From contig JALGTY010000001.1 of assembly GCA_029821145.1 (NCBI GenBank), positions 1 to 48,795 on the forward strand: DNA of 48,795 nt. Reading direction: 5' to 3'. Below, piece after piece: positions 1 to 48,795 of the stretch; position 1 is the first letter of the stretch, and each line of letters begins with the position of its first letter. A program made the translations under genes and the position numbers. The DNA is from Candidatus Zipacnadia bacterium. Lineage in GTDB: Bacteria; Armatimonadota; Zipacnadia; Zipacnadales; UBA11051. Below the pieces are notes generated by a model. The model saw nothing but the letters and a program-made list of their open reading frames with translations, made no database searches and was not told the origin of the DNA.

Positions 1-19
1 GGGGACAACGACAACGCCA

Positions 20-42
20 TCGGGCTGGAAAGCCCGACCTAC
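20..42 (-). repeat. GTAG-type REP-like palindrome
   Basis: Minus strand reads GTAG-G-TCGGGCT-TTCC-AGCCCGA: GTAG foot plus a 7-bp hairpin, just downstream of the RseB-like gene. Confidence 0.6.
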
Positions 43-112
43 GGGTTCAGGGATACTGCGGGCTGGAGGGGCTCAGAAGTCCGTGCCGCCCTGTCGCATA
101 CTATCAGCCACT

Positions 113-1378
113 TTACGCAGCTCCTCGGCGGACACCTCTCCGGCCACTATGATGCCCAGGCTGCCGACCCGGAAGCGGATAATCTTGCCTCGCAGCCGGC
201 TGCGCATCATCCCGCCTCCCCATTCGCCCCGCTGCTGCCTGTCTGGCTGCTGCTGCAGGCGTGATTCGCCGCCACGAGGGCCTTGTTGCCGCCCACCACG
301 CTCCGCGTCGCCCTGTCGCTGCTGCCCACGTTCCGTGCCGCCTTGTCTCAGGCCGCGTTCTGCACGGCCCTGGCGTGGGCCGCGTCCTGGTTCGGTCCGC
401 TGGTCCTGAGCCTCGCGCCGCTGCTGCCAGCGCTCTCTCCCAGCGCTCTCTCAGTTCCTCGTGCCGCTCTTGCCGGGCACGGGCCTGGTCTGCTCTAGCC
501 TCATCGCGGCCCGGCACCTGCTTTTGTTTCTCCTCCCACGCCTTTCGCATCTGCTCCCGGCCAGGCAGTTTCATTTCTATAATATTCAGCAGCCGCACGC
601 CGTCGCTATAGCGGACTTCGACGGCTTCCCCGCGTTGCCTGTTGTGCGCGTAATAGCCCTGTAGCTCAAAGCCTTCTGGCAGGTATTTCGGCTCCAGCGG
701 CTCTTGACCTAGTACCTCAGCGGCCTTCGCCTTATCAATCTTTTCCGCCTGCTGGAACCGGCCGCGGCCAGTCGGGGCTTTCGGCAGCTTGACCTGTTCG
801 GGGGCCGGTGCGGAGAAGTCAACTGCGGTGTATCGCGTGCTCGAAATCAATTCGCCATCGTGATTATATCGGTCGGCGGCGAGCGGAAATCGGGTCTCTT
901 TGTCTGCCCATATCTCCAGACGAGCCGCAGAGTCCGGATGGGGTCTGATAACGACATTGTCAGTGGGCCGGCCTACTACCCGGCCGCCGGGTGCGACGGT
1001 GACCACGGCTTTCTTCCCCAGCGGCGGCATCTGGTCCAGCGGGTTGCGCGGCAGGCGGCGCACTGCTTTGCCGTCCGGCGCTATCTGCCACACGCTGCCG
1101 CCCTGCTCAATGATCTTCACTCCCTTAGTCTTGCCGGCGGTGAACTCAAGCTGCAGGCGACCGTCGCCGCGACGAATCGTCGCCTGTGCATTGACGTGTC
1201 TGTCACCCAGGCGCACGGCGGTGGTCAGCTCGCCTTTGAGGCTCACTTCGGCCTTGGCGTGTCTGATGTCGCGCACAAGCTCCCGGGCCTCCTCACGCGA
1301 GAGTTCGCGCGGCTTGCATCCACAGATCGCAAGCGCCGCCAGCATCACCAATGCCGCTACCAACAGCCTGTTCTTCAC
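113..1378 (-). CDS. MucB/RseB-like lipoprotein (sigma-E regulatory protein), frameshifted near the C-terminus
   Basis: Lipobox-like ICGC after a signal peptide. LolA/RseB-like region (GGRVVGRPT..RLEIWADKETRFPL, PKYLPEGF, YSDG). Third gene of the ECF operon. The natural-looking C-terminus continues in another frame to TGA at 73-75. Confidence 0.7.
   Translation of the reverse strand: MKNRLLVAALVMLAALAICGCKPRELSREEARELVRDIRHAKAEVSLKGELTTAVRLGDRHVNAQATIRRGDGRLQLEFTAGKTKGVKIIEQGGSVWQIAPDGKAVRRLPRNPLDQMPPLGKKAVVTVAPGGRVVGRPTDNVVIRPHPDSAARLEIWADKETRFPLAADRYNHDGELISSTRYTAVDFSAPAPEQVKLPKAPTGRGRFQQAEKIDKAKAAEVLGQEPLEPKYLPEGFELQGYYAHNRQRGEAVEVRYSDGVRLLNIIEMKLPGREQMRKAWEEKQKQVPGRDEARADQARARQERHEELRERWERALAAAARGSGPADRTRTRPTPGPCRTRPETRRHGTWAAATGRRGAWWAATRPSWRRITPAAAARQAAAGRMGRRDDAQPAARQDYPLPGRQPGHHSGRRGVRRGAA
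427..452. repeat. Perfect 13-bp tandem duplication (CCAGCGCTCTCTC x2) causing a frameshift
   Basis: 427-439 and 440-452 are identical. Confidence 0.95.
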
Positions 1379-1878
1379 GGAATCGCTCCTCCAGCGTTCT
1401 CCGGCTCGATCACGGCCATCGCCAGCGCCAGGGAGGCTTCGTCAGCCAGCGGCTGGTCCCAGGCGGCTGCAATTTGCGTCTCGGCGTAGGTAGTGCCCTC
1501 GGCCATGGCCAACACGGGCAGGTCGGGCGTCAGCGGGGCCGGCGCTTGCAGCACCGGCCATGCCAACAGCACAGCTAGCAGTATCACCGCTGCGGCTGCC
1601 ATCGCCACTGCCGGCTTCCAGTACACGCGCCAGGCCGGTTTGCGTCGCGCCCTCGGCTCAAGCTGTGATCGGATCGCCGGCCAGAGATCTCGCGGCGGAT
1701 CAGTCGCCTGCATCGGCGCAAGCAGAGCACCGGTATTCTCAAGTGCCCTCAGCTCGCGCCGGCAGCTTTCACATTCCTGCAGATGCGCCCGCACGTGAGC
1801 TGCGATGTGCTCTTCCAGGCCCCCGACTGTATAGTCGGGCAGTATTTTCCGGATTTCTGCGCAGTCCATTATCCTCAT
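1375..1878 (-). CDS. Zinc-binding anti-sigma factor (zf-HC2/ZAS) with one TM helix
   Basis: MDCAEIRKILPDY...HLQECESC (HxxxCxxC), then a hydrophobic TM segment. ATG at 1878 overlaps the sigma stop (ATGA); alternative start 1869. The longer ORF start at 2121 lies inside the sigma gene. Confidence 0.88.
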   Translation of the reverse strand: MRIMDCAEIRKILPDYTVGGLEEHIAAHVRAHLQECESCRRELRALENTGALLAPMQATDPPRDLWPAIRSQLEPRARRKPAWRVYWKPAVAMAAAAVILLAVLLAWPVLQAPAPLTPDLPVLAMAEGTTYAETQIAAAWDQPLADEASLALAMAVIEPENAGGAIP

Positions 1879-2441
1879 TCCTCCACATAGGGAGCGAGTT
1901 TGATCCGCAGCGCCTCTCGTCCGCGAGCCAGACGCGACAGCACTGTCCCAACGGGTATTCCCAAGTCCTCGCCGATCTCCGCAACCGGCTTGCCTTCCAG
2001 ATGGTGCATAACTATGACCAGCCTCTGGTCCTCGTTGAGTCGCTGGATCGCTTCCGTGACCTGCCGCTGCTGTTCGGAGGTCTCTAACTGGTCGGCCGGT
2101 CCTGCCCCATCGTCGGCCCATTGCCTGGGCATCTCTTCATCATTCTCGCCATCCAGCGGCTGTGTCGGCCGGTCGGCTCTGAGCCAGTCGCGCGTCAGAT
2201 TCAGGGCTATCATCCGCAGCCAGCCGCCGAATGCCTTCGGCTCCTGTAGCCTGGGTAGTGACCGCCAAGCCCGAATGAAAGTCTCCTGGGTCAGGTCAGC
2301 GGCCGCCTCGTCATTGCCAATCATGTGCCGAATGATGCTATAGATCACGCGCCCATATTGCGAATAGAGCGTGCCGAAAGCTCTTTGGTCGCCTTGCTGA
2401 GCCTTGCCAACCAGTTTTTCGTCTGCTGCCTCAGTGCTCAA
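1875..2441 (-). CDS. ECF (sigma-70 group 4) RNA polymerase sigma factor
   Basis: Region 2 (AADLTQETFIRAW, FGGWLRMIALN) and region 4 (EIGEDLGIPVGTVLSRLARGR); TTG start. Confidence 0.93.
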   Translation of the reverse strand: MSTEAADEKLVGKAQQGDQRAFGTLYSQYGRVIYSIIRHMIGNDEAAADLTQETFIRAWRSLPRLQEPKAFGGWLRMIALNLTRDWLRADRPTQPLDGENDEEMPRQWADDGAGPADQLETSEQQRQVTEAIQRLNEDQRLVIVMHHLEGKPVAEIGEDLGIPVGTVLSRLARGREALRIKLAPYVEE

Positions 2442-2463
2442 GAATCATTGACTCGCAATCTTA

Positions 2464-2491
2464 ATGACGAACTGAAGTCTGTGCAGATTCC
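2464..2491 (-). promoter_or_regulatory. Putative autoregulatory ECF-type promoter
   Basis: Minus strand GGAATC-N16-CGTCAT about 25 nt upstream of the sigma start, matching the generic ECF GGAA..N16..CGT pattern. Confidence 0.5.
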
Positions 2492-2533
2492 GTCATTTGA
2501 GACAAATGCTCTGTGCAGGAGCAATAAATTGCC

Positions 2534-3283
2534 TTATTCGCCTTGTTCTTGCCGGATCTCCCCCGTCATCGGCACAAAGCGAACCGGCAGCACCGATTTC
2601 TTGACGATCTCGCCATTCTCCTTGGTCAGCAGGTAGAGGTGCTGAACTCCGTGCTCCTCGCCGACGGGTATCACCATCCGCCCGCCCTCTTTAAGCTGCT
2701 CCACCAGCGGCTCCGGTATGCGGTTGGGTGCGCAGGTGACGATGATACCGTCGAAGGGGGCATGAGATGGCCAGCCGCGATAGCCGTCACCGGCCCGTAC
2801 CGAGACATTCTCGTAGCCCAGCTCGCGAAGCCTGTCGCGCGCGGAGTGGGCCAGCGGCTCGACGATCTCGATGGAATACACATGCTTGACCAGCTCGGCC
2901 AGCACTGCCGCCTGGTATCCCGAGCCGGTTCCTACTTCGAAAACGACATGCTCCGGCTTGGGCTTGAGCAGCTCCGTCATCAAGGCCACTATCGAGGGCG
3001 CTGATATGGTCTGCTCGTTCCCAATCGGCAGCGGCGTGTCCGCATAGGCATACGGCCGGACTTCCTCCGGGACGAACAGGTGCCGAGGGGTCTTGCGCAT
3101 CGCCGCTATGACGCGCTGCTCCTGCAACTCCCAGCGGGCAACGAGCATATCAACCATGGCGTTTCTTTGCGCGGCCCAGTCCGGCTCGGCGGTCTCCGGT
3201 TCCTTTGCGCATGAAAGCGGGCACACACCAAGCATAGCCAAACCAAGAGCCGCCACAATTCGCAAGCATTTCGGATATGCCAT
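2534..3283 (-). CDS. pcm: Protein-L-isoaspartate O-methyltransferase with an N-terminal signal/lipoprotein-like peptide
   Basis: PRHLFVP, AYADTPLPIG..QTISAP, VFEVGTGSGYQAA, GDGYRGW..APFDGI, VRFVPM. SD AAGGAGGTG precedes ATG 3283. Confidence 0.93.
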   Translation of the reverse strand: MAYPKCLRIVAALGLAMLGVCPLSCAKEPETAEPDWAAQRNAMVDMLVARWELQEQRVIAAMRKTPRHLFVPEEVRPYAYADTPLPIGNEQTISAPSIVALMTELLKPKPEHVVFEVGTGSGYQAAVLAELVKHVYSIEIVEPLAHSARDRLRELGYENVSVRAGDGYRGWPSHAPFDGIIVTCAPNRIPEPLVEQLKEGGRMVIPVGEEHGVQHLYLLTKENGEIVKKSVLPVRFVPMTGEIRQEQGE

Positions 3284-3453
3284 GCACCAACACCTCCTTG
3301 TTGCCAGACATTGTACTGCAGATTGGCACTGCAACCAATACCCCGAGCAGGTGGTGCGATGCCCACGGCGAATAACCCCCAGAATTCCTACCAGGGGAAA
3401 ACGGTTTCTTTTCCCCAAGATGGACACCCACCGACCGCGTTTGCTATAGGCTG

Positions 3454-4299
3454 ATGCCCATGCTTCTCTTGATTGTGATTGTCCTGTGCGGCGCCGGCTT
3501 TGCCCTGACCACGCGCGCGGCACAGCGCAGAGACACCGACACTGTAGCCGTCGGCGCTATCAACTATGCGTTTGCCGCCCTCATCGCCTGGGCGCTTGCC
3601 TCCCTGTCAGAGCCTGCAGCCGCGCCTGAGACTTTGCGGATAGGCATATTGGGCGGCATAACCTATGTGGTAGCATACCTGTTCTTGCTCCCGTCGCTCC
3701 GGCAAAAGGGCACGGCCATCGCCGCGTCTGTCATGCAGCTAGGAGTTCTGGTGCCGATTGCCGGGGCACTGCTGATCTGGGACGAACGCCCGGAGATCAT
3801 TCGTGCCTACGGCATGGTCCTGGCAGTTCTGGCCCTGCCCCTGCTCACGCTTGATAAGGGTGTAAGCAGACAGGCACTGACCCTGGGGCGGGTCATGGTC
3901 CTGGTAGGACTCTTCCTACTCAACGGCTTGGCGATGTTGATCAACACGTGGTTTCATACCACAGGCCTCGAGGGCCAAAGAGCCATGTACCTCGCGATAC
4001 TGTTCAGCGTCGCGGCTGTGGGCTGCGCGGCTGCGTGGCGTACTCGGCCTGAGCGGAAGCTGGGCGTCAAGGAGGCTGCTTGGGGAGCACTGCTGGGCGC
4101 CTTCAACGTGGCGGCTACCTTGCTTACGCTTTATGGCCTGGACCTCTATCCGGCGTCCATCCTGTTTCCTATCACCGCGGCCCTGACTCTCGCCATCATC
4201 ACTGCTTTCGCCGCGATTGCCTGGCGCGAGCTACCGGGAAAGATCGGCTGGGCCGGCATAGCGGCTGCTTTGGCCGCCGTGGTACTTGCCAATATGTAG
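3454..4299 (+). CDS. DMT/EamA family transporter (about 10 TM)
   Basis: 281 aa, hydrophobic throughout, two EamA-like halves (LLIWDERP, AIAWRELP). Confidence 0.8.
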   Translation: MPMLLLIVIVLCGAGFALTTRAAQRRDTDTVAVGAINYAFAALIAWALASLSEPAAAPETLRIGILGGITYVVAYLFLLPSLRQKGTAIAASVMQLGVLVPIAGALLIWDERPEIIRAYGMVLAVLALPLLTLDKGVSRQALTLGRVMVLVGLFLLNGLAMLINTWFHTTGLEGQRAMYLAILFSVAAVGCAAAWRTRPERKLGVKEAAWGALLGAFNVAATLLTLYGLDLYPASILFPITAALTLAIITAFAAIAWRELPGKIGWAGIAAALAAVVLANM

Positions 4300-4308
4300 C
4301 GCGCGTGT

Positions 4309-6987
4309 CTATTTCTCGTAGCTCACCGCGCCCTGCCAGCGGACCACGTGCTCTCCCGTGTGAGTGTGGTGCGGGAAAAACTTATACTGAGCGGTCTGCG
4401 TGTCGGCATCATATTCAAAGCCCGGGTCCTGTGTGGTGACTATCCGGCTCCCCGCGCCGGCTTTTTCGACCGATGCCACCGTGTAGCCGTGTGTCCTCCC
4501 GTCGCCATGATCGAGCACCAGCACCGTTCCGACAGTCGGGCCCACCTGCGTCCAGTCGGCGTCAATCAGCAGCGCCCCACCATCTTCCCCACGCTCGACA
4601 CCGACAAGCCTCGCCTCCCGTGGTGCTCCAATGTCCAGCATGAATTTCCCATAAGATACGAAGCCGGTGGAGTAGGCTCTGATTACCTCGCCCTGGCGGA
4701 TGCGCAACTGGCTCATCGGGCCTGACATCTCGAATCCGACGCCTTCATGGCTGCCTTTGATCTCCGTTGCGAACACGCCTATTATGTCAACAAACTCATC
4801 GGTCTCAACCGCCAGGACCCGGCCATCGCCTTCCGTTTCCAGCACTGACACGGATTTGATGATAGGCGAGCCGCCGACTGGTTCGGCTAAGCTAACAAAG
4901 AGGTTCGCCTCCTCACCACTCGCGCGCCTGATCATCACATAGTGGCGATTGAACTGTTCGAGTTTGGAGTCATCTCGTCCCGCCGGCCTTACCTGCGGAT
5001 TCATTCCGCTGTAAAGCTCGTCCCCGTCCTCGGTCACCAGATAAACGCGAGTGCCCAGGTCTTTATCTTCATACTTGAATTCCGCGAGCTGCACGCCGGC
5101 TGCGGGCCTCCCCACACTGTTGCCGGCCAGGAATCCATAGGCATTGCCCATTGCTGTTATCCAGCCGCCGTGATGTTCGCCTTCGGGCTCTTTCCACTCG
5201 ACGCCCTCGGGCAGCATCGTGTCCAGCGGCTGCATGTGCAGCGGCCCGCCGGCTCCCGCTACTCCAAGGCTTTGTGGCCTGTCGGCGCTGCCGTGGATGA
5301 AGTAGTCGTGCTGCTGGCCGCCCTGCACCAGAAAGGCATCAACAACGTATGCGTTTGCCGGATCTGTCCCGACCATCGCCAGCATCCGGCGATATACCTG
5401 TGCTTTTTCCGGATATACCTGTGGGTTGCTGGCGGCGACCACCTGCATGTCCGGGCTGGTGGCGTCGAAGAATTCCAGCGCGCCGTCCGAAGGCGGCTTG
5501 CTGCCCGCGTACTGATTCTCGCAATCTATCACCACGCTGTTGTGCGAGGCGGTGGCCAAAGTCCAGCCCCGATAGCGAGTGTGGGTATAGCCCAAGTCCG
5601 GCAGCATTTCTTCGCCCTTGGCAAACATCAGCATGCTCAACCCGTCGTAGTGCGTGTGTCCGTAGCCGCCGGACCAGGTGAGATGCACCTGCATCTGGTC
5701 ATCGCCCTGCCCCCGGCCCAAGATGGCATGGCCCAGCGCCGGTAGCAGCACCGGCTCAGATGCGGAAAGCCTCCCCCGGCCGCTGGTGGACCAGGTGTCA
5801 TGCACGGGTGCCAGCCGTCCATTCGGCAGCCGCATACTGTCGAGCGAGGCGATGACCCGGGCCACCATCGGCACCCCTGAGCCCAAGTCCAGGTCGTCCA
5901 GCCGCTTGCCGGTCTCGGGGTGGGTGTAGCCTTCCGGGTCGGAATAGCCCTCGGTCAACTTGAAAACAGACGAGAGGCCGCCGATTACCTGGCTGTGGTA
6001 AGATGGTGCGCCTTCGCGCCAGACGCCGTCGTAGTAGAACTGCTGGGCACAGAAGCGCTCGAGGCGACTGACGACTTCGTGGAGGTACTGTGGCTTCTCC
6101 AGCACCCGTGCGATGACTATCATCCCGCGCCAGGCGACCGGGCTCATATTGCTCAGCGAATCACGGTTGGCCGCGACCTGCTCGGCGGCGGGCAGGAAGA
6201 AATCGTCTTCTACTCGCTGCTTGGCCTCCCCTATCTTTTCCAGTTCGCCGCTTGCATAGATCATGTCATAGGCGTAAACCAGATCAACGGGGATATCCAT
6301 ATATGCCCACCAGTCCCAGCGCGCGGTGCGAAATCCGCCCCGAAAGTCCTTCGGGTCAACCTCGCCCTCGTAGAGTACCTTCTGTCGGAACGGGTAGTCG
6401 AACTTGTATATGTAGTCGGGAAAGGCCTCGGCGAAGCGATTGAGTATGAGTGCTGCTCGGCGCGCATACTCGATTTCGCGGGTCACATGATAGATGTATG
6501 CCATGTAGTAGGCCTGGCCTGCCAACTGCTTGCGTGCATCGTAGTCGCCGAATGACTCGAAGTAGTAGCGATAGCCGTCCTGATCTTCCCAGTAGGGATA
6601 CTTGAGCTTGTTGCCCGCCGGGCTGGTGACTTCCTGAATTCCGGAAACAGGATACTTTTCGCTGGGATACACCTGGCCGCAGTGCAGGCAGTGGACCTGG
6701 TCCGGCTTTTTCGGGTCCCAGGCAAGCCCGTGTTCCTGCTGGCCAGCGGTGCAGTTGGGACAGCCGGTGAAGTAGAAGCCGGCTTGCGTCGGCACCAAGG
6801 ACAGCAGTTGCTGCTCAGGAAGTTGCATGAAGTAGGCTGTTTTCGCCTTCAGTGTGTCAATGTTGTCGGCGTTGTAGCGCGTGTACTCGAAGACTGGATG
6901 TTGTACCTGGCACATACCATTGCTCCCCATAGATACTAGCAATGTGACCGCTGTAATGGACAGTACGAATCGCCTCAAGATCGCCAT
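4309..6987 (-). CDS. Secreted heparinase II/III-like (polysaccharide lyase-type) protein
   Basis: Signal peptide; DGVWREGAPSYH, GYGHTHYDGLSM, LPDLGY and TLATASHNSVVID motifs; SD GGGAG. Confidence 0.8.
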   Translation of the reverse strand: MAILRRFVLSITAVTLLVSMGSNGMCQVQHPVFEYTRYNADNIDTLKAKTAYFMQLPEQQLLSLVPTQAGFYFTGCPNCTAGQQEHGLAWDPKKPDQVHCLHCGQVYPSEKYPVSGIQEVTSPAGNKLKYPYWEDQDGYRYYFESFGDYDARKQLAGQAYYMAYIYHVTREIEYARRAALILNRFAEAFPDYIYKFDYPFRQKVLYEGEVDPKDFRGGFRTARWDWWAYMDIPVDLVYAYDMIYASGELEKIGEAKQRVEDDFFLPAAEQVAANRDSLSNMSPVAWRGMIVIARVLEKPQYLHEVVSRLERFCAQQFYYDGVWREGAPSYHSQVIGGLSSVFKLTEGYSDPEGYTHPETGKRLDDLDLGSGVPMVARVIASLDSMRLPNGRLAPVHDTWSTSGRGRLSASEPVLLPALGHAILGRGQGDDQMQVHLTWSGGYGHTHYDGLSMLMFAKGEEMLPDLGYTHTRYRGWTLATASHNSVVIDCENQYAGSKPPSDGALEFFDATSPDMQVVAASNPQVYPEKAQVYRRMLAMVGTDPANAYVVDAFLVQGGQQHDYFIHGSADRPQSLGVAGAGGPLHMQPLDTMLPEGVEWKEPEGEHHGGWITAMGNAYGFLAGNSVGRPAAGVQLAEFKYEDKDLGTRVYLVTEDGDELYSGMNPQVRPAGRDDSKLEQFNRHYVMIRRASGEEANLFVSLAEPVGGSPIIKSVSVLETEGDGRVLAVETDEFVDIIGVFATEIKGSHEGVGFEMSGPMSQLRIRQGEVIRAYSTGFVSYGKFMLDIGAPREARLVGVERGEDGGALLIDADWTQVGPTVGTVLVLDHGDGRTHGYTVASVEKAGAGSRIVTTQDPGFEYDADTQTAQYKFFPHHTHTGEHVVRWQGAVSYEK

Positions 6988-7013
6988 TGCTCACTCCCGT
7001 TGATGATTTATGT

Positions 7014-7043
7014 TTGACATGTTCTCAAGTAAAGTTCTAAAAT
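7014..7043 (+). promoter_or_regulatory. Sigma70-type promoter for the response regulator
   Basis: TTGACA-N18-TAAAAT in an AT-rich divergent intergenic region. Confidence 0.55.
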
Positions 7044-7207
7044 GACATCGTCAGTGAAGCGCAGCACTAGAGTTCGTTCACAACGGCTTGTTACCTGCTG
7101 GGGCTTTTCGTGAAGAACTTTCGGTAGTTGCAGGCATCGGGCACTTGATAGCCCGACTATGTATCAATAGCTGTGCAAACTTGGGGGGAGGAGCACCAAT
7201 TCCACGC

Positions 7208-7906
7208 ATGAAAAAAGCTAAGATTCTCATCGTAGAAGATGACCCGACCACAATAGAGGTTATCTCGTTGCGCTTGCAGCAGGAAGGCTACGAAACCGAG
7301 GCTTATACTCTCGGCGAGGAGGCGCTGGCCGCCTTCGATGCAGGCGACTTTGACCTGGTGATACTCGACATCATGCTCCCTGACATAGACGGCATATCAG
7401 TCTGTCGCGAAATGCGGCGCAAATCAAATGTGCCCATCATTATGGTGACCGGGCGCGGCGAGAGACTCGACCGCGTGCTGGGGCTGGAGGTCGGGGCCGA
7501 TGACTATGTGGTTAAGCCGTTTATGTCAGAGGAATTGCTTGCCCGAGTGCGCGCCCATCTGCGCCGCGTGACTGAGTATGCCACGAAGGCTGCAACCGAG
7601 CGCTTTGTGACAGCCGGACCGCTGCAGCTCGACATGCACACACATCAAGTTACCAGGGGCGAGCAGGGAATAGATCTCACCCCCACAGAATTCCGGCTCT
7701 TGCTGGCCCTTGTGGAAGCCGAGGGAGCCGTCCTATCAGTTCCCGACTTGTTTCAGAAGGTGTGGAGCCGTGAGGACAGCAACCAGACCCTCATTGAGAC
7801 CCACATCTACAATCTCCGCCGCAAGATCGAAGACAACGCCTCCGCACCCAAGTACGTGCTCACCATCCGTGACGCCGGATATCGCTTCAACACAGAGGCC
7901 GACTGA
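7208..7906 (+). CDS. OmpR/PhoB family response regulator
   Basis: Receiver domain (IVEDD, LDIMLP, GADDYVVKPF) plus winged-helix output (LTPTEFRLL, HIYNLRRKIE, GYRF). ATG 7208 follows GGAGG. Confidence 0.93.
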   Translation: MKKAKILIVEDDPTTIEVISLRLQQEGYETEAYTLGEEALAAFDAGDFDLVILDIMLPDIDGISVCREMRRKSNVPIIMVTGRGERLDRVLGLEVGADDYVVKPFMSEELLARVRAHLRRVTEYATKAATERFVTAGPLQLDMHTHQVTRGEQGIDLTPTEFRLLLALVEAEGAVLSVPDLFQKVWSREDSNQTLIETHIYNLRRKIEDNASAPKYVLTIRDAGYRFNTEAD

Positions 7907-7954
7907 ACCAGTCTTATTGTCTCTTCAAAGCACACAACGCGTCCAAACGAATAC

Positions 7955-7993
7955 AACGGCGGCCCCGGAGAAACCTCGGGGCCGTCGTTTATT
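7955..7993 (+). terminator. Intrinsic terminator between convergent genes
   Basis: AACGGCGGCCCC / GGGGCCGTCGTT stem followed by TATT. Confidence 0.65.
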
Positions 7994-8033
7994 GTCATCA
8001 CAGCTATGCAAGGGAAGGTAAGCTAGCTGCCCG

Positions 8034-9713
8034 CTAGTCCCATACGTTGAACACCTGCAGAAGCCATAAGTTCTCCCGGATGTAGTCCCACATGGTCTTG
8101 CCCTTACGCGCCACCACCGGCGGGAAGTAAATGATGTCACCCGCCTGCACGGTCACATCGGGGGGAAGCTGTCCCTCCTTGATCTTGGACATATCTATCT
8201 TGGTCACTTCCGTCTCGCCTGTCTCCTTGACTCTCACCAACGAGCCGACCGAGTGGCCGAAGCCCGCGCCCAACGCCGCCGTACTGAGGTAATCAAACAG
8301 CGACAGATCCGGGTCGTACGGATACACTCCGGGCCTCCCAAACGCGCCGAGCAGATACACCTTTTCGGCATCGTTGACAATCACCACATCGCCGGGCTGC
8401 AGTTGGACATCCCCTGACATATCCCCTTCTTCCTCGATTTTCTTGATGTCAACCGTCATCTGCTGCCCGCCGCGATAGACCTGCACTTTGCGCAAATCTG
8501 CCTTCTCCGTCGGACCGGCCATCATCACTATCTTCAGCACGCCCGTATTGCGCATATTCGCGATGCTGACAGACCCGACGTTGGTGAGCGCGCCAAGCAG
8601 CACAATCTCCTCGGGCTCTTTTTCAGGCACGATGAGTGTATCGCCCGCTTGCAGAGCGATATCCTTGCTCATGTCCCCTTCTTTCCACAGGCTTTCGAGG
8701 TCCACGGGGATGTATTCGCCATCGCGGAAGATGCTGGCCTCGGCAAGGCCGGAGCTCTCATTAAAGCCACCCGCACGGATGATTGCCTCAGTAACCTTGA
8801 TCGGCTCTGGCGAATAGAACGTCGTAGGAGAGTTCACTTGGCCCACTACGGCTATCTGGTTGGCCTTCTGTATCAGCAGCACGTCCCCGCCCTGCAACTC
8901 GTGATTCTGCGACACATCGCCATCCTTGATAAGGGCCCGCAGGTTTATCCTGATCGGCTGGTCCAGGCCCTTGCGCAACAGCAGTGCCGCGTTGGTGTCG
9001 GCCTCTACAGCAAAGCCCTCACCCACTCTGGCAATTGCCTCCAGTACCGTCAGCCGTTCGCCTGTTGGCAGTGTCAGTGAGCCGGGCTGCTTGACTTCGC
9101 CGAGGACGGATATGATGCTATCAAGGCGCGGTACGTATATGACGTCACCGTACTGCACCGGCACCGGCGCGCCCAGGACTCTACCATCTCGCAAGCCGCT
9201 CAGGTCAATCTCCAGCGGCTGTTCCCCTCTCCGGCTGAGGCGCACCTTACTCAAATCAGCGCGTGCCTGCGACTGAGCCGTGACCACGGCGTCTCGTACG
9301 TTCGACCCGGGTCGTAGCATCACGGCGCCCTTGTTCTCCACATACCCGCTCACGAATACCTTCCGCGCCGACTTGACTTCATCAATGGCGACGGTGACGA
9401 ACGGAGCACGAATTATCTGCGCCAGTTGCTTGCGCAGCAGATCGCGTACCTCGGCAAGCGTTTTGCCTACTACCGCGACCTGCCCGACCATTGCCATCGG
9501 AATCGTACCGCCGGCACCCACCAGGTAGGTGCCGGTGAGCACTTCCTCATCAAAGACATAGATCAACAGCGCATCGCCCTCCTGGACCGTGTAATCTGCC
9601 GCAGGCGCGTCAGCATGCGCTGGCAAGCAGCACGTCAGCAGCCACGCATGTGCAAGTACGGTCAATGCTAGTGCAATCTGAAGCCTGGTTAGTTTCTGCA
9701 GTGTATTGTGCAT
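8034..9713 (-). CDS. Polysaccharide biosynthesis/export (Wza-like) protein with multiple SLBB domains
   Basis: Signal peptide, Poly_export domain (YTVQEGDALLIYV..GTIPMAMVGQVAVVGKT), repeated SLBB units (VLGEVKQPG, VVGQVNSP, LQAGDTLIVP, LQPGDVVIV). SD GGAGGA. Confidence 0.85.
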   Translation of the reverse strand: MHNTLQKLTRLQIALALTVLAHAWLLTCCLPAHADAPAADYTVQEGDALLIYVFDEEVLTGTYLVGAGGTIPMAMVGQVAVVGKTLAEVRDLLRKQLAQIIRAPFVTVAIDEVKSARKVFVSGYVENKGAVMLRPGSNVRDAVVTAQSQARADLSKVRLSRRGEQPLEIDLSGLRDGRVLGAPVPVQYGDVIYVPRLDSIISVLGEVKQPGSLTLPTGERLTVLEAIARVGEGFAVEADTNAALLLRKGLDQPIRINLRALIKDGDVSQNHELQGGDVLLIQKANQIAVVGQVNSPTTFYSPEPIKVTEAIIRAGGFNESSGLAEASIFRDGEYIPVDLESLWKEGDMSKDIALQAGDTLIVPEKEPEEIVLLGALTNVGSVSIANMRNTGVLKIVMMAGPTEKADLRKVQVYRGGQQMTVDIKKIEEEGDMSGDVQLQPGDVVIVNDAEKVYLLGAFGRPGVYPYDPDLSLFDYLSTAALGAGFGHSVGSLVRVKETGETEVTKIDMSKIKEGQLPPDVTVQAGDIIYFPPVVARKGKTMWDYIRENLWLLQVFNVWD

Positions 9714-9790
9714 CTTTTCTCCTCCGTCCTGTGTACTGGTACTACCGCAAAGCAACGCCCAACTGGCCAATGCGCACCTATTATCACATC

Positions 9791-9820
9791 ATTTTAGGCA
9801 TTAGTCTAACACGGTGTCAA
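9791..9820 (-). promoter_or_regulatory. Sigma70-type promoter for the SLBB gene
   Basis: Minus strand TTGACA-N18-TAAAAT. Confidence 0.55.
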
Positions 9821-9869
9821 GCAGACAGCGCCACGCCCGTCCGTCCCCTATACAACAGACGGCCATTGC

Positions 9870-9878
9870 TGCTATAAT
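9870..9878 (+). promoter_or_regulatory. Extended -10 element for the PBP1A operon
   Basis: TGcTATAAT 18 nt upstream of ATG 9896. Confidence 0.5.
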
Positions 9879-9895
9879 AGCGGTTGGTGGTCTGT

Positions 9896-12373
9896 ATGGC
9901 AAAACGCACGTGGATACGCAAATACACTGCATTTCTAAGGTACATCAACGTTGTCGTGCTGGCCTGTTGCTTCATCGGCACTGGACTAGTCGCAGGCGGG
10001 CTGTTGGCCGTTCGCGAATCTCTGCCAGACGCCGAGGAACTGATTGCCTACCGCCCACGGCTGACCACCGAGATATACTCCACTGAGATTGACGCCGAGG
10101 GCAATACCAGCCATACGCTACTCGGCCGGGTCTTCAAGGAAGATCGCGAACCGGTTGATCTGCAGAAGATACCACTGCATCTTCGCCGGGCCACTATCGC
10201 CATCGAGGACCGCCCCTACTACCAGCACCGAGGCGTTGACCCCAAGGGCATCCTGCGTGCGGCGTGGGTCAACCTACACGAGCGCAGCTTGCGCCAGGGC
10301 GGCAGCACCATCACCCAGCAGCTCGTGCGCAACATGTGGCTTACCCGCAAGAAGACGCTTGACCGCAAGATACGGGAGGCAATCCTCGCCCTGGAGCTTG
10401 AGCGCCGGTATTCCAAAGACGAAATGCTGGAGATGTATCTCAATGAAGTCTATTACGGCCATGGCGCTTATGGCGTCAAGGTCGCAGCACACATGTTTTT
10501 CGACAAGAATGTCAGCGACCTGTCACTGGCCGAGGCGACGCTGTTAGCCGGTCTGCCCCGTTCGCCGCTGTCTTGCAGCCCCTATCGCCATCCGCAGAAA
10601 GCCAAGCAGCGGCGACGCCACGTGCTTCACGCCATGGTCGAGATGGGCTATATCACCTCCGCACAGGCGGCGAAGGCCGATCAGCACCAGATTCAGGCCA
10701 ACCTCGCGCCGCTTCAAGAGCGCGGAATCACCGCCTTCAGAGCGCCATATTTTACCCACCTGGTCGTACGCCAGCTTTGTGAACAGTACGGCGTGGCAGC
10801 CGTTTATGAGGGCGGCTTGCGCATCTATACCACCCTCGATATGAGGCTGCAGAAGATCGCCGAGGAGGAACTCACCAAAGGCGTCGAGTCCCTACGCAGT
10901 CGCCGACGAATGAAGGGAGGGCTCGTCGGCCAGGGCGCACTGGCTGCCGTGGAAGTCGCCACCGGTGACGTGCTGGCGATAGTCGGCGGCGTGGGCGATT
11001 ACGAAGACGTTCAATACAATCGCGCGTATGCCGGACCGCCACTGTACGGCCGACAGCCGGGATCGTCATTCAAGCCATACGTATGGGCCACAGCACTGGA
11101 AAAGGGCTATGGGCCAAGCTCCACGTTCAGCGGCTCGGCGATAAGCATTCGCACCGGTCCGGGCAAGTACTGGAGTCCCAAGAATTACTCGCCGAGACAG
11201 GGCGGTAACTACACTCTGCGCTGGGCGCTGGCCCAATCGGTCAATCTCGTCTCGGTGCGCATAGTCCGTAAGCTTGGGGCCAAGACGATCCAGAAAGCCG
11301 CCGCACAGATGATGGGCTTGCCCGAGGAGCGGCTGCGCGCGGTGCCGGCCATCGCCTTGGGCACCTCGGAGTTGGCCCCGCTGGAGCAAGCAGTCGGCTA
11401 TTGCACCTTCGCCAGCGGTGGGCTGTACACCAAGCCACGCCTGATTCGACGCATCGAAAACGCACACGGCGAGACACTGGTTACTTTCAGACCAGAGCGC
11501 AAGCGCGTCATCAAGAAGGCGACGGCCATCAGCATGATCTCGATGATGCGTACGGTGGTCACCTCCGGCACCGGCAGACGGGCGGCGGTTTCCGGCTACC
11601 CGATATGCGGCAAGACGGGCACGACGCAGAGAGGCCGTGATGCCTGGTGGGTAGGCTACAGCCCGGATCTGTCTTGTGCGGTGTGGGTTGGCAATGATGA
11701 TTACACACCGATGCGCGGCTCCTCCGGCGGCGGCTTTTGCGCTCCGATATTTGCCAAGTTCATGGCCCAGGCGTTGAAACTGCGCGGCTACAACGGTAAA
11801 TACCCGGAGGGCGCAGGGGCGAAGGCCACCAGACGCAGCCAGCCGGAGAAAGAAGAAGAAAAGGAGGAGGAAGAAGACAAGGAGCGGCCAGGTGGCACTA
11901 TTACAGTATGCACTACCAGCGGCGGTCGGGCGACGCCTTATTGCCCCAGTACCGTCGAAAGAGTCTTAGGCCCCGGCGAATCGCCGCCCTCGCCCTGCCG
12001 CATCCATGGCCCCGCCTCCTCAGGCCACGCATCCGAAAGGCCCGCCCCCGGACCCAGCTCGCCGGCAGACGAAACTGGCAGCCGCACAGTCACTGTGTGT
12101 ACCCAATCCGGACAACTGGCCGGGCCCTACTGCCCGCAGACCGTGGAGCGCACTTTCGCCGGCGGCGGGCCAACGGGGACTTGCACATTGCACGGCCCGC
12201 CGAGCAACTCATCTCCCAAACCACCGCCTGCCACGGACACTACCGCCGACACAATTGAGAAGCCTGGGACGCCGCCTGCCACACCTGGAGATGCTCACAG
12301 CGATGCGCCGAAGCCTGAGCCGAAACCCGAGGCCGACGACGAAAAGCCACTCAAGCCGCCGGGCGAACAATGA
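9896..12373 (+). CDS. Class A penicillin-binding protein (PBP1A family)
   Basis: TM anchor; transglycosylase motifs EDRPYYQHRG, GGSTITQQL, RKIRE, KDEMLEMYLN; transpeptidase SSFK, SVN, KTG; Cys/His-repeat and Pro-rich tail. Confidence 0.93.
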   Translation: MAKRTWIRKYTAFLRYINVVVLACCFIGTGLVAGGLLAVRESLPDAEELIAYRPRLTTEIYSTEIDAEGNTSHTLLGRVFKEDREPVDLQKIPLHLRRATIAIEDRPYYQHRGVDPKGILRAAWVNLHERSLRQGGSTITQQLVRNMWLTRKKTLDRKIREAILALELERRYSKDEMLEMYLNEVYYGHGAYGVKVAAHMFFDKNVSDLSLAEATLLAGLPRSPLSCSPYRHPQKAKQRRRHVLHAMVEMGYITSAQAAKADQHQIQANLAPLQERGITAFRAPYFTHLVVRQLCEQYGVAAVYEGGLRIYTTLDMRLQKIAEEELTKGVESLRSRRRMKGGLVGQGALAAVEVATGDVLAIVGGVGDYEDVQYNRAYAGPPLYGRQPGSSFKPYVWATALEKGYGPSSTFSGSAISIRTGPGKYWSPKNYSPRQGGNYTLRWALAQSVNLVSVRIVRKLGAKTIQKAAAQMMGLPEERLRAVPAIALGTSELAPLEQAVGYCTFASGGLYTKPRLIRRIENAHGETLVTFRPERKRVIKKATAISMISMMRTVVTSGTGRRAAVSGYPICGKTGTTQRGRDAWWVGYSPDLSCAVWVGNDDYTPMRGSSGGGFCAPIFAKFMAQALKLRGYNGKYPEGAGAKATRRSQPEKEEEKEEEEDKERPGGTITVCTTSGGRATPYCPSTVERVLGPGESPPSPCRIHGPASSGHASERPAPGPSSPADETGSRTVTVCTQSGQLAGPYCPQTVERTFAGGGPTGTCTLHGPPSNSSPKPPPATDTTADTIEKPGTPPATPGDAHSDAPKPEPKPEADDEKPLKPPGEQ

Positions 12374-12424
12374 GCCTTCCCCTGCACTGCGCACTGACAA
12401 CGCTACTGCCGTTTTGCTGATTAC

Positions 12425-14389
12425 ATGGCCGTAGCGGACCGATTGACTCTCATGGACAAACCTACCACAAATACACGTATTGCGGGGCTGGGCGGATTCT
12501 TCGGCCTGGTTCTGTTGGCTCTCATCGTGCGCCTGTGGACGCTGCAGGTGGCTAACTGGGTCCCTTACGCGAAGCAGGCGCAGAAGAATCGCTTCACAGA
12601 GATCTCCAGCCCTGCCCCGCGTGGCTTGATTCTCGACTGCAATGGCGAGGTCCTGGCGGACAACCACTACACCTGGCATGTCGAGGTGATTCCCAAGGAC
12701 CTACCTTCGCGCGAAGATGACCTGGAAAAGGAAGTCGCGATACTGGCCGGCATCCTGGGCGACACTTCGGCTGCCGAGTTGCGCGAGCATTTTGAGAAGA
12801 TCAAGTCAACGCAGATGCAGGCGCTACCTCTACCCGGCGGCGAGGACGTGCCCTTCCGAGTTGTGGCCCAGGTCGAAGAGCGCGCGCCAGAGTTGCCTGG
12901 TGTCCGCATTGCAGAATGTGCTCGTCGCCATTACCCTCACGCCTCGCTGGCCGCACACGTCTTGGGCTATGCCCGCAGCATCAGTAGCATCCCGAAAGAG
13001 CAGGCCGACATCTGCAAGTCTCTGCCTTATCCCGATGATGCGCTCAATGGGCCCAACCAGTCACCAAAGCCTGAGGGCATCGAGGCGATGCCGATATACG
13101 GAAACGACTCCATCGTCGGCCAGACCGGCGTCGAGCAATCGTGTGAGCTGGACACCAACACTGCGCCGGCCGTGCCGATACTACAGGGCCGCCGCAGCCG
13201 CACCGTCTATGAAGTGGATCGCCTCAACAATCCAGTGCGCCTGGTTTACCAGGAGGAGGCAGCACCGGGAGCCACAGTCTATCTCACGATTGATGCCCGC
13301 GTGCAGAAGGTAGCCGAAGCCGCCCTGGCAAACGCTATCAGGACCACCACCGGCAAGACTGGTGGCGCGGTGTGTCTCGACCTTGAGACCGGCGGCGTGG
13401 TGGCGATGGCCAGCTATCCCACATTCGACCCCAACGGCTGGGTCAGAGGCTGGTCCGACGAAGAGTTCAAGGCTTTGAACGAGGACTCGCGCAAGCCGCT
13501 TTTCAACAAGGTCATCGGCGGGCAGTATGCGCCCGCATCCACCTTCAAAATGGTCTCGGCAACCGCAGCTCTGGAGACTACACAGATCAAGACCACCACC
13601 ACCTATCTCTGTAGAGGCATCATCCACGAAGGCACCAAGCACCAGCCCTTCAAGTGCTGGCAGCGCAAGGGCCACGGCCGTGTGGATTTCTACCGGGCCA
13701 TCGCTGAGTCGTGTGACGTGTATTTCTATGAAATGGTTCGCAAGTCCGGTCTCACCAGCAGCGCCATTGCTCGGCACGCCCGGCTGTTCGGCTTCGGCGA
13801 ACCGACCGGCCTGGGGCTGACCGGCAGTGCTTGCGGACTTGTGCCAACCAAGGAATACAAGCGCAGCAATACGGGCGATGACTGGCGCACCGGCGATACG
13901 CTCAACATGGTCATCGGCCAGGGCTATCTGTCCTCAACTCCATTGCAGGTAGCTATAGCCACCGCAGTCGTGGCTACCGACGGCGAGGTGATCGAGCCTA
14001 CCGTCGTCCGCAAGATCGCCTGGCCGCATCACATGCACCACGAGCCGACTACTTTCGAGCGCAAGGTTCGTCGCCGCCTTGAATTGAGGCCTGACACTCT
14101 GGCTTCGGTGCGTGCCGGCATGCGTCGGGCGGTGACTTATCGCAACGGCACGGCCCGCCTGCTCGATGCCTTGCCTTTTTCGTGCGCCGCCAAGACCGGT
14201 TCTGCCGAGCATGACAAGCGCCTGCACACTCACGCCTGGATTACGGCCTTTGCACCCTACAGCGACCCGCGCTTTGTCGTGACCGTGCTAGTCTCTGAAG
14301 GCGGCTATGGCAGTTCTACAGCCGGGCCCGTAGCGCGTGACATTCTCGCCGCGGCTATGGCAGCGAAAGACAAGCCTGTGAGTGATTAA
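12425..14389 (+). CDS. mrdA: Penicillin-binding protein 2 (class B)
   Basis: RLWTLQV, PAPRGLILD, RHYP..LAAHVLGY, LTIDARVQ, STFK, SCD, KTG. Alternative start 12452. Confidence 0.88.
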   Translation: MAVADRLTLMDKPTTNTRIAGLGGFFGLVLLALIVRLWTLQVANWVPYAKQAQKNRFTEISSPAPRGLILDCNGEVLADNHYTWHVEVIPKDLPSREDDLEKEVAILAGILGDTSAAELREHFEKIKSTQMQALPLPGGEDVPFRVVAQVEERAPELPGVRIAECARRHYPHASLAAHVLGYARSISSIPKEQADICKSLPYPDDALNGPNQSPKPEGIEAMPIYGNDSIVGQTGVEQSCELDTNTAPAVPILQGRRSRTVYEVDRLNNPVRLVYQEEAAPGATVYLTIDARVQKVAEAALANAIRTTTGKTGGAVCLDLETGGVVAMASYPTFDPNGWVRGWSDEEFKALNEDSRKPLFNKVIGGQYAPASTFKMVSATAALETTQIKTTTTYLCRGIIHEGTKHQPFKCWQRKGHGRVDFYRAIAESCDVYFYEMVRKSGLTSSAIARHARLFGFGEPTGLGLTGSACGLVPTKEYKRSNTGDDWRTGDTLNMVIGQGYLSSTPLQVAIATAVVATDGEVIEPTVVRKIAWPHHMHHEPTTFERKVRRRLELRPDTLASVRAGMRRAVTYRNGTARLLDALPFSCAAKTGSAEHDKRLHTHAWITAFAPYSDPRFVVTVLVSEGGYGSSTAGPVARDILAAAMAAKDKPVSD

Positions 14390-14404
14390 TGAAACGGTCT
14401 CAAT

Positions 14405-15463
14405 ATGCTTTTGGGAAACGCTGACAAGCAGCGCTACAACGATTTCGTCGCCGCGTGTGAGTACGGCAATTTCCTGCAAACCTGGGAATGGGGCGAGCTG
14501 AAGTCCCGCACCGGCTGGCAGCCGTACCGCATCGCCATAGAAGAAGGCGGCCGAATTAACGCGACCGTGCAAATTCTCAAGCGCCCGGTGCCTGGTCTTG
14601 GCCGCTGTCTATTCTACAGCCCGCGAGGGCCGCTACATGACCTCAGCCGGCCACGCGTTTTCGAACTCCTTGTCGAGCAGGTCAACGCGTTGGCCACAGA
14701 GCACGGGGCAATGGCCTATAAGATTGACCCGGCGATTCCAGGCGACAACTCGGAGTACGTCCGGATGCTGCGCGACTGCGGCTTTTCTCCTGCGCCGACC
14801 TCCGATGAGAGCTTCGGTGGCATCCAGCCCCGCTATGTGATGCAGGTTGATGTAACCCCACCGGAAGATGAGATTCTGGCCCGCTTCAAGAACAAATGGC
14901 GTTACAATGTCCGCCTCGCACAGCGCAAGGGCATAGCCATTAGCAGCGGTTGCCCCCGCGAGGAGGTCGCTGTCTTCTACCGGCTTCTGCTTGAGACGGC
15001 CGAGCGCGACGGCTTTATGGTGCGCGCCGAAAGCTACTTTTACGATATTTACGACCTGCTGATATCCGCCGGTTTAGGTGGGCTTTTTCTTGCCAGATTG
15101 GAGGACGAGCCGATCGCCGGCGCGATTAGCTTCACCGTGGGCAAGCGCGCCTGGTACGTCTATGGCGCTTCCAGCAACAAGCATCGGAACAAGATGCCTA
15201 ATCACCTGATGCAGTGGGAAATGATGCGCTGGGCCAAGGCGCGTGGCTGCGAGATTTATGACATGCGCGGTGTTGTGCACCAGGACAACAAGGCTAGCCC
15301 GCTATATGGCCTCAATCGCTTCAAGGAAGGGTTTGCCGCCCGCCATGTAGAATACCTCGGCGAGTGGGACCTGATCTACTCGCCGGCATGGTATCGTTTG
15401 CTCAACATCGCCGAGCCGGCGGTGCGCAAGCTGCGCCTGTTCCTTGCCGGTCTGAAGAAGTAA
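14405..15463 (+). CDS. FemAB/FemX family lipid II:amino-acid ligase
   Basis: FLQTWEWGELK, YSPRGP, KWRYNVRLAQRKG, YVYGAS, PNHLMQWEMM, GLNRFKEGF, EYLGEWD. Confidence 0.9.
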   Translation: MLLGNADKQRYNDFVAACEYGNFLQTWEWGELKSRTGWQPYRIAIEEGGRINATVQILKRPVPGLGRCLFYSPRGPLHDLSRPRVFELLVEQVNALATEHGAMAYKIDPAIPGDNSEYVRMLRDCGFSPAPTSDESFGGIQPRYVMQVDVTPPEDEILARFKNKWRYNVRLAQRKGIAISSGCPREEVAVFYRLLLETAERDGFMVRAESYFYDIYDLLISAGLGGLFLARLEDEPIAGAISFTVGKRAWYVYGASSNKHRNKMPNHLMQWEMMRWAKARGCEIYDMRGVVHQDNKASPLYGLNRFKEGFAARHVEYLGEWDLIYSPAWYRLLNIAEPAVRKLRLFLAGLKK

Positions 15464-15509
15464 CTGTCAGTCGAAGCCGAACCGAAGGCCCAACCAAACG
15501 GTTGGCGAG

Positions 15510-15893
15510 GTGGACGCGAAGCGTCTTCAGGAGGTTGCAACGGTGCAAAACTCCGAATCGCTGTCTGAACTTCTCAAGCAATTCATGCGCGGCATGACCA
15601 ACTACCTGCGGGCTGTGATCACCGACTTCGCCATCTCCTCCGGCAAGAAGATGGCCCTATTTGCCGTCGCGCTTACGTGCCTGGTGCTGGCGCTCATTTA
15701 CCTGTCCATAGGTCTGATCAACTGGCTGACAATGTACTTCCTTTCCCCTGCCCCGCCGTACTTCATCGTGGCCCTGATGCTGCTGATCGCGGCCGCGATC
15801 ATGATCATGGTGGCGGGCAGGAAGAAGCCGAAAGATGATGATGATGGCGAAGACAAAGAAGAGAAAGAAGAAGAAACCAGCGCCGAAGCCTGA
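15510..15893 (+). CDS. Small two-TM membrane protein (holin-X/DUF1469-like)
   Basis: Helical N-terminus, two hydrophobic helices, acidic tail; GTG start. Confidence 0.55.
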   Translation: MDAKRLQEVATVQNSESLSELLKQFMRGMTNYLRAVITDFAISSGKKMALFAVALTCLVLALIYLSIGLINWLTMYFLSPAPPYFIVALMLLIAAAIMIMVAGRKKPKDDDDGEDKEEKEEETSAEA

Positions 15894-16215
15894 GGCTGCG
15901 CTTGAGGAACTCGGCCAGGTCATTGACCGCCTGGAGGCTCAGATCAAGAGCCGGGCCACGCAGATGACACAGAGTCTGCGTCCGAGGCCTGCTACTATCC
16001 TGGCTGTGGCTGGTGTTGCCGCCGTCGCAGTTGGCGTCTGGCTGATGGTGTCGCGAGGCCGCGCCGTCCAAAGCACCGAGCAGACGACCGCTGCCAACGC
16101 CGATAGCCACAGCCGCGGACAGGTTCTCGCGAGAGTACTGGGCAAGGGCCTTGCCGCCGGTCTGAAGGCAATGGCAAAAAGCCGGCAGCGCTCCCCTGAG
16201 GCAATAGAAAAGTAA
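15844..16215 (+). CDS. Hypothetical membrane-anchored protein (DUF3618/ElaB-like partner of the holin-like gene)
   Basis: Basic N-terminus, amphipathic helix ELGQVIDRLEAQI, RPATILAVAGVAAVAVGVWL TM segment. Start uncertain (15835-15844). Confidence 0.5.
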   Translation: MAKTKKRKKKKPAPKPEAALEELGQVIDRLEAQIKSRATQMTQSLRPRPATILAVAGVAAVAVGVWLMVSRGRAVQSTEQTTAANADSHSRGQVLARVLGKGLAAGLKAMAKSRQRSPEAIEK

Positions 16216-16250
16216 GAGGGCGAGGCCACATCACCGCAAAGAGGTCACTT

Positions 16251-17654
16251 ATGCAACAGTTAATGGAACGGATTATCCAGGCGGCGCTCGACAAGGGCGC
16301 TGATTTCGCCGATCTGCGCATTAGCAACGGCGCTGCCACGGCGATTGGGGTGGAAGACGGCCGCGCCGATAAGATCTCTACCGCTCGCTCCCGCGGCGCC
16401 GGCCTGCGCGTGCTGGTAGATGGCGCATGGGGCTTCGCCCCCACCAACCGGCCCGACGAGACCGAGTTGCTGCGCTGTGTGGAGGATGCGACTGCGATGG
16501 CGAAGGCCGCCAGCTCTCACGTCACCGACCCGGGCATTGTCGCCGAAATCGAGCCTGCCCACGGCGAGGTGGGCAAGCCGCCTCGCATCCGCCCTGACCA
16601 GGTGCCGCTGGAGGACCGCGTGGACCGCGTGTTCGAGCTTGAAAGGGCCGCGCGCAGTTATGAGCCGGCGAAGATCACCAACACCATCGCCAGCTACGCC
16701 GACGGCTCTGGCGAGATGTTCCTGGCCAACAGCCTCGGCACCTTTCTGCACTACGAAAGCACCGGCACGTCCATCGGTGTGTCCGTGGTGGCCACCGATG
16801 GCGACACGCGCCAGCGCGCTGCCGAGCGCAAGGCCAACCGCACCGGGTACGAACTGATCGAGGACATGGACATCGAGGCCCTGGGCAAGAAGACCGCAAG
16901 GAAAGCGGTGGACCTGCTCAGCGCCGAGCGCGCACCTGCCGGCACCTTTGATGTCATCATTGACCACCGCATCTGCGGCCTGCTGGTGCACGAGGCCTTC
17001 GGGCACAATTCGGAGGCCGATGCGGTCTGGAGTGGCAACTCGATTCTGGCCGGCAAGCTTGGCGAGAAGGTCGCCGCTGAAGAGGTCACCATCATTGATG
17101 ATCCGACGCTCCCCGGGCTAAACGGCACCTTCGACTACGACCACGAGGGTGTACCTGCCCAGCGCCATGTCATCGTAGAAAATGGGATATTGAAGGGCTA
17201 TCTGCACAGCCTTGAGACGGCCGCACGTTTCGGCGTACAGCCGAGTGGTTCAGCCCGCGCCGACGGCCACCAGAGCGTCCCTATTGTCCGCATGAGCAAT
17301 ACTGCCATTGAACCCGGCAAATGGACGCTCGAGGAGATGATGGCCGAGATGGACGAGGGCTTGTATCTGAGCGGCGGCGGCTGGGGCTATGTTTTCACCG
17401 CCCAGGGACAGTTCACGTGCAATGTCGAAAACGCCTACACGATCAATAATGGCAAGCTGGGCACCCACTACCGCAATGTCTGCATCTCCGGCCTCACGCT
17501 GGACACTTTGCAGAAGGTTACCGCCGTGGGCGACGACTTGCAGTTCGAGCTTGGTGGCACGTGCGGCAAAAACGGCCAGAGCATGCCCGTTGACGCGGGC
17601 GGGCCACACGTGCGCATCTCGCAGGTGGTCGTCGGCGGCCAGGAAGCCCAGTAA
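16251..17654 (+). CDS. tldD: TldD metalloprotease (catalytic subunit)
   Basis: GAGLRVLVDGAWGFA, HEAFGHNSEAD zinc motif, YDHEG, PIVRMSNT, CGKNGQSMPV..GGPH. Confidence 0.93.
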   Translation: MQQLMERIIQAALDKGADFADLRISNGAATAIGVEDGRADKISTARSRGAGLRVLVDGAWGFAPTNRPDETELLRCVEDATAMAKAASSHVTDPGIVAEIEPAHGEVGKPPRIRPDQVPLEDRVDRVFELERAARSYEPAKITNTIASYADGSGEMFLANSLGTFLHYESTGTSIGVSVVATDGDTRQRAAERKANRTGYELIEDMDIEALGKKTARKAVDLLSAERAPAGTFDVIIDHRICGLLVHEAFGHNSEADAVWSGNSILAGKLGEKVAAEEVTIIDDPTLPGLNGTFDYDHEGVPAQRHVIVENGILKGYLHSLETAARFGVQPSGSARADGHQSVPIVRMSNTAIEPGKWTLEEMMAEMDEGLYLSGGGWGYVFTAQGQFTCNVENAYTINNGKLGTHYRNVCISGLTLDTLQKVTAVGDDLQFELGGTCGKNGQSMPVDAGGPHVRISQVVVGGQEAQ

Positions 17655-17687
17655 CAGTCAATTCGAAGAACGAAGACGGAGGACATC

Positions 17688-19025
17688 ATGAGTGACCTGC
17701 TCGACATCGCCCGGAAAGCCGTCAAAGCCGCCATAGATGAGGGGGCCGATTTTGCCGACGCCTATTGCATGCAGGTGCGCGAAGTCGGGGTAGGTGTCGA
17801 GAACTCCAGCCTGCGCGAGACCGAGGTTGTTCGCGATTACGGCATCGGCGTGCGCGCTTTTCACGACGGCGGTGTCGGCCTCGGCAGCACCCAAAGCCTG
17901 CAGCCCGACGATGTCGTAGAATGTGCCCGCAGTGCGACCAGCCTGGCCAAGGCCGCGCATCCCGACCCCGACTTTGTGGCATTGCCGGACCCCGCCGAGC
18001 CGCCACACGTTGAGGACCTTTTCGACGACGCAGTAGCCGGACTGGAGGTCGGGCAGGTCGTGGAATGGTGCACGCAGGCCATTGAGGAAGCCCAGGCCGT
18101 GGAGCCGGAGGTGCGCCTCGAAGGTGGTGCCAGCCTTACTGTCGGCTCCAGCGCGATCGCTTCATCAACCGGCGTCGCCCTGCAGCGTTCAGGCACCAGC
18201 CTCGACATCAGCTTCCAGGCGGTGGTTATTGAGGGTGAGGAGGTCGGGGTGTATTTCGAATATGACGCGGCGCGGTTGCTGAAAGACTTCGTCCCCGCAG
18301 GCGTCGCTAAGAAGGCGACAGAAGAGGCGCGGCACTACCTCGGTGGGCGCAATGTTGAGACAAAGCGTCTGCCGTTGGTGCTGGGGCCGCTGGCCGCTTC
18401 CGGGCTGCTTTTCTCGTGCATCGGCGCGGCCGCTGCGGAAAACATCCAGCGCAACCGTTCCTTCCTCGCCGGAAAAGAGGGACAGCGGATCGCCAGCGAG
18501 CTGGTCACGATTACCGAGGCTCCGCTTGTTCCCGGCGGTCTGAGTTCGGCTGCCTATGACGGGGAGGGTGTGCCCAAGCTCCAGCGCGATCTCATCGAAA
18601 ACGGCGTGTTGACCACGTATCTGCACAATTCGTACACCGCCAACAAGGCCGGTGTGACCAACACCGCTCATGCCGGGCGTCACGGCTATCGCGGCTCTGT
18701 CGGCGTCAGCACGTCCAATCTGCAGGTGGCTCTGGGGACACGTACCGAGGCCGAGCTAATTTCCGAAATAGACGAAGGCCTCTACATCGATTACGGCGGC
18801 CTGCAGCCGGACGGGGCCTCCGGAGACATCTCGGCCACTGTTGACTTCGGGTTCAAGATCGAGAAGGGCGAGTTGGCCTATCCGGTGGCCACGACGATGA
18901 TCGGCAGCGACGCTCTTGAGATACTTGGCAACATTGACGCAGTCTCCAGCGACTACCGCGAGGAGCCGGGCATCATCGTCCCGAGCCTGCGCATCCACGA
19001 CATCCAGGTCGCCGGCCAGAAGTAG
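17688..19025 (+). CDS. pmbA: PmbA/TldE protease partner subunit
   Basis: TldD-like fold without HExxH; YDGEGVP, LIENGVLTTYLHNSYTA, GFKIEKGELAYPV, PSLRI. Confidence 0.88.
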   Translation: MSDLLDIARKAVKAAIDEGADFADAYCMQVREVGVGVENSSLRETEVVRDYGIGVRAFHDGGVGLGSTQSLQPDDVVECARSATSLAKAAHPDPDFVALPDPAEPPHVEDLFDDAVAGLEVGQVVEWCTQAIEEAQAVEPEVRLEGGASLTVGSSAIASSTGVALQRSGTSLDISFQAVVIEGEEVGVYFEYDAARLLKDFVPAGVAKKATEEARHYLGGRNVETKRLPLVLGPLAASGLLFSCIGAAAAENIQRNRSFLAGKEGQRIASELVTITEAPLVPGGLSSAAYDGEGVPKLQRDLIENGVLTTYLHNSYTANKAGVTNTAHAGRHGYRGSVGVSTSNLQVALGTRTEAELISEIDEGLYIDYGGLQPDGASGDISATVDFGFKIEKGELAYPVATTMIGSDALEILGNIDAVSSDYREEPGIIVPSLRIHDIQVAGQK

Positions 19026-19093
19026 TACCAACGTGGGCAGAAAGGAGTTTCGGGAGGGCGTCACCGAGAACGCCTTCCTGACTTGTTACCCTC

Positions 19094-21097
19094 ATGGCAG
19101 TGGATGGAAGCCGCAGTTCAGAAACCGAACCTGCAGGTCTTGACCAGCCGCGCTATCCGCTGATTGGCGTGACCGGCCGCAGCCTGATTCTCGCCATAAT
19201 CCTTTGCTACCTTGCCAGCTTCTGGATCAACCAGAGCGAGGTCATCGCGCATTTCTGCCAGATTACCGAAGCCGCGCCCCCGATTCCCGCCGTCGGCATA
19301 CTGCTTGCGCTGGTATTGCTGAATCCCCTTGTGCGGCGCATCAGCAAGCGCCTCTCCCTCGACCGCCGCGAGATCATCATGATCTATGTGTTCCTGGCCG
19401 TAGCCACCACTGTTACCGGCTGCGGCATTGGCCGCTTCTTTCTCAACATCCTGCCGACGCTTTACTACTTCGACACACCGGAAAATAACTTCACATCTTT
19501 GCAGAGCCATCTGCCTGACTGGATGGTGCCAAAGGATCATGAGGTCGTTCGCAAGCTCTACGAGGCCTCTGAAGCCGGTGCGGTGCCGTGGGGAGCGTGG
19601 GCTCTGCCGCTTTTCATGTGGGGAATCTTCTTCCTGGCGGTGTGGGTCTGCATGCTCTGCATCAGCACCATCTTCCGCCGTCAGTGGTCGGAGAAGGAGA
19701 AGCTGACCTATCCTTTGCTGTACCTGCCGATGGACTGCACCCAGGGCGTTGACGGGCCGAACCTGGTGGTCGACTTTCTGCGCAGCCGCATTATGTGGAT
19801 CGGCTTCGCTATTGCTTTCTTGTTCAATATCACCAATGTCATGAATTCCTACAACCCGGCTTTCACGGCGCTGGGCAGAGCCTACGACATCGGCGGGCTG
19901 TTCACCGAGCACCCCCTCAGCGCACTGCAGCCCATGGCCATCGTGTACCGCCCGGAGATAATCGGCTTCGGCTACCTGGTGCCCACCGAGATCGCCTTCA
20001 GCGTCTGGGCCTTCTACTTCCTACTCAAGTTAGAGACATTGCTTGCGGCGATGGCAGGGCTACAGATAGCCGGCTATCCGTTCTGGCAGGAGCGTGGCCT
20101 GGGCGCTTACGTAGCGGTCTGCCTGCTGCTCACGTACATCGGACGGCATCACATCGCTGACGTGCTGCGCAAGGCCTTCACTGGCGACGACAGCATTGAC
20201 GATTCCGACGAGCCGATGAGCTACCGGGTGGCGATCTTCGGCGGGCTGCTGGCTTTTGCCGTGGTCATTGGCTGGATGAAGCTGGCAGGGATGGCGCTGT
20301 GGCTGGCGATTCTGTACATGGTCCTGGTCTTCATGGTGGCGGTAGTCTATGCCCGGATCCGCGCCGAGGTCGGCGTCCCGCTGATCTGGATGTTCCCCTT
20401 TTACCAGACCTTCAAGGGCATCCGCTACTTCCTCGGTTCCGAAGCCCTCAAATACAACAATAGCTGGCGAAGCGCGACTATCTTTGCCACATTCGTATTC
20501 CTCTCGCGCGGGTATTACTCGTCCATGATGGCCTACCAGATAGACGGCTACCGGCTGGCGCGAGCGACTGGTGTGAAACAGACGGGGATGAACTGGGTGC
20601 TGGTAGTGGCGCTGATAGCCGGCTTCACGGTCTCGATGACGGGCCTGTTGCGCGCTTATTACGAATACGGCGCTGGCGGGCTGGGTCGCATGTCCGGATG
20701 GGGCTCGGGGATTGCACAACAGGAGTACACTGCGGTGGTGGACTATGCCAAAGCGGCGGTGCGGCCCGAGACACCGCGCATGCTCGCTGCCAGCTCCGGC
20801 TTTGTGGTAGCCGTGGGCCTGATGCTCTTGCGCATGGCGTTTTTGCGCTTCCCACTCCACCCGCTGGCCTTCTGCATGATTCTGTCCTACAGCGGGCCAA
20901 TCTGGGGACCGTTCTTCATCGTCTGGCTCATCAAGACCATTGTCTTCAAACTCGGCGGCATGCGCGCCTATCGCCAACTCATCCCCGGCTTTGTCGGCCT
21001 GGCGGTGGGCCACTATCTGACCGCCGGTGTGGTATTGAATATCATCGGCATTTATGGCGGTGAAAGTGTCCGCCTCTACCACGTCATTTTCGGCTGA
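19094..21097 (+). CDS. DUF6785/DUF6784-like polytopic membrane protein (putative peptide/solute transporter), copy 1
   Basis: 667 aa, many TM helices; GVTGRSLIL, RRQWSEKEKLTYPL, RIRAEVG, FPLHPLAF, GGMRAYR motifs. Confidence 0.72.
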   Translation: MAVDGSRSSETEPAGLDQPRYPLIGVTGRSLILAIILCYLASFWINQSEVIAHFCQITEAAPPIPAVGILLALVLLNPLVRRISKRLSLDRREIIMIYVFLAVATTVTGCGIGRFFLNILPTLYYFDTPENNFTSLQSHLPDWMVPKDHEVVRKLYEASEAGAVPWGAWALPLFMWGIFFLAVWVCMLCISTIFRRQWSEKEKLTYPLLYLPMDCTQGVDGPNLVVDFLRSRIMWIGFAIAFLFNITNVMNSYNPAFTALGRAYDIGGLFTEHPLSALQPMAIVYRPEIIGFGYLVPTEIAFSVWAFYFLLKLETLLAAMAGLQIAGYPFWQERGLGAYVAVCLLLTYIGRHHIADVLRKAFTGDDSIDDSDEPMSYRVAIFGGLLAFAVVIGWMKLAGMALWLAILYMVLVFMVAVVYARIRAEVGVPLIWMFPFYQTFKGIRYFLGSEALKYNNSWRSATIFATFVFLSRGYYSSMMAYQIDGYRLARATGVKQTGMNWVLVVALIAGFTVSMTGLLRAYYEYGAGGLGRMSGWGSGIAQQEYTAVVDYAKAAVRPETPRMLAASSGFVVAVGLMLLRMAFLRFPLHPLAFCMILSYSGPIWGPFFIVWLIKTIVFKLGGMRAYRQLIPGFVGLAVGHYLTAGVVLNIIGIYGGESVRLYHVIFG

Positions 21098-21149
21098 AGA
21101 CATTTGCCCTGCCTCACATGCAGGTTTTCCCTGGCACCATGCAGAAGAA

Positions 21150-21282
21150 GTAGGGGCGTGATTTATCACGCCCTTGAGGCCGCTGTTCCTTGGGCGCAAT
21201 GAATTGCACCCCTACAACAGATCCTCCTGGACGACAGGCATCCTTGCCTGTCTGTCGCAGCGGGCGCACGCCGTGCGCTCGC
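21150..21282. repeat. Cluster of REP-like palindromes including an inverted GTAG doublet (REPIN-like)
   Basis: GTAGGGGCGTGATTTATCACGCCC (21150-21173) and inverted GGGCGCAATGAATTGCACCCCTAC (21192-21215); GACAGGCA-TCCT-TGCCTGTC (21233-21252); GCGGGCGCAC-GCC-GTGCGCTCGC (21260-21282). Confidence 0.75.
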
Positions 21283-21372
21283 ACCGACCCGATGCTGAGA
21301 ACACCAAGGACTTCATGAAAGGGGGTTCGGGGAGGGGCCCGCCCAAATCGCCTTCCCCGGCTTGTTAGATTC

Positions 21373-23388
21373 ATGGCAGTGGATAAGAAAACCGACGAGG
21401 GACGCACTTCGGAACCTGAAGCCGCAGGTCTCGACCAGCCGCGCTATCCGCTGATGGGCGTGACCGCCCGCAGCCTGATCCTGGCCATAATTCTTTGCTA
21501 CATCGCCAGCTTCTGGATCAACCAGACCGAGGTCATCACCCACTTCTGCCAGATTACCGAAGCCGTACCCCCGATTCCCGCTGTCGCCATGTTGCTTGTG
21601 CTGGTGCTGCTCAATCCGCTGGTGCGCCGGCTCAGCAAGCGCCTCAGCCTCGACCGCCGCGAGATCATCATGGTCTATGTGTTCCTCACCGTGGCCACTA
21701 CGGTGACCGGCTGCGGCATCGGCCGGTTTTTCATGAACACCCTCCCCGTCTTGTTCTACTTCGACACTGCGGAGAATAACTTCGCCTCCCTGCAGGGCCA
21801 TCTGCCCGACTGGATGGTGCCACACGACCGCGAGGTGGTCCGCAAGCTCTACGAGGCCTCCGAAACCGGTTCGGTGCCATGGGGCGCATGGGCCATCCCG
21901 CTTTTCGCATGGGGCATCTTTTTCCTGGCGGTGTGGGTCTGCATGCTCGCTATCAGCACGGTTTTCCGCCGCCAGTGGTCAGAAAAGGAAAAGCTCACCT
22001 ATCCGCTCTTGTACCTGCCGATAGAATGTACCCAGGGCGTTGACGGCCCCAACATTCTTGTTGACTTCCTCCGCAATAAGATTATGTGGATCGGCTTTGC
22101 CATCGCCTTCTTCTACAATATCACAAATATCATCAACTCCTATAATCCTGCCTTTACCGCCCTGGGCAAGTACTATGACCTCGGTACGCTTTTCACCGAG
22201 TTCCCCCTGAGTGCGCTGCGACCCATGTCGGTCCACTATCGCCCGGAGCTGATCGGCTTCGGCTACCTGGTGCCCACTGAGATCGCCTTCAGCGTATGGG
22301 CCTTCTATATGATGATGAAGCTTGAGAAGCTGATCGTCGCCTCTGCGGGCGTCCAGCTCGCCGGCTATCCCTTCTGGCAGGAGCGCGGACTGGGCGCTTA
22401 TGTGGCCCTGTGCATCCTGCTAATCTATATCGGTCGCCACCACATCGCCGATGTGCTCCGCAAGGCGTTCGCCGGTGACAAGAAGATAGACGACTCCGAC
22501 GAGCCGATGAGCTACCGGGTGGCGGTCTTCGGAGGCATACTCGCATTCGCCGTAATTGTCGGCTGGATGAATATGGCGGGCATGGCCCTGTGGCTGGCGG
22601 TTCTTTACATGGTTCTGGTGATGATGCTGGCGGTGGTGTATGCCCGCATCCGCGCCGAAGTCGGCGTACCGCTGATCTGGATGTACCCCTATTACCAGTC
22701 CTTCAAGGGCATCCGCTATTTCCTCGGCTCCGAGGCGTTCAGATACCAGGGCTCCTGGCAAAGCGCGACGATCTATGCCACATTTGTGTTCATGTCACGC
22801 GGGTATTATTCCTCGATGATGGGCTACCAGGTTGATGGCTACCGGCTCGCGCGCGGGACCGGCGTCAAACAGAGCGCCATGAACTGGGTCTTGATCGTCG
22901 CGCTTGTAGTCGGCTTTACCGTCTCGATGACCGGGTTATTGCGCGCCTATTACGAGTTCGGCGCCGGCGGGCTTGGTCGCATGTCCGGTTGGGGTTCCGG
23001 CATCGCCCGCCAGGAGTACACGGTTGTGGCCGACTACGCAAAGGGGGCACTCAAGCCCGACACTCCGCGCATCATCGCCACCGGCTCCGGCTTTGTGGTC
23101 GCCGTCGGCTTGATGCTCTTGCGCATGGCGTTTTTGCGCTTCCCGCTGCACCCACTGGCCTTCTGCATGATCTGCTCCTACGGCGAGTTAGTCTGGGGCG
23201 CGTTTCTTATCGTGTGGCTCATCAAAAGCGTGGTGTTCAAGCTCGGCGGCATGCGCGCCTACCGGCAGCTCATTCCGGGCTTCGTCGGCCTGGCGCTGGG
23301 ACATTACTTCACCGCGGGCGTATTATATGGTCTGATTGGCGCCTACGGGGGCGAAAGCGTCCGCCGCTACGGCGTCTGGTTCGGATAG
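21373..23388 (+). CDS. DUF6785/DUF6784-like polytopic membrane protein, copy 2 (tandem paralogue)
   Basis: 671 aa, colinear and highly similar to copy 1 over its full length. Confidence 0.72.
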   Translation: MAVDKKTDEGRTSEPEAAGLDQPRYPLMGVTARSLILAIILCYIASFWINQTEVITHFCQITEAVPPIPAVAMLLVLVLLNPLVRRLSKRLSLDRREIIMVYVFLTVATTVTGCGIGRFFMNTLPVLFYFDTAENNFASLQGHLPDWMVPHDREVVRKLYEASETGSVPWGAWAIPLFAWGIFFLAVWVCMLAISTVFRRQWSEKEKLTYPLLYLPIECTQGVDGPNILVDFLRNKIMWIGFAIAFFYNITNIINSYNPAFTALGKYYDLGTLFTEFPLSALRPMSVHYRPELIGFGYLVPTEIAFSVWAFYMMMKLEKLIVASAGVQLAGYPFWQERGLGAYVALCILLIYIGRHHIADVLRKAFAGDKKIDDSDEPMSYRVAVFGGILAFAVIVGWMNMAGMALWLAVLYMVLVMMLAVVYARIRAEVGVPLIWMYPYYQSFKGIRYFLGSEAFRYQGSWQSATIYATFVFMSRGYYSSMMGYQVDGYRLARGTGVKQSAMNWVLIVALVVGFTVSMTGLLRAYYEFGAGGLGRMSGWGSGIARQEYTVVADYAKGALKPDTPRIIATGSGFVVAVGLMLLRMAFLRFPLHPLAFCMICSYGELVWGAFLIVWLIKSVVFKLGGMRAYRQLIPGFVGLALGHYFTAGVLYGLIGAYGGESVRRYGVWFG

Positions 23389-23408
23389 CGAGCCAGAGGG
23401 GACAAATC

Positions 23409-24566
23409 ATGAACAGGACTGCACACGGACATCTCTTACTGGCTCTGGTGTTACTCATCGCTTGCGCAGGCTACTGCGGCGCCCAGCCGGCCCCTGAGGG
23501 CGTCGCGATCCGCTTACTGCTGCCGCCGGACATCTACGCGGTGCCCGGACATGAGATCAATATCTATTTCGACAACGTTGTTCTCGTCCCCAATATCAAC
23601 AACTACATCTTCGACATCACGTGCAACCGGGGACGCCAGGATGCCGAACGCTGGCGCTATACGCCGGCCCCCGAGGACGTCGGCCAGTTCACCATTACGG
23701 TACAGGTCAGCGATGCAACAGGCAATCTTATTGAAGAAGCCAGCAGCATGATCCATGTAGTCCCCGCTGATGCCGGCGCCGACCGGGATGTATCCGTCCT
23801 GGTCGTAGGTGACAGCCTGACCGCCGGCGGGTACTATCCCACCGAGCTCTACAGCCTCTGCCAGCCCGAAGGCAATCCGCAGCTCAAGATGCTCGGTACC
23901 CGCAAGGGTCGGGTCGAAGGCGCCGCGCACGAGGGCTACGGTGGCTGGACCTGGGCGAGGTTCTGCACGCACTGGAGCGATGGTGATGACTACAGGGCCA
24001 AAAGCCCATTCTTGCGCCTCAAAGGCGACAAGCCGGTGCTCGATTTTCAGGCCTATTGCGATGAGCAAAATGATGGCAAAGGCCCAGATTTCATCACCGT
24101 GCTGCTGGGCTGCAATGACACTTTCTCGGCCACCGACGAGACCATCGAAGAGCGAATAGACACGATGTTTGGCTATGCCGATACGCTGTTGGCCGAGTTC
24201 CACCGCGTGCGGTCCGATACCCAGATCGGCATCCTGCTGCTAGTGCCGCCGGCGGCCAGCCAGGACGCTTTTGGCAGCAACTACAGGTGTAACCAGACCC
24301 GCTGGCAGTACCGCCGCAACCAGCACCGCGTGGTGGAGCGGCTACTGGAAAAGTTCGGCGGCCGCGAGGCTGAGCATCTCTTCATCATCCCCTCTCATGT
24401 CAACCTGGACTGTGTCAACAACTACCCCGCCAGGCAAGAGCCAGTCAATGCACGCAATGAAACAAAGGTCCTGCGACAGGTCAATGGCGTGCACCCGGCG
24501 GCACCGGGCTATTACCAGATCGCCGATACCATCTACTACTGGCTGAAATTCAGATTGAACAAGTAG
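23409..24566 (+). CDS. Secreted SGNH/GDSL hydrolase
   Basis: Signal peptide; GDSLT, HEGYGGW, LLGCND and NGVHP blocks. SD GAGGG before ATG 23409; the upstream part of the ORF overlaps copy 2. Confidence 0.85.
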   Translation: MNRTAHGHLLLALVLLIACAGYCGAQPAPEGVAIRLLLPPDIYAVPGHEINIYFDNVVLVPNINNYIFDITCNRGRQDAERWRYTPAPEDVGQFTITVQVSDATGNLIEEASSMIHVVPADAGADRDVSVLVVGDSLTAGGYYPTELYSLCQPEGNPQLKMLGTRKGRVEGAAHEGYGGWTWARFCTHWSDGDDYRAKSPFLRLKGDKPVLDFQAYCDEQNDGKGPDFITVLLGCNDTFSATDETIEERIDTMFGYADTLLAEFHRVRSDTQIGILLLVPPAASQDAFGSNYRCNQTRWQYRRNQHRVVERLLEKFGGREAEHLFIIPSHVNLDCVNNYPARQEPVNARNETKVLRQVNGVHPAAPGYYQIADTIYYWLKFRLNK

Positions 24567-24581
24567 CCGGAGGTGTCCGAC

Positions 24582-25346
24582 ATGTCCGACCGCAACATGC
24601 GCTTTAGGGATAAGGTTGCCATCATTACCGGTGCCGGCCGTGGCATGGGTGCCGCCTTCGCGCGTCTGTTCGCCTCCGAAGGCGCCGCCGTGACCGTCTG
24701 CGATGTGGACACCGGTGCCGCCCAACATGTCAGCGACCAGATCGCTGCCTCCGGCGGGCGCGCTATCACAGTTGACTGCGATGTCAGCAAGTCCGACCAG
24801 GTGGAGGCGATGGTTCAGCACACCCTCGACGCCTTTGACACCGTCTCCATCCTTGTCAACAATGCCGGCATCATCCGGCGCACCCGCGTCGAGAGCATCT
24901 CCGAGGAAGAATGGAATCTCGTGATGTCAGTCAATGTCAACGGCGTATTCTTGTGCTCGCAGGCAGTCATTGGGCCGATGAGGGAGCAAGGCTGGGGCCG
25001 AATCGTCAATCTCTCCTCCTCGGCGGGCAAGACTGTCAGCACTCTCGGGGGCGTCCACTACACCGCTTCCAAGCACGCCGTCCTCGGCATCACCCGTGGC
25101 TTCGCCAAGGAGCTGGCCGACGACGGCATCACCGTCAACGCCATTTGCCCCGGGCTGATTGCGACGGAGATGGTCCTTGACAACACGCCTCCTGACGAGT
25201 TGCGTGCCTGGGAGGAGTCCTTCCCGATCCAGCGCCTGGGCAGTCCCGAGGAGGCCGCCTGGCTGGTCGGCTTCTTGGCTTCGGACGAGGCGGCATACAT
25301 CACAGGTGCCGCCTTCGATCTCACCGGCGGCGACCTCATGGTCTGA
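24582..25346 (+). CDS. Short-chain dehydrogenase/reductase (FabG-like)
   Basis: TGAGRGMG, NNAG, catalytic S, YTASK, VNAICPG; SD GGAGG. Confidence 0.92.
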   Translation: MSDRNMRFRDKVAIITGAGRGMGAAFARLFASEGAAVTVCDVDTGAAQHVSDQIAASGGRAITVDCDVSKSDQVEAMVQHTLDAFDTVSILVNNAGIIRRTRVESISEEEWNLVMSVNVNGVFLCSQAVIGPMREQGWGRIVNLSSSAGKTVSTLGGVHYTASKHAVLGITRGFAKELADDGITVNAICPGLIATEMVLDNTPPDELRAWEESFPIQRLGSPEEAAWLVGFLASDEAAYITGAAFDLTGGDLMV

Positions 25347-25510
25347 CACCACAAAATCCGGCCGTCAATTGGGGTATCTCGGCAAGAAATTCTCTATCGG
25401 CGGCAGGAGAAACACTGCTGCACGTCGTAGTAAGCTATGCACATAAGTGTACGTTGGCAAGAAGATCGTCTGGTATTTTCGACTCACAGCGAACCACGGA
25501 AGCGATGATC

Positions 25511-26815
25511 ATGGAAATCTGCCTGATTGCTCCAGAAGCCTCTCGCTATCACAACGACTCTACCCGGTTAGGCAAACCCCTTTTCCCGCCGCTGGGCCTC
25601 ATGACCGTAGCCGCGCTTACCCCTGACAAGCACAATGTTACCATTATAGACGAAAGCGATAAGGCGGTTGACTTCGACATTCAGCCCGATCTCATCGGGC
25701 TGACGGCGATGACGGCTGCTGCACCTCGCGCCTATCAGATAGCTGATGGCTTCAAGCGGCAGGGCATCACAACCGTCATGGGGGGAATGCACGCTTCGGC
25801 GATGGCTGATGAAGCCCTGCAGCATGTAGATTCAGTAGTTGTCGGCGAGGCGGAAGAACTGTGGCCGCAGTTGTTGGACGACTTCGAGCATGGAAATCTG
25901 GACCGGCTTTACCGCCACAAGCGCTATCCAGACCCCGGCAAGGTCCCGGCGGCTCGCCGTGACCTAGTGGATATCAACAAATATGTCGCCAAGGATACCC
26001 TGCAGGCTACTCGGGGCTGTCCGTTTGCCTGCCACTTCTGCGCGGTCTCGAACTTCTTTGGGCGTACCTACCGGACGCGCCCCGTGGAGCATGTTGTGGC
26101 CGAAGCAGCGGCGCTGAAGGGGCGTCCGCTGATTCTGGTGGACGACAATATCATGGGAGAGCCGTCATACGCCCGGAGACTTTTTGACGGGCTGGCGGGT
26201 CTCAAGAAGACATTCCTCACCCAGGCCTCCACTACTATGCTCAAAACCCCAGAACTAATCACCAAGGCGGCAAGAGCCGGCTGCCGGGCGCTGTTCGTCG
26301 GCCTGGAGAGTATCTCACCACAACAGTTGACCAAGATGGGCAAACAATTCAACGTGGTTACGAAGTATAGAGAGCTGGTGCAGCGGCTGCATGACAATGG
26401 CATTGGCATAATCGGCAGCTTCATGTTCGGTATGGATGGCGATGAGGCCGATGTGTTCGAGCGCACCGCCGAGTTCGCCGAAGAAGCGCACATTGATATT
26501 GGCCAGTTTTCGATTATTACCCCCTTGCCCGGTACCAAGTTCTACGAGCAGCTAGAACGCGAGGGTCGGATAATCGAACGCGACTGGACCAAGTACGACG
26601 GGACCCACGTGGTCTTCCAGCCCCAGGGCATGAGCATGGACAGATTGTACGCAGGCCTGCAGTGGATTTACCAGCGATTTTACTCGTGGCGGAGCATAGC
26701 CAAGCGTACGGCGCACCGCCTGCAGCCGATCGTCTGGACGCTCAACGGCATCTTTCACCGTCGCGTGAAAACCTGGGTATCCGACACAGGACAGCATCTG
26801 GGCCCAAACGAATAG
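25511..26815 (+). CDS. B12-binding domain radical SAM protein
   Basis: PPLGLMTVAALTP, GGMHAS, VVVGEAE, TRGCPFACHFC (CxxxCxxC), DDN, VGLES, TPLPGT. Confidence 0.92.
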   Translation: MEICLIAPEASRYHNDSTRLGKPLFPPLGLMTVAALTPDKHNVTIIDESDKAVDFDIQPDLIGLTAMTAAAPRAYQIADGFKRQGITTVMGGMHASAMADEALQHVDSVVVGEAEELWPQLLDDFEHGNLDRLYRHKRYPDPGKVPAARRDLVDINKYVAKDTLQATRGCPFACHFCAVSNFFGRTYRTRPVEHVVAEAAALKGRPLILVDDNIMGEPSYARRLFDGLAGLKKTFLTQASTTMLKTPELITKAARAGCRALFVGLESISPQQLTKMGKQFNVVTKYRELVQRLHDNGIGIIGSFMFGMDGDEADVFERTAEFAEEAHIDIGQFSIITPLPGTKFYEQLEREGRIIERDWTKYDGTHVVFQPQGMSMDRLYAGLQWIYQRFYSWRSIAKRTAHRLQPIVWTLNGIFHRRVKTWVSDTGQHLGPNE

Positions 26816-26962
26816 CCATTCTCAGGAGCCAATAAGCGCCCCATTGGCGCAGCTCCGCCGCCGGTAACTGGTCATTGTTCAGGCGCAAAAAGTCGCGAAC
26901 TATCCTTGACAATCTTCGCGCAAGTACAATTATGCTGCCGTTCTAATCAAAGGAGGACAACC

Positions 26963-28876
26963 ATGGAATATGCGCTCTGTAAGTTGTTGGTCGGTATGTT
27001 GCTCGTACTTATTGGGGTCCAGGCGGTCTCAGCCGAAACGGAAGACCTCGGCAACGGCTTTCTGCATCACGGCGTGGCCACGCCCGTCAGTAACCACCGC
27101 GGCACCGTCGCCACCGTTGATGGGGAGGGCCGCAACGTCGTGCTGGTCTGGCTCTTCGACCACCGAGGCGGCTATGCGCTGCTGATGATTGATGCCGAGA
27201 CGGGAGAGAGCGAGCAATTCCCGATGCCGTTCCGGACCGGCGATTGCCCCTATGCCTCCGTCCTATCGAGCGGCAACAAATTCTACACCCATTTCGGCAG
27301 CCACTTTGTCGAGTTTGACCCGGAAAAGCGGGCCTTTACCTTCTTCCACAAGACCGCACCGCAGATGGCCATGGGCATGACCGAGGACGACAACGGGGTC
27401 ATCTGGTCGGTCACATACCCACAAAGCGGCGTGGTGTCCTTCGATCCCAATACCCGTGAGTTCACGGACTACGGGCACGTCTATAAGCAGAACTGGCGCC
27501 AGTACCAGCGCTATGTCGCTGCCGACGACACGGGCTGGATCTACTTCGGGATAGGCAATACTGCCAGTCAGATCATCGCCTTCGATCCGGGAACCAGGGA
27601 GGCCAAGCCGATGCTCCCGGAGGAGGAACGTGCCCAGGGCGGCGGATATGTGTATCGCGACATGAACGGCAAGGTGTACGGCTACATTAGCGGCAGAAGA
27701 GATAACTGGTACGAATTCTACGAGGGCGAGGGCAAGAAAATCGGGACGCACGAGCAGATCGAAAAGAAGCCCATCATCACCAGCAGTCAGGGCCTGTTCC
27801 ATCGTGAGTTCCCCGACGGTAAGATGCTCAAGAGCTGCGATCTGGTGAACCGTGTCCTGGTCGTAGAGGATCCGAAGACCGGGGAGGCAAAAGAACTGGA
27901 GTTCGACTACACGAGCGAAGGCGCGCATATCATGGGCCTGGCCACCGCCCCGGATGGCACCATCTGCGGCGGCACGGCCTTCCCGATGCGGTTCTTCAGC
28001 TACAATCCGGGAACCGATGAGTGGACCAACCGCGCGGCCTACGGCCAGTGGAATACCGTGGCCCCGCAGGGCGACCGCTTCTTTGTCGGTGGCTACGGCG
28101 GCGGGTTCCTTCTGGAGTGGGATCCCTCGCAGGAGTGGGTGACGACGAAGAAGGGTGATGAGAACTGCAACCCGCTTTACCTGACTCAATGCTCGCCCAC
28201 CATCAACCGCCCGCACGACCTGTTGGCGACCCCCGACGGGAAGAAGCTGGTGCTGGCCGGCACGCCCGGTTACGGCTTCACCGGCGGCGGCCTGCTGTTC
28301 TGGGACCGCGAGACACGGACAGCGACGGTGATAAAGCACACGGAGATACTCCCGGAACAATCCACGATGGCCCTCGTGGCGCTGCCGGATGGCAAGCTAC
28401 TGGGCGGCACTACCACCAGCCCCGGCACGGGTGGGGAGAAGAAGGCCACCGAGGCGGAACTCTACATCATGGACATGGCGACCAAGGAGCTGGAGTGGCA
28501 CGAGGTCGTGTTCCCCGGCGTGCAGGGCTATACGGACATGTGCCTGGGGCCGGACGGGTTCGTCTTTGGCTTCGCCGACCGCAAGCGCTTTTTCGTCTTC
28601 GACCCCGCTGAGAGAAAGGTCGTCCACGAGGAGAACACCGAGGCCGAGTTCGGAGCCACCATCTCCCATCAGGGGCCGCGGGTGTTTGTGCTTGACCCCG
28701 ACGGGACGATCTACATACTCTTTGCGAAGGGGATTGCACGTCTCGACCCGACCACATTCGACATTACGATGCTGGCCGAGTCGCCGGTGGGGATCGGCCC
28801 CGGAGGGGACATCCTCAACGGGCGCATCTACTTCGGCAGCGGTTCGCATCTTTACAGCTACGGGGTGCCCAACTGA
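26963..28876 (+). CDS. Secreted beta-propeller repeat protein
   Basis: SD AAGGAGG, signal peptide, repeated blades (MGMTEDDNGVIW, MGLATAPDGTICGG, MALVALPDGKLLGG, MCLGPDGFVFG). Confidence 0.72.
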   Translation: MEYALCKLLVGMLLVLIGVQAVSAETEDLGNGFLHHGVATPVSNHRGTVATVDGEGRNVVLVWLFDHRGGYALLMIDAETGESEQFPMPFRTGDCPYASVLSSGNKFYTHFGSHFVEFDPEKRAFTFFHKTAPQMAMGMTEDDNGVIWSVTYPQSGVVSFDPNTREFTDYGHVYKQNWRQYQRYVAADDTGWIYFGIGNTASQIIAFDPGTREAKPMLPEEERAQGGGYVYRDMNGKVYGYISGRRDNWYEFYEGEGKKIGTHEQIEKKPIITSSQGLFHREFPDGKMLKSCDLVNRVLVVEDPKTGEAKELEFDYTSEGAHIMGLATAPDGTICGGTAFPMRFFSYNPGTDEWTNRAAYGQWNTVAPQGDRFFVGGYGGGFLLEWDPSQEWVTTKKGDENCNPLYLTQCSPTINRPHDLLATPDGKKLVLAGTPGYGFTGGGLLFWDRETRTATVIKHTEILPEQSTMALVALPDGKLLGGTTTSPGTGGEKKATEAELYIMDMATKELEWHEVVFPGVQGYTDMCLGPDGFVFGFADRKRFFVFDPAERKVVHEENTEAEFGATISHQGPRVFVLDPDGTIYILFAKGIARLDPTTFDITMLAESPVGIGPGGDILNGRIYFGSGSHLYSYGVPN

Positions 28877-28923
28877 CTCGTTGACTGACAAAACGCGACG
28901 CGCCGCCGATAACCGGCCATTAC

Positions 28924-30117
28924 TCAGGCGTTGGTGCCCTGGTGCTTGATGAGGATGAATTCGAGGGCTCGAGTCTCACCTGCGGCCAACGGACCGGACC
29001 ACAATAGCGGCTCATCTTCTTCCGCGATCGGCGCCGCAGGCGGCTTGGGCTTGATCTCCCACGTGCTGAGCAACTCCTGATAAACCGCCATCTCCACATC
29101 CGCGCCGGTGTGGTTGGTGACAGTCAGCCGGTGTTGTTCGATAATGTCCATGCCGCTGACCCGGCCCAGCTTGTCGAGCGCGAGCCGGTCTTTGCGCGAA
29201 GCCAGAACGCTGTGCTCGACGACAATGTCCGGCTCCACACCGACATCAAGCAGCATGTATGCCTCGGTGCCGGCAGCATCCTCCTGCCCCACCTGGGCGC
29301 GCCATTTCGTGACCACCGCCGGCACCCGGTTGGACGTCTCGCCCGGGCCAGGGAAGAAGAGCTCCATCGGCGCCTCGGGCAAGCTCAGCAGGTACAGGCG
29401 CTGTGAACTGCCCGGCTCAGCGGGGATCATCAGCAGCTTGTGAACCGCCTTGCCGTACACTCTCGGGTCATACACGTGCCGCAGGTGCACCGGCTGGGCC
29501 TCGTAAATGTAGGCCGAGCCCGCAGCAGTCACCAGCGGCCATTGCTTCGACCATCCGGCTGGCAGGTCGAGGCCCTCATCGCGCACCCGCAACTCGCGGC
29601 TGTCCTCGCCGCCGCCGAGCGCCAGAAGAAAGCTCGCCGCTTCGAGGTCCAGGCCGCTGTCGTTGGTAATGGCGATCTCAGCCTGCAGGTTGATGCTGCC
29701 GCGGTCGGGGACTTTGCGGTTCTGCTCGTAAGTGAGCCGGTACAGCGGCTGCCACTTCAGGCCCTCCAGCCCGTAGGAGATAACGGTAGGCCCGGGGCTC
29801 TGCGCGGTCCCCTGCAGCTCCCAGACCAGGCAATTGTCCTTGCCGGCGGGACGGTAGCTGCGCGCCACTGTCAGGCCCGGCGGCGGCGCGATCTGGATGC
29901 TGTCGGCGACGATCTTGGCCTGCCCATAAGAAAACACCACCGACTTGACCTGGCCGGAATAGTCAATGCCTCGGAGGTCCCGCACCAGCGCCCGCGAGGA
30001 GCCGGGCGTCAGGGTGATCTCCATTCCCGCCCTGCCGGCGGCCTGCTGCAACTCGACGGCGAAGCTACCCACACATAATGCCAGCCCACACAGCGCACAA
30101 ACGGTGGCTCTGAGCAT
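28924..30117 (-). CDS. Secreted DUF4139-like protein
   Basis: Signal peptide after SD GAAGGAG; ALVRDLR, GLKWQPLYRL, AITNDSGLDL..A..LL, LTVTNHT..V..Y.EL..W.I patterns. Confidence 0.6.
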   Translation of the reverse strand: MLRATVCALCGLALCVGSFAVELQQAAGRAGMEITLTPGSSRALVRDLRGIDYSGQVKSVVFSYGQAKIVADSIQIAPPPGLTVARSYRPAGKDNCLVWELQGTAQSPGPTVISYGLEGLKWQPLYRLTYEQNRKVPDRGSINLQAEIAITNDSGLDLEAASFLLALGGGEDSRELRVRDEGLDLPAGWSKQWPLVTAAGSAYIYEAQPVHLRHVYDPRVYGKAVHKLLMIPAEPGSSQRLYLLSLPEAPMELFFPGPGETSNRVPAVVTKWRAQVGQEDAAGTEAYMLLDVGVEPDIVVEHSVLASRKDRLALDKLGRVSGMDIIEQHRLTVTNHTGADVEMAVYQELLSTWEIKPKPPAAPIAEEDEPLLWSGPLAAGETRALEFILIKHQGTNA

Positions 30118-30219
30118 GTCAATTTCTCCTTCATAGGCAACCCTGACATCGCAAGCGTATCGTTGAGGAAGGTTCCTGCCGCAAGAGGCCTTCTCCTGCA
30201 AGTGAACCCAAAAATCAGC

Positions 30220-30399
30220 AAGCCGCCAGGCGAATGCCTGGCGGCTTGCATTTACTTTTCGCGTAGGCCAGGCTTGTCGGCCTGGCACGCGGGGATAAAC
30301 CGGAACGATCTCGGGCTGGAAGCTGAGAATGCTTGCCCTTCGACAAGCTCAGGGCAAGTACATTCTCACCTGAGCTTTGCCAACACCACAAAGCTCAGG
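30220..30399. repeat. Intergenic cluster of REP-like hairpins
   Basis: AAGCCGCCAGGC-GAAT-GCCTGGCGGCTT; GTAG-GCCAGGC-TTGTCG-GCCTGGC (30263-30286); CCCTTCGACAAGCTCAGGG inside a larger hairpin 30324-30368; CCTGAGCTTTG..CAAAGCTCAGG (30369-30399). Confidence 0.65.
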
Positions 30400-30487
30400 C
30401 CGAGCTACGCGTTCATAAATGGTGCGGGCTAAGAAAACCTGACCCACGCCAGAGCGTGGGTGCCCAGGCGCTGGCAAGTAATCCAGC

Positions 30488-31537
30488 TTACCGCGACAGC
30501 TTGTCTCGGCCCGGCATGCTTACCTTGAGGTCCTTGCCGACCTTCTGCATGTACAAATACTGCGCGGTGTCCTCGGTCTCTATGCCCAGCTCGTGGGCCA
30601 GCTCGACGGCCTTGTTCTGGGCCAGGAAGTCCAGTTGCGAGATGTCGCCGGCCAGCTTCCACGTGTCATAGGCCAGCCGGAGCTTGCCGGCCCGCTCGGC
30701 AATGTGGCCCTTCACGTGCAGGCCGAGGCTGCTGTTGGGCTTGGCCAGCAGGTACTCGTTGATGGCCTCCAGCGCCTCGTCATACTTGCCCTGCTCGGCC
30801 AGATACCACGGCCATAAATACCGTTCGCGGATGGTGAGGGTCGCGCCCTTGGCGGTGTGATCCTGGGGATCGCGCTTGAGACAATAGTCATAGGCATCCA
30901 GGGACCTGGGCACATCAGGCATGCGCTCGTAGGCGTGGCCGACCAGGCGATCCACATACTCGGGATGCGGGTAGCGCATCGCCGCTTTGAACCACTTGTT
31001 AGCCTCCTCGAAGTCCTCGACCTTGTCGAAATAGGTCCAGCCGAGCTCCATATACAGGTCGTAGCGGTTCGGGTTCCAGGATACGCCTTCCCTGAGACAG
31101 TCAACACCCATCTGCAGATACTTGGCGCGCAGTTCGGGATCGTCGGTCTCCACGTACAGGTTGTAGGCCAGGTGCCAGGCAGTTACGCGCCACGGCTCCA
31201 GCCAGTGCGGATCGAGCAGTGTAACCAGGCGCATCAGCCACAGCGACTTGGCCTGCAACGCCTCGCCCTTGTGCCAGTACTCATGCGTCTTCATCCACAG
31301 CATGGTTGCGGCAACCTCGCGGAAGCCGCCCAGCGCCGCGCCGACGATGACACCAGTGACGCCGGTGACGGCAAGTTCCGTATCACCGGCCGCACCACGC
31401 GCAGCGATCTGGAACCACGGTGTCGGCTGCTGCAGGCCGAGTATAAGCCGGTTGTACTCGACACTGCGATCCAACGGCTGAATGGCAACTATCAGAGCTA
31501 TGACTGCCAGCCAGCCGATAATTCTGTATGGCTTCAT
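30488..31537 (-). CDS. Membrane-anchored TPR-like protein (PilG/XapA-like ABC-associated)
   Basis: N-terminal TM; LGGFREVAATMLW, AWHLAYN, GVSWNPNRYDLYMELGW, TPR-like helical pairs; SD AAAGGAG. Confidence 0.65.
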   Translation of the reverse strand: MKPYRIIGWLAVIALIVAIQPLDRSVEYNRLILGLQQPTPWFQIAARGAAGDTELAVTGVTGVIVGAALGGFREVAATMLWMKTHEYWHKGEALQAKSLWLMRLVTLLDPHWLEPWRVTAWHLAYNLYVETDDPELRAKYLQMGVDCLREGVSWNPNRYDLYMELGWTYFDKVEDFEEANKWFKAAMRYPHPEYVDRLVGHAYERMPDVPRSLDAYDYCLKRDPQDHTAKGATLTIRERYLWPWYLAEQGKYDEALEAINEYLLAKPNSSLGLHVKGHIAERAGKLRLAYDTWKLAGDISQLDFLAQNKAVELAHELGIETEDTAQYLYMQKVGKDLKVSMPGRDKLSR

Positions 31538-31553
31538 GCCGGATAGCTCTCCT

Positions 31554-32369
31554 TTAGACCTCCCGCTCGTTGAATACGAGATACCCAATCAGCAGGACTA
31601 CGACCAAGTACGCAGCGCCTTGGCCCATGGTTTGGAACATCGTGGCCCAGGGCGTGTGAGTGCCCTGCAGTATGGCCTCGCGGATGTCGAATATTTCAAA
31701 GTGCGGCAGCACCCGGTATAGAGTGCCAAGGAGGATTTGAGCAATCCGCGATGCGCCGCGCTCGGGGTCGGAAAGCTGCTGGAAGAAGTCGCTCATCTGG
31801 CCGACGAAGTAGATGACAAAGGTAAAGATGACCGACAGGACCCACGAAAACAGCGTCGAAGCGACTACCGCGATGCCCAGTACGAGCCAGACCTCGAAAA
31901 ACGCCAGGACAATGGCCTTGGCGATATTGGAATACATCGCCGCGAAGATGAAGGCGTCTTCGGGCTTGGCAGCAGCGAATTGCGGGGCCTTGATCGCGAA
32001 GACGATGTAGAAGGCGATGCCCATGAGCGCCAGGTTCACCGCGATCGTGGCAACCCCGCCGAGGAATTTGCCAAAGACAAACTGTGCGCGGCTGACGGGC
32101 TTGGCCAATATGGTGTGGATAGTCCTGCGCTCGATCTCGTCAGGTATCAGCCGCGTGCCCATGAAGACAGCAATCAGCATCCCGAAGAAGCGAATGGAGC
32201 CCAAGCCGATGTCAATAATCATCTGGAGCTCGGCACCGGGCTGCAGATAGGCGAAGACCCACGAGGAGCCGATAATGAGAATGGCGAAGAGCAGAATTCC
32301 ATTGAGGAATCGTCGCCGCCATGCCTCGTGAAAGGTGGCTCTTGCTACTCGGAGAATGGGACGCATCAT
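31554..32369 (-). CDS. ABC-2 type transporter permease (PilI/GldF-like)
   Basis: VARATFHEAWRRR, EIERRTIHTILAKPVSRAQFVFGKFLG, C-terminal FNEREV; about 6 TM. Confidence 0.88.
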   Translation of the reverse strand: MMRPILRVARATFHEAWRRRFLNGILLFAILIIGSSWVFAYLQPGAELQMIIDIGLGSIRFFGMLIAVFMGTRLIPDEIERRTIHTILAKPVSRAQFVFGKFLGGVATIAVNLALMGIAFYIVFAIKAPQFAAAKPEDAFIFAAMYSNIAKAIVLAFFEVWLVLGIAVVASTLFSWVLSVIFTFVIYFVGQMSDFFQQLSDPERGASRIAQILLGTLYRVLPHFEIFDIREAILQGTHTPWATMFQTMGQGAAYLVVVLLIGYLVFNEREV

Positions 32370-33283
32370 TTCTCGCCTCCCACGGCTTCAATGAAGACTT
32401 CTTCAAGGGTACGATGGTGAGGACCGAGTTCTTCGATCACCGCACCGGCGGCCGAGGCCTCCTGGGCCGCGGCCAAAGCGGCACTCTGATCGGTGAAGTA
32501 GGCTTCAAAGTGGCTGCCCACGACCTCGGTGCGCTGTGCTGATGCCTGGAGCTTCTGGTGCAACTCCTCGGATGAATTGGAAAGCAGCAGCCGGCACTGG
32601 TTCTCGACCCGCAACAGGTCCTCGACGGCACCGCTCTGACACATCTCGCCGCGGTCGAGGATCACAACCCGGTCGCACAGTGGTTCCATATCCTTGAGCA
32701 GGTGACTGCACAGGAATATGGTCTTACCCCGGTCGCGCAGCTGCATTATCAACTCGTGCATCTCCATGGCACCGATCGGGTCAAGGCCGGAGGTCAGCTC
32801 GTCGAGGAAGAGCAGATCGGGATCGTTGATCATAGCCTGGGCCGCTCCAATGCGCTGGCGCATGCCACGGGAATAGTCGCGCACGCGGATGAAACGCCGG
32901 TCCCACATGCCGACGAGGTGCAGCAACTCCTCGATGCGCGCCTCCAGTCGGCTCCCGCCCATGCCAAAAAGCGTGCCGTAGAAGCTGAGCAACTCGATAC
33001 CGTTGAGGTGCTCGTAAAAATACGGTCCCTCAGGGAGGAACCCGATGCGTTCTTTGGTGGCGTTGCTGCCCAGCGGGTAACCGAAGATCTGTCCGCTGCC
33101 ACTGGTGGGGAAAACGAGGCCGAGCAGAAGCTTGAGTGTGGTGGTCTTTCCCGAGCCGTTGGGGCCCAATAGGCCGAAAATCTGCCCCTCTTCAACTTCA
33201 AGTGACAGATCAATCAGACCCACCGGTCGCCCGGTCGCATCGCGTGAGTAGATCTTGGAAAGGTTCTCGGTATTGATAGCCAA
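32366..33283 (-). CDS. ABC transporter ATP-binding protein (PilH-like)
   Basis: Walker A GPNGSGKT, signature YSRGM, Walker B LLFLDE, H-loop SHLL. Likely TTG start after GGAGGTG. Confidence 0.92.
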   Translation of the reverse strand: MAINTENLSKIYSRDATGRPVGLIDLSLEVEEGQIFGLLGPNGSGKTTTLKLLLGLVFPTSGSGQIFGYPLGSNATKERIGFLPEGPYFYEHLNGIELLSFYGTLFGMGGSRLEARIEELLHLVGMWDRRFIRVRDYSRGMRQRIGAAQAMINDPDLLFLDELTSGLDPIGAMEMHELIMQLRDRGKTIFLCSHLLKDMEPLCDRVVILDRGEMCQSGAVEDLLRVENQCRLLLSNSSEELHQKLQASAQRTEVVGSHFEAYFTDQSAALAAAQEASAAGAVIEELGPHHRTLEEVFIEAVGGEK

Positions 33284-33412
33284 GCTTATGGCGAAACACC
33301 TCCCGGCGGCCCGGGCGAACTTCCCCGGCCGCTTCACGATTGCCAATCAAGCGGCAGGATTCCTGCCACTAATCCAAACGCGAAAATGCGTAGCAGTAGT
33401 TCCCGGCCACGC

Positions 33413-33421
33413 ATTATAGCA
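33413..33421 (-). promoter_or_regulatory. Extended -10 element for the ABC operon
   Basis: Minus strand TGcTATAAT. Confidence 0.45.
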
Positions 33422-33540
33422 GAAAAATCTTTGAGAGGCTACCGTTGTACTTGAAATCATTGGGTGTGGAGATTGCCGATGTCGGAAGTTGGGTGCTGGG
33501 CCGCACTGAACGGGGACAGTCTCTCGGAAAGGCTACGGTA

Positions 33541-33600
33541 CCCTCACCCCCGACCTCACCCACTCCTTCGGAGTGGGTACCCGCCGCAGGGAGAGGGGAG
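33541..33600. repeat. CCCTCACCCC...GGGAGAGGG REP-like element with an internal perfect hairpin
   Basis: CCCTCACCCCCGACCTC [ACCCACTCC-TTC-GGAGTGGGT] ACCCGCCGCAGGGAGAGGGGAG. Confidence 0.5.
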
Positions 33601-33691
33601 CAAGGCAACGACAGACGGCAGGTGCGCGGCATGGACTGCACAGGCTCAAGGTCCGCTTTGCGCCCTTCCAAAGAAAAAGGCAAAATAATGC

Positions 33692-33720
33692 TTGACATGG
33701 GCTGGGGTGTTGTCTATACT
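33692..33720 (+). promoter_or_regulatory. Near-consensus sigma70 promoter
   Basis: TTGACA-N17-TATACT with A-rich upstream tracts (AAAGAAAAAGGCAAAATAA). Confidence 0.8.
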
Positions 33721-33726
33721 GCGTAC

Positions 33727-33941
33727 AGGGTTGTATAGGAATAGTGGCTGCAGCCTAAACATAGCTTCACTCGCAGCACCCCACCCTAGTCTGCATCTTA
33801 GCTCGAAAAAGTCGCCCCCTTGACTTGCGCCCAGGCTAAGAGCAGACATGTGCCGCCCGACACCGTAACCAACTACGCAGGCAGGGCGGACGAAGTGCAG
33901 CCCGCCGGGCTTCTCCCACAGCCCGGCGGGTGTTGTCTTTT
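33727..33941 (+). ncRNA. Putative structured non-coding RNA (6S-like size, unassigned)
   Basis: Bounded by a strong promoter and a terminator, with no credible ORF. Long internal stem 33789-33802/33835-33847; 5' end can pair with 33896-33903. Confidence 0.55.
33900..33941 (+). terminator. Intrinsic terminator
   Basis: GCCCGCCGGGCT-TCTCCCAC-AGCCCGGCGGGT followed by GTTGTCTTTT. Confidence 0.75.
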
Positions 33942-34124
33942 ATTGGTTGAGCCGACATAGCTAGTGCTACTGCGGTGAAGTCGGCTCATGGCAGCGGGCC
34001 GTGCTCAGCGCTCGACCGACCTCTCCGGAAGGCAACGGCGACGCAGGCTGGAAGGCCTAAGCCACGCGAGGCACCGGTTCGGGCTGCCCTTTGACTTCGC
34101 ACTCGCATCCCTCATGCTCATACT

Positions 34125-34154
34125 TTGCCCCCGCAACACATTCTGTGGTACAAT
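34125..34154 (+). promoter_or_regulatory. Promoter for the 627-aa gene
   Basis: TTGCCC-N18-TACAAT with extended TG. Confidence 0.45.
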
Positions 34155-34231
34155 GAGGCATTATTCCCATTAGGTACGCGACCGCTTGTTAGTACAGAAA
34201 CATACCGAGTGTATCGGAGGTAGTTTGCCGC

Positions 34232-36115
34232 ATGTTGAATGAGGAAGAGATGGCCAGGCGGTACTTAGCCGATCTGCTGTTCGATATGCTCATTTACTGC
34301 CCTGGGCCTACCAGAAGCAAAGAACTGGCGGCGCGGCTGCCAGAAAAGCTCGATATTGCTGCGGAATTCGTTGAAACGGTCCTTACAGAGGCCTTTCGCT
34401 TCGCAACGGTCGGGGGGTCGTACGATATTGCGTACCGGCAGGTACTCCCGCAAAGACCGCTGGGCGGGGCGTTTGAGGCTGTGCTGAGCGGTTGTGGCAG
34501 ACCGATACCAATGGCGCTGTTGACCAGTGAACTGGTGCGTACCAAGAAGGGGAACGTGGCTTTCTTCCAGGAGCTGGTGGCGAGCGCCGTGCAAAGGGGT
34601 CAACTGGGCGAGCTTGACGATGAGTTCATATACCTGCCTGACTGGCTTTTCGTGCCCATGCCCGGCACCGACACTGAGCGGCTGCTATATCTCAACGGTC
34701 TGACTGAGGATACGGACCTCGCCGAGGTCATGGATACTTGCACGAATGAAAAGCTCGGCTCGCGCAGCCTCACTGAAACCGCTTACGCGGTCCTCAAGGC
34801 CGCAGAGCGCTCGCTATCCAATAAGGCGCTGGGCTTTCTGGTCGGGTGCCACCAGGGCGAGAAATACGACCCGGCCGAGTTGCTGCGTCAGATGGTATAT
34901 GATGAGGAGAAACGCTTTGTGTGCGTATCCGGTCCCACCTGGATACTGGGCGAGTGGGTCGCCGATCTGCAAGAGTCGCTGCGCAAGCAGGCACCCAAGG
35001 CTGAGGAGCAGGAGCACGAGGTTGACATCGAGCAGATGCTTGCCAAGGAGATACCCGCTGATAAGCGCTATGAGCTATCCGAGGAAGAGACTGCGGGCGT
35101 AATGGCGCTGGTCGAAAACTCCAAAGCGCCTTTTACTATCGAGCAGATTCTGGCCGATGTCCTTGGCTTGACGCCCAATCAGCGCAAATATCCGCCGGCT
35201 GCGCAGGCACTGGAGCAACTGCTTCTCGTCGTGCAGAGCGTGAAGAAGCTGCAACCGGGCCGTTACCTGCGAACTGCCGCGATACCGTTGTGGGCCAGGG
35301 CAATGCCTGAAGCCCTGCTGCCAGATGAATGGATCGCGAGACTCAGCAAAGAAGGCGAACTTCTTTCGGATGACGTTATTCTGCATCCAGACGGCCTGAC
35401 GCCGGAAGCTCTGGAAGCAGCCGCCGAGCAATACTACGACGATGTCGGCGAGCTCTACGTAGCGCCGGTGGCAGCCGACACCGCGCAGGAGACGCTGACC
35501 TATCCCGTGCTGTATCACCACTACTTGGCCGGCACCATCAAGCTCCGGACAATGGACAGTGACTTTTTCGCCGAGGAAGATTCACTGACGATGGTCAATT
35601 TCCACTGCGATGACCAAGAGCTGCTCGGTTTGTGGCTCAATAAGGATACCGGGCTCATATACGGCCTGGCAGCCTGGTATCAGACGCATCTGCCCCCATC
35701 CGGGGCGCTGCTGACCATCACGAAGGCTGACGCCGCTGGCCGCTACGTGTTGCAGTATGGCGACGAGACCGATGTGCAGACGTATATCGGCAGAGAGAGT
35801 CTGCAGGAGCTGTTGATCTGGCGGGAGCGCTTTAGTCACAGGCCCACCTCACTGAGAGAGCTCATTGAGTTGCTACTCGCCGACGACAAGGGGCTCCCGT
35901 TCAGCCAGTTGTGGGCCCAGCTCAATGTCATCCGCCGCACCACGCGAGCACAGCTTGCCTCGGTGCTGAGCTTCTATCACTGCTTCGGATTCGGCGAGGG
36001 TAATCGCTGGTACCTGGACGCCGACAGGATCGCGGATGGGTATGACTGCGAAAAGCTGCAACATGTCGTGGGGCTTGATGAGCTGTTAGTTGAAGCCGAC
36101 GAGGCTGACGAATAG
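34232..36115 (+). CDS. Hypothetical cytoplasmic protein with repeated winged-helix (HARE-HTH/RNAP delta-like) units
   Basis: SD GGAGG, 627 aa, no signal peptide. About five helix-helix-helix-wing units, e.g. DEEKRFVCVSGPTWILGEW and YHCFGFGEGNRWYL. The CDS is solid; the domain call is inference. Confidence 0.7.
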   Translation: MLNEEEMARRYLADLLFDMLIYCPGPTRSKELAARLPEKLDIAAEFVETVLTEAFRFATVGGSYDIAYRQVLPQRPLGGAFEAVLSGCGRPIPMALLTSELVRTKKGNVAFFQELVASAVQRGQLGELDDEFIYLPDWLFVPMPGTDTERLLYLNGLTEDTDLAEVMDTCTNEKLGSRSLTETAYAVLKAAERSLSNKALGFLVGCHQGEKYDPAELLRQMVYDEEKRFVCVSGPTWILGEWVADLQESLRKQAPKAEEQEHEVDIEQMLAKEIPADKRYELSEEETAGVMALVENSKAPFTIEQILADVLGLTPNQRKYPPAAQALEQLLLVVQSVKKLQPGRYLRTAAIPLWARAMPEALLPDEWIARLSKEGELLSDDVILHPDGLTPEALEAAAEQYYDDVGELYVAPVAADTAQETLTYPVLYHHYLAGTIKLRTMDSDFFAEEDSLTMVNFHCDDQELLGLWLNKDTGLIYGLAAWYQTHLPPSGALLTITKADAAGRYVLQYGDETDVQTYIGRESLQELLIWRERFSHRPTSLRELIELLLADDKGLPFSQLWAQLNVIRRTTRAQLASVLSFYHCFGFGEGNRWYLDADRIADGYDCEKLQHVVGLDELLVEADEADE

Positions 36116-36153
36116 CTAGCCGTTTAGACCTCGGGTGGCGTCGTTAGTCGTAA

Positions 36154-36317
36154 TGGAAGGGCCTGTCGCAGGAAGCTTCGCTTTGCGAAGCTTTCAAGGC
36201 TGGCCCAGCTGTTGTCGTTGGGCGTTTGGGTATGGGGACCTCGCCAGGATAGCGTCCTACGTGGACCGGCCTCCCAGCGCACCGAACAACGGTGCGCTGT
36301 TCGACGCGGCCCTTCCA
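36154..36317. other. Multibranch inverted-repeat element (structured RNA or composite REP)
   Basis: Closing stem TGGAAGGGCC/GGCCCTTCCA enclosing hairpins at 36171-36195, 36203-36223 and 36275-36299. Confidence 0.55.
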
Positions 36318-36466
36318 ACAGCACCACAATGTGTAATGGGAAACGCCTGCAAAACTCTATACTCCTTTTACGATTAGAAATCCGCATAACTACAGTGGAA
36401 CTCTGAGCCACGCGTCTGTGAATGGTCGTGGTTAGGGGCAACTTGCGCGATGAAAGAGTGCACGTC

Positions 36467-37972
36467 ATGCCAGAGCAGATAAGGACCCGATTCGCGCCCT
36501 CGCCAACCGGCAGTATGCATGTCGGCAATGCACACACCGCGCTTTTCAACTGGCTGTTCGCGCGCAAGAACGGCGGTGCGGTCGTCTTGCGCATCGAAGA
36601 TACCGACGAACTGCGCTCTACCCCCGAGGCACTCGATGTCATCTACGACGGGCTGAAGTGGCTCGGAATTGACTGGGATGAAGGACCCGACATCGGCGGC
36701 CCCCACGGGCCCTACATTCAGTCGCAGCGCCTTGAGCTGTACGAGCAGAAGGTCAATGAGCTAGTCGAGCAAGGCAAGGCCTACCGCTGCTACTGCACGC
36801 CTGAAGAAGTACAACAGCGGCGCGAGATTATGCGCGCCCAGGGCCTGCCGCCCAAGTACGACGGCAAGTGCAGAACTCTTACGGAAGAAGACTGCGCAAG
36901 ACTGGCCGCCGAAGGTCGGCAGCCTTGCATCCGCTTCAAGATGAAACAGACCGGCAGTACGATCATCAATGACATCATCCAGGGCGAAGTCGTCTATGAC
37001 AACAACCTCTGCGGCGATCCGGTAGTCTTCAAGCAGTCCGGCTTTCCCACCTATCACCTGGCAGTAGTCGTTGACGATGCCGCCATGGACATCACTCACG
37101 TCATCCGTGGGGCGGGGCATCTGCCCAACACGCAGATACACCTGCAGCTTCAAGCGGCGCTGGACCTGCCGCAGCCGCGTTACGCCCATCTGCCGCTTAT
37201 TCTCGGCGAGGACCGCACTAAGCTGTCCAAACGCCACGGCGCGGTCAGCGTGATGGAGTACCAGGAGCTGGGGTATTTGCCTGAGGCGATGCTCAACTTC
37301 CTGGTTCTGCTCGGCTGGTCGCCGGGCGATGAGCAAGAGATAATGCCCCAGGACGAGATCGTCAGCCGCTTCTCACTCGAGGCCTGCAACAAGGCCCCGT
37401 CTGTATTCGACCTGAAGAAGGCCGAATGGATGAATGGTGAGTACATGAAGCAGATGGAGCCGGCTGAGTTGGCCGACCGGGTTCATCCGTGGCTGGTGGC
37501 GGCCGGGCTGATGGAACAGGACCCGTCCGAGAAGCGGCGGCAGTGGCTCATGGATGTCGTTGAGCTGATGCAGGAGCGAGCCAAGCTGCTGAAGACATAC
37601 ACCACGTGGGCGCGCTACTTTTTCACCGACGACTACGAGTATGAGAACCGCGCCCGCAACAAATGGCTCAATAAGGAAGCGACCGTAGATGTGCTGGACC
37701 GGCTTGCCGACGGTTTCGAGACGCTGGACGAGTGGAACGCGGAGACTGTCGAGAGCGTCATCCGCGGGCTGGCCGAGGAAATGGGGCTATCCGCCGGCAA
37801 GGTGATCCACCCCTGCCGTGCCGCTGTCACCGGCACCACCATCGGCCCGAGCCTGTTCCATCTATTGGTGCTGCTGGCGCATGATGATGTCGTGGCTCGC
37901 CTCCGGCGCACCGCCCGGCTTTCCCGCGATGGAAAGCTGGCCCCCACAGGCGACGATGCGGACGAGGAGTAG
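36467..37972 (+). CDS. gltX: Glutamate--tRNA ligase
   Basis: RTRFAPSPTG, HVGN (HIGH), LRIEDTD, YRCYC, PTYHLAVVVDD, KLSKRHGA, anticodon-binding domain. Confidence 0.96.
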   Translation: MPEQIRTRFAPSPTGSMHVGNAHTALFNWLFARKNGGAVVLRIEDTDELRSTPEALDVIYDGLKWLGIDWDEGPDIGGPHGPYIQSQRLELYEQKVNELVEQGKAYRCYCTPEEVQQRREIMRAQGLPPKYDGKCRTLTEEDCARLAAEGRQPCIRFKMKQTGSTIINDIIQGEVVYDNNLCGDPVVFKQSGFPTYHLAVVVDDAAMDITHVIRGAGHLPNTQIHLQLQAALDLPQPRYAHLPLILGEDRTKLSKRHGAVSVMEYQELGYLPEAMLNFLVLLGWSPGDEQEIMPQDEIVSRFSLEACNKAPSVFDLKKAEWMNGEYMKQMEPAELADRVHPWLVAAGLMEQDPSEKRRQWLMDVVELMQERAKLLKTYTTWARYFFTDDYEYENRARNKWLNKEATVDVLDRLADGFETLDEWNAETVESVIRGLAEEMGLSAGKVIHPCRAAVTGTTIGPSLFHLLVLLAHDDVVARLRRTARLSRDGKLAPTGDDADEE

Positions 37973-38003
37973 CCTCGCCTCGTTGCTGGACGCTGGTGTC
38001 GGC

Positions 38004-38032
38004 TTGCAAACCGGACTTGCCAAAGCTATAAT
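38004..38032 (+). promoter_or_regulatory. Sigma70 promoter upstream of thiC
   Basis: TTGCAA-N17-TATAAT. Confidence 0.7.
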
Positions 38033-38131
38033 TGCTCAAGCTTTCCCGAGGCGCTGCCCGACTCATGCGGCGGGGTTGCGTGGCGGCTACGGTCGAGCCA
38101 CTACTTATATGCAAGAAGGCGCAAGAGTCCC

Positions 38132-39406
38132 ATGAACATACCGTTGAAGGATTACGACAAGATACCGGCGGCCACTGTTGAGGCGGTAGCGAAAGACGAA
38201 AAATGCGCGCCGGAGACTATCTACAAGGGCCTGCAGAGCGGCACGATTATCGTCATGGGCTCGCCCGATGGCCCGGCAAAGCCCATCGGCATCGGCACCG
38301 GACTGCGCACCAAGGTCAACGCCAACATCGGCACCTCACCCGACTTTTCGTCGGCGGATAACGAGCGGCACAAGCTTGAGGTCGCGGTCGCGGCAGGCGC
38401 TGATGCCGTCATGGACCTGTCCACTGGCGGCGATCTGGATGCGATTCGCAAACAGATCCGCGCCGCCTGTCCCGTCGCTATGGGCACGGTGCCTATCTAT
38501 CAGGTTATCGCCAAGCTCGGCGAAGATGGCAAGGTCGCCGATGTCACTGCCGACCAGGTTTTTGAGGTCATCGAAAACCACGCCGCCGATGGCATAGATT
38601 TCCTCACGCTGCATTGTGGCGTCACGCAGGAAACTGTCGCCGCTTTGCAGAAAGACCAGCGCATCTGCGATATCGTCAGCCGTGGTGGCTCGATGCTGGC
38701 GCAGTGGATGGAGCTTACCGGCTGCGAGAATCCGCTTTACGAGCACTATGACCGGGTGCTGGACATTTGCCTGCGGCACACAACGGCGATCAGTCTCGGT
38801 GATGGACTGCGGCCCGGGGCGGTCGCGGATGCCACCGACGCCGGGCAGATCGCGGAAACGCGCGTTTTGGGCGACCTGGTTCTGCGCGCTCGCGCCGCCG
38901 GCGTACAAGTCTTCGTTGAAGGCCCGGGACACATGCCGCTAGACCAAATCGAAGCCAATGTTATTCTGGAAAAACAGCTCTGCCACGGCGCACCTTTCTA
39001 TGTACTGGGTCCGCTTACGACCGATATCGCTCCCGGCTATGACCATATCACCGGGGCCATCGGCGGCGCGATCTGTGCCGCCGCGGGTGCAGATTTTCTC
39101 TGCTACGTGACGCCCGCCGAGCACCTGGGGTTGCCGACAGACGAGGATGTCTGGGACGGCGTGATAGCAAGCCGCATCGCCGCTCATTCGGCCGACATCG
39201 TGAAAGGCATCCCGGGCGCACGGGAGTGGGACGATGAGATGAGCAAGGCGCGAGCGGCGCTCGACTGGGACATGATGCGCGAGCTGGCGATTAACCCGGC
39301 CCGCGTTATTGATGTACGCGGCGAGCGCGGCAGTCTCGACCCCAAAGCCTGCTCCATGTGCGGGCGATTTTGCTCCATGAAGCTGAAACTCGGCAACAAG
39401 GACTGA
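38132..39406 (+). CDS. thiC: Phosphomethylpyrimidine synthase ThiC (short form; a BzaA/B/F paralogue cannot be excluded)
   Basis: KVNANIGTS, MDLSTGG, GTVPIYQ, VSRGGS, SLGDGLRPG, EGPGHMP, YVTPAEHL, C-terminal CSMCGRFC. Confidence 0.88.
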   Translation: MNIPLKDYDKIPAATVEAVAKDEKCAPETIYKGLQSGTIIVMGSPDGPAKPIGIGTGLRTKVNANIGTSPDFSSADNERHKLEVAVAAGADAVMDLSTGGDLDAIRKQIRAACPVAMGTVPIYQVIAKLGEDGKVADVTADQVFEVIENHAADGIDFLTLHCGVTQETVAALQKDQRICDIVSRGGSMLAQWMELTGCENPLYEHYDRVLDICLRHTTAISLGDGLRPGAVADATDAGQIAETRVLGDLVLRARAAGVQVFVEGPGHMPLDQIEANVILEKQLCHGAPFYVLGPLTTDIAPGYDHITGAIGGAICAAAGADFLCYVTPAEHLGLPTDEDVWDGVIASRIAAHSADIVKGIPGAREWDDEMSKARAALDWDMMRELAINPARVIDVRGERGSLDPKACSMCGRFCSMKLKLGNKD

Positions 39407-39576
39407 CAACCGTTGCGGGCGTAGCCCAGTAATGCTGACTTATTCAATCGGCCCCGGCACATGATACGGTGAGAGCACCGGGGTGCGCTGTTCTTGCTTC
39501 TGTTTATGTATCTACGGCCCCCGGGGCAAGCGGGCTCTGCACGTCGGTCCTGCAGCCGCAAGGAGTCTGGTAATCC

Positions 39577-41247
39577 ATGTCCATCATGCGCATGCGGAAA
39601 TTCTTCGGCCGTCCGATCAAGGTCGGCAAGGGCAAGCGACGTCTGCAACTACTCACTCCGGCGATGATGATATTCGTGCTGATAATCATCGCCCTGCTCA
39701 TCGGCACTTATTTCTCCTTCGGCCCGCCATCGCGAGCGGCCAGTGACGGCCGCGGCCAAGCCACCCAGAAGCTCACCCGCGTCGTCGCCACTATCAACTC
39801 CAAGCCGATCCTGCGTCAGGATTACTACATGGAGCTGTCGCTGGCCGAGAAGCGCTTCGCTCAGCAACTCGACCCCACTCAAATGCGCTTTGTGAGAACC
39901 AGTGTGCTGCAAGGGATGATTGGCCGGCGACTCGAGCAGGAGGCAGCAAAACGCGAACGCATCAAGATCACGAAGAACGACATTAGAGCCGAAAAAGATC
40001 GCATGGTCGAGGAGGAGCTGCAGCGGCGTTTCCCGGACAAGAAGGCCATGCGAGACTATCTGCAACGGAAGCGACTCTCTCTCGATGAACTGCGGGCCAA
40101 TATCCGCAAGGCGCTGCCGGATGATGACGCGCTCAAGGGCAATCTGCAGCTCGCTAAGCTCAAGGAGAAAGTCGCATCGGCCGTGACAATGAGCGACGAG
40201 CAGCTTAAGGAGACCTTCACCGAGGTCAAGGCGCGGCATATTCTCATTACTCCTACCACCATGACCGAAGAGGAGGACGACGCCGAGAACTCGCAGGGCC
40301 AAGATGCCGAAGCCGATAAGCCCGACGAGGCCGGCGACAAAGCCGAGGAACCGAAGAGCGACGTCGAGGAAAAACTCTCCGAGGAGCAGGCCAAGCAGGA
40401 GGCTAAAGAACTTGCCGAAAAGTTGCTCAAGGACATCAAGGCGGGCGCTGATTTCGCCGAACTCGCCAAACGGCACAGTGACGATGACAGCAACGCGGCA
40501 CAGGGAGGGGACCTCGGCTGGTTCAGAAAAGGCCAGATGGTACCCGAGTTTGAGAAAGCGGCTTTTGAGACCAAGCCGGGCGAGGTAAGTGACATTGTCG
40601 AGACCAGCTTCGGTTACCACATAATCAAGGTCGAAGACCGGCGTGAGGAAATGCCGGAAGACTTCGAAAAAGAGCAGGAGATGTACCGCGAACAGGCACT
40701 GGGACAGGCCAAATACCGCGCCTGGCAGGAATATGCAACGCAACTGCACGACCAGGCTGATATCGAGGTCATTGATCCCGAATTGAAGGCGTACCAACTG
40801 CTCGACGAGGACAAGGTTGCGGAAGGCGTGACATACCTCACGCAGGCAGTGGCTAACGACCCCCACAACATTGTCGCGGCCTACGAACTGGCCGAGATCT
40901 GCTACGAAACCGGCCAGCAGGACAAGGCAATAGAGCTACTGGAGAGTATTACCACCAGCGAGTTCGGGGCAACTTCGCCGCGTGCACACATGAGACTGGG
41001 CGAGTTGCTTGTCAGCAAGGGCGAACAGGAAAAGGCCGTCAACTCGTTCAAGTCGGCTTCCGACTGGGCACGGTCCTACATCGAGAAGGACTACAGGACG
41101 CATGTTCAGCTCCAGCAGCAGTTTGAGGAGCTCAAGAAAGACGACCTGGTCGCCAAGGAACAAGAGTGGATTGACGCGTACCTGGAACACGTTCGCGAGA
41201 CGGGCATGGGCGGCGGCATGCCATTTATGCCACTCGACAGGCCCTAG
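39577..41247 (+). CDS. SurA/PrsA-like parvulin peptidylprolyl isomerase with C-terminal TPRs
   Basis: N-terminal TM; VKARHILI, FAELAKRHSDD, GGDLGWF..GQMVPEFEKAAF, TSFGYHIIKV; TPR-like tail. Confidence 0.88.
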   Translation: MSIMRMRKFFGRPIKVGKGKRRLQLLTPAMMIFVLIIIALLIGTYFSFGPPSRAASDGRGQATQKLTRVVATINSKPILRQDYYMELSLAEKRFAQQLDPTQMRFVRTSVLQGMIGRRLEQEAAKRERIKITKNDIRAEKDRMVEEELQRRFPDKKAMRDYLQRKRLSLDELRANIRKALPDDDALKGNLQLAKLKEKVASAVTMSDEQLKETFTEVKARHILITPTTMTEEEDDAENSQGQDAEADKPDEAGDKAEEPKSDVEEKLSEEQAKQEAKELAEKLLKDIKAGADFAELAKRHSDDDSNAAQGGDLGWFRKGQMVPEFEKAAFETKPGEVSDIVETSFGYHIIKVEDRREEMPEDFEKEQEMYREQALGQAKYRAWQEYATQLHDQADIEVIDPELKAYQLLDEDKVAEGVTYLTQAVANDPHNIVAAYELAEICYETGQQDKAIELLESITTSEFGATSPRAHMRLGELLVSKGEQEKAVNSFKSASDWARSYIEKDYRTHVQLQQQFEELKKDDLVAKEQEWIDAYLEHVRETGMGGGMPFMPLDRP

Positions 41248-41288
41248 TGCCGGGCGACTTAGCAAGTCGCTACTTGTGGGGTGAAGCG

Positions 41289-42107
41289 ATGCTGGCACAG
41301 TTGGCGATAGACGAGCAGGCTGCTGCCGACAAGATCGCCGGCTTTATCCGCGATGCGATTGAGGAGCCCGGCCTCGACGGTGCGGTCATTGCGCTGTCAG
41401 GTGGTCTCGATTCGGCGGTTTCGGCGTACCTGACTGCCCGTGCGATCGGCCCTGATAATTTCCGCGCCTACAACATGCCCTATGTCACCAGCAACCCCGC
41501 CAGTCAAGAGCACGCCTGCCTGGTCGCAGCTGAGCTTGGCATCGCCTTCGAGGCAATTGACATCACCCCCCAGATAGATACTTACTTCGAGCGCTTCCCT
41601 GAGGCCGATCGCATACGCCGCGCCAACAAGATGGCCAGAGAGCGCATGAGCGTCATCTACGATATGGCCAAGGTGCATCACGCCATGGTCATCGGGACCG
41701 GCAACAAGACCGAGGGGATGCTGGGCTATACCACCATGTGGGGCGACATGGCCGCCGGAATTGTGCCCATCGGCAATCTTTACAAGATACAGGTGCGGCA
41801 GCTCGCAGCGTATCTGCGCGTGCCACAGGTAATCATTGACAAGACGCCGTCAGCCGACCTGTGGCCCGGGCAGACCGATGAGGGAGAACTCGGCCTGACT
41901 TACGATCAGGCCGACTGGATACTATACAACATGCTGCAACTCAGCAAGGATGCCGAAACTATAGCCGCTGAGGGCGCCGACGCCAGTGCGGTGCAGCGTG
42001 TGTTTGCCCGCGTCGAACGCAATGCCTTCAAGCGTCGTATGCCCAGCGCCTGCGATATCTCCGACTGCTGGCTGAAGAGCTACACTGAAGCAAGTGGCGA
42101 GGTGTGA
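41289..42107 (+). CDS. nadE: NH3-dependent NAD+ synthetase
   Basis: ALSGGLDS, ANKMARERM, GTGNKTE..LGYTT..GD, PSADLW..QTDEGELG, FKR; no glutaminase domain. Confidence 0.93.
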   Translation: MLAQLAIDEQAAADKIAGFIRDAIEEPGLDGAVIALSGGLDSAVSAYLTARAIGPDNFRAYNMPYVTSNPASQEHACLVAAELGIAFEAIDITPQIDTYFERFPEADRIRRANKMARERMSVIYDMAKVHHAMVIGTGNKTEGMLGYTTMWGDMAAGIVPIGNLYKIQVRQLAAYLRVPQVIIDKTPSADLWPGQTDEGELGLTYDQADWILYNMLQLSKDAETIAAEGADASAVQRVFARVERNAFKRRMPSACDISDCWLKSYTEASGEV

Positions 42108-42988
42108 AGGTCATAGCACTATCTTCCCATTCGCGATCATCCGGCCTGCTGTTGATCGTAGCCACCCCCATAGGCAACCTCAGTGACATTTCCGAGCGCG
42201 CCCTCGAGGCCCTGCAATATGCAGACCTCATTGCCGCCGAAGACACCCGGCGTATCGCCAAGCTGATGTCACATTTCGGCATCGAGAAGCCCACCGAAAG
42301 CTTCCACGGTGACAGCGGCGCGGCGAAGCTCGACCGCATAATCGAGCGCCTGCGCCAGGGCCAGATTGTCGCATACGTGAGCGACGCCGGGACGCCGACC
42401 ATATCCGACCCTGGGGCCGAGCTGGTCAGAGCCGCTGCAGAAGCCGGCATCACGGTCTGCCCCATCCCCGGCCCCAGCGCCCTTACTACCGCACTAAGCG
42501 CCTCGGGCATCAACGCCGACCGCTTCCTGTTTCTGGGCTATCCGCCGCGCAAGGCGGGAGAGCGGGCAGAATTCTTCAGCCTGGTTACATCCCAGCCATG
42601 GACGGTCGTGCTCTATGAAGCTCCGCACCGCCTGAGGCCCACGTTAGAGGAGCTGGCCCAGGTCGCCGAAGACAGGTACGCGCTTGCAGGTCGCGAGATC
42701 ACCAAGAAGTTCGAGGAATTCATTCGCGGGCCGCTCGGCGAGCTTGCGAAACACTTTGCCGAAAACGAGCCGCGTGGGGAATTTGTGATAATCATTGAAG
42801 CCGGCGGCGACGCGCCCACTGAAACCGCACCTGACGAAGCAGCGATCCGCTCGACGCTTGAGCAGCTTCTGCAATCCGGCATGTCGGTCAAGACCGCCGC
42901 CGAGGTTGTCGCAAAGCTGACCTCAATCTCGCGCAATGCCGCATACAAAATGGCCCTGGACGTGGCAGACAAATCGGCGGAGGAATAG
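42104..42988 (+). CDS. rsmI: 16S rRNA (cytidine1402-2'-O)-methyltransferase
   Basis: VATPIGNLSDIS.RA, AEDTR, VSDAGTPTISDPG, PIPGPSA, YEAPHR, REITKKFEE, PRGEFV. Confidence 0.95.
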   Translation: MKVIALSSHSRSSGLLLIVATPIGNLSDISERALEALQYADLIAAEDTRRIAKLMSHFGIEKPTESFHGDSGAAKLDRIIERLRQGQIVAYVSDAGTPTISDPGAELVRAAAEAGITVCPIPGPSALTTALSASGINADRFLFLGYPPRKAGERAEFFSLVTSQPWTVVLYEAPHRLRPTLEELAQVAEDRYALAGREITKKFEEFIRGPLGELAKHFAENEPRGEFVIIIEAGGDAPTETAPDEAAIRSTLEQLLQSGMSVKTAAEVVAKLTSISRNAAYKMALDVADKSAEE

Positions 42989-43001
42989 GATACCGGATCC
43001 G

Positions 43002-43448
43002 CTAAGCGGCTCCAGAAAGCGAAAGTATCATCAGTCCGCCGACAACCATCAGCGTCCCGACGACCTTGTTCCACGTCAGCTTTTCGCCCAAAAACGGAAC
43101 CGCAAGGAATACCGTCAGCACCGGGTAGCCTGAAGAGAACACCGCGACCTTCGAGACCTCGCCGAGTTGGACCGCGTACAGGTATGTTGCTCCCCCAACG
43201 CCTACCCCGAAGAAGCCACTGAGGACAATATACAGCCAGGCCCGGCGGCTCAAGCGTCGCACTTCACCATAGAAACCGGTGAACAGGCCGCAAATCCATA
43301 GCGCTACGGTGGCGACGCTGAAACGGAAGAATTGTGCCGTCAGCGGCGACATCCCGGACATGGTGTTGAGGGCCACTTTGTCAATAACGCCGCCCACGCC
43401 CCATCCAACAATCGCTACCACACACGCCACAACTACGTATTTCTTCAA
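43002..43448 (-). CDS. Single-domain EamA/DMT transporter (paralogue 3)
   Basis: WGVGGVIDKVAL, GEVSKVAVFSSGYP, FLGEKLTW; about 5 TM; TTG start. Confidence 0.85.
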   Translation of the reverse strand: MKKYVVVACVVAIVGWGVGGVIDKVALNTMSGMSPLTAQFFRFSVATVALWICGLFTGFYGEVRRLSRRAWLYIVLSGFFGVGVGGATYLYAVQLGEVSKVAVFSSGYPVLTVFLAVPFLGEKLTWNKVVGTLMVVGGLMILSLSGAA

Positions 43449-43561
43449 AGTTGGATTCCTTCAGGCCCGCAGACAGCACAGTTGACAGAGATGGACTGCG
43501 GGGGAGAATTGGTACGCGACGATGGGTCGCTCGATGCGATGTGCTTCAGAATGCTTCATCG

Positions 43562-44062
43562 TTAGGAAGACTCTTTGGCCTCAATATTGTCGCTTACAGT
43601 GCCGTCGTCGTTTTGTGCAGCCTTGCCGGGTATCGTGAGGACAATGAGGCCGCCGATGACCAGGGCAGTTCCCAGCAGCTTCTGCCACGCGAGGCTTTCC
43701 CCTAGCCATGCTGCGGCCACGAACACCGTTACCAGAGGCCATGCAGAGGTAAACACGACCACCTTCGATATCTCGCCACCGCCGGCGGCAAAGAAATAGG
43801 CTACCTGCCCTAACACCGCTGCCAGCAGTGCGCTGACACCCAGATAGATGAAGGTCACCGGCTCCATCCTGTGCAGGTCGTCCCACATACCCATGTACCA
43901 GCCGGCTCCACCGACGACGAGCACCGCAACGGGCATCCGCGCTATGACTGCAGTCAGCGGGGACAGCCCTCCCATGGCGTTGAGCGCCAGCTTGTCGAGT
44001 ACTCCGCCGACGCCCCACATGACTAGAGCAATAATTACCCCAAGCAAAACAATGGCGCTCAT
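43562..44062 (-). CDS. Single-domain EamA/DMT transporter (paralogue 2)
   Basis: WGVGGVLDKLAL, GEISKVVVFTSAWP, WLGESLAW. Confidence 0.85.
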   Translation of the reverse strand: MSAIVLLGVIIALVMWGVGGVLDKLALNAMGGLSPLTAVIARMPVAVLVVGGAGWYMGMWDDLHRMEPVTFIYLGVSALLAAVLGQVAYFFAAGGGEISKVVVFTSAWPLVTVFVAAAWLGESLAWQKLLGTALVIGGLIVLTIPGKAAQNDDGTVSDNIEAKESS

Positions 44063-44175
44063 GCGCCACCTCTCTTAATGTACTGCCCAGGTTGTCTGAG
44101 ATAGGCCAGGCAGCTCTGCCGCTGGACAGCCGGGCTGCCTGCATTGTCTGGAAAACGGCCTCAGGCGTGCGACAC

Positions 44176-44628
44176 TCACGAGCTGGAAACTCGTGTCGCG
44201 GCCAGAAGCATCAAACCGCCAACTATCAGAGCAGCCGCCAGCAGCTTTTCCCATGTAATCGGCTCGCGGAGGAACTGTGCGGCCAATAACACCGTCACCA
44301 GCGGGTAAGCGGCTGTGAATAGCACGACTTTTGATATTTCACCTGCGTCAACGGCAAAATAGTACGCGGCCTGCGCGAGGACTCCGGCCAGAATTCCACT
44401 CATAGCCAGATAGAACAATGTCTTCGGCTGCATCTGCCTGATGTCCTCGCGCGCGCCAGTGAGGGTGACGATGATTATGATGCACACTAACGCGAACACC
44501 ATCCGAACCAGTACGGCACTGTACGGGGACAGGTCTTCCATAGAATTGAATGCCAGTTTGTCAAATATCGCGCCGCTGCCCCACGCGAGCATAGCAACAA
44601 CGGCTGCAGTCAGAACAAAGCCGTTCAT
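44176..44628 (-). CDS. Single-domain EamA/DMT transporter (paralogue 1)
   Basis: WGSGAIFDKLAF, GEISKVVLFTAAYP, FLREPITW. Confidence 0.85.
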   Translation of the reverse strand: MNGFVLTAAVVAMLAWGSGAIFDKLAFNSMEDLSPYSAVLVRMVFALVCIIIIVTLTGAREDIRQMQPKTLFYLAMSGILAGVLAQAAYYFAVDAGEISKVVLFTAAYPLVTVLLAAQFLREPITWEKLLAAALIVGGLMLLAATRVSSS

Positions 44629-44639
44629 CGCGTGCCAAC

Positions 44640-46157
44640 TCACCTTTCAGCGCGCAGCTCGTGGGCCAGGTCTGCAATCGCCGGCCACGCGCCCTTGTAT
44701 ATCTCGAAAAGCTGCTGGTACTGCTCGTGCCTGGCCGGGTTTGGCTGGTAGCTATCCTGCTCCTCGACGAGGCCCGCGACCGCCTGCTGCAGGTCGCCGT
44801 AGATGCCGGCCGCCACGCCGCCCAGCATCGCGCCGGCCAGGCAGCCGCTTTCGATGACATTCAACGTAACGACCTCGCGGCCGGTGATGTCGGCCTTAAT
44901 CTGCAGCCACAGCGGGCTCTTACTCCCGCCACCTGTCACCCGCAGCCGGGTTATGTTGACGCCTCCCTCGGCCATTCTAATCAGGTTCAGGTTCAGCTCG
45001 TAGCAGGTGCCTTCCAGAATCGCCTTGACTATCGTCTTGCGATCTGCGGCGAGCGTCAGGCCGAGGAACGCGCCACTGGCCTGCGGGTCAAGATACGGCG
45101 TGCCGGAGCCCGCGAGGTACGGCAGCACCAGTACGCCGGTCGGCTCGTCGGGGAGGTCAGAGACTATCACGTCATATACATCGGAGCCCTCGCGCTCGGC
45201 CTGGGCGCTCTCATACAGCGCAAAGTTATCCCGGTACCAGCGCAGCAGACGCCCGGAGGTGTAGTTGTAACCCAGCGTGACGTACATGCCGGCGACCACG
45301 TGTGGATAGCAGCAGTAATTCCACTTGCGCATCGGCTCGGTGAGCATCGGCTCATCAAACGCCGTGGTGACGCACTCCACGGTGCCCATGCCATCAACCG
45401 CCTGCCCGTGGCGGATTACTCCGCCGCCCAGCGCATTCATCGGCTGGTCGTGGCCTCCGGCGACCACCAGGCACTCCGGCGGTAGGCCAGTTATCGCAGC
45501 CCCTGGCGCGCCCAGCAGGCCGACAACCTCCCCCGGCGCAATCGGCTCGGCCAGCAGCTCCATATCTATGCCTGCGACCTCGAGCATCTCGGGGGACCAC
45601 TGTTTCTTCCTTATGTCGAGCGCCATCGTGCGCCCGGCCAGGCTGTGGTCAATCCTCGGCGGCAACCCCAGCTTGAGGGTCACCAGGTCAGGCCACATCA
45701 GATATTTACCGGCGCGCTCGTGGACCTGCGGCTCGTTCTCCCGCAGCCACATCAGCTTGTTTATCGAAAAGCTGGGGTGCAGCGGCATGCCGGTTATCTC
45801 GAACACGCGCTCAGCGCCCAGCGTCTCGTGCCATGAATTGGCCTGCGGGATAGCGCGCCCGTCTGCGGACATTATGGTGTTGTAGAGATACTCGCCGTCT
45901 GCGCCGATGGGGGTGATCGCCTCTCCCATCGTGGACATGCACAGCGACTGCGCCGGATCATTCTTCGTGTTGCCGGCGACTTCATTGAGCACGGCCACGA
46001 TGGCGTCCCAGACCTGCGCCGGGTCCAATTCGATCCAGCCCGGCCTGGGATACTGCGCGGGGTATTCGCGGTATGCCTCGGCCAGAATCTCGCCCTCGGG
46101 ATTGAACGCTACCGCCTTCACACCGGTGCTGCCAATGTCGAGGCCTAGCAGTGACAC
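44640..46157 (-). CDS. FGGY-family carbohydrate kinase (xylulokinase-like)
   Basis: LGLDIGSTGVKA, PGWIELDP, GGHDQ, LPYLAGSGTP, AILEG, TGGGSKS; GTG start after GGGAGG. Confidence 0.9.
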   Translation of the reverse strand: MSLLGLDIGSTGVKAVAFNPEGEILAEAYREYPAQYPRPGWIELDPAQVWDAIVAVLNEVAGNTKNDPAQSLCMSTMGEAITPIGADGEYLYNTIMSADGRAIPQANSWHETLGAERVFEITGMPLHPSFSINKLMWLRENEPQVHERAGKYLMWPDLVTLKLGLPPRIDHSLAGRTMALDIRKKQWSPEMLEVAGIDMELLAEPIAPGEVVGLLGAPGAAITGLPPECLVVAGGHDQPMNALGGGVIRHGQAVDGMGTVECVTTAFDEPMLTEPMRKWNYCCYPHVVAGMYVTLGYNYTSGRLLRWYRDNFALYESAQAEREGSDVYDVIVSDLPDEPTGVLVLPYLAGSGTPYLDPQASGAFLGLTLAADRKTIVKAILEGTCYELNLNLIRMAEGGVNITRLRVTGGGSKSPLWLQIKADITGREVVTLNVIESGCLAGAMLGGVAAGIYGDLQQAVAGLVEEQDSYQPNPARHEQYQQLFEIYKGAWPAIADLAHELRAER

Positions 46158-46260
46158 AGGCCAGCCTCCCTGTTCGTGCGATTGGTCGTCGTGCTATCCA
46201 AGTTCATCCATCAGAGCCGCCAGCCGCTTCTCGTACTCGTCGCACAACGCCCTGGTCTTC

Positions 46261-47586
46261 TCAGCCGCGATGCCGGTGTATGCTTGCGGATCCCGCAGCA
46301 TCGCCTTTGTCCAGGTATGGGGCGAGTTCCTCGTCTTCGCAAATCAGGTCCCACAGCATGCGGCCACTTGTCTGCGCCTGCAGCGTCAGCTTGCGCATCG
46401 CCTCATGGGCATCCGGGTGACCGTGGGCCGCCAGCAGAATGTACGCCGGCTCGGCAGCCACCATCCCGGAGGTCATCTCGAAATTCTGCTTCATCCGCTC
46501 TTCGTCAGTGACCAGCTTCGACATTATCCTGACCAGCCGCTGCACGCTGTTGGCCAGCCCCACGATTATCTCCGGATTGAAGCGCGAGGAGGCCGAATTG
46601 CTCAAGTCGCGCTGGTGCTCGGAAAGTTGGTCCGCGTACACCGTGACCATCCGCGGCATGAACGCCTTCCACATGCTCTTTACGTTCTCGAAATTCCAGG
46701 GGTTGCGCTTGTGGGGCATGGTCGAGGAGCCGACCTGGTCGGCCTCAAACTCTTCGCCCACCTCGGCGATCTCGGTGCGCTGGAGATGCCGCATGTCGTC
46801 GGCCAGATCGGCCAACACGCCGAAGGTGGATATCAGCGCGTGATAGTAATCGGTCACCTGCTCCGGCTCGACTATCTGGGTCGAACTCGGCGATGCTTTC
46901 AGGCCCAATTCTGCCAGCACTTCGGCCTCGAACTCATCAGGATCATCGAAAAACAGGGCGCTGGCGTTATATGCGCCGACGGCTCCGCTGATCTTGCCAC
47001 AGAGGTTGTCAGCGGCCATTCTAATCGCCTCGATCCGCCCACCCAGCCTGCTGACAAAGCCGACCAGCGCGAAGCCGAAGGTAATCGGCACCGCGTGCTG
47101 GCCGTGGGTGCGGCCTATCTGGATCTGGTCGGCCTCGCGGCGGGCCAGGTCTATCAGCACCTGCTGAAGCTCGGCCAGTTGCGGAATCATTCCATTGTAC
47201 GCCGCCTGCTGCAGCCGCCACGCCGCGGCAGTGTCAATCACATCGAAGCTGGTCAGGCACAGATGCACGTAGGGCTTGGCCTCGTCACTGACCTGGGAGC
47301 GCATTACGTTGACCAGAGCGCGGATATTGTGATGGATGCGCGCCTCTTCCTGCGCCACTTCTTCCGGAGAGGTGCCGTCGGCGGCGGCAGCGACCTCATC
47401 CGCTACGGTCTCCGAGCATACCCCGCGCCGCGCCAGCACTCGCACTGCGGCCGCCTCCACCATCGCCTCGCTCAGGACTCGCCCCTTCTCGGTCACGTAA
47501 GGGTCCAGCAGCGCTCTTAACTTCTCGTCGGGTCCATAGTAGCGGAAATCCAGCGGCGACACATTATCGAATCGCGACTCTGACAT
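46261..47586 (-). CDS. purB: Adenylosuccinate lyase (3' end frameshifted; natural-looking tail continues to 46194)
   Basis: SPLDFRY, TSFDVIDTA, GRTHGQHAVP, GKISGAVG, STQI, GSSTMPHKRNP, EHQRDLSNS; SD AGGGAGG. Confidence 0.88.
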   Translation of the reverse strand: MSESRFDNVSPLDFRYYGPDEKLRALLDPYVTEKGRVLSEAMVEAAAVRVLARRGVCSETVADEVAAAADGTSPEEVAQEEARIHHNIRALVNVMRSQVSDEAKPYVHLCLTSFDVIDTAAAWRLQQAAYNGMIPQLAELQQVLIDLARREADQIQIGRTHGQHAVPITFGFALVGFVSRLGGRIEAIRMAADNLCGKISGAVGAYNASALFFDDPDEFEAEVLAELGLKASPSSTQIVEPEQVTDYYHALISTFGVLADLADDMRHLQRTEIAEVGEEFEADQVGSSTMPHKRNPWNFENVKSMWKAFMPRMVTVYADQLSEHQRDLSNSASSRFNPEIIVGLANSVQRLVRIMSKLVTDEERMKQNFEMTSGMVAAEPAYILLAAHGHPDAHEAMRKLTLQAQTSGRMLWDLICEDEELAPYLDKGDAAGSASIHRHRG

Positions 47587-47664
47587 GGCATCCTCCCTGC
47601 ACATCGCACCCTAACTGCTACACGCACCATTTCATCTCTTGCCAGACGGCTTCCTGCAAGAATC

Positions 47665-48795
47665 TCAACGCCGCGTCACCAACACCAACTCAAACGCCCC
47701 CGGATAAGCGAAGGGCTGCTCTTGTGCCTGCGGCGATCCGGCCGCGCTATCAGTGACCGTGGCCACGCTGACTGTCGGCCCGAACCCGGGCAGCTCCACC
47801 TGCACGCCGGCGGTATCGCATGACAGGTAATAGCGCCCCGGTTCATGTACCAGCTCCCAGGTGCCGTTTTTCAGATAGATGCGCACCACTTCGCGCCCGC
47901 CCAGCGATACCACCGTCGCCCGCGAGGTCTTTTCGGCCATTGTCGTAATCGGCGCGTCACCCATCTGCTCCAGCGCATAGACCGTTTTCTCATCATTGGA
48001 GTAATGCAGCTTCATGCTTTGGCCGGTGTTGGCCGCCACAGTGGTCATCTTGAGAACCCAGTGTTGGGACTCCGCCGGCGACCTGCGGTCAAGGCTTGCC
48101 CATATAACCGCCCCGGTCACTGAGGCCGTGCTCACCTGCAATTGCGAGGTCTTCGCTTTTGCGGAGTTGCTGAGAGCTCCGGCCACCGCGTGCAAACACG
48201 GGGTATCAACAGTCATGAGGCCGGCATTGAGGTCGCGAGTAATCTGCCCGGTATCGGACTTGTACACATTGGCGTTCACGTAATCGTGTGATATCGGCGC
48301 GCCGAATATCTGCCCCAGCGCATCCAGCGCCACCCGCAGCTTCTGATGAGCCGTCAGCCTCCGAAACACGTAGATATTCCGCCGCACATCGCGGAAGCCA
48401 ACGCAGCCTTCGCCGGCTGCATCAATCCCTATCGCGCGCAGGTCCTTTGCCTTCACATCCGCCACCAGAAACGCCGGATCGGTCTGCACGCGCTGCTTGT
48501 GCCCGGGGGAAAACATCGTGCCGCCGAACGTATAGTACGTGTAGTCGCCGGGCACGGTCGCCACCTGATAGCCGCTTTTCTGCTCGATGCTTTGATCGCG
48601 CTTATGGTCGAGAAGGTCTTCAGCGTCCCAGTTGCTGCATATTACCGCATTTTCGCGGTCATAGACGCCGCTTGCTGACCGGCCTGAGGCCATCAGCAAA
48701 TCGGGGCCGCCTGATGGTGCCTTCTCGTCAAAAAACAGCGTATAGAATCCCGAGACCCATCCCAGCTTGTAGGCCTCCGTCGGCATCGGCTGCCA
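47665..48795 (-). CDS. Hypothetical protein, C-terminal part (5' end outside the window); possibly the accessory region of a carbohydrate-active enzyme
   Basis: Open frame runs to the window edge. Beta-rich SDTGQITRD..GLMTVDTP..AVAG and SLDRRSPAESQHWVLK segments. Confidence 0.6.
   Translation of the reverse strand, partial: WQPMPTEAYKLGWVSGFYTLFFDEKAPSGGPDLLMASGRSASGVYDRENAVICSNWDAEDLLDHKRDQSIEQKSGYQVATVPGDYTYYTFGGTMFSPGHKQRVQTDPAFLVADVKAKDLRAIGIDAAGEGCVGFRDVRRNIYVFRRLTAHQKLRVALDALGQIFGAPISHDYVNANVYKSDTGQITRDLNAGLMTVDTPCLHAVAGALSNSAKAKTSQLQVSTASVTGAVIWASLDRRSPAESQHWVLKMTTVAANTGQSMKLHYSNDEKTVYALEQMGDAPITTMAEKTSRATVVSLGGREVVRIYLKNGTWELVHEPGRYYLSCDTAGVQVELPGFGPTVSVATVTDSAAGSPQAQEQPFAYPGAFELVLVTRR

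Follow-up and report, generated by a model that had tools for sequence, protein, structure and literature searches.

What is encoded by a stretch of about 215 bp that has a strong promoter and a terminator and no evident gene between them? The stretch belongs to the genome of a Candidatus Zipacnadia bacterium (Armatimonadota; assembly GCA_029821145.1) and lies in the first 48,795 nucleotides of contig JALGTY010000001.1, referred to below as the window. The assembly is 87% complete with a contamination estimate of 7%, in line with which it contains two different 16S rRNA sequences (C374, C509). A preliminary description of the window had read the stretch as a complete transcription unit without an ORF, making either a divergent 6S RNA or a new class of non-coding RNA. 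Our analysis indicates that it is almost certainly a real, free-standing non-coding RNA gene, and that its product is a new RNA family.

Gene structure

Table 1. Features of the RNA locus, in coordinates of the window
Feature	Position	Strand	Remarks
Sigma-70-type promoter TTGACA-N17-TATACT	33692..33720	+	Predicted +1 near 33727; nearly all homologs inspected have a TTGAC promoter in front
Predicted non-coding RNA, ~215 nt	33727..33941	+	203-227 nt in 43 homologs; metatranscriptome contigs at 33736-33891
Inverted repeat TGTNYAR-N16-YTRNACA, likely DNA operator	33732..33761	.	Same motif upstream of gyrB
Operator spacer; RNA-level alternative helix with 3' base of domain 2 possible	33740..33753	+	
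Domain 2, encloses C-rich region	33789..33847	+	Outer helix 33789-94/33842-47, inner helix 33796-802/33835-41
Small hairpin AAGUC/GACUU with unpaired CCCCC loop (33815-33819), then GCGCCCA bulge	33809..33833	+	
Domain 3 hairpin CCGCCC/GGGCGG	33853..33889	+	Large loop with conserved CAG
Intrinsic terminator	33900..33941	+	C-rich loop CUCCCAC (33913-33919), U tail

The TTGACA-N17-TATACT promoter lies where the preliminary description had put it (33692-33720) and matches 11 of the 12 consensus bases. Promoter-like sites matching at least 9 of 12 number four in 2.5 kb, compared with 0.7 in shuffled sequence. The 12-bp terminator is likewise in place, with its 12 pairs at 33900-33931 followed by the tail GTTGTCTTTT; terminator-like sites by themselves are not above chance (2 seen, 2.3 expected). 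What supports the proposal of a complete, ORF-less unit for a new non-coding RNA is the conservation of promoter, covarying stems and terminator throughout the order. A further inverted repeat, GAGCCGAC ... GTCGGCTC, is found directly past the terminator (33949-33988, + strand), and a palindromic element upstream of the promoter (33555-33600) resembles one on contig C308 of the same genome.

Transcription has a weak hint in its favour. One contig of 153-156 nt, wholly within 33736-33891 and with 9 differences from the window, turned up in each of three wetland metatranscriptomes, and along a 20-kb stretch in the same runs these were the only pieces to match end to end (1 of 17, 1 of 38 and 1 of 8); the runs had been chosen for containing the RNA, carry the same variant, may stem from a single campaign, and give contigs that carry no information on ends, strand or level. 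Two further runs (X4 and X5) had no piece on the RNA, which is not evidence of absence.

Distribution

With covariance models the RNA is found in 58 of the order's 66 other genomes, and each of the seven families has it. Model R2 alone finds 57; model R3 adds one more (G023), with promoter and terminator. In the same 66 genomes 6S RNA was found in 52, so that the new RNA is about as universal as 6S. There is nearly always one copy per genome. Genome G055 has two full copies, both with promoters (L140, L149; contamination estimate 5%), and G025 has an extra fragment of the 5' domain that has no promoter (L130). Exact matches to the RNA core occur in records labelled Armatimonadia, Candidatus Zipacnadia and candidate division WS1, and of the 16 found in a set of 185,579 species genomes, 15 belong to true homologs. 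The core also matches a Planctomycetota record (L087) and a viral contig (L120), neither of which contains a homolog.

Outside the order a single homolog was recognized, with promoter and terminator, in one of 12 genomes of the class (G335). With R3, ten of the other 11 class genomes yielded no more than weak hits, of which the 6 inspected have no promoter. Among 138 genomes sampled outside the order R2 gave one weak partial hit, and the 136 taken from the rest of the phylum yielded nothing stronger than weak hits. R3 gave 8 hits, with E-values of 0.004-0.09; the 7 inspected lack promoter and terminator and are not homologs. The range given here is that among the genomes searched, which does not in itself show absence elsewhere. 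Base-pairing bacterial small RNAs usually turn over within genera or families. Retention in seven families at a frequency close to that of 6S suggests that this RNA likely does something basic.

Secondary structure and covariation

The 215-nt RNA has a predicted folding energy of -86.4 kcal/mol (z = -3.37 against shuffled sequences). All the internal stems named in the preliminary description form in the predicted fold of the full transcript with a pair probability of at least 0.97: the two parts of the 13-bp stem at 0.999 and 0.998, AAGUC/GACUU at 0.987, CCGCCC/GGGCGG at 0.999, CGUA/UACG at 0.97 and the terminator at 0.97. It was also suggested that the 5' segment GGGUUGUA pairs with UGCAGCCC near the 3' end. 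Such a closing helix is possible, with a probability of 0.987 only when the terminator is removed; it competes with the base of the terminator, has a probability of 0.007 in the full RNA and does not covary, cognate and non-cognate pairs showing no difference in 57 homologs (z = 0.3).

The covariation across related genomes that the same description had called for is strong in the stems. In 43 diverse homologs, in an alignment fitted to a model, 90.7% of cells are paired, compared with 32-41% when partners are slid, and 34 of 38 pairs show changes on both sides; a further alignment gave a similar result. Because such alignments had been fitted to a model, we added a duplex test that depends little on the alignment, in which the energies of cognate and non-cognate segment pairs were compared in 57 homologs; the other 9 of the 66 hits were partial, misaligned or more than 95% identical. 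The z values, inflated by shared ancestry, are -12.1 for the outer and -8.7 for the inner helix of domain 2, -10.8 for domain 3 and -4.5 for the small C-loop hairpin. According to these models, the conserved fold is a series of tandem hairpins with C-rich loops and not the rod of 6S RNA.

The same test shows covariation between the 5' segment at nucleotides 16-29 and the 3' base of domain 2 (z = -7.1; 1.0 and -0.1 for two control regions), with duplex energies of -9.75 kcal/mol for cognate and -7.32 kcal/mol for non-cognate pairs. This long-range helix is strong in families f2, f4, f5 and f6, the last of which contains both partners, and weak in f1 and f7 and in the present genome. In three homologs (L135, L137, L141) it takes the place of the local partner, which suggests two alternative helices built on one and the same strand of domain 2. 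An initial model of the 5' domain, with pairing to CACCCU and CGCAG, fits family f1 and not the order (z = -1.4) and was rejected.

Coding potential and genomic neighbourhood

The layout leaves room for two readings other than an independent RNA. A riboswitch or attenuator leader of the downstream gene would have a promoter, alternative helices and a terminator in that order, as this locus does; however, the terminator is not part of the alternative helix, and the next gene in the window has its own promoter-like site at 34125-34154. Among 103 candidate downstream ORFs from 58 loci, Pfam matches belong to 20 families that are unrelated to one another and lie on either strand, and in several genomes the downstream gene is convergent. 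We consider a leader highly improbable. Still less probable is a small-peptide mRNA, a cis-antisense RNA or a type I antitoxin. A TTG at +5 does open 30 codons in this genome, and in 34 of 43 homologs it starts peptides, but these range from 1 to 72 residues, the TTG has no Shine-Dalgarno site and no coding frame is conserved among the 43. No overlapping or neighbouring gene is conserved either, the upstream ABC-2 operon being kept only in part of family f1, and no true homolog of the core was found in viral contigs. The 20 unrelated downstream families and the lack of a conserved frame together argue against a riboswitch, an antisense RNA and a peptide gene.

The neighbourhood has several further features. 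A 627-aa ORF at 34232-36115 (+ strand) has no Pfam or NCBIfam match and adjoins the RNA downstream in only three species. The RNA lies 3' of rpsE in three genomes of two families (L064, L071, L075), before tRNA-Asp in three genomes (L057, L059, L060) and before rpsT in one (L123). In G028 an RNase P RNA gene with two long insertions follows about 380 bp downstream of the RNA (L122:619-1123, - strand). On one short metagenome contig (L114:117-345, - strand) tRNA-Arg(CCT) replaces the promoter and the 5' domain, with domain 2, domain 3 and the terminator coming directly after it; either a rearrangement or a chimeric assembly might account for this.

Relationship to known RNA families

Rfam, searched with 4227 families including 6S as the preliminary description had advised, gave no match for the window at the gathering thresholds, for the region at E-values up to 10, or for the RNA at 12 diverse homolog loci. 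The RNA thus stays uncatalogued. The suggestion of a divergent 6S RNA is not supported: the genome has a canonical 6S RNA at another locus (contig C314, 73.2 bits), the RNA itself has no RF00013 score, and its tandem-hairpin fold has no conserved helix between the 5' and 3' ends. Nor is it the SRP RNA, RNase P RNA or tmRNA of this genome, the copies of which lie at other loci, each scoring above its family cut-off.

Lineage-wide orphan structured RNAs such as the raiA motif and OLE offer a parallel, being likewise non-coding, conserved in structure and of housekeeping-like distribution; unlike these, the present RNA is limited, among the genomes searched, to one order and one other genome. In the literature we found no paper on a non-coding RNA, RNA motif or regulon of Armatimonadota (Armatimonadetes), though subscription papers and supplements could hold such a motif; the main texts of the large discovery papers on non-coding RNAs that were considered do not mention the phylum.

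A probable operator shared with gyrB

The most invariant bases of the RNA locus form the inverted repeat TGTNYAR-N16-YTRNACA within the first 35 nt, found with at most one mismatch in 48 of the 66 RNA hits. Its spacer is fixed in length (16 in 32 of 43 homologs) while its sequence varies. No compensatory change is seen in the outer three arm pairs, and the two flanking positions pair in only 27 of 55 and 32 of 55 cases. As an RNA hairpin the repeat has a median probability of 0.0; the probability exceeds 0.5 in 12 of 42 homologs, and for the other 30 no such hairpin is predicted. The exact motif in G019 lies inside the promoter, 10 bp after the start of the -35 box and outside the RNA, and weaker copies are placed likewise in family f7. 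The fixed spacer, the uncompensated arms, the unformed hairpin and the position in G019 point to a site in DNA rather than to a hairpin in the RNA, and on this pattern of conservation the repeat is probably a DNA operator.

A matrix built only from the RNA loci also picks out the region upstream of gyrB. Scores of at least 12 occur there in 15 of 29 genomes (450-bp search windows, one of them uninformative), compared with 0-4 at 13 other spacings, and in 6 of 20 further genomes (600-bp search windows), compared with 0-1 at 13 other spacings. In total the motif precedes gyrB in 21 of 49 genomes, the score being below 12 in 28. The present genome also has an exact copy upstream of gyrB. Of 27 gyrB sites scoring at least 9, 25 start 70-73, 81-83, 94-96 or 107 bp before the -35 box, in steps of about one helical turn; an outlier at -265 in G052 is counted among the 27. 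Genomes that lack the divergent oxidoreductase gene still have the site. Nothing relevant to the shared motif was found in the literature on gyrB.

Genome-wide, the motif is only modestly enriched (147 sites in 67 genomes, compared with 105 for the reversed control, an excess of about the number of RNA sites themselves), suggesting that the regulon is small. A scan of sites by position at 127 strong promoters of this genome convincingly adds only nrdJ; one half-site of the motif resembles a -10 box, which inflates promoter matches. A comparison of spacers in this genome gave 6 intergenic sites, against 0-4 at other spacers, and is only suggestive, some of the sites being copies of one repeat. 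Candidate intergenic copies of the operator, single or paired, precede pcrA, nrdD, nrdJ and a PQQ-repeat gene, and others precede an HTH_17 and replication-O pair and a YukD/ThiF pair, as well as genes that, by names read from sequence, are spoVS-, cysK-, RNase H- and zinc alcohol dehydrogenase-like (all of these at L199/L200, L220, L219/L233, L221/L231, L223, L241/L245 and L267, and on C394, C178, C404 and C575 of this genome). A repeated palindromic intergenic element also scores on the matrix (C9:15467, C212:7446, C590:3808). In a genome of another order (G308, L194), an exact operator match is followed by bases like those of the 5' domain, with no promoter or downstream domains.

The operator appears to differ from several known sites. 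It is presumably not a canonical DnaA box. The LexA-type box is unlike it: in this genome CGAAC-N4-GTTTG and a GTTCG half-site, similar to the Bacillota-type LexA box, flank the lexA promoter (L300, C280). The BirA site, TGT...ACA, a long-spacer operator, shares the inverted TGT/ACA arms and an unconstrained spacer of 14-16 bp, but its inner bases differ, and here the genes concerned are gyrB and the RNA and not those of biotin. With its 16-bp spacer and its occurrence at gyrB, the operator is presumably also unlike the Rex box.

Possible functions of the RNA

We tentatively favour, as plausible, a regulatory RNA that is repressed at its start site by a factor also binding upstream of gyrB and that acts through its C-rich loops on ribosome-binding sites. 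A putative DNA-binding protein would repress the RNA gene at the inverted repeat just after the start site. At gyrB the same factor would act from about 70-107 bp before the -35 box, the position of an activator or architectural protein. With the repeat in a repressor position at the RNA and in an activator or architectural position at gyrB, one factor could lower the RNA while acting on gyrase. The exposed C-rich loops might then pair with the G-rich ribosome-binding sites of other mRNAs, and the RNA may switch between the two alternative helices that share one strand of domain 2.

The closest known parallel is RsaE/RoxS of Bacillota, which is shorter than this RNA and to which Rfam indicates no homology, neither for the region nor for the 12 homolog loci. 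In RoxS, according to PMC5419742, C-rich regions pair with Shine-Dalgarno sites and a Rex site lies downstream of the promoter. Both RNAs come from free-standing genes that end in a terminator of their own, both have several C-rich tracts that stay unpaired, and in both a site of the repressor type follows closely on the promoter; the present RNA differs in having a covarying multi-helix fold and an alternative long-range helix. Of the 66 hits, 55 have the C-rich tract of domain 2, which is predicted to be unpaired, with a median probability of 0.88 (above 0.7 in 27 of 36). Among 43 homologs the tract is CCCCC in 18 and CCUCC in 15, the CCUCC(U) loop of the latter 15 being anti-Shine-Dalgarno-like. 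In 11 of the 66 hits, several of them in genera g12, g22 and g23, the tract is absent and the fold is kept. Hfq was found in 48 of the 66 other genomes of the order and not in families f2 and f7 and genus g7, which keep the RNA. A scan for targets in this genome gave a best z of about -3.6 among 3010 crudely defined start regions, ordinary for that number. The gyrB leader was tried as a target and rejected, with no cognate signal (z = 0.33, for the homologs from which the loop could be extracted), and exact matching found no complementarity between the core loop and helix 15 of 16S rRNA.

The alternatives to such a pairing RNA are RNAs that work through a protein. One is a decoy or scaffold whose fold counts for more than any seed; it might be the same factor that is decoyed, by way of an operator-like 5' hairpin. 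A fold kept throughout the order with a loop sequence that varies is also what a protein-binding RNA would show. Retention like that of 6S (58 against 52 of 66 genomes), a length held at 203-227 nt, helices that persist where the C-rich tract is lost, presence in the lineages in which Hfq was not found, the covarying long-range helix and the 5' hairpin of 12 homologs all agree with it. Against it, the hairpin is unpredicted in the remaining 30 of 42 and the motif lies outside the transcript in G019. Signatures of some known protein-binding RNAs were also not found: a CsrB/RsmZ-like sponge is rejected with 0.16 unpaired GGA per RNA and at most 1, although CsrA is present; AAN repeats are absent from the RNA; and a bacterial Y RNA is rejected, since TROVE/Ro60 was not found in this 87%-complete genome and pairing of the ends is not conserved. 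We regard the decoy or scaffold as possible, a close rival that is somewhat less likely than the pairing RNA. It appears very unlikely that the RNA is another polymerase-binding RNA of the 6S or Ms1 kind. Such an RNA would share with 6S (RF00013) and Ms1 the size of about 200 nt, the single copy, the strong sigma-70-type promoter and the near-universal presence in the lineage, and without its terminator the RNA of this genome does close 5' to 3'. However, a true 6S coexists elsewhere, neither the RNA nor its 12 diverse homologs has an Rfam score, the closing helix does not covary, and there is no conserved rod or long hairpin with a central bubble, the feature that PMC9130861 names for 6S.

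A more far-reaching version of the regulatory RNA seems unlikely: a new class of switching RNA, as universal in its order as 6S, wired into the control of DNA topology, in which one factor would repress the RNA and act at gyrB, and the RNA would set the output of gyrase by feedback, either as an operator-mimicking decoy or by way of its C-rich loops. The reach of the finding is one order, known here from metagenome-assembled genomes, and the family can already be modelled from about 60 homologs. The shared operator appears to be a transcription-factor motif undescribed in Armatimonadota, and it offers a concrete, testable link between this RNA and the expression of gyrase.
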